IMG/VR virus record: IMGVR_UViG_3300040809_000504 | Span: 1 to 36,520 of that record | DNA from: a virus | Reading direction: 5' to 3' (one strand) | Length of the DNA stretch: 36,520 nucleotides | In this document: positions 1-36,520 of the stretch, one piece after another | Position numbering within the stretch: position 1 is the stretch's first letter | How the letters are laid out: each line of letters opens with the position of its first letter | Position numbers and translations under genes: made by a program | The notes under the pieces: model-generated | What the model was told of the DNA's origin: nothing | The model's input: the letters and a program-made list of their open reading frames with translations, nothing else | The model's database searches: none

Positions 1-127
1 TATGGCTATGGCTCTGGCGATGGCGATGGCTATGGCTCTGGCTATGGCTCTGGCGATGGCTATGGCTATGGCTCTGGATCTGGCGATGGCGATGGCTCTG
101 GCTCTGGCTATGGCTCTGGCTCTGGCT
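1..127. repeat. Exact terminal direct repeat. Bases 1-127 equal 36394-36520 (contig-end overlap, indicating circular or circularly permuted closure).
   Basis: Base-by-base comparison of both ends found no mismatch. The unique length of 36,393 is divisible by 3, so reading frames are preserved across the junction. Confidence 0.95.
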
Positions 128-306
128 CTGGCTCTGGCGATGGCGATGGCGATGGCTATGGCGATGGCTCTGGCGATGGCTCTGGCTATGGCTATTTCTC
201 TGGCTCTGGCTCTGGAGATGGCGATGGCTATGGCTATGGCTCTGGCTATGGCTCTGGCGATGGCTCTGGATCTGGCGATGGCGATGGCTCTGGCTCTGGC
301 GATGGC
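1..306 (+). repeat. Imperfect tandem hexanucleotide array (GGC-TCT / GGC-GAT / GGC-TAT), continuing from 36328-36520.
   Basis: 51 consecutive hexamers lie here. The only departures are GGA for GGC at 76-78, 217-219 and 268-270, and TTC for GGC at 196-198. The array is much more GC-rich than its flanks. Confidence 0.95.
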
Positions 307-309
307 TAA
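1..309 (+). CDS. 3' part of the wrap-around Gly-X dipeptide-repeat protein gene (frame 1, stop TAA at 307-309).
   Basis: Frame 1 reads YGYGSGDGDGYGSG...GSGSGDG*. The TAA overlaps the ninB ATG (TAATG at 307-311), a typical coupling junction. The 5' part with its ATG lies at 36295. Confidence 0.6.
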   Translation, partial: YGYGSGDGDGYGSGYGSGDGYGYGSGSGDGDGSGSGYGSGSGSGSGDGDGDGYGDGSGDGSGYGYFSGSGSGDGDGYGYGSGYGSGDGSGSGDGDGSGSGDG

Positions 310-731
310 TGAATGATTTTAAGTTAACCACCGCTATGCTACCTGAGTTAATAAGACTGCTAAAAGAATTATTAACATCAGGTAAAGCATACAGAGTAAA
401 TGTTAAAGAGTGGCGAGAGCAAAGAAGTCTCTCGCAAAACTCACTTTACTGGCAATGGCTTGGTGTTATATCAAAAGAGTTAAAGCCAAACGACCAAGAG
501 CACAAACCAGAAGTTTGGCATGAGTATTTTAAAAAATATTTTTGCCCAATTAAATTAATATCGATGCCAGCCGGTAAAGATGTTGAAATTAAAAGCACTA
601 AAGTTTTAGATGTTGGCGAAATGTGCCACTACATGACGCAGATACATAACTGGGCGGCTGGTCATATGTTAGCTTTACCGGTACTAGAAAATAGCGATTA
701 CAAACAAAACTTAGATAAACAAGAAAGGTGA
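309..731 (+). CDS. ninB: NinB-family recombination protein (lambda Orf/NinB-like).
   Basis: 140 aa. The motif RSLSQNSLYWQWLGVIS matches lambda NinB RSLDQNRKLWACLGDVS. Its position in a nin-like region alongside ninG supports the call. Confidence 0.8.
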   Translation: MNDFKLTTAMLPELIRLLKELLTSGKAYRVNVKEWREQRSLSQNSLYWQWLGVISKELKPNDQEHKPEVWHEYFKKYFCPIKLISMPAGKDVEIKSTKVLDVGEMCHYMTQIHNWAAGHMLALPVLENSDYKQNLDKQER

Positions 732-734
732 TTT

Positions 735-1034
735 ATGAGTAAAGAAAAAATAGTCAGGCTCGCAAAAGAGCGAACCAGAACAAACGAAAAAAGCATTAGA
801 ATTATTTACGATAATTTAGTTAGTAAAAATCGCGTTTCAATCGGTACCCTTTCAAGATTCAATAACGGAATGTGCCGCAGAAATATCGGTAGAGTTGAAA
901 AAATACTTATTGAGTGCGGTGCGCAGGTTATCCGTGATTGCGGTGAAACTGTCGGAACTAAAGCCGCTATCGGTGATTTAGGCATTACGTGGGGATTTTT
1001 CAACTGCTTGCCAAATGGGGAGTTAATACGATGA
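735..1034 (+). CDS. Small DNA-binding protein with a LacI-like HTH, a possible late-gene regulator.
   Basis: 99 aa. SD AAAGGTGAT then ATG. The segment NRVSIGTLSRFNNG resembles the LacI-type HTH recognition helix. It sits immediately upstream of the lysis genes. Confidence 0.45.
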   Translation: MSKEKIVRLAKERTRTNEKSIRIIYDNLVSKNRVSIGTLSRFNNGMCRRNIGRVEKILIECGAQVIRDCGETVGTKAAIGDLGITWGFFNCLPNGELIR

Positions 1035-1375
1035 GAAACTTTGATATTTCAGAGTTTGACTGCAAAGAAACGGGTGAAAACAAAATGTGCAGCGAGTTTT
1101 TATCGCGGCTTGATTTATTGCGCGATGCCTGCGGTTTTCCATTTGTCATAACTAGTGGTTATCGTTCTGAATCACACTCAGTTGAGATTAGAAAGGATAA
1201 TCCAGGTATGCACACAAAAGGAATAGCGGCCGATATAAAGGTTGTTAGCGGTTGGCATAGGTACAAAATAGTTGAAGCTGCAATCTCAATGGGATTTAAA
1301 GGTATCGGTGTTGCAAATGGTTTTGTGCACGTTGACGACAGAAAGTCACAACCCGTTATGTGGCAATACAACTGA
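1032..1375 (+). CDS. Endolysin, zinc peptidase M15 family (Peptidase_M15_3-like).
   Basis: MRNFDISEF.. start overlaps the upstream stop (ATGA). Motifs: SGYRSESHS, GMHTKGIAADI and GFVHVDD (H..D..H zinc ligand pattern). Confidence 0.8.
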
Positions 1376-1467
1376 TGAAATTTAAATTTTGGTGGCACAA
1401 TAACGGCTGGTGGTTAGTAATACTGCTAGCCGTTTTGTTTTTATTATTAACGGCAATTTATAGGTGA
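1375..1467 (+). CDS. 30-aa single-TM peptide between the endolysin and the holin (lysis accessory or antiholin-like candidate).
   Basis: MKFKFWWHNNGWWLVILLAVLFLLLTAIYR. Its ATG overlaps the endolysin stop (TGATG). It is below the ORF-track size cutoff. Confidence 0.45.
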   Translation: MKFKFWWHNNGWWLVILLAVLFLLLTAIYR

Positions 1468-1470
1468 CAT

Positions 1471-1905
1471 ATGGCTTTAGACCCAATCACAGCACTATTT
1501 GAAGCTGGAAAAATGGCTATTGAAAGAATTTGGCCTGATCCAAACAAAAGAGCGGAAGAAATTAGAAAGCTAAAAGAGTTAGAGCAATCTGGTGATTTAG
1601 CGCAAATGCAAGCGCAAGTTACATTGCTACAAGGTCAGCTAAATATAAACATCAAAGAAGCAGAGCATAAATCTGTTTTTGTTGCTGGCTGGCGGCCGTT
1701 TGTTGGTTGGGTTGGAGGTTTTGGTTTAGCGTATGCAGGAATATTAGAACCGCTAATGAGGTTTATAGCTAAGCTTTGTGGTTATGCTGGCGATTTTCCA
1801 GTTATTGACACAACACTGACAATGCAAGTTTTGCTTGGTATGCTTGGTCTGGGTGCAATGCGCAGTTTTGATAAATCAAAAAATACTCAAACTGATAAAA
1901 TATAA
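1471..1905 (+). CDS. Holin, 3-TM type (GTA_holin_3TM-like).
   Basis: 144 aa. It has an N-terminal PDPNKRAEE..LAQ..INIKEAEHKSVFVAGWRPFVGW motif, followed by hydrophobic segments. It lies adjacent to the endolysin. Confidence 0.7.
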   Translation: MALDPITALFEAGKMAIERIWPDPNKRAEEIRKLKELEQSGDLAQMQAQVTLLQGQLNINIKEAEHKSVFVAGWRPFVGWVGGFGLAYAGILEPLMRFIAKLCGYAGDFPVIDTTLTMQVLLGMLGLGAMRSFDKSKNTQTDKI

Positions 1906-1934
1906 TTTGATAAATGCAAAATACGCATATATAC
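1906..1934 (+). promoter_or_regulatory. Sigma70-like promoter: TTGATA, 17-nt spacer, TATACT.
   Basis: -35 at 1906-1911 and -10 at 1929-1934, about 30 nt upstream of the ATG at 1965. Confidence 0.55.
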
Positions 1935-1964
1935 TCAGTAAAAATAAACCAATAAAGGTGATTT

Positions 1965-2489
1965 ATGAAAAAGTACGAGTTTACCGGTAAAGAAATAAAG
2001 CTTTACGGAAGGGTGTTAAAGCAGATAGTTTGTACAACTGCTTTTGCGCATGTGTGTGTTGGTGATATTGGTGGCTATATCGAGTCATCATCAAATTTAA
2101 GTCATAAAGGTGACGCTTGGGTGTACGGTGACGCTAAGGTGTTCGGTAACGCTAAGGTGTTCGGTAACGCTGAGGTGTACGGTAACGCTGAGGTGTTCGG
2201 TGACGCTAAGGTGTTCGGTAACGCTAAGGTGTTCGGTAACGCTAAGGTGTTCGGTAACGCTGAGGTGTTCGGTAACGCTAAATCAACCAAAAAAGTACAA
2301 ACCATATCGACTAATCATTATCATGTAACAATTTCAGATACACATATAGCTATTGGATGTCAAAACCATAAAAATGAGTTTTGGTTAAAACAAACAAAAG
2401 AAAGTATCGAAATATTAGATTCAAAAGAATCTGGTGAGTTATGGGAAAAGTACGGCTATTTTATTTTGATGCTGGCTGGTGTTAAATGA
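1965..2489 (+). CDS. Hexapeptide-repeat (left-handed beta-helix-like) protein with a non-repeat C-terminal domain.
   Basis: 174 aa. It has about 9.7 consecutive G[DN]A[KEW]V[FY] hexapeptides. Its own promoter and a strong SD (ATAAAGGTGATTTATG) are present. Confidence 0.8.
   Translation: MKKYEFTGKEIKLYGRVLKQIVCTTAFAHVCVGDIGGYIESSSNLSHKGDAWVYGDAKVFGNAKVFGNAEVYGNAEVFGDAKVFGNAKVFGNAKVFGNAEVFGNAKSTKKVQTISTNHYHVTISDTHIAIGCQNHKNEFWLKQTKESIEILDSKESGELWEKYGYFILMLAGVK
2109..2282 (+). repeat. 18-bp tandem repeat GGT(A/G)ACGCT(A/G)AGGTGT(T/A)C, about 9.7 copies, inside the CDS.
   Basis: The units start at 2109 and continue in 18-bp steps through 2253, with a partial unit from 2271 to 2282. They differ at only 3-4 positions. 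The array creates shadow ORFs in two other frames. Confidence 0.95.
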
Positions 2490-2647
2490 CACCAGCAAAA
2501 AGACTTAAAAGTCTAAACGAAAACATAACTATTCAAGAAGTAGCTGACTGCGTTGGCTTGCCAAAGCGAACACTTGAGCAGTGGTTTCACACTAGAAGAA
2601 ATGTTTTTGAGGCGTGTTTGCAATATGCGATTTTAAATCGCTTATAA
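2486..2647 (+). CDS. 53-aa HTH DNA-binding protein.
   Basis: MTPAKRLKSLNENITIQEVADCVGLPKRTLEQWFHTRRNVFEACLQYAILNRL. Its ATG overlaps the upstream stop (ATGA). It is below the ORF-track cutoff. Confidence 0.5.
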   Translation: MTPAKRLKSLNENITIQEVADCVGLPKRTLEQWFHTRRNVFEACLQYAILNRL

Positions 2648-2671
2648 CTTTTAATTATATAGGAAACTTTT

Positions 2672-3028
2672 ATGTCTATTTTTCAATGCGAAAACTGCGG
2701 TTGTGCTGAAAATACAGCTTGTTCAGAACAAGGTTTTAAGATGATGTCGGAATTATTCGACTGGTCATACAACCCAAGTTTAGAGGGTAAATTACTTTGT
2801 CGCGCATGTGGGCCTACACATTATAAAGGTGGCTCAAAAATGAAAGCTGATCACTGGGGTGAATATGGCGTTTGGCACAACCGATTTGAAAGACGCTATT
2901 TGCCACGCGGTGAATTTAAAACCAACAACCAGGGCAATTTAGAGCACATTGAGTCAGGTTTAATTGGCAATGAAGCATACAAACAATTTGCGCGTTCAGA
3001 GCCTTACCCAATGAAAGAAGCCGTATAG
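2672..3028 (+). CDS. Hypothetical Cys-rich (CxxC...CxxC) protein.
   Basis: 118-aa ORF with an AGGAAA SD. It carries a CENCGC...CRAC putative zinc ribbon. Confidence 0.55.
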   Translation: MSIFQCENCGCAENTACSEQGFKMMSELFDWSYNPSLEGKLLCRACGPTHYKGGSKMKADHWGEYGVWHNRFERRYLPRGEFKTNNQGNLEHIESGLIGNEAYKQFARSEPYPMKEAV

Positions 3029-3038
3029 GAGATTTTCG

Positions 3039-3278
3039 ATGACTGTAAAAGTTCAGGTACTCGGTGTAGGTTCGCGCTTAGGCTTAAGTGTTGCAGCGTT
3101 AATTGCTTCACTTCCCCAATGCAAAGTCGAAGTTATTGACACAGTAGACACCCCAAAACCTAACTTTGGCTCAGTCGGTGCGATTGACTTGGGTAAGCAA
3201 GTAGCCATTCAAAATGAGCGAGAATGGCGTGGCGGGAGCCGCAAAAAAGGTGGCCGCTACAAGTGGCCTAGACGTTAA
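3039..3278 (+). CDS. Hypothetical protein.
   Basis: 79-aa ORF with a TAGGAG SD 6 nt upstream and a basic C-terminus. Confidence 0.45.
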   Translation: MTVKVQVLGVGSRLGLSVAALIASLPQCKVEVIDTVDTPKPNFGSVGAIDLGKQVAIQNEREWRGGSRKKGGRYKWPRR

Positions 3279-3300
3279 TTTTATAAATGGGAAATTTTCG

Positions 3301-3420
3301 ATGACCAGAAAATTGAACAATAAAATGCGTGAAGAATGGTTATTTTTACGTTTCATGCACGAAGCTCCAGAATCAGAAAAAATTAAATGGTTCATCGAAG
3401 TTAATTTTAAAAACTCTTAA
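3301..3420 (+). CDS. Hypothetical small protein (39 aa).
   Basis: Internal ATG of track ORF 3214..3420. It was chosen because it avoids overlap with 3039..3278 and shares the upstream motif GGGAAATTTTCGATGAC. Confidence 0.3.
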   Translation: MTRKLNNKMREEWLFLRFMHEAPESEKIKWFIEVNFKNS

Positions 3421-3436
3421 ATGGGAATTTTTGAGC

Positions 3437-3766
3437 ATGACGGAACTGACCGAAAAAGAAATAAACACTCGAATTGCTAAAGCTGTAAAGCCTTTAAACC
3501 TTGTATTCGATAATGATGGTTTCCCAATGGTTCATAACGAGTACATCGATGCGTATTTCGATTTGAACTACTGCAACGATTGGTCACTACTCATGCCTTT
3601 GGTTATAGAAAATCGCATTGGTTTTGATCCGCTCCCGATAGATAACAGTGATGCTACTTGTTGGAGCAATGTTTCAGCCATAAAAACCACAGATAAAAAT
3701 CACAAACTGGCTTTGGCTAAATGCGTCATGTTTTTAGTCGAAGAAAAAGCCGCTATTTCAAACTAA
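3437..3766 (+). CDS. Phage ABA-sandwich / DUF2591-like protein.
   Basis: 109 aa from MTELTEKEIN. The YCNDWSLLMPLVIENRI segment resembles the conserved core of that family (recalled motif). Confidence 0.45.
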   Translation: MTELTEKEINTRIAKAVKPLNLVFDNDGFPMVHNEYIDAYFDLNYCNDWSLLMPLVIENRIGFDPLPIDNSDATCWSNVSAIKTTDKNHKLALAKCVMFLVEEKAAISN

Positions 3767-3780
3767 GTAAAAGGTAAATC

Positions 3781-4005
3781 ATGGAAAACCAACACAAGAA
3801 AATTAAAGGCTATCGTGACTTGTCACAAGCTGAAATTGATTCAATGAACGATGCCAAAGCACTCGCTGAAAAAGTTGGCGTGCTAGTCGAGCAATTGCAG
3901 AGCCAAGACGGGTTAGATCAGCGCTGGATTGCAACTGCTAAAACGGATTTGCAAAAGGGTTTTATGTCTCTAATTCGTGGCATAGCACAACCAACAACGT
4001 TTTAA
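3781..4005 (+). CDS. Small helical protein resembling the N4 gp49 / Sf6 gp66 family (PF13876), the family of the Acb2 anti-CBASS nucleotide sponge.
   Basis: 74 aa. It has an N-terminal KGYRDLSQAEIDSMNDAK and a C-terminal RWIATAKTDLQKGFMSLIRGIAQPTTF. The motif match is from memory. Confidence 0.55.
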   Translation: MENQHKKIKGYRDLSQAEIDSMNDAKALAEKVGVLVEQLQSQDGLDQRWIATAKTDLQKGFMSLIRGIAQPTTF

Positions 4006-4019
4006 GTTTAGTTAACCAC

Positions 4020-4046
4020 TGCGCTTGCTAATCGAGCGCATTATTA
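4020..4046 (+). terminator. Hairpin terminator candidate.
   Basis: TGCGCT-(9 nt)-AGCGCA followed by TTATTA. The U-tract is weak. Confidence 0.4.
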
Positions 4047-4137
4047 AACAAGTTTATAGATTGGAAATTTTAAATTTAACATTTAAATAGTTTAACTATA
4101 CAATATATAAACCGATTAACATTATTTGGAGAGTATT

Positions 4138-4203
4138 ATGCCTGGAAAAGAAAAGCCAGATCCAAAGGACCCAATTCCACCAAAAGACGAAGATCAAAAA
4201 TAA
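4138..4203 (+). CDS. 21-aa Pro/Lys/Asp-rich micro-ORF coupled to the downstream membrane protein.
   Basis: MPGKEKPDPKDPIPPKDEDQK. It has a GGAGAG SD, and its stop overlaps the next ATG (TAATG). Confidence 0.3.
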   Translation: MPGKEKPDPKDPIPPKDEDQK

Positions 4204-4709
4204 TGATTCAGTTTTACCTAACAAGCTTTTTAATTATGATGCTTGTTAGTGCGTGGCTTTTTGCTAAGAAGGGCGGTTTATCCGCTCTTTGTTTGATTGC
4301 GCTAACATCATTCATTTCATTTTTTGCAATTTATTACAGCTCTTTAAGTGGTGATTCATACTATCTGTCAGACTCTATACGAATATCCGCAATTATAGCT
4401 ATCACGTGTTATTGTGGCGCTTTGTCAGTCAGGCCGTTTTTGTATTTGGTTTATGCTGTGGTATTATTTTGTCATCTAATAGTTAATTTTATTGAGATTT
4501 TCAACCATTCAAACTTTCATGCTGATTACTATTATTTAACAATTACAATCATTGAGCTTTTGTTGTTTTGCTCTGGTTGCGTATTAACTCATAGGGCCAG
4601 GAGTGGCAAAAGTGCATTATATGATAATAATGCTCTTGATATTGACGATAACAACAGGCGTAGGAATTGTGTCGATCATTACACTCATCAAGAGGATTCT
4701 AAAGTATGA
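4203..4709 (+). CDS. Polytopic inner-membrane protein, function unknown.
   Basis: 168 aa with 4-5 hydrophobic segments and a hydrophilic C-terminal tail. Confidence 0.6.
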   Translation: MIQFYLTSFLIMMLVSAWLFAKKGGLSALCLIALTSFISFFAIYYSSLSGDSYYLSDSIRISAIIAITCYCGALSVRPFLYLVYAVVLFCHLIVNFIEIFNHSNFHADYYYLTITIIELLLFCSGCVLTHRARSGKSALYDNNALDIDDNNRRRNCVDHYTHQEDSKV

Positions 4710-5059
4710 GCGATCTGATAGAGAAGATTAGCGAATTAGAAAAGAAAGTTGATCATGTTGATGATAAGTTTACAAATGCGCTTGATAAACTTAGTGAGTC
4801 AATGGAGAAGGTTGCAGTTGTAATAGTTAAGCTAGACAATCAAGAAAAAGCACAAGAAGCAATTCATGCAAGACAAGATGAGTTAACAGAAAAGCTTCAC
4901 AATGTAGATAAGCAAGTTGCAGTTGCAAAGCAAGCAGCAGACGCGACAGCAAAAAACACTCAAGAAATTAAAGCGACAATGAATAAATTGTTATGGGTGT
5001 TTATCAGTGGTTTTTTCAGCCTGATTGTAACTGGCGTTGTTATGGCGCTAAAGTCTTGA
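4706..5059 (+). CDS. Coiled-coil protein with a C-terminal TM anchor.
   Basis: 117 aa. The N-terminal 90 aa are heptad-rich. The C-terminus LLWVFISGFFSLIVTGVVMAL is hydrophobic. There is an ATGA overlap with the upstream gene. Confidence 0.6.
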   Translation: MSDLIEKISELEKKVDHVDDKFTNALDKLSESMEKVAVVIVKLDNQEKAQEAIHARQDELTEKLHNVDKQVAVAKQAADATAKNTQEIKATMNKLLWVFISGFFSLIVTGVVMALKS

Positions 5060-5125
5060 TTAATTAATTTAATAAGCTAATATTAATAGGCTTATTTCAC
5101 AGTTGTATACTTTGAACGGTTTTGG

Positions 5126-5153
5126 CCTCAACTTAACAAGTTGGGGTTTTTTT
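5126..5153 (+). terminator. Rho-independent terminator.
   Basis: CCTCAACT-(5 nt)-AGTTGGGG followed by T7. Confidence 0.75.
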
Positions 5154-5186
5154 ATGCCTAAATTAAAAATAAATTTAAAATAACTA

Positions 5187-5214
5187 TTTACTTATATAAT
5201 TAAATCATTATAAT
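5187..5214 (+). promoter_or_regulatory. Sigma70-like promoter: TTTACT, 16-nt spacer, TATAAT.
   Basis: -35 at 5187-5192 and -10 at 5209-5214, upstream of the ATG at 5263. Confidence 0.55.
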
Positions 5215-5262
5215 AGGTTTCAGAAGTTAAGAAAACAACAAAACAAATTAAAGGTGAATATT

Positions 5263-5448
5263 ATGAAAAACTTAAACGAATTACTAAAAATGGTTAACGC
5301 TAAAATGGATTTCTTTATGATTAAAGCTTGTGCTGAATCAGTTGGTTTTGAGTTAAGCGCTAAATCAATGCCAGGCTTAAAGTGTGAGATTGAAAAATTA
5401 ATTGCACACGCAGAGCTTGAAGAAGAATCACTAACGCTAGTTATCTAA
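5263..5448 (+). CDS. Hypothetical protein (61 aa).
   Basis: The ATG at 5263 is preceded by AAAGGTGA. The track start at 5254 is the GTG inside that SD. Confidence 0.5.
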   Translation: MKNLNELLKMVNAKMDFFMIKACAESVGFELSAKSMPGLKCEIEKLIAHAELEEESLTLVI

Positions 5449-5464
5449 TAAGAGGTAGCTAGCA

Positions 5465-5695
5465 ATGATAAGGACAAAGGAAGAAATAGAGTTAATTGTA
5501 ATGCAGTGTAAAGGCACTTGGGTTAAGCGAAGAAATCTAAGAAAAAAACTTACCGAAGAATCTAATAGCCTCATTTATAGAGAAATGGATATTTTAAGGG
5601 GAAAAATAAGAGATTTACGCGCCATGGGTGCAAAAGAAGAGGTTTTGCGCTACTGGTATTCGGAAGTAACTAAATTAGAGGTGCAGATATTATGA
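5465..5695 (+). CDS. Hypothetical basic helical protein.
   Basis: 76-aa ORF with a GAGGTAG SD. Confidence 0.5.
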   Translation: MIRTKEEIELIVMQCKGTWVKRRNLRKKLTEESNSLIYREMDILRGKIRDLRAMGAKEEVLRYWYSEVTKLEVQIL

Positions 5696-5862
5696 ATACG
5701 GCAAAGCTTGAAATTTTCAAAGCTAGAAGCTTTTCACTGGGGTTTACTGTGTCAAGTCCATCCTTAAACGGGTTGCACGTTGAGGTTAGACTTGCTTGCT
5801 TTGGGTTCCGTGTCTGGTCTAGAGGTAAAGAGTGGTGTCAATACAACAATTACTGGGGGTAG
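5692..5862 (+). CDS. Hypothetical protein (56 aa).
   Basis: MNTAKLEIFKARSFSLGF... It has an ATGA overlap with the upstream stop and is below the track cutoff. Confidence 0.35.
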   Translation: MNTAKLEIFKARSFSLGFTVSSPSLNGLHVEVRLACFGFRVWSRGKEWCQYNNYWG

Positions 5863-6059
5863 TTAAGGTGTTTACTAAGGGCGTTTTGAAAATATTTATA
5901 AATCACCAAGGTTTTGACATTGAGGAAGCTAAAGACAAGTGTTTTAAGTCAGGTTATGAAGCACTTTCTTTTAATGGTGATATTTGGGTTAATTTAGGCG
6001 TAAAGGATGCTTGGTTTAAAACTCCGTTTACTTTATCTGATTTCACGGGGGGGTTATGA
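5832..6059 (+). CDS. Hypothetical protein.
   Basis: 75 aa. GTG start with a GAGGT SD 5 nt upstream. There is no in-frame ATG. Confidence 0.45.
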   Translation: MVSIQQLLGVVKVFTKGVLKIFINHQGFDIEEAKDKCFKSGYEALSFNGDIWVNLGVKDAWFKTPFTLSDFTGGL

Positions 6060-6238
6060 AGCTAATTGTCCTAATAAAAAAATTAAGCGCTAAACGCAGC
6101 GACCTAGCAAAGTCAGCGGGAATGACCGAGCAAATGCTAAATAACCTAGTAAGCCAAGATAGAGAAGTGCTAGAGCTTGCTAACGGTGATTACATACTAA
6201 CCAGTAAGCATACAAGGATATTCAAGAAGCCCGCTTAG
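6056..6238 (+). CDS. Cro/YdaS-like small HTH protein.
   Basis: 60 aa. KRSDLAKSAGMTEQMLNNLVSQDREVLELANGDY parallels the lambda Cro HTH plus beta-hairpin layout. Confidence 0.45.
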   Translation: MKLIVLIKKLSAKRSDLAKSAGMTEQMLNNLVSQDREVLELANGDYILTSKHTRIFKKPA

Positions 6239-6250
6239 TTGGGCTTTTTT
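6226..6250 (+). terminator. Rho-independent terminator.
   Basis: AAGCCC-(8 nt)-GGGCTT followed by T7. The stop codon sits in the loop. Confidence 0.75.
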
Positions 6251-6312
6251 TATGTCTATGTTAAAATAACAATAAGAACTGAGTTCAACAATTTATCTAA
6301 TAGGGTTAGGTA

Positions 6313-6840
6313 ATGACATTAAAAAACGCAAAACACGAAATGTTTTGTCTTGAGTTTATAGTTGATTTAAACGCTACAGGAGCAGCAAGGAGGGCTGGTT
6401 ACAGCGAAAAGACAGCTAACAGGATAGGGTATCAATTACTTGCTCGCGAAGACGTTAACAATCGCATAGTCAAGCTAAAGCAAGAGAGAAGTAACAAAAC
6501 AAAAATCAATGCCGAATGGGTTCTTAATCAGCTTGTCGAAATACACAATTTAGATGTTATAGATATTCTTGATAACTGCGGCAATTTCAAATCAATATCA
6601 GACTGGCCAATGCAGTGGCGAAGATATCTTTCTGGTTTAGATATTTCAGAAATAAACATCAGCGACACAGAAACAATTATCAGAAAAATAAAGTGGCCAG
6701 ACAAAGTTAAGAATCTTGAGCTAATAGGCAAACATGTTGACATACAAGCCTTCAAAGAAAAAGTTGATACAAATATATCTGGCGACTTAAAGGTAGAGCA
6801 AACGTTAGCGGAGCGCCTGAGCGGTGGAAGTAAGCGCTAA
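6313..6840 (+). CDS. terS: Terminase small subunit (Terminase_2-like).
   Basis: N-terminal KHEMFCLEFIVDLNATGAARRAGYSEKTANRIGYQLL is the classic TerS HTH signature. It lies immediately upstream of TerL. Confidence 0.85.
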   Translation: MTLKNAKHEMFCLEFIVDLNATGAARRAGYSEKTANRIGYQLLAREDVNNRIVKLKQERSNKTKINAEWVLNQLVEIHNLDVIDILDNCGNFKSISDWPMQWRRYLSGLDISEINISDTETIIRKIKWPDKVKNLELIGKHVDIQAFKEKVDTNISGDLKVEQTLAERLSGGSKR

Positions 6841-8401
6841 TCATTTAAAAGCCAATCACTACATATCAAATATAGATAATCTGAATCATGAGGAGTTAGC
6901 GGAAGCTTTGACTTATAAATGGTTTAGGTTGAACACTCTTTATCACATCAAAAACAAGCAAGGAAAAAAAACGCTTTTTACTCCAAACGAGGAGCAAGAG
7001 CAAAGGTACTTAGATCATCATGGTAGAGATATAATATTAAAAGCTCGCCAGCTTGGATTCACTACATTTGAAATGATAGACAGCCTTGATGATTGCCTTT
7101 TTATTGATGATTATAATGCTGGTTGCATATGTCACAACTTAGATAGCGCTAAAGATATATTTAGAAACAAGATAAAATACGCTTACGAAAATATAGCTGA
7201 ATCACAAATACAACTACTCGCAGAGCTTGGCTTTAACTTACCGACACCAAAAAGTGACAAAGGCAACGCCTATGTATTTACTAACGGTTCAGCGATAAAA
7301 GTATCAACATCATATCGTGGCGATACACTTCAAAGACTTCATGTTTCAGAATTTGGAAAGATATGCAAAAAGTACCCTGATAAAGCAAAAGAAATTGTAA
7401 CAGGTGCTTTTGAAGCTGTTCCGGCTGATGGTGGAATAATCACGTTGGAGTCTACAGCGGAAGGGAAAGAAGGTTATTTTTATGATTATTCCGAATCAGC
7501 AAGGAAGAAAAAGCAGTTAAATAAGGACTTGTCGATACTTGACTTTAATTTTCACTTTTACAGTTGGTGGAAAAGAGAGGAGTATTCGATTAAAGGTGAT
7601 ATTGCAGAAAGCCTAAAACCATATTTTACTGAACTGGAAAAAAAACATCATATTGCATTAACTGACGGGCAAAAAGCGTGGTATAGCGCAAAATGGAAAG
7701 ATTTGGGTAATGACATACGCAGAGAATACCCTTCAATACCAAAAGAAGCCTTTGAACAGTCAATAGAGGGGGCTTACTATGCTGAGCAATTCAATCAAAT
7801 CTATAGCGAGTCAAGAATAGCTGACTTAACAGGTTACGCAAATATGGCGAGCGTCAATGTAGTTTGTGATATTGGTATTGGTGATAGCACCGCGCTATGG
7901 TTTTGGCATACTGTCGGCAATGAGGTGCAAATACTTCATTATCACGAAAATAGCGGCGAAGGGCTTGGTTACTACCTAAAATACATCGAAGATACTTTAC
8001 AAAAAAACAACTGGTCATTAAAGAAAGCATACGGCCCACACGATATGAATAACAGGGAATTTGCAAGCAAGGGTAAAACAAGAAAAGAGTTAGCAAAGGA
8101 AGGTGTAGAATATAACGGCGTTAAATACTCTCTTAACTTTGATATAGTCCCTAAACTTGGTGTTGATGATGGTATACAGTTGGTCAGAACGCTTTTGCCA
8201 TCGTGTGTATTTGATGAGTCTAAATGCGAGCAAGGTATAACATGCTTAGAAAGCTACCGCAAAGAATGGAATGATAAACTTGGGTGTTGGCGCGATACGC
8301 CGCTGCATGACTGGTCATCGCATGGCGCTGATGCATTTAGATATTTGGCGGTAGTTGAAAGCAGGCGAATAACTAGCAGCAGGTTTGCTATGCGGAACTA
8401 A
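6824..8401 (+). CDS. terL: Terminase large subunit.
   Basis: 525 aa with a GTG start overlapping terS. It has an ATPase N-terminus (ILKARQLGFTT) and a nuclease-type C-terminus (HDWSSHGADAFRY). Confidence 0.85.
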   Translation: MEVSANHLKANHYISNIDNLNHEELAEALTYKWFRLNTLYHIKNKQGKKTLFTPNEEQEQRYLDHHGRDIILKARQLGFTTFEMIDSLDDCLFIDDYNAGCICHNLDSAKDIFRNKIKYAYENIAESQIQLLAELGFNLPTPKSDKGNAYVFTNGSAIKVSTSYRGDTLQRLHVSEFGKICKKYPDKAKEIVTGAFEAVPADGGIITLESTAEGKEGYFYDYSESARKKKQLNKDLSILDFNFHFYSWWKREEYSIKGDIAESLKPYFTELEKKHHIALTDGQKAWYSAKWKDLGNDIRREYPSIPKEAFEQSIEGAYYAEQFNQIYSESRIADLTGYANMASVNVVCDIGIGDSTALWFWHTVGNEVQILHYHENSGEGLGYYLKYIEDTLQKNNWSLKKAYGPHDMNNREFASKGKTRKELAKEGVEYNGVKYSLNFDIVPKLGVDDGIQLVRTLLPSCVFDESKCEQGITCLESYRKEWNDKLGCWRDTPLHDWSSHGADAFRYLAVVESRRITSSRFAMRN

Positions 8402-8442
8402 GCTGTTAAAATAAACAATATTATTGTATCGGAAATTTAAAA

Positions 8443-9981
8443 ATGGCAACACAAATTAGCGTTGGTAAATTAGGGCAACCAGATACTTGCTATGTAGAGC
8501 AGACTTATCTATGGAAGCAGGTAAGAGCTTGTATTGAAGGTAAGTACGAAGTTGACAAGTTAATCGACTGCCTGCCACAGCCGTTTTATTCAAGCGGGAT
8601 AATCACACCATACATGAATGACGCACAGCGCGAATTCGCATTACATTGCCAGCAGATAAACTTAAAAAAAGCCGCTGCATACTGGAATCGTGCAAGATTT
8701 TTTAATGCAACTGGACGTACTTATGTTTCTCTAGGTGGTATGGTTTGGTCACAAGATCCAGAGGTTGATCTTGCATCTGGTATAGAATATTTAAAAGATA
8801 ATGCTGACGGTGCGAATAACGGATTGCGCGAAGTTGCACAAGAAATAACAGATGAACTAATATCACTTGGTCGCATTGGCTCACTTGTTGATATGCCGCA
8901 AAACGAAACAAACTTAACTTTAGGTCAGATGGAAAGCGGCGAGAACTCAGCGCGCATTATTAACTATAAGGCTGAAAACATTGTTTACTGGCGAACTGAT
9001 AAGGTCGGTAAGTTGCTTGAGGTTAGATTGCTCGAATATACGCAAAAAGAAAAGCCAATGGCTGATAGCGGGCCACTATATGATTGCATGGTAACTGAAG
9101 ATATTTGCAATGTACGGCAATTAGTTTTAATTGATGGTATTTATCACAATCGACTTTTCAATGATAAAGACGAAATGATTGAAGATTTTACCCCGGTAGC
9201 TGATGGCGCTAATTTAGACTTTATCCCGTTTCAGTTTTTTGGAGCAGATAAAAATACACCAGATTACGGCAAGGTGACGCTTTATGATTTGGCTAGTCAA
9301 AATATCGGGCATTATGTTTTAGACGCTGACAACCGTGCAAATTTGCACTATCACGGCTCAGGCATGACAAATGTATATAGCGGAATGGATGATCAAGATT
9401 TTTTCACAAAAAACCCGAATGGTTTGGATTGCGGCCCAGGTGGTATGAATCAGCTAAATCAAGATGACAGAATTGAGATATTGCAAATTGATTCAACAGG
9501 CGCGCTACCCGCTGAAATGGATAGGGACAAGCAGCGCATGATTGAGTTGGGCGCTCAATTAGTACAGGACACTAACAGCAATCAAACGTTAGGCGCAAAG
9601 GAAATGGAATTTAGCTCTAGCACTTCAACGCTAAAGCGTATTTCATACAATGCAACTGATGGAATTAAAAATTTATTAAGTTGGTGCGCGGAGTTTATGG
9701 GCGTTACACAAGAATCAACATATAAGCTAAACTCTGACTTTATTGTTGACATGATGACACCAGAAATGATTAACGCGCATTTAGCTTTAGTTCAATCTGG
9801 CACGTTGCCAGTCGAAACATTGTACGAAACATCGCGCAAGGCTGGCTTCACCAAGCTTGAAAACGAAGAAATTGAGGATCTTGCTCGCGAATCTGACTTT
9901 GGCATTCAAGGTGAGCCAGAAGAGATTGCACGTTTGCGTGCTGAGAATGAATCGTTACGAGAGCAATTAAATGGCGGCTAG
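8443..9981 (+). CDS. Portal protein.
   Basis: 512 aa, directly after TerL and before the MuF-like gene, with an acidic C-terminus. Confidence 0.75.
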   Translation: MATQISVGKLGQPDTCYVEQTYLWKQVRACIEGKYEVDKLIDCLPQPFYSSGIITPYMNDAQREFALHCQQINLKKAAAYWNRARFFNATGRTYVSLGGMVWSQDPEVDLASGIEYLKDNADGANNGLREVAQEITDELISLGRIGSLVDMPQNETNLTLGQMESGENSARIINYKAENIVYWRTDKVGKLLEVRLLEYTQKEKPMADSGPLYDCMVTEDICNVRQLVLIDGIYHNRLFNDKDEMIEDFTPVADGANLDFIPFQFFGADKNTPDYGKVTLYDLASQNIGHYVLDADNRANLHYHGSGMTNVYSGMDDQDFFTKNPNGLDCGPGGMNQLNQDDRIEILQIDSTGALPAEMDRDKQRMIELGAQLVQDTNSNQTLGAKEMEFSSSTSTLKRISYNATDGIKNLLSWCAEFMGVTQESTYKLNSDFIVDMMTPEMINAHLALVQSGTLPVETLYETSRKAGFTKLENEEIEDLARESDFGIQGEPEEIARLRAENESLREQLNGG

Positions 9982-11086
9982 TGATGATTTAGTTGCCATC
10001 TATTCACAGCATCAAATTTATTTACAAAAAGTTGCTGCTAAGTTTGGTAATGATGTTGCTCCATATCTTGAGCGCATTCAATCTGGTGTGAATGCTGTAT
10101 TCGAGCATTACCGCGGAATGAATTTAACACCGAAGCGCGAAGAAATAATCAAGGCGCAGATTAACGAATTAACACGTCTTGAGCTGCAAGAGTATATCAA
10201 TCAGTTGCGTGTTGATAATCGCGAGCTTGGCGCTTATGAGGTTGAATTTGCAGCCAGAACCCTTGAAGATATAATAGAAAGCGATGATTTTAACGCTACA
10301 GTGCCAGCTGCATCACAAGTAAATGTTTTAGCGGTGGCATCGCCAATAAAATTAGGTGAAAACAATTTTATCACGTACAACACAATGATGCGTAATTACT
10401 GGCAAAAATGGACTGATGAGGTTGACGCTATTGTGCAGCAAGGTTTTATTGCTGGTGGCACAGTGCAGGAGATTCAATCTCGCGTAATGGAATCAATCCA
10501 GTTAGAAGGTGAAAAATCAAAAACAACGCTTTCACGCGCTAGGCGATCGGCAAGAAGTTTGGCTATAACTGGAACTAATCATTATGCTAACCAAGCTACA
10601 ATTGCATTTGTAGATGGTAATGATGACGCGCTAACTGGTTATGAATTTGTTGCTGTGTTGGATTCTAGAACATCGCAGCAATGCAGAAGCTTGGACGGCA
10701 CAACGTATAAGGTTGGCGATGAAAAACTAACTTACGTTACACCGCCATTGCATCCAAACTGTAGAAGTCGCCTTGTTTATGAAGTGTCGCCAGAATTTCG
10801 CACTGATGATGATGATAAAAAGCGCGCATCAAGATTTAGTGTTGATGGAAAATTAGATCCAAAGCCATTACCAAGTGGTCAGCGCTATTATGATTACATG
10901 GCTAGATTATCAGCAAGTGATCAAGACTTGATACTTGGCCCAACACTAGGGCGCGCATTTAGAAAGCTAAACGACCCTGATAAATTCGCAAGATTAACAA
11001 TAGATTCGCTCGGTAATCCATTAACGATTACTGAACTTAAACAGCGCGACAACGCTTTGAGTCGCATAATTAAAAATCAAAACTGA
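9971..11086 (+). CDS. Minor head protein, Mu F / SPP1 gp7 family.
   Basis: TGYEFVAVLDSRTSQQCRSLDG...PPLHPNCRSRL is the hallmark motif of the family. Confidence 0.8.
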   Translation: MAASDDLVAIYSQHQIYLQKVAAKFGNDVAPYLERIQSGVNAVFEHYRGMNLTPKREEIIKAQINELTRLELQEYINQLRVDNRELGAYEVEFAARTLEDIIESDDFNATVPAASQVNVLAVASPIKLGENNFITYNTMMRNYWQKWTDEVDAIVQQGFIAGGTVQEIQSRVMESIQLEGEKSKTTLSRARRSARSLAITGTNHYANQATIAFVDGNDDALTGYEFVAVLDSRTSQQCRSLDGTTYKVGDEKLTYVTPPLHPNCRSRLVYEVSPEFRTDDDDKKRASRFSVDGKLDPKPLPSGQRYYDYMARLSASDQDLILGPTLGRAFRKLNDPDKFARLTIDSLGNPLTITELKQRDNALSRIIKNQN

Positions 11087-11114
11087 GTTTTGAATATACC
11101 TAGAGGGTAAAAAA

Positions 11115-11765
11115 ATGCCATTTGACTTATCACAAATTGAAGGTTTAACACCGGAGCAGATTGCTGCTATTCAAGCGCAACATGACGCAGAAACAACAGG
11201 TCTTTTAAATAAAAATAAAGAACTGTTAAACGAAAAGAAAACGGTTCAAGCAAGCGCAACTGAGCAAGCTGAAGCGTTAGAGCAGGCGCGACTAGCAGCG
11301 GTAAAGGCGGAAGAAGAAAGACTGCTTGCAGAGGGTAAATATAAAGAAGCGCAAGAGCTTCGCGAAAAAGAGCGAGCTGAATTGGTGGCTAAAGCCGAGA
11401 ATGAAGCTAAATTGGCAAAAGATAATCTTGAGAAATATCACCGAAGCAACGCATTAAATGGCGCGCTAGGTATGATTCACGATGATTTCAAACAAATGTC
11501 AAGTCCAATGTTGGAATCAATGATTAAAATTGATTATAATGAACAAGGCGAAGCATTAACCAAGTTTATGAATAACGGTGAAGTTGTCGCTAATAGCGTT
11601 GATGAGTTCAGAGGCTGGGCCAGTGAACAAGATTCTTTTAAGCGCATAATGAATGGTGTTAACTCTAGCGGGGCTGGTTCATCTAACGCCAACGGTGGCG
11701 CAAATGGCGCACAAAACAAAGATTCAGCTTATGAAGCTCGCCTAAAGCAAGCGGGTTTAATCTAA
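11115..11765 (+). CDS. Scaffolding protein.
   Basis: 216 aa, Ala/Glu/Lys-rich coiled coil, positioned directly before the capsid gene. Confidence 0.65.
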   Translation: MPFDLSQIEGLTPEQIAAIQAQHDAETTGLLNKNKELLNEKKTVQASATEQAEALEQARLAAVKAEEERLLAEGKYKEAQELREKERAELVAKAENEAKLAKDNLEKYHRSNALNGALGMIHDDFKQMSSPMLESMIKIDYNEQGEALTKFMNNGEVVANSVDEFRGWASEQDSFKRIMNGVNSSGAGSSNANGGANGAQNKDSAYEARLKQAGLI

Positions 11766-11785
11766 ACTAACTAGGGGATGCTATA

Positions 11786-12766
11786 ATGGCACTAGCTAAC
11801 ATGCAGGTATATAACGAGCAGATTCGTTTACGTACCATTGAACTTATCGGCCAGCAACTTGACGCATTTAATGCTGCATCTGGCAACACGATTATCTTGA
11901 GTGCTGACGGCTTTCAAGGTGATTTTTCACGCGAATCATTTTTTAATACTTTAGCTGGCGCTCAAAGACGCGTTGATCGCTACGCAGCAAACGGTGCAGC
12001 ATCGTCTACAGCGCTATCAGAATCAGAAATGGTCGGTGTTAAAGTGGCTGGAGGTTTTGGCCCAGTTGTTTTTGAACCAGCTCAAATGACTTATTTGCAA
12101 TCTAATCCACAAGAAGCAATTAACGTTATTGCGCAGGGTTTTGCTGATGCTCTTATGGCTGACCAGCTTAATACATCAGTTGGTAGCGCAGTTGCAGCAA
12201 TTGAAAATCAAGCTGCACTTGTTAATGACGTTTCTGCTTTAACTGCTGGCGCTGGCGCGTTAACTCAAACAGTTTTAAATGGCTCTCACGCTAAGTTTGG
12301 TGATATGTCTGGCATGTTGCGTGCAGATGTAATGACTGGGCCAGCTTATCATAAACTGTTAGAAAAGGGCCTTGCTAACGGTGAGCGGTTATTCGAAAGC
12401 ACCAATGTAACAGTGCAATCAATTTTAGGTAAAATCTTTGTTATTTCCGACATTCCAGCTTTAACCGAAACTGGCACGCCAAACAAAACAAAAGTTTTAT
12501 CACTTGTTGATCGCGGTATCATTGTCGATAACACATCAGACATTGTGACAAACCTAGATACAACGAATGGCAATGAGCGCATCGAAACAACATGGCAAGC
12601 AGATTATACATTCGGGTGTAAAGTGAAAGGTTACGCTTGGGATATTGCAAACGGCGGCAAATCACCGCTTGACGCTGAGTTATTCACTGGATCAAATTGG
12701 GATTTAGTAATGGCAAGCACCAAGCATACAGCGGGTACGTTAGCTATTGCTGATATTGACCAGTAA
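11786..12766 (+). CDS. Major capsid protein.
   Basis: 326 aa. The call rests on position after the scaffold gene, a strong SD and a downstream attenuating hairpin. Confidence 0.7.
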   Translation: MALANMQVYNEQIRLRTIELIGQQLDAFNAASGNTIILSADGFQGDFSRESFFNTLAGAQRRVDRYAANGAASSTALSESEMVGVKVAGGFGPVVFEPAQMTYLQSNPQEAINVIAQGFADALMADQLNTSVGSAVAAIENQAALVNDVSALTAGAGALTQTVLNGSHAKFGDMSGMLRADVMTGPAYHKLLEKGLANGERLFESTNVTVQSILGKIFVISDIPALTETGTPNKTKVLSLVDRGIIVDNTSDIVTNLDTTNGNERIETTWQADYTFGCKVKGYAWDIANGGKSPLDAELFTGSNWDLVMASTKHTAGTLAIADIDQ

Positions 12767-12776
12767 GGTGTAAAGC

Positions 12777-12932
12777 ATGGATAAAGTAAAATATTTACCT
12801 CATCCATGCTCTGCTGAGCTTAAAAAGGAATGGAACGCAAAAGGCTACAAAGTTTTAGATGAACGTTTCAATCCCGAGTCGGTAGAGCAAGAAAAACCAA
12901 AGCGGAAACGCAAAACTAAGGCCGCAGATTAG
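12777..12932 (+). CDS. 51-aa basic-tailed small protein after the capsid gene.
   Basis: MDKVKYLPHPCSAELKKEW...KPKRKRKTKAAD with an AAGGTG SD. It is below the track cutoff. Confidence 0.45.
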   Translation: MDKVKYLPHPCSAELKKEWNAKGYKVLDERFNPESVEQEKPKRKRKTKAAD

Positions 12933-12945
12933 CGGCTTTTCTTTA
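12921..12945 (+). terminator. Weak hairpin or attenuator after the capsid genes.
   Basis: GCCGC-(6 nt)-GCGGC followed by TTTTCTTT. Confidence 0.4.
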
Positions 12946-12967
12946 ACGTGTAGAAATGGAGCGTTAA

Positions 12968-13627
12968 ATGTCACGACCACAAAACGAAATACTAGCTGAT
13001 ATAGTTGTTGCATCAGGTGGCACAGTAACAAATCCAAGCAATAGAAACTCTCTATACAACGACTGGAAAAATGCCGTTGAATCACCGCCAGCTGTAGAGT
13101 ACATGACCAGGCTTAACGGTGTCAGCAGTGTCATACAAGTGCCAAACATTCCAGTTTCAGCTGGCAGTACAATAGAATTACAGTTTTTTGCTCCGCCGTC
13201 ATTGCAAGCGCAAACAAGGCTATTAATGGATTCACCAAGCGGATCTGCGTTGCCTAGATGTTTTATAGAGCAAAATTCTAACGGCACGGTTGCTTTTAAC
13301 ACTTCTGCATATAGCGAAATGCGGCTTGACGGTGTTGTTATATCATCAATGTCTGTTGCCTTCCCTTCTGACGAAAATTTTCACACATTTCTAGGTGTGT
13401 TGAGTGTTAACTCTGAGATAGGCTGGCTTGGATCTCTTTTTAATGGCGCTAGCCTTTTGGCCAATTTTCCAATTACAAAGTTAAAAATAAATGACGGATC
13501 AGTGTGGGACTTCCCTCTTAACGAGCCTTGGAGTTCGGACATTCCAAGAGTTGCATTTAATTCTGGTAGCGGTGCAAATGCAGAATACATAAACACAGTG
13601 GAAAGTGACGTTGAGGTTAGGCCATGA
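12968..13627 (+). CDS. Structural accessory protein, possibly a concanavalin/LamG-like beta-sandwich.
   Basis: 219 aa. The composition is beta-rich and the gene sits in the head module. The fold call is an impression only. Confidence 0.4.
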   Translation: MSRPQNEILADIVVASGGTVTNPSNRNSLYNDWKNAVESPPAVEYMTRLNGVSSVIQVPNIPVSAGSTIELQFFAPPSLQAQTRLLMDSPSGSALPRCFIEQNSNGTVAFNTSAYSEMRLDGVVISSMSVAFPSDENFHTFLGVLSVNSEIGWLGSLFNGASLLANFPITKLKINDGSVWDFPLNEPWSSDIPRVAFNSGSGANAEYINTVESDVEVRP

Positions 13628-13929
13628 TAACTAAATTTTCTTTTATACCTTTATCAACGTGGGAAAATGACACGGCAGGCGCTAAGGCAGTGTTCCCAAA
13701 AGCTGTTACTTATGGAAATTCAAAAGTTGTTCAATACGCATCGCCGGTAGAAAGTGAAACCATGTTAAATATGGTTGCGGTTAGCGGGATGGAATTAATG
13801 CAAACAAATGACGCTGATTTGATTTACTCAAAAATAAGAACTGATTTTAACGAAATTTATAATTGCTCGCACGAATGCGCATTGTCGATTGCTGGCAAAT
13901 TTAACGAGGGTTTAGAACATGGCAATTAG
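13624..13929 (+). CDS. Hypothetical structural-module protein.
   Basis: 101-aa ORF with an ATGA overlap with the upstream gene. Confidence 0.5.
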   Translation: MITKFSFIPLSTWENDTAGAKAVFPKAVTYGNSKVVQYASPVESETMLNMVAVSGMELMQTNDADLIYSKIRTDFNEIYNCSHECALSIAGKFNEGLEHGN

Positions 13930-14500
13930 AAATGAAGATTTAGAGCAAATACTAGCAGCAATACAAGCTGGTGGAACTCCATTTAATCCAACAACTGACA
14001 TTAATATTGAGCGCCTTTATGACGGTGAAAGCCTGTTAGCATCTCAGCAGCCAAGTACGATTGACACACCGCTTGAAATTCAATTTGGCGTTGTTCAAGG
14101 TGGCCCATCTGACCCAATCCAAACAATTGCAAATGTCGGCTCAGAAGCTTCAATCCTAAGAATTAACACGCCAGGCACATATAGAATTAAAACAGCAATT
14201 CAATACGGTCGCACAGGCGCATCAGGAACTAGTATTTTAAATTTTCGCGTCAAAGTTGCCGGCTCTCAAGCTGGACGCAGTATAAATCAAAGAATATCTA
14301 ATTCTAACGAGACAAGTATTTTTACTGATGAAGCGTGGATAACATTCCCTGTTGCACCGATTGATATTGTTTACGAGGTTATTAGGGATTCTAACGGTAA
14401 TGATTCTGGCGGCCTATTCGCTGGCGAGGTTTCTGGCAGTACAGGCTGGAATGCTTCACCTAGTTGCGCGTTGCGTGTTGAACGATGGATAGGGAGTTAA
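13919..14500 (+). CDS. Hypothetical beta-rich structural-module protein (decoration or fibre candidate).
   Basis: 193-aa ORF, the last plus-strand gene before a convergent hairpin. Confidence 0.5.
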   Translation: MAIRNEDLEQILAAIQAGGTPFNPTTDINIERLYDGESLLASQQPSTIDTPLEIQFGVVQGGPSDPIQTIANVGSEASILRINTPGTYRIKTAIQYGRTGASGTSILNFRVKVAGSQAGRSINQRISNSNETSIFTDEAWITFPVAPIDIVYEVIRDSNGNDSGGLFAGEVSGSTGWNASPSCALRVERWIGS

Positions 14501-14530
14501 ACATGTTCTTTTAAGATTTAAAGGCAGAAT

Positions 14531-14551
14531 GAAAGGGCTTAACGCCCTTTC
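14531..14551. terminator. Bidirectional hairpin between convergent genes.
   Basis: GAAAGGGC-(5 nt)-GCCCTTTC. The U-tracts are short on both strands. Confidence 0.55.
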
Positions 14552-14552
14552 C

Positions 14553-14735
14553 TTAATTACCGGTAAACACTTTTGAGTCTTTGCAATTATAACGCCTTAC
14601 AACTTTTGGCTTTTTATTTTCAACCGCTGCCAACTCCCAAATATTAAACATCTGCGACTTTTGGTAATGCGACACTCCATCGCTTTTCATTGCTATTTTA
14701 GTTTGCGTAAACGATAAATCGCTCATGTTATCCAT
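14553..14735 (-). CDS. Hypothetical small protein (cassette gene 5).
   Basis: MDNMSDLSFTQTK... The ATG at 14735 is preceded by AAGGTGAAAACA, and the gene overlaps the upstream stop. Confidence 0.5.
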   Translation of the reverse strand: MDNMSDLSFTQTKIAMKSDGVSHYQKSQMFNIWELAAVENKKPKVVRRYNCKDSKVFTGN

Positions 14736-14997
14736 TGTTTTCACCTTCATCTATTTGTTTGATTAATTCGTCAGCAACTTTTAGCGCATTAGATGCAACA
14801 TCTATGTGCCAATTTTTGTATCCGATTTCATCACGCGCACAATTTGTTAAAATTCCATTAAGCGCCACCTTTGCAACTTCTAACCGCTCACTTCTTTTCT
14901 TGGTGCCATTAAATTTAGATAGCGCATCATTAAACGTCTTATCTGCGTCTTCTTTTGTTAAACCTGTAAAACTGTAATCACTAAGCATCATCATCAC
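14728..14997 (-). CDS. Hypothetical helical small protein (cassette gene 4).
   Basis: Four tandem ATGs lie at 14997-14986. SD spacing (AAAGGTGATGATGATG) favours the last one, at 14988. Confidence 0.5.
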   Translation of the reverse strand: MMMMLSDYSFTGLTKEDADKTFNDALSKFNGTKKRSERLEVAKVALNGILTNCARDEIGYKNWHIDVASNALKVADELIKQIDEGENNG

Positions 14998-15151
14998 CTT
15001 TATATTTACTTGTTTGCTCCAAAGCTTGCGCTATATCTTCGATAGTGTCGCGCTCACTCAGTTTAGATTCGAAACCTGTTTTGTAACCATACTCTTGCGC
15101 TTGCATCGTTGCAAAGTACGCTATCAGCAAGTAGCTTGTATTTTTATTCAT
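14981..15151 (-). CDS. Hypothetical 56-aa protein (cassette gene 3).
   Basis: MNKNTSYLLIAYFATMQAQEYGYKTGF...KGDDDA with a GGTGATTTATG SD. It is below the track cutoff. Confidence 0.45.
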   Translation of the reverse strand: MNKNTSYLLIAYFATMQAQEYGYKTGFESKLSERDTIEDIAQALEQTSKYKGDDDA

Positions 15152-15342
15152 AAATCACCATTATTAACCTTAAAATTTGGCCCTCTAAAAAACATCGCAT
15201 CTTTATAGCTGCACGAAGTTAAATGAAACCCATCGCATACATCACATTTATAAGCCCGATACTTTTTAGAGAATCTTTTTAATTTTACCTTTATATACTT
15301 CCTTGCTTCTTTTCTGCTTCTAAAGAATCGTTTTTCACACAT
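15148..15342 (-). CDS. Basic small protein with a C-x2-C-x3-H-x3-C knuckle (cassette gene 2).
   Basis: 64 aa. SD AAAGGTGATTTATG. The motif is YKCDVCDGFHLTSC. Confidence 0.55.
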   Translation of the reverse strand: MCEKRFFRSRKEARKYIKVKLKRFSKKYRAYKCDVCDGFHLTSCSYKDAMFFRGPNFKVNNGDL

Positions 15343-15527
15343 AAATCACCTTTTAGTTTTTGCAACTGCATAGTTAACTCTGCGTTTATTTCTATCAAAT
15401 CAATCGACATAGCTAGCAGTTCTTTTGTTTTGATGTCTAAAATACTTGGCCCATCAATGTTATTTGACAAAGAGCTTTTAAACCAGTCAATTAACTCTTG
15501 GTCAATAACGTTTATTGGATTTTTCAT
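15291..15527 (-). CDS. Hypothetical small protein (cassette gene 1).
   Basis: MKNPINVIDQELIDWF... The ATG at 15527 follows AGAGGTGATT. The track start at 15533 is the GTG inside that SD. Confidence 0.5.
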   Translation of the reverse strand: MKNPINVIDQELIDWFKSSLSNNIDGPSILDIKTKELLAMSIDLIEINAELTMQLQKLKGDLCVKNDSLEAEKKQGSI

Positions 15528-15551
15528 AATCACCTCTTTTGCTTTTTTCTA

Positions 15552-15580
15552 ACTATAAACGCACAAAATAAAAATTGCAA
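15552..15580 (-). promoter_or_regulatory. Sigma70-like promoter for the leftward cassette: TTGCAA, 17-nt spacer, TATAGT.
   Basis: On the minus strand, -35 is at 15580-15575 and -10 is at 15557-15552. Confidence 0.55.
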
Positions 15581-15602
15581 ATTATTTTTACTAGGTTAAA
15601 CT
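15575..15602 (+). promoter_or_regulatory. Sigma70-like promoter for 15635..16319: TTGCAA, 16-nt spacer, TAAACT.
   Basis: -35 at 15575-15580 (the same palindromic hexamer used by the minus-strand promoter) and -10 at 15597-15602. Confidence 0.5.
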
Positions 15603-15634
15603 GTGATGGCGTTAAATTAAAATAAAGGTGATTT

Positions 15635-15931
15635 ATGATAAATCAGGAGTTTTTAACAGATTCAATCGAGAGGGTAAAAAACTTACTTCTTTTTATTGCG
15701 TTTTATTTCTTTTCATCTTGGGTTTTTCTATTTGTTACTTTGCTTTTTCTAAAGCTTATTGGCCATATTGAATATACGTTTACAGATATTTCATATATAA
15801 GAGTTGAATCATGGCTAGATGAAAACGAAAAAAACGCAGCTAAACTTTATTATTACTGTGCTTTAGGTTGGGCTGTTATTCTTTGCGTATTACGAGTTGA
15901 TAAATTATTAAAAGGTGGTAAAAATGATTGA
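15635..15931 (+). CDS. Small membrane protein (2-3 TM).
   Basis: 98 aa. SD ATAAAGGTGATTTATG, with hydrophobic segments. Confidence 0.6.
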   Translation: MINQEFLTDSIERVKNLLLFIAFYFFSSWVFLFVTLLFLKLIGHIEYTFTDISYIRVESWLDENEKNAAKLYYYCALGWAVILCVLRVDKLLKGGKND

Positions 15932-16319
15932 TGAATTCTTAAGTTTCGAGCCAGATGCGGGTGAAAGCATTGACCGCGAAAGAAAGCCTGTTGATATTGA
16001 AGAGCCAGTTTATACAGATGAAATGCTTGCCAATGGCGATCCAATACCTGTTGGCGCATTAGTGCTTTTTCATGCCAAGGGTGGTAGCAGTATAGATAAG
16101 GTATACCAAGAAGGTGTTTGTTTATGGTGCGGAGATCATATTGCGATATTAAGAAATAAAAACGGGACTGAGAAAGCTGTTAAATACAAGCGTAACAACA
16201 AAATAAAGGTTGCACCAACAATTCATAATGAACTGCTTAATTTACTGCGTGAAAAGGTTGGTGCTATTGAGTTTGTGAATGAATTAATAAAGCGCTATGA
16301 AGTAATACCAAAAACCTAA
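15924..16319 (+). CDS. Hypothetical cytoplasmic protein.
   Basis: 131 aa from the ATG at 15924, which follows AAAGGTGG. The track GTG at 15915 lies inside the SD. Confidence 0.55.
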   Translation: MIDEFLSFEPDAGESIDRERKPVDIEEPVYTDEMLANGDPIPVGALVLFHAKGGSSIDKVYQEGVCLWCGDHIAILRNKNGTEKAVKYKRNNKIKVAPTIHNELLNLLREKVGAIEFVNELIKRYEVIPKT

Positions 16320-16320
16320 A

Positions 16321-16349
16321 TTTCAAATAACCAAAACTAATGTTATAAT
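16321..16349 (+). promoter_or_regulatory. Possible extended -10 promoter (TGTTATAAT).
   Basis: TGnTATAAT at 16341-16349 with a weak -35 TTTCAA at 16321-16326. It abuts the terminator hairpin. Confidence 0.35.
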
Positions 16350-16350
16350 T

Positions 16351-16378
16351 AAGCCAAGTTGAATTAACTGGCTTTTTT
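16351..16378 (+). terminator. Rho-independent terminator.
   Basis: AAGCC(A)AGTT-(5 nt)-AACTGGCTT followed by T6, ending one base before the ATG at 16379. Confidence 0.6.
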
Positions 16379-16921
16379 ATGGTTTTAATTGTTGAAGATG
16401 GAACGGTTGTACCAAATGCTGATAGTTTTTTGTCATTAGCTGACGCTAGGGCAATGGCGGCTAATTACGGAATAACATTACCAGAAGATGATACACAAGC
16501 GGAAGTTGATTTAAGGCTTGGTTATTCTGGCTTGCTAATTTATGAACCAACACTTTCTGGCCAGCGAGTTAGTGCAGAGCAAACTGGAATTTACCCAAGG
16601 CAAAACGCTTACCTAAATTGCTTTCTTGTTGCTGATGATGTGATACCAAATGAAGTGAAGTTAGCTCAACTTTATTATGCTGGCGCAGTGACCAGTGGCC
16701 TTGACGTCAATGAAACTGATGACGGCAATCAATTAGCTAGCTTTGAGGTTGTGGACGTTTATAAAGAGTCATACAAAGATTCATCGTCAACATCATTTAA
16801 TACGCGCGTAAAAGGGGCTATAAACGCGCTTAACCCGCTAACCAAGTCATACCTTTCAACAGTGTGCGGTTTTGGTTCTGGTGGCGGTTTGTATCGCGAT
16901 GGTATGGGTTATATGCCATGA
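16379..16921 (+). CDS. Head-tail adaptor (DnaT-like/gp6-like connector).
   Basis: N-terminal MVLIVEDGTVVPNADSFLSLADARAMA matches the usual IVEDGTG..ANSY.S.A.AD.Y signature of this family. Confidence 0.65.
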   Translation: MVLIVEDGTVVPNADSFLSLADARAMAANYGITLPEDDTQAEVDLRLGYSGLLIYEPTLSGQRVSAEQTGIYPRQNAYLNCFLVADDVIPNEVKLAQLYYAGAVTSGLDVNETDDGNQLASFEVVDVYKESYKDSSSTSFNTRVKGAINALNPLTKSYLSTVCGFGSGGGLYRDGMGYMP

Positions 16922-17298
16922 GCAGCAATCAATTAAGAGCTAAAATAGCTAAAGGACTAAAAAAAGCTGTTATTAAAACAGGATCAAACAATAGCGAACC
17001 TGTTTATCTTGTTGGTAAAAGCACAACAGGTGGAACGCCATTAAATCCTGGTGTTGTGATAAAAACTAAAATCTTGTTAAAAGACGCTATATTTAAAGAA
17101 TATGGCAAAACTTTGAATGATAAAAACATACAGCAGGGCGATAGATTGCTAGTTAGCCAATATGATGTACCAATAAAACAAGGTGACAAAATACAGCAAA
17201 GCGATACAATTTACATGGTTGTTAGTGTTGAAGAAAAGGCACCAACATCTGATGTTTTAATTTATTTTAGCCAGTTAAGGGTGCAACATGCCGCTTAA
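16918..17298 (+). CDS. Head-closure / head-tail joining protein.
   Basis: 127 aa from MSSNQLRAK (ATGA overlap). The call is positional. The longer track start at 16864 was rejected. Confidence 0.45.
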   Translation: MSSNQLRAKIAKGLKKAVIKTGSNNSEPVYLVGKSTTGGTPLNPGVVIKTKILLKDAIFKEYGKTLNDKNIQQGDRLLVSQYDVPIKQGDKIQQSDTIYMVVSVEEKAPTSDVLIYFSQLRVQHAA

Positions 17299-17728
17299 GG
17301 GTAGAGAAAAATTAAATATGGCTATCGGCGACTCCATGAAAAGGATTAACGCAGCCGTAAAGCAAATTTACTTTTCAGCGTTGCAAGACATAGTTGAACT
17401 AACACCAGTTGACACAGGTAGAGCCAGAAATAACTGGTTTTTAACTGTAACAAATCCATCAGTTAAAGAAACTGGCACAGGTGGATCAAATCAACTTGAA
17501 AAATTACCCGAAAATGTTTTAGGTAAAAAGATATTTTTCACTAACAACTTGCCATACATGACAACATTGGAATATGGCGGCTTCCCCAATCCTGTAAAAC
17601 TCGGCTCTTATGATAAGCAGCTTGGTACATACGTTAAATTATCGGAAGGTGGGTTTAGCAAGCAAGCACCGCAAGGGTTTGTTAGAATAAGCTTAAAACG
17701 TGCACAACAGAAGATAAAGCAGATATGA
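17288..17728 (+). CDS. HK97 gp10-family neck/tail-completion protein.
   Basis: The TPVDTGRARNNW motif is present. Confidence 0.7.
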   Translation: MPLKGREKLNMAIGDSMKRINAAVKQIYFSALQDIVELTPVDTGRARNNWFLTVTNPSVKETGTGGSNQLEKLPENVLGKKIFFTNNLPYMTTLEYGGFPNPVKLGSYDKQLGTYVKLSEGGFSKQAPQGFVRISLKRAQQKIKQI

Positions 17729-18174
17729 GTCATAAAGCAATACGAGATACATTTCTAAGTTACTTTTTACCAAGATTGCCAAATGGCATAGATGCTGAAA
17801 ATGACGTTGTTTACGATGGTCAAAGTCTTAACAGTCAGTTAAGCAAGAAAAAGTTTATAGCAATTTACTTTTCGCCTGTTGACGCGCCAAGAACAGGCAA
17901 AAGCATTGCAAACTCAAAGCAAAATGAAGGTTTTTTTCAAGTGTCTTGCTATGAGTCAAGAAACGATGAAGACAACAACCGCCAACAATTTGACACTACG
18001 TTATTAAACATGGTGGATTCAGTACAGAGTGTATTTGATGCGGTAAATAATATAGAATACAATGGACAAGAGGTTAGCATAACAAATGTTAGAGCTAATC
18101 AATTACAGTATGATAATGGTTACATAAAACAAGATGTAACCATTGATTTCTTAGCCTATACAGCGAGGGTTTAA
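17725..18174 (+). CDS. Tail terminator candidate.
   Basis: 149 aa, positioned between the gp10-like gene and the major tail protein gene. Confidence 0.45.
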   Translation: MSHKAIRDTFLSYFLPRLPNGIDAENDVVYDGQSLNSQLSKKKFIAIYFSPVDAPRTGKSIANSKQNEGFFQVSCYESRNDEDNNRQQFDTTLLNMVDSVQSVFDAVNNIEYNGQEVSITNVRANQLQYDNGYIKQDVTIDFLAYTARV

Positions 18175-18176
18175 CA

Positions 18177-18581
18177 ATGGCTGATGAACAAAACGGCACA
18201 AAAGTAGTTATTCGTAAAACAGCAACGCCATCTGAAATTATTGGTCAGATGGAATTAACGCACGCTATCAACGGCACGCCAATTGATATTTCAAATAAAA
18301 GTGCTGGTGACGATGTTCTTTTGCTAGATGGTGAGGTTAGCTCTCAACAGCATGTATTTAGCGGCAATATGGTTTGGAATAGCGACACAAACTATCAAAC
18401 GATGTTAACTGAGTCATTAACTTGTACTCAAGATGATTATGATGTTGTTTACCCTGGGGCAACGCCTGTTGAATTTAGCGGTAAGTTTACGCCAAGCGGA
18501 ATTTCAATTTCATCACCGCATGGCGACAAGGTAACATCAAGCTTTACGCTTTCATCATCTGGCCCTGTTACAAAATCATAG
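18177..18581 (+). CDS. Major tail protein (small TP901-1/GTA-like type).
   Basis: 134 aa, directly upstream of the chaperone pair and the tape measure gene. Confidence 0.65.
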   Translation: MADEQNGTKVVIRKTATPSEIIGQMELTHAINGTPIDISNKSAGDDVLLLDGEVSSQQHVFSGNMVWNSDTNYQTMLTESLTCTQDDYDVVYPGATPVEFSGKFTPSGISISSPHGDKVTSSFTLSSSGPVTKS

Positions 18582-18582
18582 T

Positions 18583-19005
18583 ATGAATATAAAGTTATGC
18601 TATAAGGATTATCAAGCTAAAGTAACTATGGGCGCTATGCGCGAGTTTAAGACTGAAACTGGTAAAGATTTACTTTTTACTATGTCAAATGCTCTTGAGT
18701 GCTGGAAAGATACGCAGGGCATAGATTCAATTAGAACTCGCATAAACGCACTTGACAGGGCCGTATCAACTGATGACATTGTGATTGCTTTTTACCATTG
18801 CATAAAAGCTGTAAAGTCTGGTGTAAGCAAGGAAGAAATAGAAGACGCAGTATTTAGAGTTGGCCTTGTAAATCCTTGTGACAGCGTTTATACACAGCCT
18901 TACCCGCTAGTTTTTATACAATTTGCGCAAGATTTTGAAACAGAGCAATTGGAAGCGCTAAAATCAAAAAAGGCGGTTTCCGAAGGTTTATCAGAAGACG
19001 TTTAG
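18583..19005 (+). CDS. Tail assembly chaperone G.
   Basis: 140 aa, upstream of the tape measure gene, and contains a slippery heptamer near its 3' end. Confidence 0.7.
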   Translation: MNIKLCYKDYQAKVTMGAMREFKTETGKDLLFTMSNALECWKDTQGIDSIRTRINALDRAVSTDDIVIAFYHCIKAVKSGVSKEEIEDAVFRVGLVNPCDSVYTQPYPLVFIQFAQDFETEQLEALKSKKAVSEGLSEDV

Positions 19006-19211
19006 AAAGGTTTGAGATAGACCACTGGGTTTATTTTAAAGCTTGCATAAAAATGTTTAATATTAATCCTTCGGAGTTTTGGCAAATGTCTATGATTGAG
19101 ATTCTAAAGCTGCTAGAAGATGAAACGAATAAGGATGTAGATGTTTCACTAATGCTTAACTTTGAAAGAGAAATGAACGGAGCTAGCAAAGAGTGGCTAC
19201 AGAAAGTTTAA
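18583..19211 (+). CDS. Tail assembly chaperone G-T fusion (via a -1 frameshift at 18966-18972).
   Basis: The T part reads ...FEIDHWVYFKACIKMFNINPSEFWQMSMIEILKLL..., which resembles the DUF2376/GTA TAC motif (P.EFW..t..El). Confidence 0.6.
18966..18972 (+). promoter_or_regulatory. -1 programmed frameshift slippery heptamer A-AAA-AAG.
   Basis: In the zero frame it reads tcA AAA AAG. The -1 frame is open from 18939 to 19211. Confidence 0.7.
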
Positions 19212-21412
19212 TTATAGAGCTTGATGCGCAAACCGGCAGAGCTGATGCGGCGCTAAAAAACACCACCGAAAGCGTTAACAGGCTAGATAATTCTGTTGAT
19301 AATCTTGATAAATCAATTAACAACGCTAGCAGCGGGCTAGATAGTGCTGGCAATGCTATAAGTTCAGCAGGCAGCAAAGTCAACGAATTAGATTCATCTG
19401 TTAAAAAGTTGGATGGATCAATTGACTCGCTAAACTCAGAAGCCATTGAAAGCGCATCATCGCTAGATAAGGCAAAATCAAGCGCTGAAAATTTAAATCG
19501 AGAAATTAACACTTTAAGTTCAACTACTGATAAATACAAATCAAGCGCTGATAAGGCTTCACAATCTGCTAACGGAGCATCTGGCGAGCTGTCTGATTTA
19601 AATGATGAAACGAGCAAATTAAACTCATCACTTAACAGCTTGAGTTCATCTAATGCACAAGAATCATTAAACGATATAAACTCGTCATCAAAAAATTTAA
19701 AAAGTTCAATTAGCGAACTAGATGACTCAATTGACAACTTACAGTCTGAAACAACAAAAGCATCATCAAAAATAAATAAAACAAAAGCTGATTTTGACAA
19801 TTTAGATAAATCAGTAAACAAAGTTAACAAATCAACAAACCAATTAAATGCTAGCCAACAAAAAATAACGCCAGTCGCGCAAGGTGTATCAACAGCTCTT
19901 GGCGGCATTGGCGCTAAAGCTGGTCAAGCTGGTATACAAGTACAGCAATTTGTAGGGCAAATACAAGGCGGCCAATCTGCCATGTTAGCATTGTCACAAC
20001 AAGGTGCTGATTTAGGTTTTGTATTAGGCGCTCCACTCTTAGGTGCAATAGTCGGTATAGGCGCGTCCCTTGTAGGCATGGCAATGTCTATGGATTCAGC
20101 TAACAAAAAAATAGAAGAATTTAGTTTTAATGTATCAGAAGCAACGGAGGATTTGCAAGATCTAACAAAGGCACAGGTGGTGGTTGCTTTGAGGGAAACG
20201 GAAGCGGCCATGGATTCACTATCTAATCAAGCCGTTGAGTCTGGAAATAATATTTTTAGACTTTCTGAAATGCTAAATCAGGGTGAGAAAGAATCAGTAA
20301 GATTTACTAAGACTGGTACAGCAGTTATAGAAATGGTAAAGCTAACTGATGAAGAAATTAAAGAGCTAACAAAAGATCTTGAAGATGAAAAGGCTAAGTT
20401 AGATACTATTAACGAAGAATATAAAAAAACATCTGATTTACTCGTTACATTGACAACTAACACAAGCGGATATAAAAACGCCAATCAAGAGCAAAGCGAT
20501 TCTTTAGATAACCTATCAACAAGTTTAGAGCGCCAAATAATCGCGCTAGAACAAGGCGAAGAAGCGGCGTTTAGGTTTAGCACAGCACAGCAATTAGGTT
20601 TGCAAGTTGGTGAGCAAATACCGGAAAATATTGATCAACAAATAACAAAATATTTTGAGCTAATTGAAACTTTAAAAGTTTTAGAGGAGCAGAGAAAGCA
20701 AGAGCTACAAGATGAACAGCAATTAAATTCCCTAGTTGAAAGATTAAAAACAGAAGAAGAAAGGCTGTCAGAGCGTTTTGAAAGAGAGCGCGAGCTTATC
20801 GGTGAAAATGATGAATTAAAATTAGCGTTAGAGCAAGAATATCAAGATAATTTACAAAAAATTAAAGATGACGCAGCCAAAAAAGAAATATCTATTGCTG
20901 ATAAAAAAGCAAAAACAGAGCAATCTATTGAGCGTCAAAATGTATCGTCATTAATGAAAATAACTTCAGCATTGGTAGGTCATAACGACTCGATTGGAAA
21001 AATACTATTTGTATCATCGCAGGCGCTTGCTGCAAGCGAGGTGTTTTTCAATACACAAGTTGCAGCCATGCGAGCTTTGGCGGAATTAGGGCCAATAGCA
21101 GGGCCGCCAGTTGCAGCAGCAATAGAAACATCTGGCCAATTAAGCATTGCAGCTATTGCCGCTCAAACATTTGGCTCTTTATCTGGTGGTAGCTCATCTG
21201 GTGCTGGTGGCGTTGGCGGAACTTCAACGACAGCTCAAAACCAAGAAGAGGAATTTACGCAGCAAGCTGGTCCGCTATTAGATGTTACAGAGCAGCAAAC
21301 AGATGGTTCAGTGCAAACCATTAGAATACAATTAGAGTCTGACGATGGCACAGCTTTGGTTGATAAGCTTGCTGAAATGACAAGCGAAAGAATGGCGCAG
21401 GGTAGAATATGA
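19193..21412 (+). CDS. Tape measure protein.
   Basis: 739 aa with a GTG start. It has long coiled-coil-like Ser/Asn/Leu/Asp repeats, a central hydrophobic Gly/Ala-rich block and a C-terminal helical region. Confidence 0.85.
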   Translation: MATESLIIELDAQTGRADAALKNTTESVNRLDNSVDNLDKSINNASSGLDSAGNAISSAGSKVNELDSSVKKLDGSIDSLNSEAIESASSLDKAKSSAENLNREINTLSSTTDKYKSSADKASQSANGASGELSDLNDETSKLNSSLNSLSSSNAQESLNDINSSSKNLKSSISELDDSIDNLQSETTKASSKINKTKADFDNLDKSVNKVNKSTNQLNASQQKITPVAQGVSTALGGIGAKAGQAGIQVQQFVGQIQGGQSAMLALSQQGADLGFVLGAPLLGAIVGIGASLVGMAMSMDSANKKIEEFSFNVSEATEDLQDLTKAQVVVALRETEAAMDSLSNQAVESGNNIFRLSEMLNQGEKESVRFTKTGTAVIEMVKLTDEEIKELTKDLEDEKAKLDTINEEYKKTSDLLVTLTTNTSGYKNANQEQSDSLDNLSTSLERQIIALEQGEEAAFRFSTAQQLGLQVGEQIPENIDQQITKYFELIETLKVLEEQRKQELQDEQQLNSLVERLKTEEERLSERFERERELIGENDELKLALEQEYQDNLQKIKDDAAKKEISIADKKAKTEQSIERQNVSSLMKITSALVGHNDSIGKILFVSSQALAASEVFFNTQVAAMRALAELGPIAGPPVAAAIETSGQLSIAAIAAQTFGSLSGGSSSGAGGVGGTSTTAQNQEEEFTQQAGPLLDVTEQQTDGSVQTIRIQLESDDGTALVDKLAEMTSERMAQGRI

Positions 21413-22167
21413 GAATAACATTAAGCAACGTGTTAAAAGGTGTTGTGCCATCAGTTAAGGTTGGTGCAAGTCTTGATTTAGCTCAAAATCTAACTGACCC
21501 TGATTTTTCTACAACATATGAAAGCTCAAGCGTTAATGAAATTTCAATTTTTTTTGGTGCAACTCAATTAATTAGTAGCGCTTCAATTGCCGGTGTAAAT
21601 ATAGCGTCAGGCGTTGCCACTGGCACCTTTTCAGTTTATGACGGTAGCGAGTTTGTCGCATCCACAGTAATAAATAGAAATCATTGCGTTAGCGTTTTCT
21701 TTCCCAGCAGAACGTTTACAAACCTTAATTTCAAAGTAACATCATCTGGCGCGGCTATAAATCCAATAATCACCTATTGCGCTGCGGGTAGCTCGTTTGT
21801 AGTACCTAACAGCGGTGAAACATCTGGTTATAATCGCCAGTTTTTGGCAAGAAATTATCAACAGAAAATTACAACAAACCAATTTGCCGCACCAGTATCA
21901 ATATTGCGCAGGCCAAAACTAGCGCGCGGCAAATTAACATTACCAAACATGCTAAAATCGTTTACAGAAAACGAGTGGCAATTCTTTTTAGACTTCGCTA
22001 CAGATAATTATTTTTTTATTACTGAGCAAGAAAACGAAGAAGAAACAAACGTCAATAATACAACTTACATGTGTTACAATCTAACTAGCAACAGCGTCAC
22101 AGCTCACCAACAAACAAGGGCGCTTAATAACGTATCTATTGGATTTGATGTTTATAACGGCCTATGA
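21409..22167 (+). CDS. Distal tail protein candidate.
   Basis: 252 aa, the first gene after the tape measure gene, with overlapping start and stop. Confidence 0.45.
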   Translation: MRITLSNVLKGVVPSVKVGASLDLAQNLTDPDFSTTYESSSVNEISIFFGATQLISSASIAGVNIASGVATGTFSVYDGSEFVASTVINRNHCVSVFFPSRTFTNLNFKVTSSGAAINPIITYCAAGSSFVVPNSGETSGYNRQFLARNYQQKITTNQFAAPVSILRRPKLARGKLTLPNMLKSFTENEWQFFLDFATDNYFFITEQENEEETNVNNTTYMCYNLTSNSVTAHQQTRALNNVSIGFDVYNGL

Positions 22168-24479
22168 CAACAAGAACGCATTTTACAGTTATCGAGTTAG
22201 AGCTACCAAAATCAAACAGCGGGTATGGTACACCGCTGTCAGGCGATGACACTCAGCAGGGCTTTAATGTTTACCGATTCACAGATTACAGCGGGATAAT
22301 ATCAGAGCGCCCATTCGAACTGTTGAGCGGTCAAAAATCAGTTAATGGGATTAAAAAATGTGTAACAAAAATATCTGAAAACACAACAACGCTACAACCA
22401 CAGGCAGGTTTACCAATTCGCGCAAATGGTAGTATTTCATTTGCAACAACCCAAGGCGACCCAAACCCATTTGCACCAGAAGTTGATGCAACTGTTAAAG
22501 ATAATGGCGATTACTTCTCAAAATTAGACGCTCGAAATATTATCGTAAATACAAAGCTTAAAATATATGACTGCTCTATTGAGGGCGGCGTCACTTTTAC
22601 GCGAGAGTATTTGACTAACGGCCTTTCAACTGATGGCAAAGGCAAGTGGACGTTAAAATTTAAAGATCAGCTTTCAACCGTTGATATTGGCGAGACAATG
22701 TTCCCGCCAGAAGATTTTGGATTTTTGCGATTTAGCATTGACGACACAACAACGACATTGCAAGTTGACTCTGGCACTAATTACGCTGTTGACGATGTTA
22801 TTAGAATTGGTGAGGAGCTAATGAAGATAACAGCGGTTAGCGGTATTGGCACAGGCAGTGCTGAAATAACCGTTCAAACGCGCGGCAACGATATTGCATT
22901 TACTAACACGCTATCAAAAACAATTAAAGATAGCCACAGCGCAGGCGATGAGATTTTTGTTTGTTATGTTTCTGATAATGAGCATATAGCCGACTTGCTT
23001 AGCTCAATAGTTACAAACTCAGGAATACCATCATCATACATAAACATTACTGAGTGGAAGTCAGAGTTAGACGATTGGCTTGCTGGTGTTCGAGTTAATA
23101 CGATATTTTACGAGTCACTAGACAGCAACGAAGCGTTATTAAAAGTTCTCGACCCATATATGATCAGCATGTGGTTAGATCCGCAAGAAAACAAAGTCAA
23201 AATATTAACTGTTAACGTTTGGAAAGAATCAGATGTGTCAATTTCAGAGGGTAGCGAAATTGATTACAGAAGCATTAAAAAAAGCAACGATGAAAAGCTT
23301 CGAGTTACACGGTCACTTGTTACTTATGACAAGCTATTTTTGGCAAGCACAGAATCACTAGAGAATTACAAAAAGGCTAGTTTATTTGTTAAACCTGAGT
23401 TAGAAGGTGTAACAGGATTTAATCAACAAAAAATAAAAAATCACGGCCTTAATTATGTAATTGACAAAGGCGCGGCTGACTTATTTGTGAACAGGTATAC
23501 AAACCGTTTTGCTAATCCAAAAAAATACTCGTGGACAACTCAGGAAGTTAAATTAAATTTTAGCGTTGGTGATGTTGTTACAATAAACAGTGAAAATGAT
23601 GTTGGATTTGACGGTTTGCCGTCACTTTCTAGAGCGCAAATAACATCAATACAGCCGAAGTACACTAACTTTGGTCGTGAATACATGGTTCAAGCATTAA
23701 CTTATGAGCCAAATTTACAAAGCGGTTCTGAAATCGTTATCACTGGTGATGTTGCAAATATAAACTTATTCACGCAATACGCTGGCGCACCAGCAGGGCC
23801 AGTAACAATTACGTTTATTTTTGACGGCGTTAGATCGTCAAGCAATAGCACAACAAACCCATCAGTAAGGGCTGGCAACTTTGCAAGCGGCTCAGTTATT
23901 AATATAATTATGATTAACGGCACTGAGTTAATGTCAAAAGGTGGTGACGGTGGTAACGCAAATCAACTTGATTTTGATCCTGAGATTGGTCGCTGGCTGC
24001 AAGTTTTAAAAGCGTCTAACGGTGGCAACGGCGGTACTGTTTACGAAGCCGACGGGGTTACAACAAATATTTATTTTAGTGGTTCAACACCAAGCGCCAC
24101 TTATCCAAATGCAGATGGTTACATAATTGCGCCTAGCGGTGGTGATGGTGGCAATGAGTTTGTTATAATTGATGAAAACGACCCAGCAGGCATTGATTAT
24201 AGCGGTAAAAATGGCGATGGTGGTGACGGTGGTGACGGTTTTAGCCCTGGCAAAGGCGGTGAAAGAGGTGAGGCTTACTCAAATACAAACGCATTCTTTG
24301 GGCAAAAAGGGAAAAACGGAACATCTGACAGGTTAAGCGGCAGTTTCGGACAATACGGTGCTGACGGAAATGAGTCTACAGATGGAGGATTGCCAGGCAA
24401 GGCAATATCAAAAAGTGGTGCGTCTGTTATTTTGTTTGGCGCTAATTCAGCGCGATATATTAAGGGTATAGGTGACTAA
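22164..24479 (+). CDS. Tail tip / host-specificity protein with a glycine-rich C-terminal domain.
   Basis: 771 aa. The C-terminal 200 aa are rich in GGDGGN / NGGNGG / GDGGDGGDG motifs. Confidence 0.6.
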   Translation: MTTRTHFTVIELELPKSNSGYGTPLSGDDTQQGFNVYRFTDYSGIISERPFELLSGQKSVNGIKKCVTKISENTTTLQPQAGLPIRANGSISFATTQGDPNPFAPEVDATVKDNGDYFSKLDARNIIVNTKLKIYDCSIEGGVTFTREYLTNGLSTDGKGKWTLKFKDQLSTVDIGETMFPPEDFGFLRFSIDDTTTTLQVDSGTNYAVDDVIRIGEELMKITAVSGIGTGSAEITVQTRGNDIAFTNTLSKTIKDSHSAGDEIFVCYVSDNEHIADLLSSIVTNSGIPSSYINITEWKSELDDWLAGVRVNTIFYESLDSNEALLKVLDPYMISMWLDPQENKVKILTVNVWKESDVSISEGSEIDYRSIKKSNDEKLRVTRSLVTYDKLFLASTESLENYKKASLFVKPELEGVTGFNQQKIKNHGLNYVIDKGAADLFVNRYTNRFANPKKYSWTTQEVKLNFSVGDVVTINSENDVGFDGLPSLSRAQITSIQPKYTNFGREYMVQALTYEPNLQSGSEIVITGDVANINLFTQYAGAPAGPVTITFIFDGVRSSSNSTTNPSVRAGNFASGSVINIIMINGTELMSKGGDGGNANQLDFDPEIGRWLQVLKASNGGNGGTVYEADGVTTNIYFSGSTPSATYPNADGYIIAPSGGDGGNEFVIIDENDPAGIDYSGKNGDGGDGGDGFSPGKGGERGEAYSNTNAFFGQKGKNGTSDRLSGSFGQYGADGNESTDGGLPGKAISKSGASVILFGANSARYIKGIGD

Positions 24480-24839
24480 ATGTGTGTAGTTTCTCAAAAT
24501 TTGTGCTTAATAGCTGGCACTGATTTTTATTTTGATTTGCAGCTATTAAAATCAGACGAAACGCCGCAAGATATGACAGGCGCAACGGCTAGTATGCAGC
24601 TTTTAGTTGCTGACGACTCGCTGACGCAGACGATAGACTTTCAAGGCGGAATAATTGACGCTGCAAATGGGCAAATGCAATTCTTTTTAGATAATACTGA
24701 AACTCAAAGTTTGCTACCGATTATGACAGGGAACATTATTACATCATTTGTTTCTGATGTTTTAGTTGATTGGCCTGATGGCACTAAAGAAGTCATATTA
24801 AGAGCTAAAACAGAAGTAGAGCAGGGGCGCACGCGATGA
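24480..24839 (+). CDS. Small tail or fibre-associated protein.
   Basis: 119 aa with a TAAATG junction. The call is by position only. Confidence 0.4.
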   Translation: MCVVSQNLCLIAGTDFYFDLQLLKSDETPQDMTGATASMQLLVADDSLTQTIDFQGGIIDAANGQMQFFLDNTETQSLLPIMTGNIITSFVSDVLVDWPDGTKEVILRAKTEVEQGRTR

Positions 24840-26485
24840 GAAAAGTTGCAATATACCAAGGTGTGCGTGGCGAAAAAGGGCCGCCAGGATTAGATGGCGT
24901 TGATGTTGGCGATGTTAGGGTTGACTTAATAAATTACCCTGCCGTTGATGTATTTAAGCCGAACAGAATTACCGCAAATGTTGGCTATAACTGGTCAAGA
25001 ACATCATACGGAACAATAGTAAATCGCTATGGTGAGGTTGAATCATTTGGCAGTGACACCATTGACAACATATTAAATTACTCTCAAGATTTTAACCAGT
25101 GGGAAGACGTAGCTAACGCTTGGACTATCCTATCAAACACAGCAAGCGACCCTTTGGGTGGAACAAACGCAAGAACAATGCGCCTTGATGCCGATAACGG
25201 TCAATCAATGATTGGCTTGAGCTATGGCGTTTTATCAAGCGGTTCTTTTACCGCATCATTTTGGATTAGAGAAAGAGTCGGATCAGTAACAGAAATATCA
25301 ATTCAAAAAGATGGCAACCAACCTGTTCAGGTTATACCAGAAGAAGTTACCAGCACTTGGAAGCGTGTAAGCACTAATTTTGCCGAAGATTCTAGCGGTG
25401 TTTTCTATATAAACGTGCGCGGCAATGTTGGAATTGAATTTGATATTTTTGGCGCTCAAATTAATAGCGGCGCGGCTTTAACTGATTATTTGCCGACATT
25501 TGGCACGCCAGCATCACAACCAAATACAGAGCAAATATATAGAGCCAATCAAAACGGTTATTTGATAGAGTCAACAAAGCAAAATGTCTCGCTTAACTCA
25601 GAAGACTTGAGCGCGTCAACGTGGTCACTCGCTGGCGGTGCTTTGTCTCAATATTCTGGAAAAGATGTTTTTGGTAAAGTAGATCAAAACATCAAAATAA
25701 CATTTCAATCATCTACAATCACGCTTACAAATGACCTTGGTGTTATTGCTGGCCAAAGCTACACCTTGTCAGCTTTTGTAAAGGTAGAGTCTGGCACTGT
25801 TGACTCACTAATATTAAGTGTTGGCGGTGGCGCAACAGAGTCAATTGAAATTACTGATGATTTTTCACTGGGATTTGTTAGAGTGTCAGCTCAAATTGTT
25901 GCTGGTGCAAATCAAAATATCACAATATCAGCCGCGAGCGGTGAAAATGCAGAGTTATTAATAACTGGCGTACAACTTGAAATTGATTTACTTTCAAGTT
26001 ATATACAAACAAATGAAGCGGCAACAACTCGCGATGATGATGTTGTAAGCATTGATGTTGATGGAAAGTTATTAAGCCCGTCTGACCCGTTTACTATTTT
26101 GTTTGATAAATTCGAAACGCAAGAATATATAGGCGACAGGTTTATTTTTCATAATAATTTAACTGGCAATGATGAGTTTTACGTTAAGTTTAATGGTGAT
26201 TTGATGACCATTAAAAACGGATCAACGGAATACACACTAACATCAACAAATGATAAATTTGAGTTAGTCAGCGACGGGCAAGTTTTAACTGTTTATAGTA
26301 ACGCTCAACAGCTTGATCAGTTTAATATAACATTTTCATCATCACAGACCGCAAGTTCATGGAATATAGGGTGCGATAACACCGGTTCAAATCAAATCGA
26401 ATCATTTTTATCATTATTCAGAGTTTACAACACAAATTTAACTATAGACGAATTACGATTTATAAGGGGTTCAGATAGTGAGTGA
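24836..26485 (+). CDS. Tail fibre with a short collagen-like N-terminus and a LamG-like C-terminus.
   Basis: GVRGEKGPPGLDG lies near the N-terminus. The C-terminal LFRVYNTNLTIDELRFI matches the usual LamG_3 ending (R.YNRALS..EI). Confidence 0.65.
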   Translation: MRKVAIYQGVRGEKGPPGLDGVDVGDVRVDLINYPAVDVFKPNRITANVGYNWSRTSYGTIVNRYGEVESFGSDTIDNILNYSQDFNQWEDVANAWTILSNTASDPLGGTNARTMRLDADNGQSMIGLSYGVLSSGSFTASFWIRERVGSVTEISIQKDGNQPVQVIPEEVTSTWKRVSTNFAEDSSGVFYINVRGNVGIEFDIFGAQINSGAALTDYLPTFGTPASQPNTEQIYRANQNGYLIESTKQNVSLNSEDLSASTWSLAGGALSQYSGKDVFGKVDQNIKITFQSSTITLTNDLGVIAGQSYTLSAFVKVESGTVDSLILSVGGGATESIEITDDFSLGFVRVSAQIVAGANQNITISAASGENAELLITGVQLEIDLLSSYIQTNEAATTRDDDVVSIDVDGKLLSPSDPFTILFDKFETQEYIGDRFIFHNNLTGNDEFYVKFNGDLMTIKNGSTEYTLTSTNDKFELVSDGQVLTVYSNAQQLDQFNITFSSSQTASSWNIGCDNTGSNQIESFLSLFRVYNTNLTIDELRFIRGSDSE

Positions 26486-27788
26486 TCCAATTGAAATATT
26501 AAGTGCTTCTGACAATCCTGTAGAAGTAATTTTAAAACGAGAAGCAGCGCAAGGGCCGCAGGGAGATCCTGGTCAAAACGGCTTCGGTTTTAACAGCGTA
26601 AGAAAGGAAATTGTAGATAATCCAATACTCTCAATTTTACGCAAAAACAAGTTGACTGAAACGATAGCGCCAAACAATCAAGACTCTGACCTATCAACAT
26701 TAAGGGCCACAACAAAGCTATTTACAAATAGGTATGGCTTACTTGAAACTGCGGCTATAAACGAGTTGCCAGAAGGTATTAACGGATATCCAATTGAGCG
26801 CGCAGCAACAAACTTTATTTTGCAATCCGAGTCTTTCTTGACTTCGCCTTGGCTTCAATCAATATACAACGGTGGCGCCTTGAATTATTGGTCAGCAACA
26901 GCTAACTCTACTGATATAACGGATATTTATGGTACAAATTTAGCAACAAAAATGGTGGTAAGCGTTGCGAACTCATTATTTGCAAGGCAGGCAGGTTTAA
27001 ACATTTCAGCCGGAAATGTTGCTGCGAGTATTTATGTTTACATTCCAGATCAAGCTGGGGTATCAAGCGTTTGGGTTGGCTCTATTTTTGACGGTGTTGA
27101 ATCGCAAACAACAGAAATCACAAAATTTAATGAGTGGGTTAGAGTTGAAAATGTTACTGATTTGGCTGCGTTACGTGATGAGATTGATTATTTTATAAGG
27201 CCAAACAACATGCCTCCTACTGCTGGTTTTGAGTTTTACGCAATGGCGTGTCAATGCGAAAGAAACGGGCCGACAAGTTACATAAAAACAACATCATCAA
27301 CAGATTCTAGGGCTGCAGATGATGTAACAGCGCCAGCATTAAACAATATGATGAATTTAGTTAAACCTTGGTCTTTGGTTTTAAGATTTGATCAAAGTTT
27401 GCAGCAGCAAAGCGATGTTGTAAACATAATATGCTTTGATGAGTTAAGCACTCAATTTGCTTCAACATGTTTAGTAAAAGAGCCAAGTGGTCAATATTTG
27501 TTTAGATATTCTGACGGAACAAATACCGATGATGTTAGGTTTAACCTTACTGAAACATTTATAACATTATGTATTGTTTTTGATGGATCAAATATTAGGG
27601 TTTATCAAGATGCCGCGCTAATACAAACATACAATTCAGTAACAGCAAAGCCGATAGCAAAAACGGATTCTAAAATATTTATAGGGCGAGCGTTTGGGAA
27701 TCTTAGTTTTAATTATTCTAGTACATATAGTGACATAGCCATTTACGATACAAATTTAAATAACTTTGAAATTTCTTATCTGTCATAA
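26478..27788 (+). CDS. Second tail fibre paralogue (collagen-like N-terminus, LamG-like C-terminus).
   Basis: GPQGDPGQNG lies near the N-terminus. The C-terminus reads YSDIAIYDTNLNNFEISYL. Confidence 0.65.
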   Translation: MSDPIEILSASDNPVEVILKREAAQGPQGDPGQNGFGFNSVRKEIVDNPILSILRKNKLTETIAPNNQDSDLSTLRATTKLFTNRYGLLETAAINELPEGINGYPIERAATNFILQSESFLTSPWLQSIYNGGALNYWSATANSTDITDIYGTNLATKMVVSVANSLFARQAGLNISAGNVAASIYVYIPDQAGVSSVWVGSIFDGVESQTTEITKFNEWVRVENVTDLAALRDEIDYFIRPNNMPPTAGFEFYAMACQCERNGPTSYIKTTSSTDSRAADDVTAPALNNMMNLVKPWSLVLRFDQSLQQQSDVVNIICFDELSTQFASTCLVKEPSGQYLFRYSDGTNTDDVRFNLTETFITLCIVFDGSNIRVYQDAALIQTYNSVTAKPIAKTDSKIFIGRAFGNLSFNYSSTYSDIAIYDTNLNNFEISYLS

Positions 27789-27812
27789 AAAAGGGGCGCA
27801 AGCCCCATTTTT
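27787..27812. terminator. Bidirectional rho-independent terminator.
   Basis: A6-GGGGC-GCAA-GCCCC-ATTTTT lies between convergent genes. Confidence 0.8.
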
Positions 27813-28803
27813 ATTTAACTATGTTAACAGTTCGCCCGTTTGGGCTAGAGTTTTGAGAGTCAACAATAAGTTTTACCTTTGAATAAAACGTAACATTTAA
27901 ATGTTTTGTTACAGCAACAGAATCACCACACATGACAATCAAATCAGCGCCACTTAAATTTTTAACGCCAATCGAGTTAACTGAAAACTCTTGCGTATTG
28001 CACAGCGTTAATTGTGTCGAGTTGTAATTTGAATAATAAACTTTTGCCGTAACAGTTGCGTTACTTTGAGTTGTATTTTGCAACTTGTAAAAGCTGTACC
28101 AATCAGAGTTTGAACTTGCATAACCGTAACTGACATTATAAGAATAATATGGTGATTCAACATTAAAAAGATATTCGCTCTTTACTGGCAAAGCTAATCC
28201 GTCTGACTTTGCGTTTTTTATAGTTACTTTATAGCTGTCACGCGCATCTTGATTTAAATTATCGAAAACTAACGGGCTATTAATAACAGTGCCAGCCGAA
28301 AAGCTTTCTCGATCACTAATGTCAAATGATACATGATAAAAACCGTTGTCGTAATGATCTGCGTCACTTGATAGCGTAACAGAGCCATCAGAAGCCACCA
28401 GCCCGATTGAGCTGATTAATTTATAACGCAACACCATTTCATTATAATAGTTAATTACAGAGCCTTGTACGCTGTATAAGCCGTAATTAACATCACCATT
28501 AACACGCAATAAATTTGTTTTTAAGCTTAAATTCATACCAGATGGAATTGCTACATCATTTGGCACTTTAAACTTTAAAACATCGCCATCAACACCAACA
28601 AAATCACAATAATCTAGATTGAATGATGACGCGCTTAAATCAGAACCAGTTATCTTAATCAATAAATCGCTATTTGGTTGAATATCTTTTGGCGCAACAA
28701 TAGTAAAACTTGCGTTTTTAACTTTCGAATCACCAAACTTTTCTACCGTTTCAACATTCGCCATTGTCATAAATGACGATAATAATAAAATTAAATATTT
28801 CAT
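27811..28803 (-). CDS. Secreted (Sec signal peptide) beta-rich protein of unknown function.
   Basis: 330 aa. The N-terminal MKYLILLLSSFMTMA|NVE resembles a cleavable signal peptide. The protein is rich in Ser/Asn/Tyr/Val. It is the last gene of the leftward operon. Confidence 0.65.
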   Translation of the reverse strand: MKYLILLLSSFMTMANVETVEKFGDSKVKNASFTIVAPKDIQPNSDLLIKITGSDLSASSFNLDYCDFVGVDGDVLKFKVPNDVAIPSGMNLSLKTNLLRVNGDVNYGLYSVQGSVINYYNEMVLRYKLISSIGLVASDGSVTLSSDADHYDNGFYHVSFDISDRESFSAGTVINSPLVFDNLNQDARDSYKVTIKNAKSDGLALPVKSEYLFNVESPYYSYNVSYGYASSNSDWYSFYKLQNTTQSNATVTAKVYYSNYNSTQLTLCNTQEFSVNSIGVKNLSGADLIVMCGDSVAVTKHLNVTFYSKVKLIVDSQNSSPNGRTVNIVK

Positions 28804-28811
28804 AATTTACC

Positions 28812-29285
28812 TTATTTAATAATTAAAGATTCTTTACCTTTCACAATTCTAGCGCCGTCAATTGGCGCATCCTTGGCAGCTTTAAGTAAAGATTTTTTGT
28901 CGATTTTAGTTACAACTTCAACGCTGCAAAATTCGTCAGGTATCATTTCCTCGTCTACTATTTCAATTTTATCAACAGGTTTTCTAATTGAAATATTAAA
29001 TAGTGGGCATGATATTTTTGTTATTTCGCGCTGATTCATGTTGTGCAAAACGTAATCCCGAAATGAATCGCGCTTATTTTCAAGCGTTTTAATTTTTGAT
29101 TCAATTTCTTTTTTCATTAACTTTAGTTGATCAATGTCAGAATCAATATTTTTAGTGTATTTAACAAGCTCTAAAGCTTTTTCGTTAAAAGCTAACTCCA
29201 TTGATTCTAAATTGTCGTTTATAAGCTCGCTATCATCGCTATCAAGCAACTTTTCAATGTCTGAGTTAATATCATGCAGTTTCAT
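28812..29285 (-). CDS. Siphovirus Gp157-family protein.
   Basis: 157 aa, with an acidic coiled-coil N-terminus and a C-terminal ...IDGARIVKGKESLIIK. It is adjacent to the annealase gene, which is typical for this family. Confidence 0.6.
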   Translation of the reverse strand: MKLHDINSDIEKLLDSDDSELINDNLESMELAFNEKALELVKYTKNIDSDIDQLKLMKKEIESKIKTLENKRDSFRDYVLHNMNQREITKISCPLFNISIRKPVDKIEIVDEEMIPDEFCSVEVVTKIDKKSLLKAAKDAPIDGARIVKGKESLIIK

Positions 29286-29940
29286 TATTTAACTCCGCTA
29301 AGCGCTTCTGATAAAGGTTATCAAACTTTTTGGCGGTTTCATTGTCACCTAATCTCGCAAGCTTGCGAACTATCTTTGTGTGGTGATTTTTGATACCTGT
29401 AACTGAGTTTATAAGCGAGTACTCATCGCGAGACTTTTCAAGCCATTCAATGTGCTCTTGACGCTGCTTAAGTTCAAGTTCATCTTTATTATCTGCTTTT
29501 TCCATGGCTTGCTCATTAAGTACATCTTGAACATATAAGTCATCGTCAAATAGGCCCATATAAACGTCAGCAGCAAAACCAAGTTTAGATAGCGCTTTTG
29601 ATACCGTGTTGGTTTCAACTTTCTTTGCAAACTCAGTGTCGAAAAAGCCTTTTTTACTCATCGCCTCAACGCTGTTTGTAATTGGAAATTCATGGCGCTC
29701 ACCATTAAGCACGTAAAAGAAAACAGCTTTATGTATTACATGCTTTGTTTCTGTAAACATGCCGAAATCCATATCAGAAACAGATAAGCCAAAACCGGCA
29801 CCGTATGGCCCAAACTGCTCAGTTGCCAATTGCAGCAAATACTGCGCATCAACATTAATAAACCCACCGCGCATATTAACCTTTTTCACATAGTCAACAT
29901 CTGGTGTTTTGTACTTATCCCAAATATTTAAGTTACTCAT
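29272..29940 (-). CDS. Single-strand annealing protein, Rad52/Sak-like.
   Basis: 222 aa. TNTVSKALSKLGFAADVYMG resembles the Rad52/Sak A.TDA.KR....LG.g..lY motif. Its context beside gp157 supports the call. Confidence 0.5.
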   Translation of the reverse strand: MSNLNIWDKYKTPDVDYVKKVNMRGGFINVDAQYLLQLATEQFGPYGAGFGLSVSDMDFGMFTETKHVIHKAVFFYVLNGERHEFPITNSVEAMSKKGFFDTEFAKKVETNTVSKALSKLGFAADVYMGLFDDDLYVQDVLNEQAMEKADNKDELELKQRQEHIEWLEKSRDEYSLINSVTGIKNHHTKIVRKLARLGDNETAKKFDNLYQKRLAELNNETA

Positions 29941-30014
29941 ATTTCACCTTTACAAAATTATTATGTATACTTGCAACGTAAACTTATTTAAGTGTTTACA
30001 TCACCTTTATTTTT

Positions 30015-30039
30015 AGCAGCTTAATTGCTGCTTTTTTTT
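30015..30039 (+). terminator. Intrinsic-terminator-like hairpin that is functional only in the plus-strand orientation.
   Basis: AGCAGC-TTAATT-GCTGCT followed by T8. It overlaps the stop codon of the minus-strand gene 30021..30221. Confidence 0.5.
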
Positions 30040-30221
30040 ACGCATTTTAATTCAAGACCCAAACCATCAAACATTTGCACAACGTTTTCAAGCTTACCTT
30101 TACCCTCACGCAAAAAGCGACAAACATTTTGATATTTAACACCAGAACGCTTCGCCAACTCTAACGCATCAGCGCAGTCATTTTCTATCATTGCAATTTT
30201 AAGCATTTTATCTAAACGCAT
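30021..30221 (-). CDS. Small Cro/CI-type HTH regulator, first gene of the leftward operon.
   Basis: 66 aa. The HTH is ELAKRSGVKYQNVCRFLREGKG. It lies divergent from the rightward early promoter. Confidence 0.65.
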   Translation of the reverse strand: MRLDKMLKIAMIENDCADALELAKRSGVKYQNVCRFLREGKGKLENVVQMFDGLGLELKCVKKSSN

Positions 30222-30253
30222 TTTAAAACCTCTTTTTTATATTCGATTTGCTA

Positions 30254-30281
30254 ACTATAGCATTTATATATCTACATTCAA
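30254..30281 (-). promoter_or_regulatory. Leftward early promoter: TTGAAT, 16-nt spacer, TATAGT.
   Basis: On the minus strand, -35 is at 30281-30276 and -10 is at 30259-30254. The SD AAGAGG precedes the ATG at 30221. Confidence 0.55.
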
Positions 30282-30309
30282 GTATTATTTTAATATTTTT
30301 AAATCAAAC

Positions 30310-30338
30310 TTGACTTTATTTAATGCGCCTTTTATATT
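30310..30338 (+). promoter_or_regulatory. Rightward early promoter: TTGACT, 17-nt spacer, TATATT.
   Basis: -35 at 30310-30315 and -10 at 30333-30338. Confidence 0.6.
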
Positions 30339-30372
30339 TACCACTCCAAACAACAAAATAAAGGTGATTGAA

Positions 30373-30690
30373 ATGAATGAATTTGAAAGATTAGAAACAG
30401 AGCAGTTAAACAAAGAAAAGGCGCGTGTTTATTCTTTTGAACTTGCTGGTTTAATTGTTAATGACAACAAAACCATCAAAATACAAAATGGCTTTGATGT
30501 TAAGTATTTTACATTTGCTGATGCGGTTGATATGGCATTCCAGGATGATGAAACAGCATATCTAGCTATTTTCTACAAGGCTCAAGAAGGCATTGATGTT
30601 GGTAAGGATCTGCTTAGTGAAGCTCGCGAAAAAATGGCAGATTGGATCGCCCAATACTTAAAGCAGGATTCAGAGGTTGTCGAACTTTGA
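30373..30690 (+). CDS. Hypothetical acidic protein, first rightward early gene.
   Basis: 105 aa from MNEFERLETEQ with SD AAAGGTGATTGAA. The track start at 30310 is a TTG inside the -35 box. Confidence 0.55.
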   Translation: MNEFERLETEQLNKEKARVYSFELAGLIVNDNKTIKIQNGFDVKYFTFADAVDMAFQDDETAYLAIFYKAQEGIDVGKDLLSEAREKMADWIAQYLKQDSEVVEL

Positions 30691-30824
30691 TTGAAATTAT
30701 TTCACGTATATTTTACGTTTTGTGCGTCATATTAGGCGCACTATACTTCTTAGTTAATGGTGAATACATTGCTTTTGCATGTGTTTTAATTTTAATGATT
30801 ATTGTGATTTTTACAGGTGATTAA
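30687..30824 (+). CDS. 45-aa two-TM membrane peptide.
   Basis: Its TTG start overlaps the upstream stop (TTGA). The sequence is IEIISRIFYVLCVILGALYFLVNGEYIAFACVLILMIIVIF. Confidence 0.35.
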   Translation: MIEIISRIFYVLCVILGALYFLVNGEYIAFACVLILMIIVIFTGD

Positions 30825-30825
30825 C

Positions 30826-30945
30826 ATGGATTTTTTAAAAATAATTTTATTGTTTCTTTTGGGTGTTTTTGTTTGTATTTGGTGGTTGCAGCGACAGGTC
30901 GAAAGATTCGACAATTCAGAAAATGACGAGGATTTGTGGTGGTAG
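30826..30945 (+). CDS. 39-aa single-TM peptide.
   Basis: MDFLKIILLFLLGVFVCIWWLQRQVERFDNSENDEDLWW. It is below the track cutoff. Confidence 0.35.
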   Translation: MDFLKIILLFLLGVFVCIWWLQRQVERFDNSENDEDLWW

Positions 30946-30966
30946 CACGAATTTCAATTTTAAAAT

Positions 30967-30990
30967 AAAGCGCTAATTGCGGCGCTTTTT
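30967..30990 (+). terminator. Rho-independent terminator.
   Basis: AAAGCGC-(8 nt)-GCGCTTT followed by TTTTT. Confidence 0.65.
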
Positions 30991-30992
30991 AT

Positions 30993-31020
30993 TTGCAATA
31001 AAATAATACATATATATAAT
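30993..31020 (+). promoter_or_regulatory. Sigma70-like promoter: TTGCAA, 16-nt spacer, TATAAT.
   Basis: -35 at 30993-30998 and -10 at 31015-31020. Confidence 0.6.
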
Positions 31021-31049
31021 TAAATATATTAAACAGAAGGAAAATTAAA

Positions 31050-31250
31050 ATGAAGCAAATAGGCGTATTATTTGGTGATACTCAACCACTAAAGGCGGCT
31101 GACTTATCAGAGGTTGTTGGGCTAAATAAATCGGATGTAATCAGAGCAGCTTTGCATATAGGGATGGCAAAGATAGAAATTGTCGCAGCAAGAAGCGTTC
31201 AAGATGCAAAAGATTTAATTGTTGTTGAAGACGCAAAATGCAGGCAATAA
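31050..31250 (+). CDS. Small putative DNA-binding protein in a stand-alone transcription unit.
   Basis: 66 aa with an AGAAGGAAA SD. The segment LNKSDVIRAALHIGM is helix-like. The gene is flanked by its own promoter and terminator. Confidence 0.5.
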   Translation: MKQIGVLFGDTQPLKAADLSEVVGLNKSDVIRAALHIGMAKIEIVAARSVQDAKDLIVVEDAKCRQ

Positions 31251-31251
31251 A

Positions 31252-31278
31252 AAAGACGGTGTACGAAGCCGTCTTTTT
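31252..31278 (+). terminator. Rho-independent terminator.
   Basis: AAAGACGG-(9 nt)-CCGTCTTT followed by TT. Confidence 0.7.
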
Positions 31279-31325
31279 GGTGTGTTAAAAAACACTTTCT
31301 AAGAAAAAACCAAGGTAATTATAGC

Positions 31326-32000
31326 ATGAAATGGATAAAACACGACACTGACGCTAACCAAGATGCAAAATTGCAAAATGTTTTGCTTGATTATGGGTTG
31401 GAGGGTTACGGGTTGTACTGGTATTGCATCGAGTTAATAGCCGGTAAAGTTGATAAAGAAAACATAACTTTTGAGCTAGAGCATGACGCAAGAATAATAG
31501 CAAGAAATGTAGGTTCAACACCTCAAAAAGTTGAGGAAATGATGAAGTATTTTGTCAAGCTTGGATTGTTTGAAAACTGCCAAGGAACAATAACTTGCCT
31601 TAAGTTAGCAAAGCGCTTAGACAAGTCCATGACTAGCAATCCAGAAATGAGAAACATCATAGAAAACCTAAAAAGTCATGACTCAATCATGACTGAATCA
31701 GAAATAGTCATGCAAGATAAGATTAGATTAGATAAGAATAGATTAGATAATAAAAAACAAAAAAGAACGGTTTTTGCAAAACCTAGTATTGATGAAGTAA
31801 TTTCTTATTTTGGGGAATACGCCATTAGCAAGCAAAGCTTTGTTTCTCGCGATGAGCCTGAGAAATATTTTGATTTTTACGAGTCTAAAAATTGGATGGT
31901 TGGCAAAAACAAAATGAAGTGTTGGAAATCAGCAGCTAGAAACTGGATGCGTGATAAGCTAACGAAAAAAACAAAACAACCAAAAGATTTTAAGGTGTAA
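31326..32000 (+). CDS. Replisome organiser / replication initiator (DUF4373, Lin1244-like N-terminus).
   Basis: MKWIKHDTDANQDAKLQNVLLDYGLEGYGLYWYCIELIA is the family signature. The gene lies directly upstream of dnaB. Confidence 0.7.
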   Translation: MKWIKHDTDANQDAKLQNVLLDYGLEGYGLYWYCIELIAGKVDKENITFELEHDARIIARNVGSTPQKVEEMMKYFVKLGLFENCQGTITCLKLAKRLDKSMTSNPEMRNIIENLKSHDSIMTESEIVMQDKIRLDKNRLDNKKQKRTVFAKPSIDEVISYFGEYAISKQSFVSRDEPEKYFDFYESKNWMVGKNKMKCWKSAARNWMRDKLTKKTKQPKDFKV

Positions 32001-32002
32001 AC

Positions 32003-33328
32003 ATGATTGAGGATATTTTAGAGCAAGAAGCGCTTGTTATCGGTTCTTTGATGAACAACAGCGAAAGACTGGATGAAACAGATTTAACGCCAGAAGACTT
32101 TTCAAGCGTTGAACACAAGCAATACTTTGAGTGCATAAACCAGTGCGCCGCTGAAAATAATTTAAACGTTTTTAGCGTGAAAGAATCATTTGTTAATGAA
32201 ACAGGTGTTACAGATAACTTGTTGCTCGATTATGCAAACAGCGGCTTAGGTGTAACGATAAATCAATTCAAACAATACGTTCAGCGAATTAAAAAAGAGT
32301 CTATAAAAAATAAGGCGCTTGCGATAACGAGCGAGCTAATTGATGGCTTAAACATTGGTAACAACGACTCGATAGGTTCAGCAATAAGCAAATTAATGAA
32401 CGTAGACAAATCTGGGGCGAAATACGACCACAGCTTTACCGATGTGGCAGATAGCGCGTTAAAATCGCTTGAGCGGCTTTACAGTGGCGAATCTGATAGT
32501 ATAAAAACGGGCTTTTCCGACATTGACGAATGCATTGGAGGTTGGCACAACTCAGATTTGATAATAATCCCCGCTAGGCCCGCTCAAGGAAAAACGGCCT
32601 TTATGGTTAATTCATTCCTAAAGTGCAGTGCTAAAGTCGGTGTAATATCTGGCGAGCAAGGGGCGGAGCAGATTGGCGTTAGGTCTGTTTGCATTGAGGG
32701 CGGTGTTAACCATCAAAACTTTAGACGCGCAAAGTTGAGCGATGATGAATTTGATAGGCTTGGCAAAGCCGTTGAGGAATTCAAAATAGCTAACGGCCGC
32801 ATATATGACAAACCTGCACCAACAATTCTAGATGTTGAGAAGATAGCTCGGCAGTGGGTTTATAAACGTGGCGTTCAGATATTGTTTATTGATTATGCTC
32901 AGCGTTTAGATCACGAAAATAAAAAATTATCCAGGTTGGATAAAATGAGTGACATAGCAATGCGTCTAAAAGAGCTTGCAAGGACTTTAAATATTCCGGT
33001 GATAGCGCTGGCGCAAGTTAACAGGCAGTGCGAACAGCGCGAAGACAAGAGGCCAAGAATGAGCGATATAGCAGACGCATCTGCATTTGAAAAAGAAGCG
33101 GATATTATTTTTACCCTTTATCGCGATGAAGTTTACGACGAAGATTCGCCAGAGAAGGGTATTATTGAAGCTAATTTTGAAAAGAATCGTCACGGTTCAA
33201 CTGGTCGCGTTAAATTAAGTTGGAAAGGTCAAACAATGCAGGTTGGAGACTTTACCGGTTATGAAATATCACAACAAGAAACGCAAGATTACACGGCTTA
33301 TCAATCTGATGGATTTTTACCGCAATGA
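32003..33328 (+). CDS. dnaB: Replicative DNA helicase, DnaB family.
   Basis: Walker A is ARPAQGKTAF. Other motifs are LFIDYAQRL and ALAQVNRQCEQREDKRPRMSDIADASAFEKEADII. Confidence 0.9.
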   Translation: MIEDILEQEALVIGSLMNNSERLDETDLTPEDFSSVEHKQYFECINQCAAENNLNVFSVKESFVNETGVTDNLLLDYANSGLGVTINQFKQYVQRIKKESIKNKALAITSELIDGLNIGNNDSIGSAISKLMNVDKSGAKYDHSFTDVADSALKSLERLYSGESDSIKTGFSDIDECIGGWHNSDLIIIPARPAQGKTAFMVNSFLKCSAKVGVISGEQGAEQIGVRSVCIEGGVNHQNFRRAKLSDDEFDRLGKAVEEFKIANGRIYDKPAPTILDVEKIARQWVYKRGVQILFIDYAQRLDHENKKLSRLDKMSDIAMRLKELARTLNIPVIALAQVNRQCEQREDKRPRMSDIADASAFEKEADIIFTLYRDEVYDEDSPEKGIIEANFEKNRHGSTGRVKLSWKGQTMQVGDFTGYEISQQETQDYTAYQSDGFLPQ

Positions 33329-33645
33329 ATGACAAAGCACAGCAAGAGTTTGAAAAGCACTGCAGTGAGTGGCTAAACATGAATTTACACTTAGAAAACG
33401 CGCAAACCGAATACTGGAAAGCTTACAACCAAGAAGAAACAGAGCACAAAAAGAAAAACGCAGGTCAGCGAGCCTTGAATTTGTATTTGCTTGGAGAGCT
33501 TAAAAAAGTCGGCGCGCACATTTGGCGCAAAGATAAAGAGCAAAAAACGCAGGTAAATAAAACGACCGTAAAAAATGCTGATAAAAGTTTAGTGGCATAT
33601 CGCGGTAATGGTTCGCGACCTGATAATATGCGGATAGTTTTATAA
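33325..33645 (+). CDS. Hypothetical basic protein.
   Basis: 106-aa ORF with an ATGA overlap with dnaB. Confidence 0.5.
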   Translation: MNDKAQQEFEKHCSEWLNMNLHLENAQTEYWKAYNQEETEHKKKNAGQRALNLYLLGELKKVGAHIWRKDKEQKTQVNKTTVKNADKSLVAYRGNGSRPDNMRIVL

Positions 33646-33659
33646 TATTAAAATAAAAC

Positions 33660-33687
33660 TTGCATTAGTTAAAATTAATGCTATATT
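33660..33687 (+). promoter_or_regulatory. Sigma70-like promoter: TTGCAT, 16-nt spacer, TATATT.
   Basis: -35 at 33660-33665 and -10 at 33682-33687. Confidence 0.55.
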
Positions 33688-33722
33688 TAACACATCAAAG
33701 CAAAATAAATTAAAGGTTATTT

Positions 33723-34220
33723 ATGAAAAACATTAAACGCGCACTATCAATAGCGCGAGCAACTGCAAAAAACATGTGTTACGTAAGCTTTCAAACCGTT
33801 GATTCTCGCTATCCAAAACTTGAACCAGTGAACTTTAGATCAAAAAAGTTTGCTGCGTTGAGTCAAAAAGCAAGCTCGTATTTAGACCAAGTTAAATTTA
33901 CTTGGCATATTTCAAGCTTTGTTATCTGGCGTAATAAAAAAGGAGATTTAAACGTCACTGAATGTTTAATTAACCCAGTTTTTGATAGGCGTATAGAAGC
34001 AAGTCAATATGCAAAAGCGGCAGCAATAAACAGTGTTAACAGTGATATGAACCCTGACTATATTTTAGCGGTTGGCTATATCATGCTGCCACTTGAAACA
34101 GCAAACGAAACTAAAAATTTTACTTGTGCGTTTGAGAAGTTGAGCGTTGACACTAGCGCTATATTGGATTTGTTTAATATTGATGGCTTGAAAACTGATT
34201 TTGAAAAAGGTGATGTATGA
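33723..34220 (+). CDS. Hypothetical protein, translationally coupled to the methyltransferase gene.
   Basis: 165-aa ORF whose stop overlaps the MTase ATG (ATGA). Confidence 0.55.
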   Translation: MKNIKRALSIARATAKNMCYVSFQTVDSRYPKLEPVNFRSKKFAALSQKASSYLDQVKFTWHISSFVIWRNKKGDLNVTECLINPVFDRRIEASQYAKAAAINSVNSDMNPDYILAVGYIMLPLETANETKNFTCAFEKLSVDTSAILDLFNIDGLKTDFEKGDV

Positions 34221-35074
34221 AAAAAGATGATTTAACAGTATTAAGTTTATTCGATGGTATGAGCTGCGGCAGAATAACATTAGATAAAATGGATATTACT
34301 CCGAAAGTGTACTATGCAAGCGAGCTAGACAAGTTTGCGATTAAAGAAACGGACGCCAACTGGCCTGATACTATTCAACTAGGCGATGTTACAAAGTGGC
34401 GCAAATGGGATATTGATTGGCCTAGCATTGATTTATTAATAGGTGGCTCGCCATGCCAGGGTTTTAGTTTTGCAGGTAAGCAATTAGCTTTTGATGACCC
34501 ACGTTCTGCATTGTTTTTTGTTTATGTTGATATTCTTAATCACGTTAAGAGTGTAAATCCTAATGTTAAATTCATGCTTGAAAACGTGAAAATGAAAAAA
34601 GAACACCTGAATGTAATTACTGAATATTTAGGTGTTGAACCGGTATTTATCAACTCTGCATTGGTTAGCGCTCAAAACCGCCAGCGTTATTATTGGGCTA
34701 ATTGGGATGTAACCCAGCCAGAGGGTCGTGGGATTTTGCTATCCGACATAATTGAGAGTGGTGCAGTTGATAGAGATAAATCGTTTTGTATTGACGCTAA
34801 TTATTTCAAAGGTGGATCACTTAAAAACTACCTAGAAAAGAAACGCCGTCAAATTGCGTTATGTCAAAGCGAATCTAGATTATGCGTGTTTGAAAAGAAT
34901 GATGAAAGACCAGTCAGAAAGCTTACAGTTACTGAATGCTGCCGATTGCAAGGTGTGCCAGATGACTATTTTAAAGTATCGAGCAACACTCAAGCTTACA
35001 AGATGCTAGGCAATGGCTGGCAATGCGATACTATCGAGCATATTTTTAATTGTTTATTTAATGGTGATATATGA
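34217..35074 (+). CDS. DNA (cytosine-5)-methyltransferase, orphan.
   Basis: Motif I LFDGMSCG, motif IV GGSPCQGFSFAG, motif VI ENV, motif VIII QNRQRYY and motif X GNGW are all present. Confidence 0.9.
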   Translation: MKKDDLTVLSLFDGMSCGRITLDKMDITPKVYYASELDKFAIKETDANWPDTIQLGDVTKWRKWDIDWPSIDLLIGGSPCQGFSFAGKQLAFDDPRSALFFVYVDILNHVKSVNPNVKFMLENVKMKKEHLNVITEYLGVEPVFINSALVSAQNRQRYYWANWDVTQPEGRGILLSDIIESGAVDRDKSFCIDANYFKGGSLKNYLEKKRRQIALCQSESRLCVFEKNDERPVRKLTVTECCRLQGVPDDYFKVSSNTQAYKMLGNGWQCDTIEHIFNCLFNGDI

Positions 35075-35637
35075 ACCGGGCAAAACAAAAAAAATGCAAA
35101 CAATGTAAATCACCATTCACTCCATTTAACTCACTACAAAAAGTCTGCGGCGCTAAATGCGCCAACGACTTTGCAATAGCAGAGCGTGAAAAGAAAGAAG
35201 CTAAAGCAAAGGATGATGATATTAAGCGAGTAAAGCAAAAGCTAAAGCAGTTAAGCATGAAAGATAGACCAAAAGCTTTGCGTGCAGCTCGTGAAGCGTT
35301 TAACGCATTTATTCGATACCGCGACAAAGATTTTCCATGTATAAGCTGCCAGAGACACCACAGCGGCCAATATCATGCTGGCCATTACAAAACAAAAGGC
35401 GCTCACCCTGAGTTAGAATTTAATGAGTTAAATTGCCACAAGCAGTGCGCGCCATGCAACAACCATTTAAGCGGTAACATTGTAAATTACAGGCCAAATT
35501 TAATTGATAAAATCGGGATTGATAAAGTTGAGTTGATTGAAGGTTCTCACGAACCAAAAAAATACACGGTTGATGAGTTGTGGCAAATACGCGATAAATA
35601 CAAAATTAAATTAAAAGAGTTAAAAGCGCTTGACTAA
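35071..35637 (+). CDS. ninG: NinG/Rap-family recombination endonuclease.
   Basis: The protein is collinear with lambda NinG. Shared segments are CKQC...FNAFIRYRDKDFPCISC..GQYHAGHYKT...ELNCHKQCAPCNNHLSGN. Confidence 0.85.
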   Translation: MNRAKQKKCKQCKSPFTPFNSLQKVCGAKCANDFAIAEREKKEAKAKDDDIKRVKQKLKQLSMKDRPKALRAAREAFNAFIRYRDKDFPCISCQRHHSGQYHAGHYKTKGAHPELEFNELNCHKQCAPCNNHLSGNIVNYRPNLIDKIGIDKVELIEGSHEPKKYTVDELWQIRDKYKIKLKELKALD

Positions 35638-35685
35638 ACCATAAATAGAACCCATAATAAAACCCAGTTAAGAAATGAGGTTTAC

Positions 35686-35913
35686 ATGGCTGTATTCAAA
35701 ACTAATATACCAGAAGATATAAACGATATGATTAAGCAAGCAGCTAAAGATTCGTTCATGTCACGACAAAAGTATATAGAAAAATTAATTCATGATGATG
35801 CTGAGAATCAAGCGCGAATTATGTTAAGAAGTAAAAAATGTCGCACTCGTTGTGGTGCTAAAGATTTAAAAACCGCTGCGCAATTGCAGCAAGAAAATAA
35901 AGGTGAAATATGA
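35686..35913 (+). CDS. Ribbon-helix-helix-like small protein.
   Basis: 75 aa. The N-terminal FKTNIPEDINDMIKQAAKDSFMSRQKYIEKLI fits a beta-strand plus two-helix RHH pattern. Confidence 0.45.
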   Translation: MAVFKTNIPEDINDMIKQAAKDSFMSRQKYIEKLIHDDAENQARIMLRSKKCRTRCGAKDLKTAAQLQQENKGEI

Positions 35914-36311
35914 TTAATTTAGACGATTTAACAATAGGTCAATTAAAGCAAATTCAAGCGTTAAATTTTGGCGCTAACAATGAAAATTTAAAGTCAAAAT
36001 GTAACGATGGTTTAAATTGCATGATCGGAAAAAAAGTAATTGTTAGAACTTATAGCGCTGGCGTTTGGTTTGGTGAGTTGGAGCAAAAAAGCGGCGATGA
36101 AGTAATATTAAAAAACGCGCGCAGAATGTGGCGATGGCACACAGTAAAGTCAATCAGCTTATCAAGCGTGGCAATTCACGGAATAGATCAAAGCAAATCA
36201 AAAATATGTGAAGCAGTTACTAGTCAGTGGCTAGAAGCAATTGAAATTACACCTTGCACAGATACCGCTATCGAATCTTTGGAGTCTGCTAAAAATGCAA
36301 AAGCTCAATAA
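35910..36311 (+). CDS. Conserved phage protein of unknown function.
   Basis: 133 aa. The segment RTYSAGVWFGEL...ARRMWRW...SLS..A is one I recall as widespread in phage early regions. Confidence 0.55.
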   Translation: MINLDDLTIGQLKQIQALNFGANNENLKSKCNDGLNCMIGKKVIVRTYSAGVWFGELEQKSGDEVILKNARRMWRWHTVKSISLSSVAIHGIDQSKSKICEAVTSQWLEAIEITPCTDTAIESLESAKNAKAQ

Positions 36312-36520
36312 AAAACAAATTTACTGCTCTGGCTCTGGCTCTGGCGATGGCTCTGGCGATGGCGATGGCGATGGCTATGGCTCTGGCTCTGGCTATGGCT
36401 ATGGCTCTGGCGATGGCGATGGCTATGGCTCTGGCTATGGCTCTGGCGATGGCTATGGCTATGGCTCTGGATCTGGCGATGGCGATGGCTCTGGCTCTGG
36501 CTATGGCTCTGGCTCTGGCT
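36295..36520 (+). CDS. 5' part of the wrap-around Gly-X dipeptide-repeat protein gene (continues at base 1 after removing the 127-bp duplicate).
   Basis: The ATG at 36295 is in the Gly frame, with GGAG 10 nt upstream. It overlaps the upstream gene by 17 nt. The product reads MQKLNKKQIYC then SGSGSGDGSGDGDGDGYG... Confidence 0.6.
   Translation, partial: MQKLNKKQIYCSGSGSGDGSGDGDGDGYGSGSGYGYGSGDGDGYGSGYGSGDGYGYGSGSGDGDGSGSGYGSGSG
36328..36520 (+). repeat. Hexanucleotide array (GGC-TCT/GAT/TAT), 5' portion.
   Basis: The array starts abruptly after ...ATTTACTGC. There are 32 hexamers to the contig end, and the last 127 bp duplicate bases 1-127. Confidence 0.95.
36394..36520. repeat. Terminal duplicate of bases 1-127.
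   Basis: The two copies are identical over all 127 bases. Confidence 0.95.

Follow-up and report, generated by a model that had tools for sequence, protein, structure and literature searches.

Organization of the repeat locus

The window, that is, the whole stretch of viral DNA analysed here (36,520 nt), carries a tandem array with a period of 6 nt at bases 1-308, and a second piece of it at 36326-36520. The first and last 127 bp are exactly identical (1-127 and 36394-36520), the overlap lies wholly inside the array, and IMG/VR classes the record as one with direct terminal repeats. The window is therefore an assembly closed into a circle of approximately 36,393 bp, in which the array spans the junction, and the 127-bp overlap is an artefact of assembly closure. 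With the redundant copy removed, the array consists of 36328-36393 plus 1-306, provisionally 62 units: 25 TCTGGC, 20 GATGGC, 13 TATGGC, three TCTGGA and one TATTTC, the last of which puts TTC (Phe) in a Gly position once, at 196-198.

The repeat gene begins on the plus strand with an ATG at 36295, preceded ten bases upstream by GGAG (36281-36284). Its 5' part (36295-36520) encodes a leader of 11 residues, MQKLNKKQIYC (36295-36327), followed by repeat units from 36328. The 3' part (1-309, plus strand) contains 51 hexamer units and ends in a TAA at 307-309 that overlaps the ATG of ninB (TAATG). Read over the junction, the frame is continuous from the ATG to the TAA and gives a Gly-X ORF of 135 aa, approximately 90% of which is array. 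The units lie head to tail within the ORF and their length is divisible by three, which is the organization of an in-frame VNTR. As deduced from the sequence, the product is an early (nin-region) phage protein made up of the leader and 62 Gly-X dipeptides in which X is Ser, Asp or Tyr.

Gly-X is certain to be the coding frame. A leader of the type M-x-K-L-N-K and a start that overlaps the upstream gene are conserved in relatives, such a start and leader are found across the relatives on the Gly-X frame only, which also remains open in them, and homologous ORFs are annotated as CDS in GenBank. The alternative frames, which would encode Ala-Met/Leu and Trp-Leu/Arg, were rejected on account of stops in several relatives, for example at array loci L004 and L007. 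In the window, the Trp-Leu/Arg frame (frame +3, bases 3-731) is open through the array with no stop up to and into ninB; relatives have stops in this frame, and its openness here is probably incidental.

Directly upstream of the repeat gene, and overlapping its start by its last 17 nt, is a gene encoding a DUF6948 protein (PF22253, E 2.4e-31; 35910-36311, plus strand). Downstream is ninB/orf, encoding a recombination mediator (phrog_72, E 4.8e-28; 309-731, plus strand). The local gene order is ninG (35071-35637), a 75-aa ORF, DUF6948, the array gene, ninB, a 99-aa ORF and an M15 endolysin, an order that marks out the nin region of a phage of lambdoid type. The named relatives that are nearest by gene infect Gammaproteobacteria, marine ones among them: ninG shares 65% identity with its counterpart in Pseudoalteromonas phage BS5, and the DUF6948 protein is 60% identical to its homologue in Vibrio phage IKEMa6-1, its nearest homologues showing 60-68% identity. 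A megablast comparison of both window ends with 50,697 phage records found no close relative of the window phage.

Two other features of the window were recorded. The Escherichia coli-type Chi octamer, GCTGGTGG, occurs five times, at 1406, 10451, 13967 and 21203 (plus strand) and at 28395 (minus strand), none of them in the array. It is enriched (GCTGGTGG was expected 0.45 times, and none of 100 shuffles reached five) and lies mostly on the local gene strand, which suggests a host whose RecBCD enzyme recognises this form of Chi. Another in-frame tandem array occupies 2109-2281, inside an ORF at 1965-2489; it has an 18-bp period and 9.6 copies with 92% matches, and encodes the hexapeptide G-[D/N]-A-[K/E]-V-[F/Y], which matches phrog_5070 and phrog_7964, both of unknown function.

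A preliminary description of this DNA had drawn attention to codon monotony, to a spike in GC content and to a duplicated 39-bp block, all of which are present. Each residue of the array has essentially one codon: bases 1-306 contain 47 GGC and three GGA for Gly, 22 TCT for Ser, 16 GAT for Asp and 13 TAT for Tyr. The 43 other ORFs of the window mix their codons (GGT.45 and GGC.34 for Gly; TCA.35, AGC.23 and TCT.19 for Ser; GAT.69 for Asp; TAT.58 for Tyr), and under this background usage the monotony of the array would have a log10 P of approximately -54. The units are more uniform than the background codon use, as is seen in concerted evolution. Bases 1-300 have a GC content of 0.607, compared with 0.26-0.49 in all other 300-nt bins and approximately 0.38 for the window background, because the array is restricted to GGC with TCT, GAT and TAT.

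The 39-bp block, which includes the rare TCTGGA unit, occurs exactly at 70-108 and at 262-300 (both plus strand); a third match at 36463 is the copy at 70 again, seen through the terminal overlap. It had been taken as proof that the array grew by duplication of multi-unit blocks, an argument that did not hold up. A repeated block of at least six units appeared in 55% of 5000 shuffles of the units of the window array, so the block is weak evidence and near chance expectation, and a repeated block containing TCTGGA appeared in 3.4% of 20000 shuffles. There was also no excess of identical neighbouring units in the window array (24, compared with 21.3 +/- 3.6) and no autocorrelation at offsets 1-16. 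The order of its units resembles a random deal and carries no direct sign of recent duplication.

The array family and its DUF6948 partner

An exact 27-mer from the array was found in at least 117 IMG/VR contigs, and the matches listed for a codon-neutral form of its nine codons included 122 arrays. The family sample comprises at least about 200 loci with (Gly-[Ser/Asp/Tyr])n ORFs of 10-74 units. A phmmer search of the repeat against 1.84 billion representatives returned 211 weak and heterogeneous low-complexity matches and is uninformative as to the size of the family. Three architectures were seen: a short leader followed by the array, as in the window; a short helix at the N terminus, followed by the array and by a C-terminal domain of approximately 120 residues; and the array together with other domains.

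Several loci carry more than one array. At L015 (1660-2971) there are five tandem paralogous Gly-X ORFs that share the same short leader and a 14-residue tail and differ in their arrays, with no DUF6948 gene upstream of the five. In the phage represented by L086 (3-158), L118 and L126 (9780-10055, minus strand), a second array, basic and aromatic in character, alternates Gly with Phe, Gln, Arg and Leu and lies approximately 2 kb from the Ser/Asp/Tyr array of the same phage.

In the 122 arrays listed from the codon-neutral sample, the flanking DNA ranges from 23 to 68% GC, and each residue is written with its dominant codon 97-99% of the time. The codon set for Gly, Ser, Asp and Tyr is GGC/TCC/GAC/TAC in 58 of them and GGC/TCT/GAT/TAT, as in the window, in 41; the remainder are GGT types (13 arrays), GGG types (seven), a GGA type (one) and GGC with mixed T and C third bases (two). 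Ser, Asp and Tyr lack one common third base in only three of the 122. Different lineages therefore encode the same pattern on scaffolds of their own, which means that the peptide pattern is conserved and not a DNA motif, and that codon monotony is a rule of the family. Even among close DUF6948 relatives the Ser codon is AGT, TCC or TCT, and since these three cannot all interconvert silently, Ser units must have arisen more than once. The third base of X tracks the GC content of the genome (mean flank GC of 0.41 for T and 0.55 for C). GGC serves as the Gly codon in 82% of arrays, irrespective of GC level; this codon is preferred even in AT-rich phages (41 of the 53 arrays with flanks below 45% GC), which hints at some preference at the nucleotide level.

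Variation within the units is confined to two positions. Over 3945 units, the frequency of bases other than the majority base of the array is 0.30 and 0.37 at positions 1 and 2, and 0.03 at positions 3 and 6. The only X residues that are common are Ser, Asp and Tyr, with Asn, His, Phe and Cys as minor ones; GCT (Ala) is hardly ever seen, even though its two variable bases are each common. Prokaryotic low-complexity regions have GGC as the prevalent Gly codon and are depleted in Tyr (PMC6821194), a measure by which the Tyr content of the phage arrays is unusual. Repeated blocks were significant at P <= 0.01 in 38 of 181 family arrays and at P <= 0.05 in 67. In the same 181 arrays (L014-L209), identical neighbouring units were under-represented relative to shuffles (mean z -0.97 +/- 0.10) and a slight excess of matches was found at offsets 2-7; together these indicate that the order of units is not fully neutral.

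When 147 array loci collected by DNA pattern alone were searched with a DUF6948 profile built from the window and its relatives, 124 had a same-strand match in an ORF ending at most 250 nt upstream of the array. The array gene lies directly downstream of DUF6948 in the window and also in phages of Moraxella, Vibrio, Iodobacter and Pectobacterium. In Iodobacter phage PhiPLPE (EU876853.1), a 78-residue Gly-X ORF (L214, 1173-1409) that is unannotated in GenBank overlaps the end of gp84, the DUF6948 homologue. DUF6948 itself has a mean column identity of 76% across relatives. Its structural model has a pLDDT of 67, and its top 50 PDB fold matches are all Sm/LSm proteins, although with weak Foldseek E values of 0.02-0.08; from this model, DUF6948 is predicted to adopt a small barrel fold of the Sm/LSm type. 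The AlphaFold model of the repeat protein has a pLDDT of 36 and no structure, so that the protein, which is also predicted to be acidic, is predicted to be fully disordered. Pfam and PHROG searches with the repeat gave only low-complexity matches (TrAA12) and phrog_18306, a family of unknown function. The latter profile matches arrays at approximately positions 38-137 and the window DUF6948 protein at 153-230, which weakly hints at fused DUF6948-array forms. Literature searches on the peptide motifs and on DUF6948 found no paper describing a cassette of the array and DUF6948.

Array differences between near-identical phages

The preliminary description had proposed a comparison of array length among relatives, with identical arrays in divergent relatives as the outcome that would speak against a dynamic locus. 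The opposite was observed, the arrays proving to be hypervariable. The clearest case is that of the Pectobacterium phages Ymer and Amona, both of which are cultured and completely sequenced. Their flanks show no substitution in 2582 nt (1882 nt upstream and 700 nt downstream), and their array genes measure 222 and 204 nt, respectively. Only the first two and the last seven units are common to both arrays; the interiors, 23 and 20 units long, have no more 5-unit words in common than shuffled arrays do. Phages Ymer and Abuela are identical throughout, from which it follows that the sequence is reproducible. Across seven Pectobacterium isolates the array gene ranges from 162 to 270 nt.

Similar differences were found elsewhere in the family. 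A Moraxella bovis prophage and its near-twin (L210 and L013) are set apart by an indel of 12 nt and by two changes at first positions. L004 and L006 are identical at 797 of 801 upstream bases and have genes of 204 and 276 nt, the latter with a clear higher-order repeat. Within metagenome clusters whose flanks diverge by 1% or less, arrays differ by 6-138 nt, and in metagenome pairs at 0.1-0.9% flank divergence the unit edit distance is 0.40-0.48 per unit, approximately the value for unrelated arrays. Copy number thus differs between conserved flanks in each of these groups of relatives, and by comparison with them the array of the window phage would likewise be undergoing change.

All observed differences between relatives keep the frame. 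The idea of a dynamic locus expanded by slippage or recombination is borne out in that family arrays change rapidly and in frame, and fails in its appeal to the 39-bp block. A contingency locus in the strict on/off sense has to be discounted, as an in-frame unit of 6 nt cannot switch the gene off.

Origin of the array and comparison with known repeats

The reading that we favour, with a probability of about three in four, is that the array is an in-frame hexanucleotide coding minisatellite whose uniformity is maintained by slippage or by recombination out of register, with selection acting on its composition. All units would descend from one scaffold, NNT-GGC, and replication slippage and out-of-register recombination would frequently add, delete and reshuffle them. 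Copies match at four of six bases in every register, which makes slipped realignment and out-of-register annealing or recombination natural causes. Turnover would outpace point mutation, leaving the silent third positions uniform (concerted evolution), and selection on protein composition would keep the mix of Ser, Asp and Tyr at positions 1 and 2. By a rough estimate, some 0.4 unit changes per unit in the metagenome pairs at 0.1-0.9% flank divergence, against at most 0.01 flank substitutions per site, would be enough to account for the approximately 3% silent heterogeneity without selection on silent sites. Selection on the composition of the array protein is evident from the restricted set of residues, the near absence of GCT and the under-representation of identical neighbours. 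As the molecular mechanism we infer slippage or recombination; slippage by single units alone would produce an excess of identical neighbours, and the family shows the opposite. The unrelated interiors of near-identical phages likewise exceed what simple slippage predicts and would take either numerous events or exchange with variants from a pool.

A different account of the monotony is that selection at the nucleotide level, not turnover, fixes the silent positions and that the NNT-GGC sequence itself is needed, possibly in order to avoid Shine-Dalgarno-like GGAG or GGTGA, to draw on one tRNA pool or to keep the mRNA or DNA unstructured. The use of GGC in 82% of arrays whatever the genome GC, and its prevalence in prokaryotic low-complexity regions, agree with this, as does the finding that the minus strand of the array folds worse than all of 100 shuffles (z +3.6). 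The plus strand, however, folds like shuffles (z 0.08), the third base of X simply follows genome GC, GGT, GGG and GGA scaffolds and NNC in place of NNT yield the same peptide pattern, and the measured turnover already accounts for the approximately 3% of minor codons; we regard this account as unlikely. Less probable still is targeted diversification without a reverse transcriptase, which would rewrite positions 1 and 2 or swap interiors and make the array a programmed variable region. It would fit the restriction of variation to those two positions, the conservation of first and last units around differing interiors, and the unrelated interiors seen with 0 of 2582 flank substitutions and in the metagenome clusters. 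Against it, no candidate enzyme and no template copy were found, simple block indels explain some pairs (L088/L090 and L210/L013), and the fact that only 3 of 16 dinucleotides are common, with GCT nearly absent, indicates selection and not random mutagenesis. Since the GGC preference in AT-rich phages and the full rewriting of interiors are only partly explained by the coding minisatellite, these two accounts are kept as minor ones. A diversity-generating retroelement (DGR) was rejected: a search in which control genomes matched found the reverse transcriptase family PF00078 neither in the window nor in five further phage records with arrays, of which three are 90% complete or more, and no second copy of the array that could act as a template repeat was found in the window or in the family loci. 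A known RNA was looked for as well, and no Rfam family matched the window.

The preliminary description had also left room for roles at the DNA level: a hotspot of recombination, protection of a Chi-like kind or weak structures of the G4 type. In the version weighed here, the array would form a G-quadruplex or act in one of the other two ways, and the ORF would be incidental. One strand carries 61 GG tracts spaced 6 nt apart, and the array lies between the recombination genes ninG and ninB, an adjacency that may be coincidental. Such a role is nevertheless the least probable of the explanations considered. The array contains no Chi octamer and no GGG run, where a G-quadruplex built on runs of three or more G would need at least four of them. 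Nor does it show excess single-stranded DNA structure, the plus strand forming hairpins like shuffled sequence and the minus strand folding less well. Moreover, the hexamer varies between lineages that encode the same peptide pattern, whereas the Gly-X frame with its start and leader is conserved across phages, is annotated as CDS in GenBank homologues, and stands beside other frames that are interrupted by stops in several relatives. An assembly artefact, in which the contig was closed inside the repeat and the number and order of units are partly wrong, is more plausible than any of these alternatives, though we still consider it doubtful. In a circle of 36.4 kb, a 127-bp overlap has a chance of approximately 0.7% of falling entirely inside an array of 372 nt, and 36 of 191 arrays of the family run up to the end of a contig; both figures indicate that such arrays disturb short-read assembly. 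On the other hand, every local word of the array must be present in the reads, the frame closes exactly over the junction, and arrays of similar size recur identically in independent samples or isolates (L061/L078, L086/L118/L126 and Ymer/Abuela). An artefact of this kind would in any case touch the copy number and not the nature of the feature.

Considered as a coding minisatellite, the array has its closest described counterpart at the DNA level in the in-frame tandem repeats of Borg elements. These aaTRs are uniform, have units divisible by three and vary in copy number in populations and between relatives (Schoelmerich et al. 2023, PMC9879509); they create intrinsically disordered regions, and their uniformity has been read as a sign of recent formation or fast evolution (PMC9879509). 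The phage array resembles them in lying within an ORF, in a unit length divisible by three, in (predicted) disorder and in rapid change. Borg units are longer and identical throughout, whereas the phage scaffold is fixed at four of six positions with three residue types interspersed; the three main unit types differ at positions 1 and 2, so that the array is not a perfect aaTR in the Borg sense, in which units are identical at every nucleotide. The phage array also makes up approximately 90% of its protein and belongs to a conserved, syntenic family gene, unlike an independently arisen repeat.

At the protein level, other parallels can be drawn. The R region of the Staphylococcus Clf/Sdr proteins, which are large wall-anchored adhesins, is a coding VNTR of Ser-Asp dipeptides with an 18-bp unit and mixed synonymous codons. 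By analogy, the phage product may likewise be a flexible spacer, sharing with the R region a long acidic dipeptide repeat, short in-frame units and length polymorphism; it differs in using one codon per residue, in being nearly all repeat and in being cytoplasmic as far as can be told. Silk fibroin contains (Gly-X)n repeats in which X is Ala, Ser or Tyr, with strong codon bias and a length polymorphism ascribed to unequal crossing-over, and in the phage array, too, Gly alternates strictly with small or aromatic residues, codon bias is extreme and length is polymorphic. Fibroin, however, is eukaryotic, has hierarchical repeats on a kilobase scale, lacks Asp and forms beta-sheet crystallites, while the phage product is acidic and predicted to be disordered.

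Low-complexity tails are also known from Sm/LSm proteins, as the Arg-Gly tails of SmB, D1 and D3 and the Gly-rich C-terminal domains of some Hfq proteins. There too, a Gly-X segment is coupled to a small Sm-like barrel; in the phages the segment has a gene of its own, downstream of the barrel gene and overlapping it (124 of 147 loci). The phage segment is acidic and Tyr-rich, not basic, and the Sm likeness is a prediction from a fold model. Like the targets of DGRs, the phage gene is hypervariable at the first two positions of repeated codons between conserved flanks; unlike them, it has neither a reverse transcriptase nor a template repeat, its length varies as well, and it draws on a set of three residues.

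That slippage can keep coding minisatellites uniform is well known, and the mechanism put forward in the preliminary description is to that extent ordinary. What is not ordinary is the scale, with at least about 200 phage loci from 23% to 68% GC encoding the same Gly-Ser/Asp/Tyr pattern, each on a single hexamer scaffold of its own; the extent of change, with unrelated interior order between 2.6 kb of flanks that lack any substitution, and with no reverse transcriptase present; and the linkage of the array gene to the conserved DUF6948 gene with its predicted Sm-like product. The lengths of such arrays in databases are unreliable, as short-read assemblies break or close within them. The locus offers a convenient natural system in which to measure repeat turnover during phage replication, and a fast strain marker. 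It is conceivable, though improbable in our judgement, that the uniform scaffold is maintained so that out-of-register recombination can continually re-deal the length of the array and the order of Ser, Asp and Tyr, perhaps allowing escape from a host factor that recognises the protein. If that were true, the array would be a diversity generator that works without a reverse transcriptase, in a very widespread early-gene cassette of phages with an Sm-like partner.

Follow-up and report, generated by a model that had tools for sequence, protein, structure and literature searches.

Organization of the acb2 locus

The window, that is, the whole stretch of DNA analysed here, comprises 36,520 bp with terminal repeats and represents a complete virus record in IMG/VR. 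An open reading frame on its plus strand, at 3781-4005, encodes a protein of 74 residues and ends in a stop codon. This gene, referred to as acb2, is preceded by the genes for NinB, an endolysin and a holin and followed by that for the small terminase subunit, which bears out the position between the lysis and packaging genes given in the earlier note. The features of the region are as follows.

309-731: NinB, upstream of acb2
989-1375: M15 endolysin, upstream of acb2
1471-1905: holin, 3-TM, upstream of acb2
3768-3775, plus strand: Shine-Dalgarno-like sequence TAAAAGGT, 6 nt 5' of the acb2 ATG
3781-4005, plus strand: acb2 coding sequence, 74 codons plus a TAA stop; predicted short-form Acb2 cyclic-oligonucleotide sponge (translation)
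4020-4048, plus strand: G+C-rich stem-loop with an 8-bp stem (4020-4027 with 4033-4040), then UUAUUAAA (RNA folding)
6313-6840: small terminase subunit, downstream of acb2

Several small genes to which no function is assigned lie between the holin gene and acb2. On the 3' side, acb2 is followed by genes for a membrane protein without a family match and an XhlA-like protein, by more small ORFs and then by the small terminase gene. The end of the latter is overlapped by an ORF of 525 aa (6824-8401, plus strand) with no Pfam match at E<=1e-3, which, judging by its position, should encode the large terminase subunit, perhaps a divergent version. Elsewhere in the window, a C-5 cytosine DNA methylase (PF00145, E 8e-38) is encoded on the plus strand at 34217-35074, directly upstream of NinG (35071-35637), and likely serves the phage as an anti-restriction function.

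The ATG at 3781 is the first start codon 3' of the upstream in-frame stop, and M1 of the 74-aa protein aligns with M1 of its homologues. The AAAGG core of the Shine-Dalgarno-like motif occupies 3770-3774, 6 nt before the ATG. Since the upstream ORF stops at 3764-3766, leaving a gap of 14 nt to the acb2 ATG, acb2 is probably co-transcribed with the genes preceding it, and given its position after the lysis genes it may be expressed late. Downstream of the stop codon, the stem-loop at 4020-4040 has a folding energy of -13.5 kcal/mol (z = -2.47 against shuffled sequences); the hairpin does not satisfy the T-tract rule, and no intrinsic terminator was called 3' of acb2 by the consensus terminator scan. 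The stem-loop at 4020-4048 may act as a weak intrinsic terminator or else mark where the acb2 cassette ends on its 3' side.

Assignment of the 74-aa protein to the Acb2 family

Searching the 74-aa protein against Pfam with hmmscan returned PF24729 (Acb2_Tad1_hairpin) as the sole significant family, with an E value of 2.5e-16, a score of 60 bits against a cut-off of 27 bits and an alignment spanning profile positions 1-58 of 58, and a six-frame profile search of the phage gave the same PF24729 result as the protein alone. The protein also matches PHROG 717 (E 3.9e-20). Among PDB sequences, phmmer matched it to 8h2j_A (E 3.2e-17) and 8ixz_A ('p26'; E 1.2e-16), both of which are Acb2 of Pseudomonas phage PaMx33 according to the Foldseek descriptions and the literature. 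The family match of the predicted product is far beyond chance.

The family is large, with 4,204 non-redundant Acb2 homologues gathered from IMG/VR, of which 46 were assayed (Hadary et al. 2025, bioRxiv 10.1101/2025.08.24.671296). Our database search recovered 2144 homologues of the 74-aa protein at E<=1e-3. A homologue is present in 247 GenBank phage records, with 68% identity in Acinetobacter phage Ac42 and further copies in several jumbo phages, and the copies in Pseudoalteromonas are named 'Acb2/Tad1 domain-containing protein' or 'DUF7681' by NCBI.

The earlier note had proposed an Acb2-like sponge belonging to PF13876, the N4 gp49 / Sf6 gp66 family. The first half of that proposal stands, being supported by the PF24729 profile, the similarity to solved Acb2 structures, the predicted fold and the ligand-pocket residues, whereas the family label is wrong. 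With PF13876, neither the protein (E<=10) nor the six translated frames of the whole phage (E<=1) produced a match. PF13876 (Phage_gp49_66) is the family of SPO1 Acb4, a separate anti-CBASS sponge (bioRxiv 10.1101/2024.12.30.630793; a second paper agrees). The mix-up is corrected here: Acb2 corresponds to PF24729 and Acb4 to PF13876. A search with Tad2 (PF11195) found no second sponge gene in the phage.

Predicted fold

An AlphaFold2 model of the single chain, built on 120 homologues, has a mean pLDDT of 88.7 and is a two-helix hairpin, in which an extended N-terminal segment is followed by helices at residues 16-40 and 47-69 and a short tail, with no beta-strands predicted. The translation carries the terminal segments quoted in the earlier note, KGYRDLSQAEIDSMNDAK at residues 9-26 and RWIATAKTDLQKGFMSLIRGIAQPTTF at residues 48-74, and the modelled helices agree with the helical protein that it had described. 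In a Foldseek search of the PDB, the top matches to the model are the Acb2 chains 8h2j/8h2x (probability 1.00, TM 0.67-0.70, E ~5e-5), followed by T4 Vs.4 (7uq2) as the second match, below which there are only generic hairpins at E>1. The 74-aa protein is accordingly modelled with the fold of an Acb2 protomer, an extended N-terminus with two long antiparallel helices.

Conservation of the ligand pockets and selection on acb2

Two kinds of pocket have been described in PaMx33 Acb2. Cyclic dinucleotides are bound between two protomers, where Y11 provides pi-stacking and K26 a salt bridge, and the Y11A and K26A mutations both abolish dinucleotide binding (Cao et al., PMC10312549); Y11, L14 and P90 of Acb2 touch the adenine base (10.1101/2025.08.24.671296). 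Cyclic trinucleotides are bound in a separate pocket involving R67 and T74 together with the hydrophobic residues A70 and I71, and binding of cA3 is abolished by R67A and weakened by T74A (PMC10312549).

Alignment of the 74-aa protein to the PaMx43 orthologue and relatives mapped the pocket residues to Y11, L14, K26, R48, A51, T55 and P71, where R48, A51 and T55 correspond to R67, A70 and T74 of PaMx33 Acb2 and P71 to P90. All of the predicted dinucleotide-pocket residues (Y11, L14, K26 and P71) are kept; R48, A51 and T55 of the predicted trinucleotide pocket are kept as well, and I71, the other hydrophobic contact to cA3, is replaced by T52. The Tyr and Lys that the earlier note had pointed to as ligand-binding residues are Y11, found in at least 90% of 120 homologues, and K26, which is invariant among them, as are L14 and P71; R48 and T55 likewise occur in at least 90%. 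In 17 gapless viral and bacterial copies, Y11, L14, K26, R48 and P71 are present in 17/17 and T55 in 16/17. This residue conservation supports the prediction of a working protein. Moreover, acb2 is under purifying selection, as indicated by a crude pN/pS of 0.09-0.36 against the 17 gapless homologues.

By analogy with PaMx33 Acb2, the product of 3781-4005 is most probably a short (74-aa) Acb2-family sponge acting against CBASS, a reading to which we give a probability of roughly 0.88.

The short form and its ligand range

Compared with the 93-aa Acb2 proteins of PaMx33 and PaMx43, the 74-aa protein lacks a single clean block of 19 residues between the two long helices. Most of the best 120 database relatives are also 74 aa long, and the length is thus no oddity of this phage. 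One 74-aa member, Acb2_26 (IMG/VR UViG_3300010392_000616), was tested by Hadary et al. 2025 (10.1101/2025.08.24.671296), and it aligns without gaps to the protein of this phage with ~57% identity (42/74, counted by hand from the printed sequences). According to the column headers of Table S2 in that study, by which the assay outcomes were read, Acb2_26 was validated in plaque assays against the CBASS systems of Y. aleksiciae (3'3'-cUA) and E. albertii (3'3'-cGAMP) and was negative against type I and type II Thoeris and both Pycsar systems; with type IV Thoeris, transformation failed, hence there was no readout (10.1101/2025.08.24.671296). The plaque results indicate that at least one assayed Acb2 of the short form works as an anti-CBASS sponge.

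Trinucleotide binding by the 74-aa protein is likely, because R48 and T55 are both present and the Acb2 of JBD67, which keeps both equivalents, R67 and T74, binds cA3 with a KD of ~3.5 nM (PMC10312549). The affinity and spectrum for trinucleotides are less certain than those for dinucleotides owing to the change of I71 to T52 and the absence of the 19-residue insert, and the dinucleotide part of the predicted mechanism is better supported than the trinucleotide part. It is conceivable, albeit unlikely, that the protein is a sponge for dinucleotides only, with a trinucleotide pocket that is non-functional in the short form. Besides the T52 change and the missing insert, this would fit the lower conservation of the cA3-pocket residues in the family, one of which is lacking in the CHI14 and T4 homologues, themselves different in ligand spectrum (PMC10312549), and the Acb2_26 assays, which covered dinucleotide CBASS systems only. 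The retention of R48 and T55, in this protein as in the great majority of its 120 relatives, and the tight cA3 binding by JBD67 Acb2 argue against it.

A somewhat less probable reading is that the short 74-aa clade as a whole, without the insert and with Thr for I71, has a ligand spectrum unlike that of PaMx33 Acb2. Such a clade might sequester an extra signal, for example the N7-cADPR of type IV Thoeris, or might instead have an altered trinucleotide selectivity.

Still more improbable is an Acb2-fold sponge directed at the 3'cADPR of type I Thoeris or at another non-CBASS signal. There is a precedent in the family, as type I Thoeris was inhibited by 10 of the 46 Acb2 homologues assayed, and Acb2_43 binds 3'cADPR without inhibiting CBASS (10.1101/2025.08.24.671296), and the failed transformation in the type IV Thoeris assay of Acb2_26 leaves room for a further signal. 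However, Acb2_43 uses extra N- and C-terminal beta-strands with T4, H5, L6 and V7 instead of the Tyr-stacking pocket (10.1101/2025.08.24.671296), whereas the AlphaFold2 model of the 74-aa protein is free of strands and the canonical Y11, L14, K26 and P71 pocket is kept. In addition, Acb2_26, the closest tested relative, inhibited both CBASS systems and neither type I nor type II Thoeris.

Finally, the sequence-level evidence effectively excludes a generic helical hairpin, be it Rop-like or regulatory, or a degenerating remnant without sponge activity. Many proteins fold as two-helix hairpins, and chains of Rop and EsxB figure among the Foldseek matches, but these have E>1 against E ~5e-5 and probability 1.0 for the Acb2 chains. 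The sequence matches to Acb2 (PF24729, 8h2j and 8ixz) are highly significant, the ligand-contact positions are conserved and the pN/pS values are much lower than 1.

Distribution and mobility of the acb2 cassette

Within positions 3000-5200 of the window, DNA matches to other phages in GenBank are restricted to the acb2 gene. The hosts in the acb2-matching phage records are Vibrio, Pseudomonas, Aeromonas, Acinetobacter, Cronobacter and Shewanella. At the nucleotide level, the 5' third of acb2 is conserved at 77-83% in phages infecting Vibrio, Shewanella, Aeromonas and Pseudomonas, the remaining genes of which are unmatched, a conservation explained by the nearly invariant N-terminal 23 residues of the protein.

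The neighbourhood of acb2 was compared in two ways. When 19 window proteins were searched by tblastn against 84 related loci, none of the genes flanking acb2 in the window was found near acb2 elsewhere except for a 118-aa gene, in two proviruses; when same-strand ORFs within 2.5 kb of acb2 were clustered, no recurrent neighbour family occurred in more than 5 of 85 loci. An anti-defence island or a conserved neighbourhood around acb2 is ruled out by these two analyses, and the lack of conserved neighbours in the 84-85 loci shows that acb2 is a stand-alone cassette.

The closest copy of acb2, with 92% amino-acid identity, is found in proviruses of two complete Pseudoalteromonas genomes. The DNA shared by the window and this provirus copy (L008) extends from the ribosome-binding site through the stem-loop 3' of the stop codon, while the DNA farther 5' differs. 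In L008 the stem of 4020-4040 is kept, and the changes are confined to the loop and flank. From these sequence comparisons, acb2 behaves as a self-contained one-gene cassette of ~300 bp.

The 118-aa gene, which in the window precedes acb2 by ~750 bp (2672-3028, plus strand), encodes a Cys-rich protein (phrog_11861, no Pfam family). In Pseudoalteromonas proviruses (L008/L009 4293-4646; L088-L090), a homologue with 86% identity immediately follows acb2. The 118-aa gene possibly represents a further accessory or anti-defence function that travels with acb2; as the copies are closely related, shared ancestry is inseparable from functional linkage of the two genes.

Host range and relevance to CBASS

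One Pseudoalteromonas lysogen carrying the 92%-identical acb2 prophage copy has a defence island (L094; G004:C1:3049000-3062000) in which the genes GajA/GajB (Gabija) and a WYL regulator are followed by a CBASS-like operon. The CBASS locus encodes two CD-NTase cyclases, one of 405 aa and the other of 441 aa carrying an AGS-C domain, along with a 151-aa E2-like protein and a SAVED-2TM effector of 359 aa, and 3' of the operon are genes for a 402-aa protein without an assignment and a 955-aa UvrD-type helicase. The presence of this locus suggests that bacteria in which the acb2 cassette circulates use cyclic-oligonucleotide signalling. This phage therefore probably meets CBASS in its own hosts, as judged from related prophages only.

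The shared cassette hints at a marine gammaproteobacterial host. The 525-aa ORF that follows the small terminase gene in the window has no match in the Pseudoalteromonas proviruses carrying the closest acb2 copy, and because the acb2 cassette alone is common to the window and these proviruses, the assignment of the phage to a host stays weak.

Proposed mechanism and significance

Based on the structures and mutants of PaMx33 Acb2, the protomers, each composed of an extended N-terminal segment and a two-helix hairpin, would interlock to form a homohexamer. Cyclic dinucleotides, for instance 3'3'-cGAMP and 3'3'-cUA, would be caught in three pockets at the dimer interfaces, to each of which two protomers contribute Y11, L14, K26 and P71. 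Cyclic trinucleotides, for instance cA3 and cAAG, would be caught in two pockets on the three-fold axis, each built from the R48, A51 and T55 residues that three protomers supply. The products of CD-NTases would thereby be sequestered rather than degraded, so that CBASS effectors stay inactive and the phage cycle could be completed in marine hosts carrying CBASS.

The gene is clearly an ordinary member of the known Acb2 family, whose proteins sequester the cyclic-nucleotide signals on which bacterial CBASS immunity relies. The family itself, its structures, both ligand pockets and a tested 74-aa member have already been published, and no new question is raised by this copy; what is added is one more correctly annotated counter-defence gene in an uncultured marine phage. 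From the presence of acb2, CBASS signalling is probable in the hosts of this phage, in agreement with the CBASS locus in the Pseudoalteromonas lysogen with a near-identical copy.

Comparison with known systems

Among the known phage sponges, SPO1 Acb4 (PF13876) is likewise a small protein inhibiting CBASS, but it belongs to a family unrelated to that of the 74-aa protein. The hairpin domain PF24729 is, by the name of the Pfam model, common to Acb2 and Tad1 (Thoeris anti-defence 1); in contrast to Tad1, the 74 residues here amount approximately to the hairpin plus an Acb2-type N-terminal Tyr segment only, and neither the phmmer search of PDB sequences at E<=10 nor the list of 50 Foldseek matches contained a Tad1 chain. 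T4 Vs.4 (Acb2; PDB 7UQ2) shares both the family and the predicted hairpin fold with the 74-aa protein (TM ~0.63, probability 0.99-1.0 by Foldseek). It is a cGAMP sponge (PMC10312549) with ~21% identity to the 74-aa protein, and of the two paired cA3-pocket residues it has a counterpart of T74 alone (PMC10312549), whereas both counterparts are present in the 74-aa protein.

The likeness is greater to PaMx33 Acb2 (gp26; PDB 8H2J, 8H2X, 8H39, 8IXZ-8IY2 and 8J8O) and its PaMx43 orthologue, whose first 23 residues are almost identical to those here and which share 53% identity with the 74-aa protein over aligned positions. The fold of PaMx33 Acb2 is that of the model (Foldseek TM 0.67-0.70), and the equivalents of Y11/K26 and R67/T74 are all present. 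The two differ in that PaMx33 Acb2 has 93 aa, with a 19-residue inter-helix segment and I71, while the protein studied here has 74 aa, no such segment and Thr at that position; PaMx33 infects Pseudomonas, and the 74-aa protein comes from a marine phage. Acb2_26 comes from another metagenomic phage and is only ~57% identical, but it has the same length of 74 aa, the same IKGYR start and the same AQPTTF end as the protein described here.

Follow-up and report, generated by a model that had tools for sequence, protein, structure and literature searches.

A glycine-frame hexanucleotide repeat gene that spans the contig ends of a phage genome and follows a DUF6948 gene whose product has a predicted Sm-like fold

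Several proteins of the Hfq and Sm families bear low-complexity tails, which include the Gly-rich C-terminal repeats of Acinetobacter and Moraxellaceae Hfq, the acidic tip of E. coli Hfq and the Gly-Arg dipeptide repeats of the eukaryotic proteins SmD1 and SmD3. In the proteins FUS, EWS and TAF15, the low-complexity domains carry [G/S]Y[G/S] motifs, and the crystalline repeats of the Bombyx mori fibroin heavy chain are built on an alternation of Gly with Ala, Ser or Tyr. Here, we describe a phage gene whose product alternates Gly with Ser, Asp or Tyr and which is located directly behind a gene for a protein with a predicted Sm/LSm-like fold.

The gene is encoded in a viral DNA stretch of 36,520 nt (IMG/VR record IMGVR_UViG_3300040809_000504), the whole of which is referred to as the window in the following. 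A preliminary description of this DNA had proposed that the hexanucleotide array at the contig ends belongs to a gene that is translated in the Gly frame and crosses the contig junction, and it had suggested a re-linearisation of the genome as a check. Indeed, closure of the circle gives a single Gly-frame ORF of 408 nt on the + strand (36295..36520 joined to 128..309), which ends with the TAA at 307-309 and encodes a product of 135 aa. It was also correctly noted that the ORF track shows only the Ala frame (2..316) at this place; the Gly frame is listed only if open ends are allowed. The abrupt beginning of the repeat could likewise be reproduced, since the array starts at 36328, directly after the 11-aa head MQKLNKKQIYC. 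The features of the region are the following:

35630..35658, + strand: promoter-like site, weak (10/12 consensus match), ahead of a 75-aa gene, the DUF6948 gene and the repeat gene, in a region where the number of promoter-like sites is not above that in shuffles
35910..36311, + strand: upstream partner gene, 133 aa, Pfam DUF6948, the last 17 nt of which overlap the start of the repeat gene
36282..36285, + strand: Shine-Dalgarno-like GGAG, 9 nt before the ATG at 36295 and within Leu-Glu codons of the upstream gene
36295..36520, + strand: 5' part of the repeat gene, with ATG, 11-codon head (36295-36327) and the hexanucleotide array from 36328 onwards
1..309, + strand: 3' part of the repeat gene, unique from 128, with the stop TAA (307-309) in a one-base overlap with the NinB ATG (309-311)
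1..127 (= 36394-36520), no strand: assembly overlap, wholly inside the array, present once per genome
309..731, + strand: NinB/Orf recombination mediator (phrog_72, E 4.8e-28), translationally abutted to the repeat gene
1402..1434, + strand: first strong terminator-like hairpin downstream, a 13-pair stem followed by a T run

The repeat gene is part of a run of + strand genes, in which no terminator-like site precedes the hairpin at 1402..1434. A second in-frame tandem array was observed further downstream (2109-2281; 18-nt unit, 9.6 copies, 92% match) within an ORF at 1965-2489, the 174-aa product of which has sub-threshold matches to Pfam beta-solenoid and bactofilin repeats as well as PHROG matches of unknown function.

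A script comparison over the whole 36,520-nt window revealed that the ends overlap exactly by 127 nt (1-127 = 36394-36520), and a circle of 36,393 bp remains after removal of one copy of the overlap. The IMG/VR record is flagged as a virus with direct terminal repeats and as 100% complete. The overlapping 127-mer is unique because the order of the Ser, Asp and Tyr units in the array is aperiodic and the longest exact repeat internal to the array amounts to only 41 nt. The largest k-mer that common de Bruijn assemblers usually employ is 127 as well. The overlap is thus exact, k-mer-sized and unique, and its closure restores the gene order, as in circular contigs made by an assembler; in the closed circle, the Gly frame stays in register across the join, and one in-frame ORF, built like the repeat genes of relatives, is located between the DUF6948 gene and NinB. 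We conclude that the window represents a phage genome of 36,393 bp, either circular or circularly permuted, which was cut by the assembler inside the hexanucleotide array. The physical join and the exact repeat number are those of the assembly, and indirect arguments support the join.

One of these arguments comes from relatives of the locus. Five related contigs ending inside a Gly-X array were examined, and in four of them, all of genome length (36.6, 44.6, 42.3 and 37.3 kb), halves of the array are found at both ends on one strand, with the half at the contig start terminating in a Gly-frame stop. Three of the four are IMG/VR contigs (G001:C1, G002:C1 and G003:C1, which underlie the loci L076, L074 and L058), and the fourth is G004:C38 (locus L022); the three viral ones are classed as 'linear' in IMG/VR. 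These contigs probably represent complete circular genomes that were left unclosed inside the array, and the presence of array halves at both of their ends indicates that Gly-X arrays are routine break points of circular phage assemblies. NinB was not found as the downstream neighbour in the loci of the relatives, so that NinB synteny gives no support for the join.

Following the head, the repeat protein consists of 62 X-Gly dipeptides, in which X is Ser (28), Asp (20) or Tyr (14). The underlying units are TCTGGC (25 copies), GATGGC (20), TATGGC (13), TCTGGA (3) and TATTTC (1), i.e. Gly occupies 61 of the 62 second positions and Phe the remaining one. Neither Lys nor Arg occurs after the head, next to the 20 Asp and 14 Tyr residues, and the Gly-X stretch of a modelled long homologue, described below, has a pLDDT of <50. 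From this we infer that the repeat protein is acidic, tyrosine-rich and intrinsically disordered. Searches against PHROGs, Pfam and PADLOC returned no meaningful match for this protein, apart from low-complexity matches below the threshold (TrAA12, Serglycin and keratin), and a homologue search with its 75-aa 5' part gave 26 weak matches, all without names. Collagen-like (period 3, Gly-X-Y) and RTX-type (GGXGXDXUX) repeats were considered as well and rejected, since the period here is 6 nt or two residues and the array is devoid of GG doublets and of a hydrophobic position.

For a comparative view, homologues of the 133-aa DUF6948 protein were collected from IMG/VR and GTDB genomes, resulting in 131 loci, 109 of which are non-redundant. 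In 125 of the 131 loci, DUF6948 is directly followed by a Gly-X run of 13 or more residues. This cassette, i.e. a DUF6948 gene with a Gly-X ORF on the same strand that starts in or next to its end, is present in the window and in hundreds of phage and prophage contigs of Proteobacteria, Bacteroidota and Firmicutes, including prophages of Neisseria and Moraxella. Nine homologues from Bacteroidales and Firmicutes (L034:2791-3516, L035:2776-3324, L037, L038, L040, L042, L044, L046 and L048) are longer: a single Gly-frame ORF encodes a head, then a Gly-X stretch whose length varies, and finally a conserved domain of about 150 aa. Their head is helical (MExxIKEFL), and the C-terminal domain contains the motifs FAHGET and WHxxLTGSCxxGR, within which FAHG and W-H-x2-L-T-G-S-C-x2-G are invariant. 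The AlphaFold2 model of one long homologue reached a pLDDT of 83.5; its C-terminal domain had no fold match in the PDB and matched only unnamed or automatically named viral models, the best of which is called 'Lamprin'. An enzymatic or binding domain that is as yet uncharacterised may be present here.

Homologues were also found in three cultured phages. In Pectobacterium phage Sabo, the Gly-frame homologue CDS0035 is annotated behind the DUF6948 gene with a 17-nt overlap, and in Ralstonia phage NK-7, the Gly-frame homologue behind DUF6948 (XCO36015.1) bears the automated name 'fibroin heavy chain-like protein'. The genome of Iodobacter phage phiPLPE (NC_011142) contains an intact Gly-X ORF of 78 aa between phiPLPE_84 and phiPLPE_83 (L132:1173-1409), which is unannotated in RefSeq, overlaps by 17 nt and begins with the head MSRLVNN. 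Sabo and phiPLPE resemble the window in the order of the two genes, the 17-nt overlap and a head of the type M-S-[K/R]-L; none of the homologues in the three phages has a described function. The context of the cassette varies: it is located in the nin region between NinG and NinB in the window, beside tail genes in Sabo, near the gene for the small terminase subunit in NK-7 and adjacent to an HNH endonuclease gene in phiPLPE. No third gene upstream of DUF6948 proved to be conserved, as the neighbours at this position are not homologous across the loci and the 75-aa gene of the window is a singleton. No PHROG, PADLOC or Pfam family assigns a function to the cassette.

Regarding the start of the repeat gene, the preliminary description had placed it at the ATG at 36295, in phase with GGC and with GGAG 10 nt upstream. 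Both statements hold: the ATG (36295-36297) is in register with the GGC codons, and the GGAG at 36282-36285 differs from it by 10 positions, with 9 intervening bases. This ATG sits 17 nt inside the 3' end of the preceding DUF6948 gene. The repeat gene starts with ATG in 107 of the 109 non-redundant related loci. It reaches into the upstream gene by 17 nt in 46 loci, which is the commonest class and that of the window, by 4 nt (ATGA) in 23 loci of a Neisseria clade and by 13 nt in 11 loci of Bacteroidales and Firmicutes. A Shine-Dalgarno-like GGAG, GAGG or AGGA motif is located 3-12 nt upstream of 59% of the 109 homologous starts, compared to a background of 8% inside the upstream genes, without correction for kinship. 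In three loci (L095, L027 at about position 2800, and L096), the ATG of the repeat gene directly follows the DUF6948 stop in the same frame, and read-through of this stop codon would give a natural fusion of DUF6948 and the repeat.

The head of the repeat protein is conserved too. The motif M-x-K-L-N-K together with the 17-nt overlap is common to 46 of the 109 relatives, and the head motif can be written as M-S/P/Q-K/R-L-N/D-K/N-P; MQKLNKKQIYC in the window agrees with its shorter form M-x-K/R-L-N/D-K/N. Since the Neisseria clade, with an overlap of only 4 nt, keeps the head L-[N/D]-K-P (for example MSYLDKP), the head is not a mere echo of the overlapping C-terminus of the upstream protein. 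Translation of the repeat gene is probably coupled to that of the upstream gene, as in most relatives. At its other end, the Gly frame had been described as terminating in a stop that overlaps the next start in a TAATG arrangement used elsewhere in this genome. The TAA at 307-309 does overlap the NinB ATG, but the second part of this statement needs to be corrected, because among the gene junctions of the window only that between the repeat gene and NinB is a real TAATG overlap; the usual overlap of this genome is ATGA (15 cases, + strand).

The two other frames of the array lack a plausible start, in agreement with the earlier view. In the Ala frame, which opens after the TAA ending at 36292, the first ATG/GTG/TTG is the ATG at 36347, which lies 20 nt inside the array and is preceded by no SD-like motif; in the Trp frame, there is no ATG/GTG/TTG from the TAA at 36309-36311 to the NinB ATG at 309, but only one CTG. 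The openness of a frame does not discriminate between the candidates and is a weaker argument than it looks, since the Ala frame is open in 99 of the 106 related arrays and two reverse frames are open in about as many. More informative are the codons. The Ser codons of the related arrays comprise both TCY (600) and AGY (300), and Tyr, Asp and Asn are encoded by T-ending as well as C-ending codons; read in the Ala frame, such T/C changes would replace Met by Thr or Leu by Pro. Although a single mutation would suffice to produce Thr, Ala, Pro, Ile or Val, the arrays hardly contain these residues, and the three GGA codons of the window are silent in the Gly frame only. From these patterns, i.e. 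synonymous variation with retained residue identity, we conclude that selection acts on the Gly frame only. The same frame is annotated in GenBank for the phages Sabo and NK-7. The junction-crossing model in the Gly frame is thus supported by comparative evidence, and we are highly confident that one gene extends from the ATG at 36295 to the TAA ending at 309 across the contig junction.

The arrays differ widely in length. In the prophages of Neisseria (L110-L131, L030 and L031, including records of N. gonorrhoeae and N. sicca), 14 different arrays of 156-390 nt occur among 18 loci whose DUF6948 segment is identical. The lengths of these 14 arrays are all multiples of 3, and one of them differs by 3 modulo 6. 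The Gly-X array is thus a hypervariable prophage locus in Neisseria, and as the arrays evolve fast, the number of units in a metagenomic assembly may be that of one variant of a population. The composition of the array stands out as well: its G+C content in the window is 61% compared to 38% in the genome, 95% of its Gly codons are GGC compared to 34% in the rest of the genome, and all of its 28 Ser codons are TCT, which accounts for 18% genome-wide. Across the arrays of very different hosts, GGC makes up 85% of 3,275 Gly codons and is dominant in 94 of 106 arrays. Recent duplication of units accounts for the codon uniformity within one array, but not for the family-wide preference for GGC. With respect to tRNA-Gly as a cause of this bias, no tRNA gene was found in the window. 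The RNA of the window array is predicted to fold far better than shuffles (z = -6.7). However, this advantage over shuffles is restricted to NNU arrays, and for arrays with NNC codons the predicted folds are poorer than those of shuffles (median z +3.2); since the fold is absent or reversed in NNC arrays, the RNA fold of the window is a by-product of its GGC-NNU codons and is not conserved. A role of the array purely as a nucleic acid is unlikely.

Several other explanations have to be weighed against this gene model. The real gene could be the Ala-Met/Ala-Leu frame (2..316) with a hydrophobic, Ala-rich peptide as its product, as it is the sole complete ORF listed without open ends and is open in nearly all related arrays (99/106). 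Its first start is located within the array and lacks an SD, though, and the T/C changes that are synonymous in the Gly frame would switch it between Met and Thr or Leu and Pro, just as the choice between TCY and AGY for Ser would mean Leu versus Ala or Val; moreover, the conserved head and C-terminal domains of the relatives are encoded in the Gly frame, which makes the Ala frame next to impossible as the real gene. It is scarcely credible, too, that the open frames are incidental and the array has no coding role, as a hexanucleotide microsatellite or as a structured element of RNA or DNA. Its G+C content, its GGC usage, the z-score of its RNA fold and its very rapid change in length would suit such an element, but the predicted folding is not conserved, the array is preceded by a conserved ATG, SD and head, the same residues are kept through different codons, relatives have a globular domain joined in frame to the repeat, and every length variant is a multiple of 3. 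The class of direct terminal repeats, under which the record is listed in IMG/VR, would also be in line with a linear virion genome that has the 127-bp repeat as its true termini, so that the gene would be split in the packaged DNA. Against this stand the match of 127 with the usual top k-mer of assemblers, the position of the repeat within a coding array and the related contigs, which break in the same kind of array without having matching ends; as circularisation would restore the gene anyway, we regard a true terminal repeat as extremely improbable.

Two further alternatives concern the extent of the protein and its physical state. Translation of the junction-crossing gene could begin at the TTG at 36241, which is in frame, is followed by no stop before the ATG at 36295 and would add 18 residues, or a +1 frameshift close to the overlap could join the repeat to the Sm-like protein, an idea for which it speaks that the two genes always overlap or abut and that Sm and Hfq proteins are known to bear such tails in cis. 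Many relatives have a stop codon directly before the conserved ATG of the repeat gene, which makes an earlier in-frame start impossible there and argues against the TTG. A frameshift ORF needs neither a start codon of its own nor an SD, but here the repeat gene has its own ATG in 107 of 109 loci and an SD-like motif far above background, and the overlap is 17, 4 or 13 nt depending on the clade, with no common slippery sequence. A programmed-frameshift fusion, which would be recognised by a missing start and a conserved slippery site, was rejected on these grounds, and overall we consider an alternative N-terminus of either kind very unlikely. As to the physical state, the repeat protein may not be disordered but assemble in the manner of silk, into beta-sheets or fibrils that have one face of Gly and an opposite face of Ser, Asp or Tyr, and serve as structural or matrix material. 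The strict Gly-X alternation (61/62) does match the crystalline repeats of the silkworm fibroin heavy chain, and the GenBank name of the NK-7 homologue points in the same direction. But X is Ser, Asp or Tyr here and not Ala or Ser, the 20 Asp residues would repel one another at neutral pH, and in relatives the repeat has a pLDDT of <50 and is used as a spacer of variable length between two folded parts, which renders a silk-like material unlikely, compared to a disordered protein encoded by the Gly frame.

The partner encoded upstream belongs to Pfam family DUF6948 (PF22253), with a score of 108.1 bits compared to a cut-off of 27 (E 2.4e-31) and the profile covered in full (1-85). Its AlphaFold2 model, which was built on 70 homologues, has a pLDDT of 90, and the best 50 Foldseek matches of this model in the PDB are all Sm, LSm or archaeal SmAP proteins, with a TM-score of up to 0.73 on the target. 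An N-terminal helix and a strongly bent five-stranded beta-sheet, as in the Sm fold, are seen in the predicted model only. At the level of sequence, no Pfam LSM or Hfq match was found for the DUF6948 protein, one relative had a sub-threshold match to SM-ATX (E 0.006), and the family profile gave 0 matches against all PDB sequences. Based on the model, the DUF6948 protein is predicted to have an Sm/LSm-like fold.

These properties allow for a functional proposal. Coupled translation would supply the DUF6948 Sm-like protein and the repeat protein together, and the conserved N-terminal head would dock the disordered arm, which is acidic and aromatic, onto the Sm-like protein. In trans, the arm would then take the part that Gly-rich or acidic tails play in cis in Hfq and Sm proteins, and it would compete with or tune the binding of nucleic acids or promote higher-order assembly. 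By analogy with these tails, we tentatively suggest that the repeat protein might act as a disordered acidic partner of the Sm-like protein. More speculatively, and with somewhat less confidence, the Sm-like protein and its separate Gly-Ser/Asp/Tyr partner might constitute an RNA- or ssDNA-binding ring of the phage, whose detachable low-complexity arms, acidic and aromatic, would regulate binding of the substrate or drive condensates in the course of infection, and the hypervariable length of the array would tune this system or allow it to evade recognition by the host. As a whole, the explanation that combines the gene model with the inferred function is very likely the best one.

The result is a gene-model correction of a real annotation error: default ORF calling gives a wrong-frame Ala-Met ORF and misses the gene that runs across the contig ends. 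As Gly-X arrays break circular assemblies, the gene often appears truncated or in a wrong frame in annotations, or it is missing from them, as in phiPLPE. The cassette is common in phages and yet without a description in the literature searched, and its function is therefore a testable question.

In comparison with the known systems, the phage protein shares with Bombyx mori fibroin the occurrence of Gly at every second residue over long stretches, but it carries polar or acidic residues instead of Ala at the X positions, is not homologous to fibroin in sequence and is predicted to be disordered. The resemblance to FUS, EWS and TAF15 consists in G-Y-G and S-G-Y-G motifs in a disordered Gly/Ser context with 14 Tyr residues, whereas the phage repeat has a strict period of 2, contains 20 Asp and no Gln, is very short and is of bacterial-viral origin. 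With the tailed Hfq and Sm proteins, the phage pair has in common a small core with an Sm fold, which is a predicted one in the case of the phage partner, and a long disordered Gly-based segment resembling dipeptide repeats. In contrast to these proteins, the tail is encoded separately in the phage, behind an ATG and SD of its own, its X residues are Ser, Asp and Tyr (acidic and aromatic) instead of Arg or Phe/Gln, and the partner has no similarity to Sm proteins or Hfq at the sequence level, the likeness being that of a predicted single-chain fold. If the proposal holds true, a ring with detachable arms would represent a split version, acting in trans, of the design that joins an Sm core to a tail.
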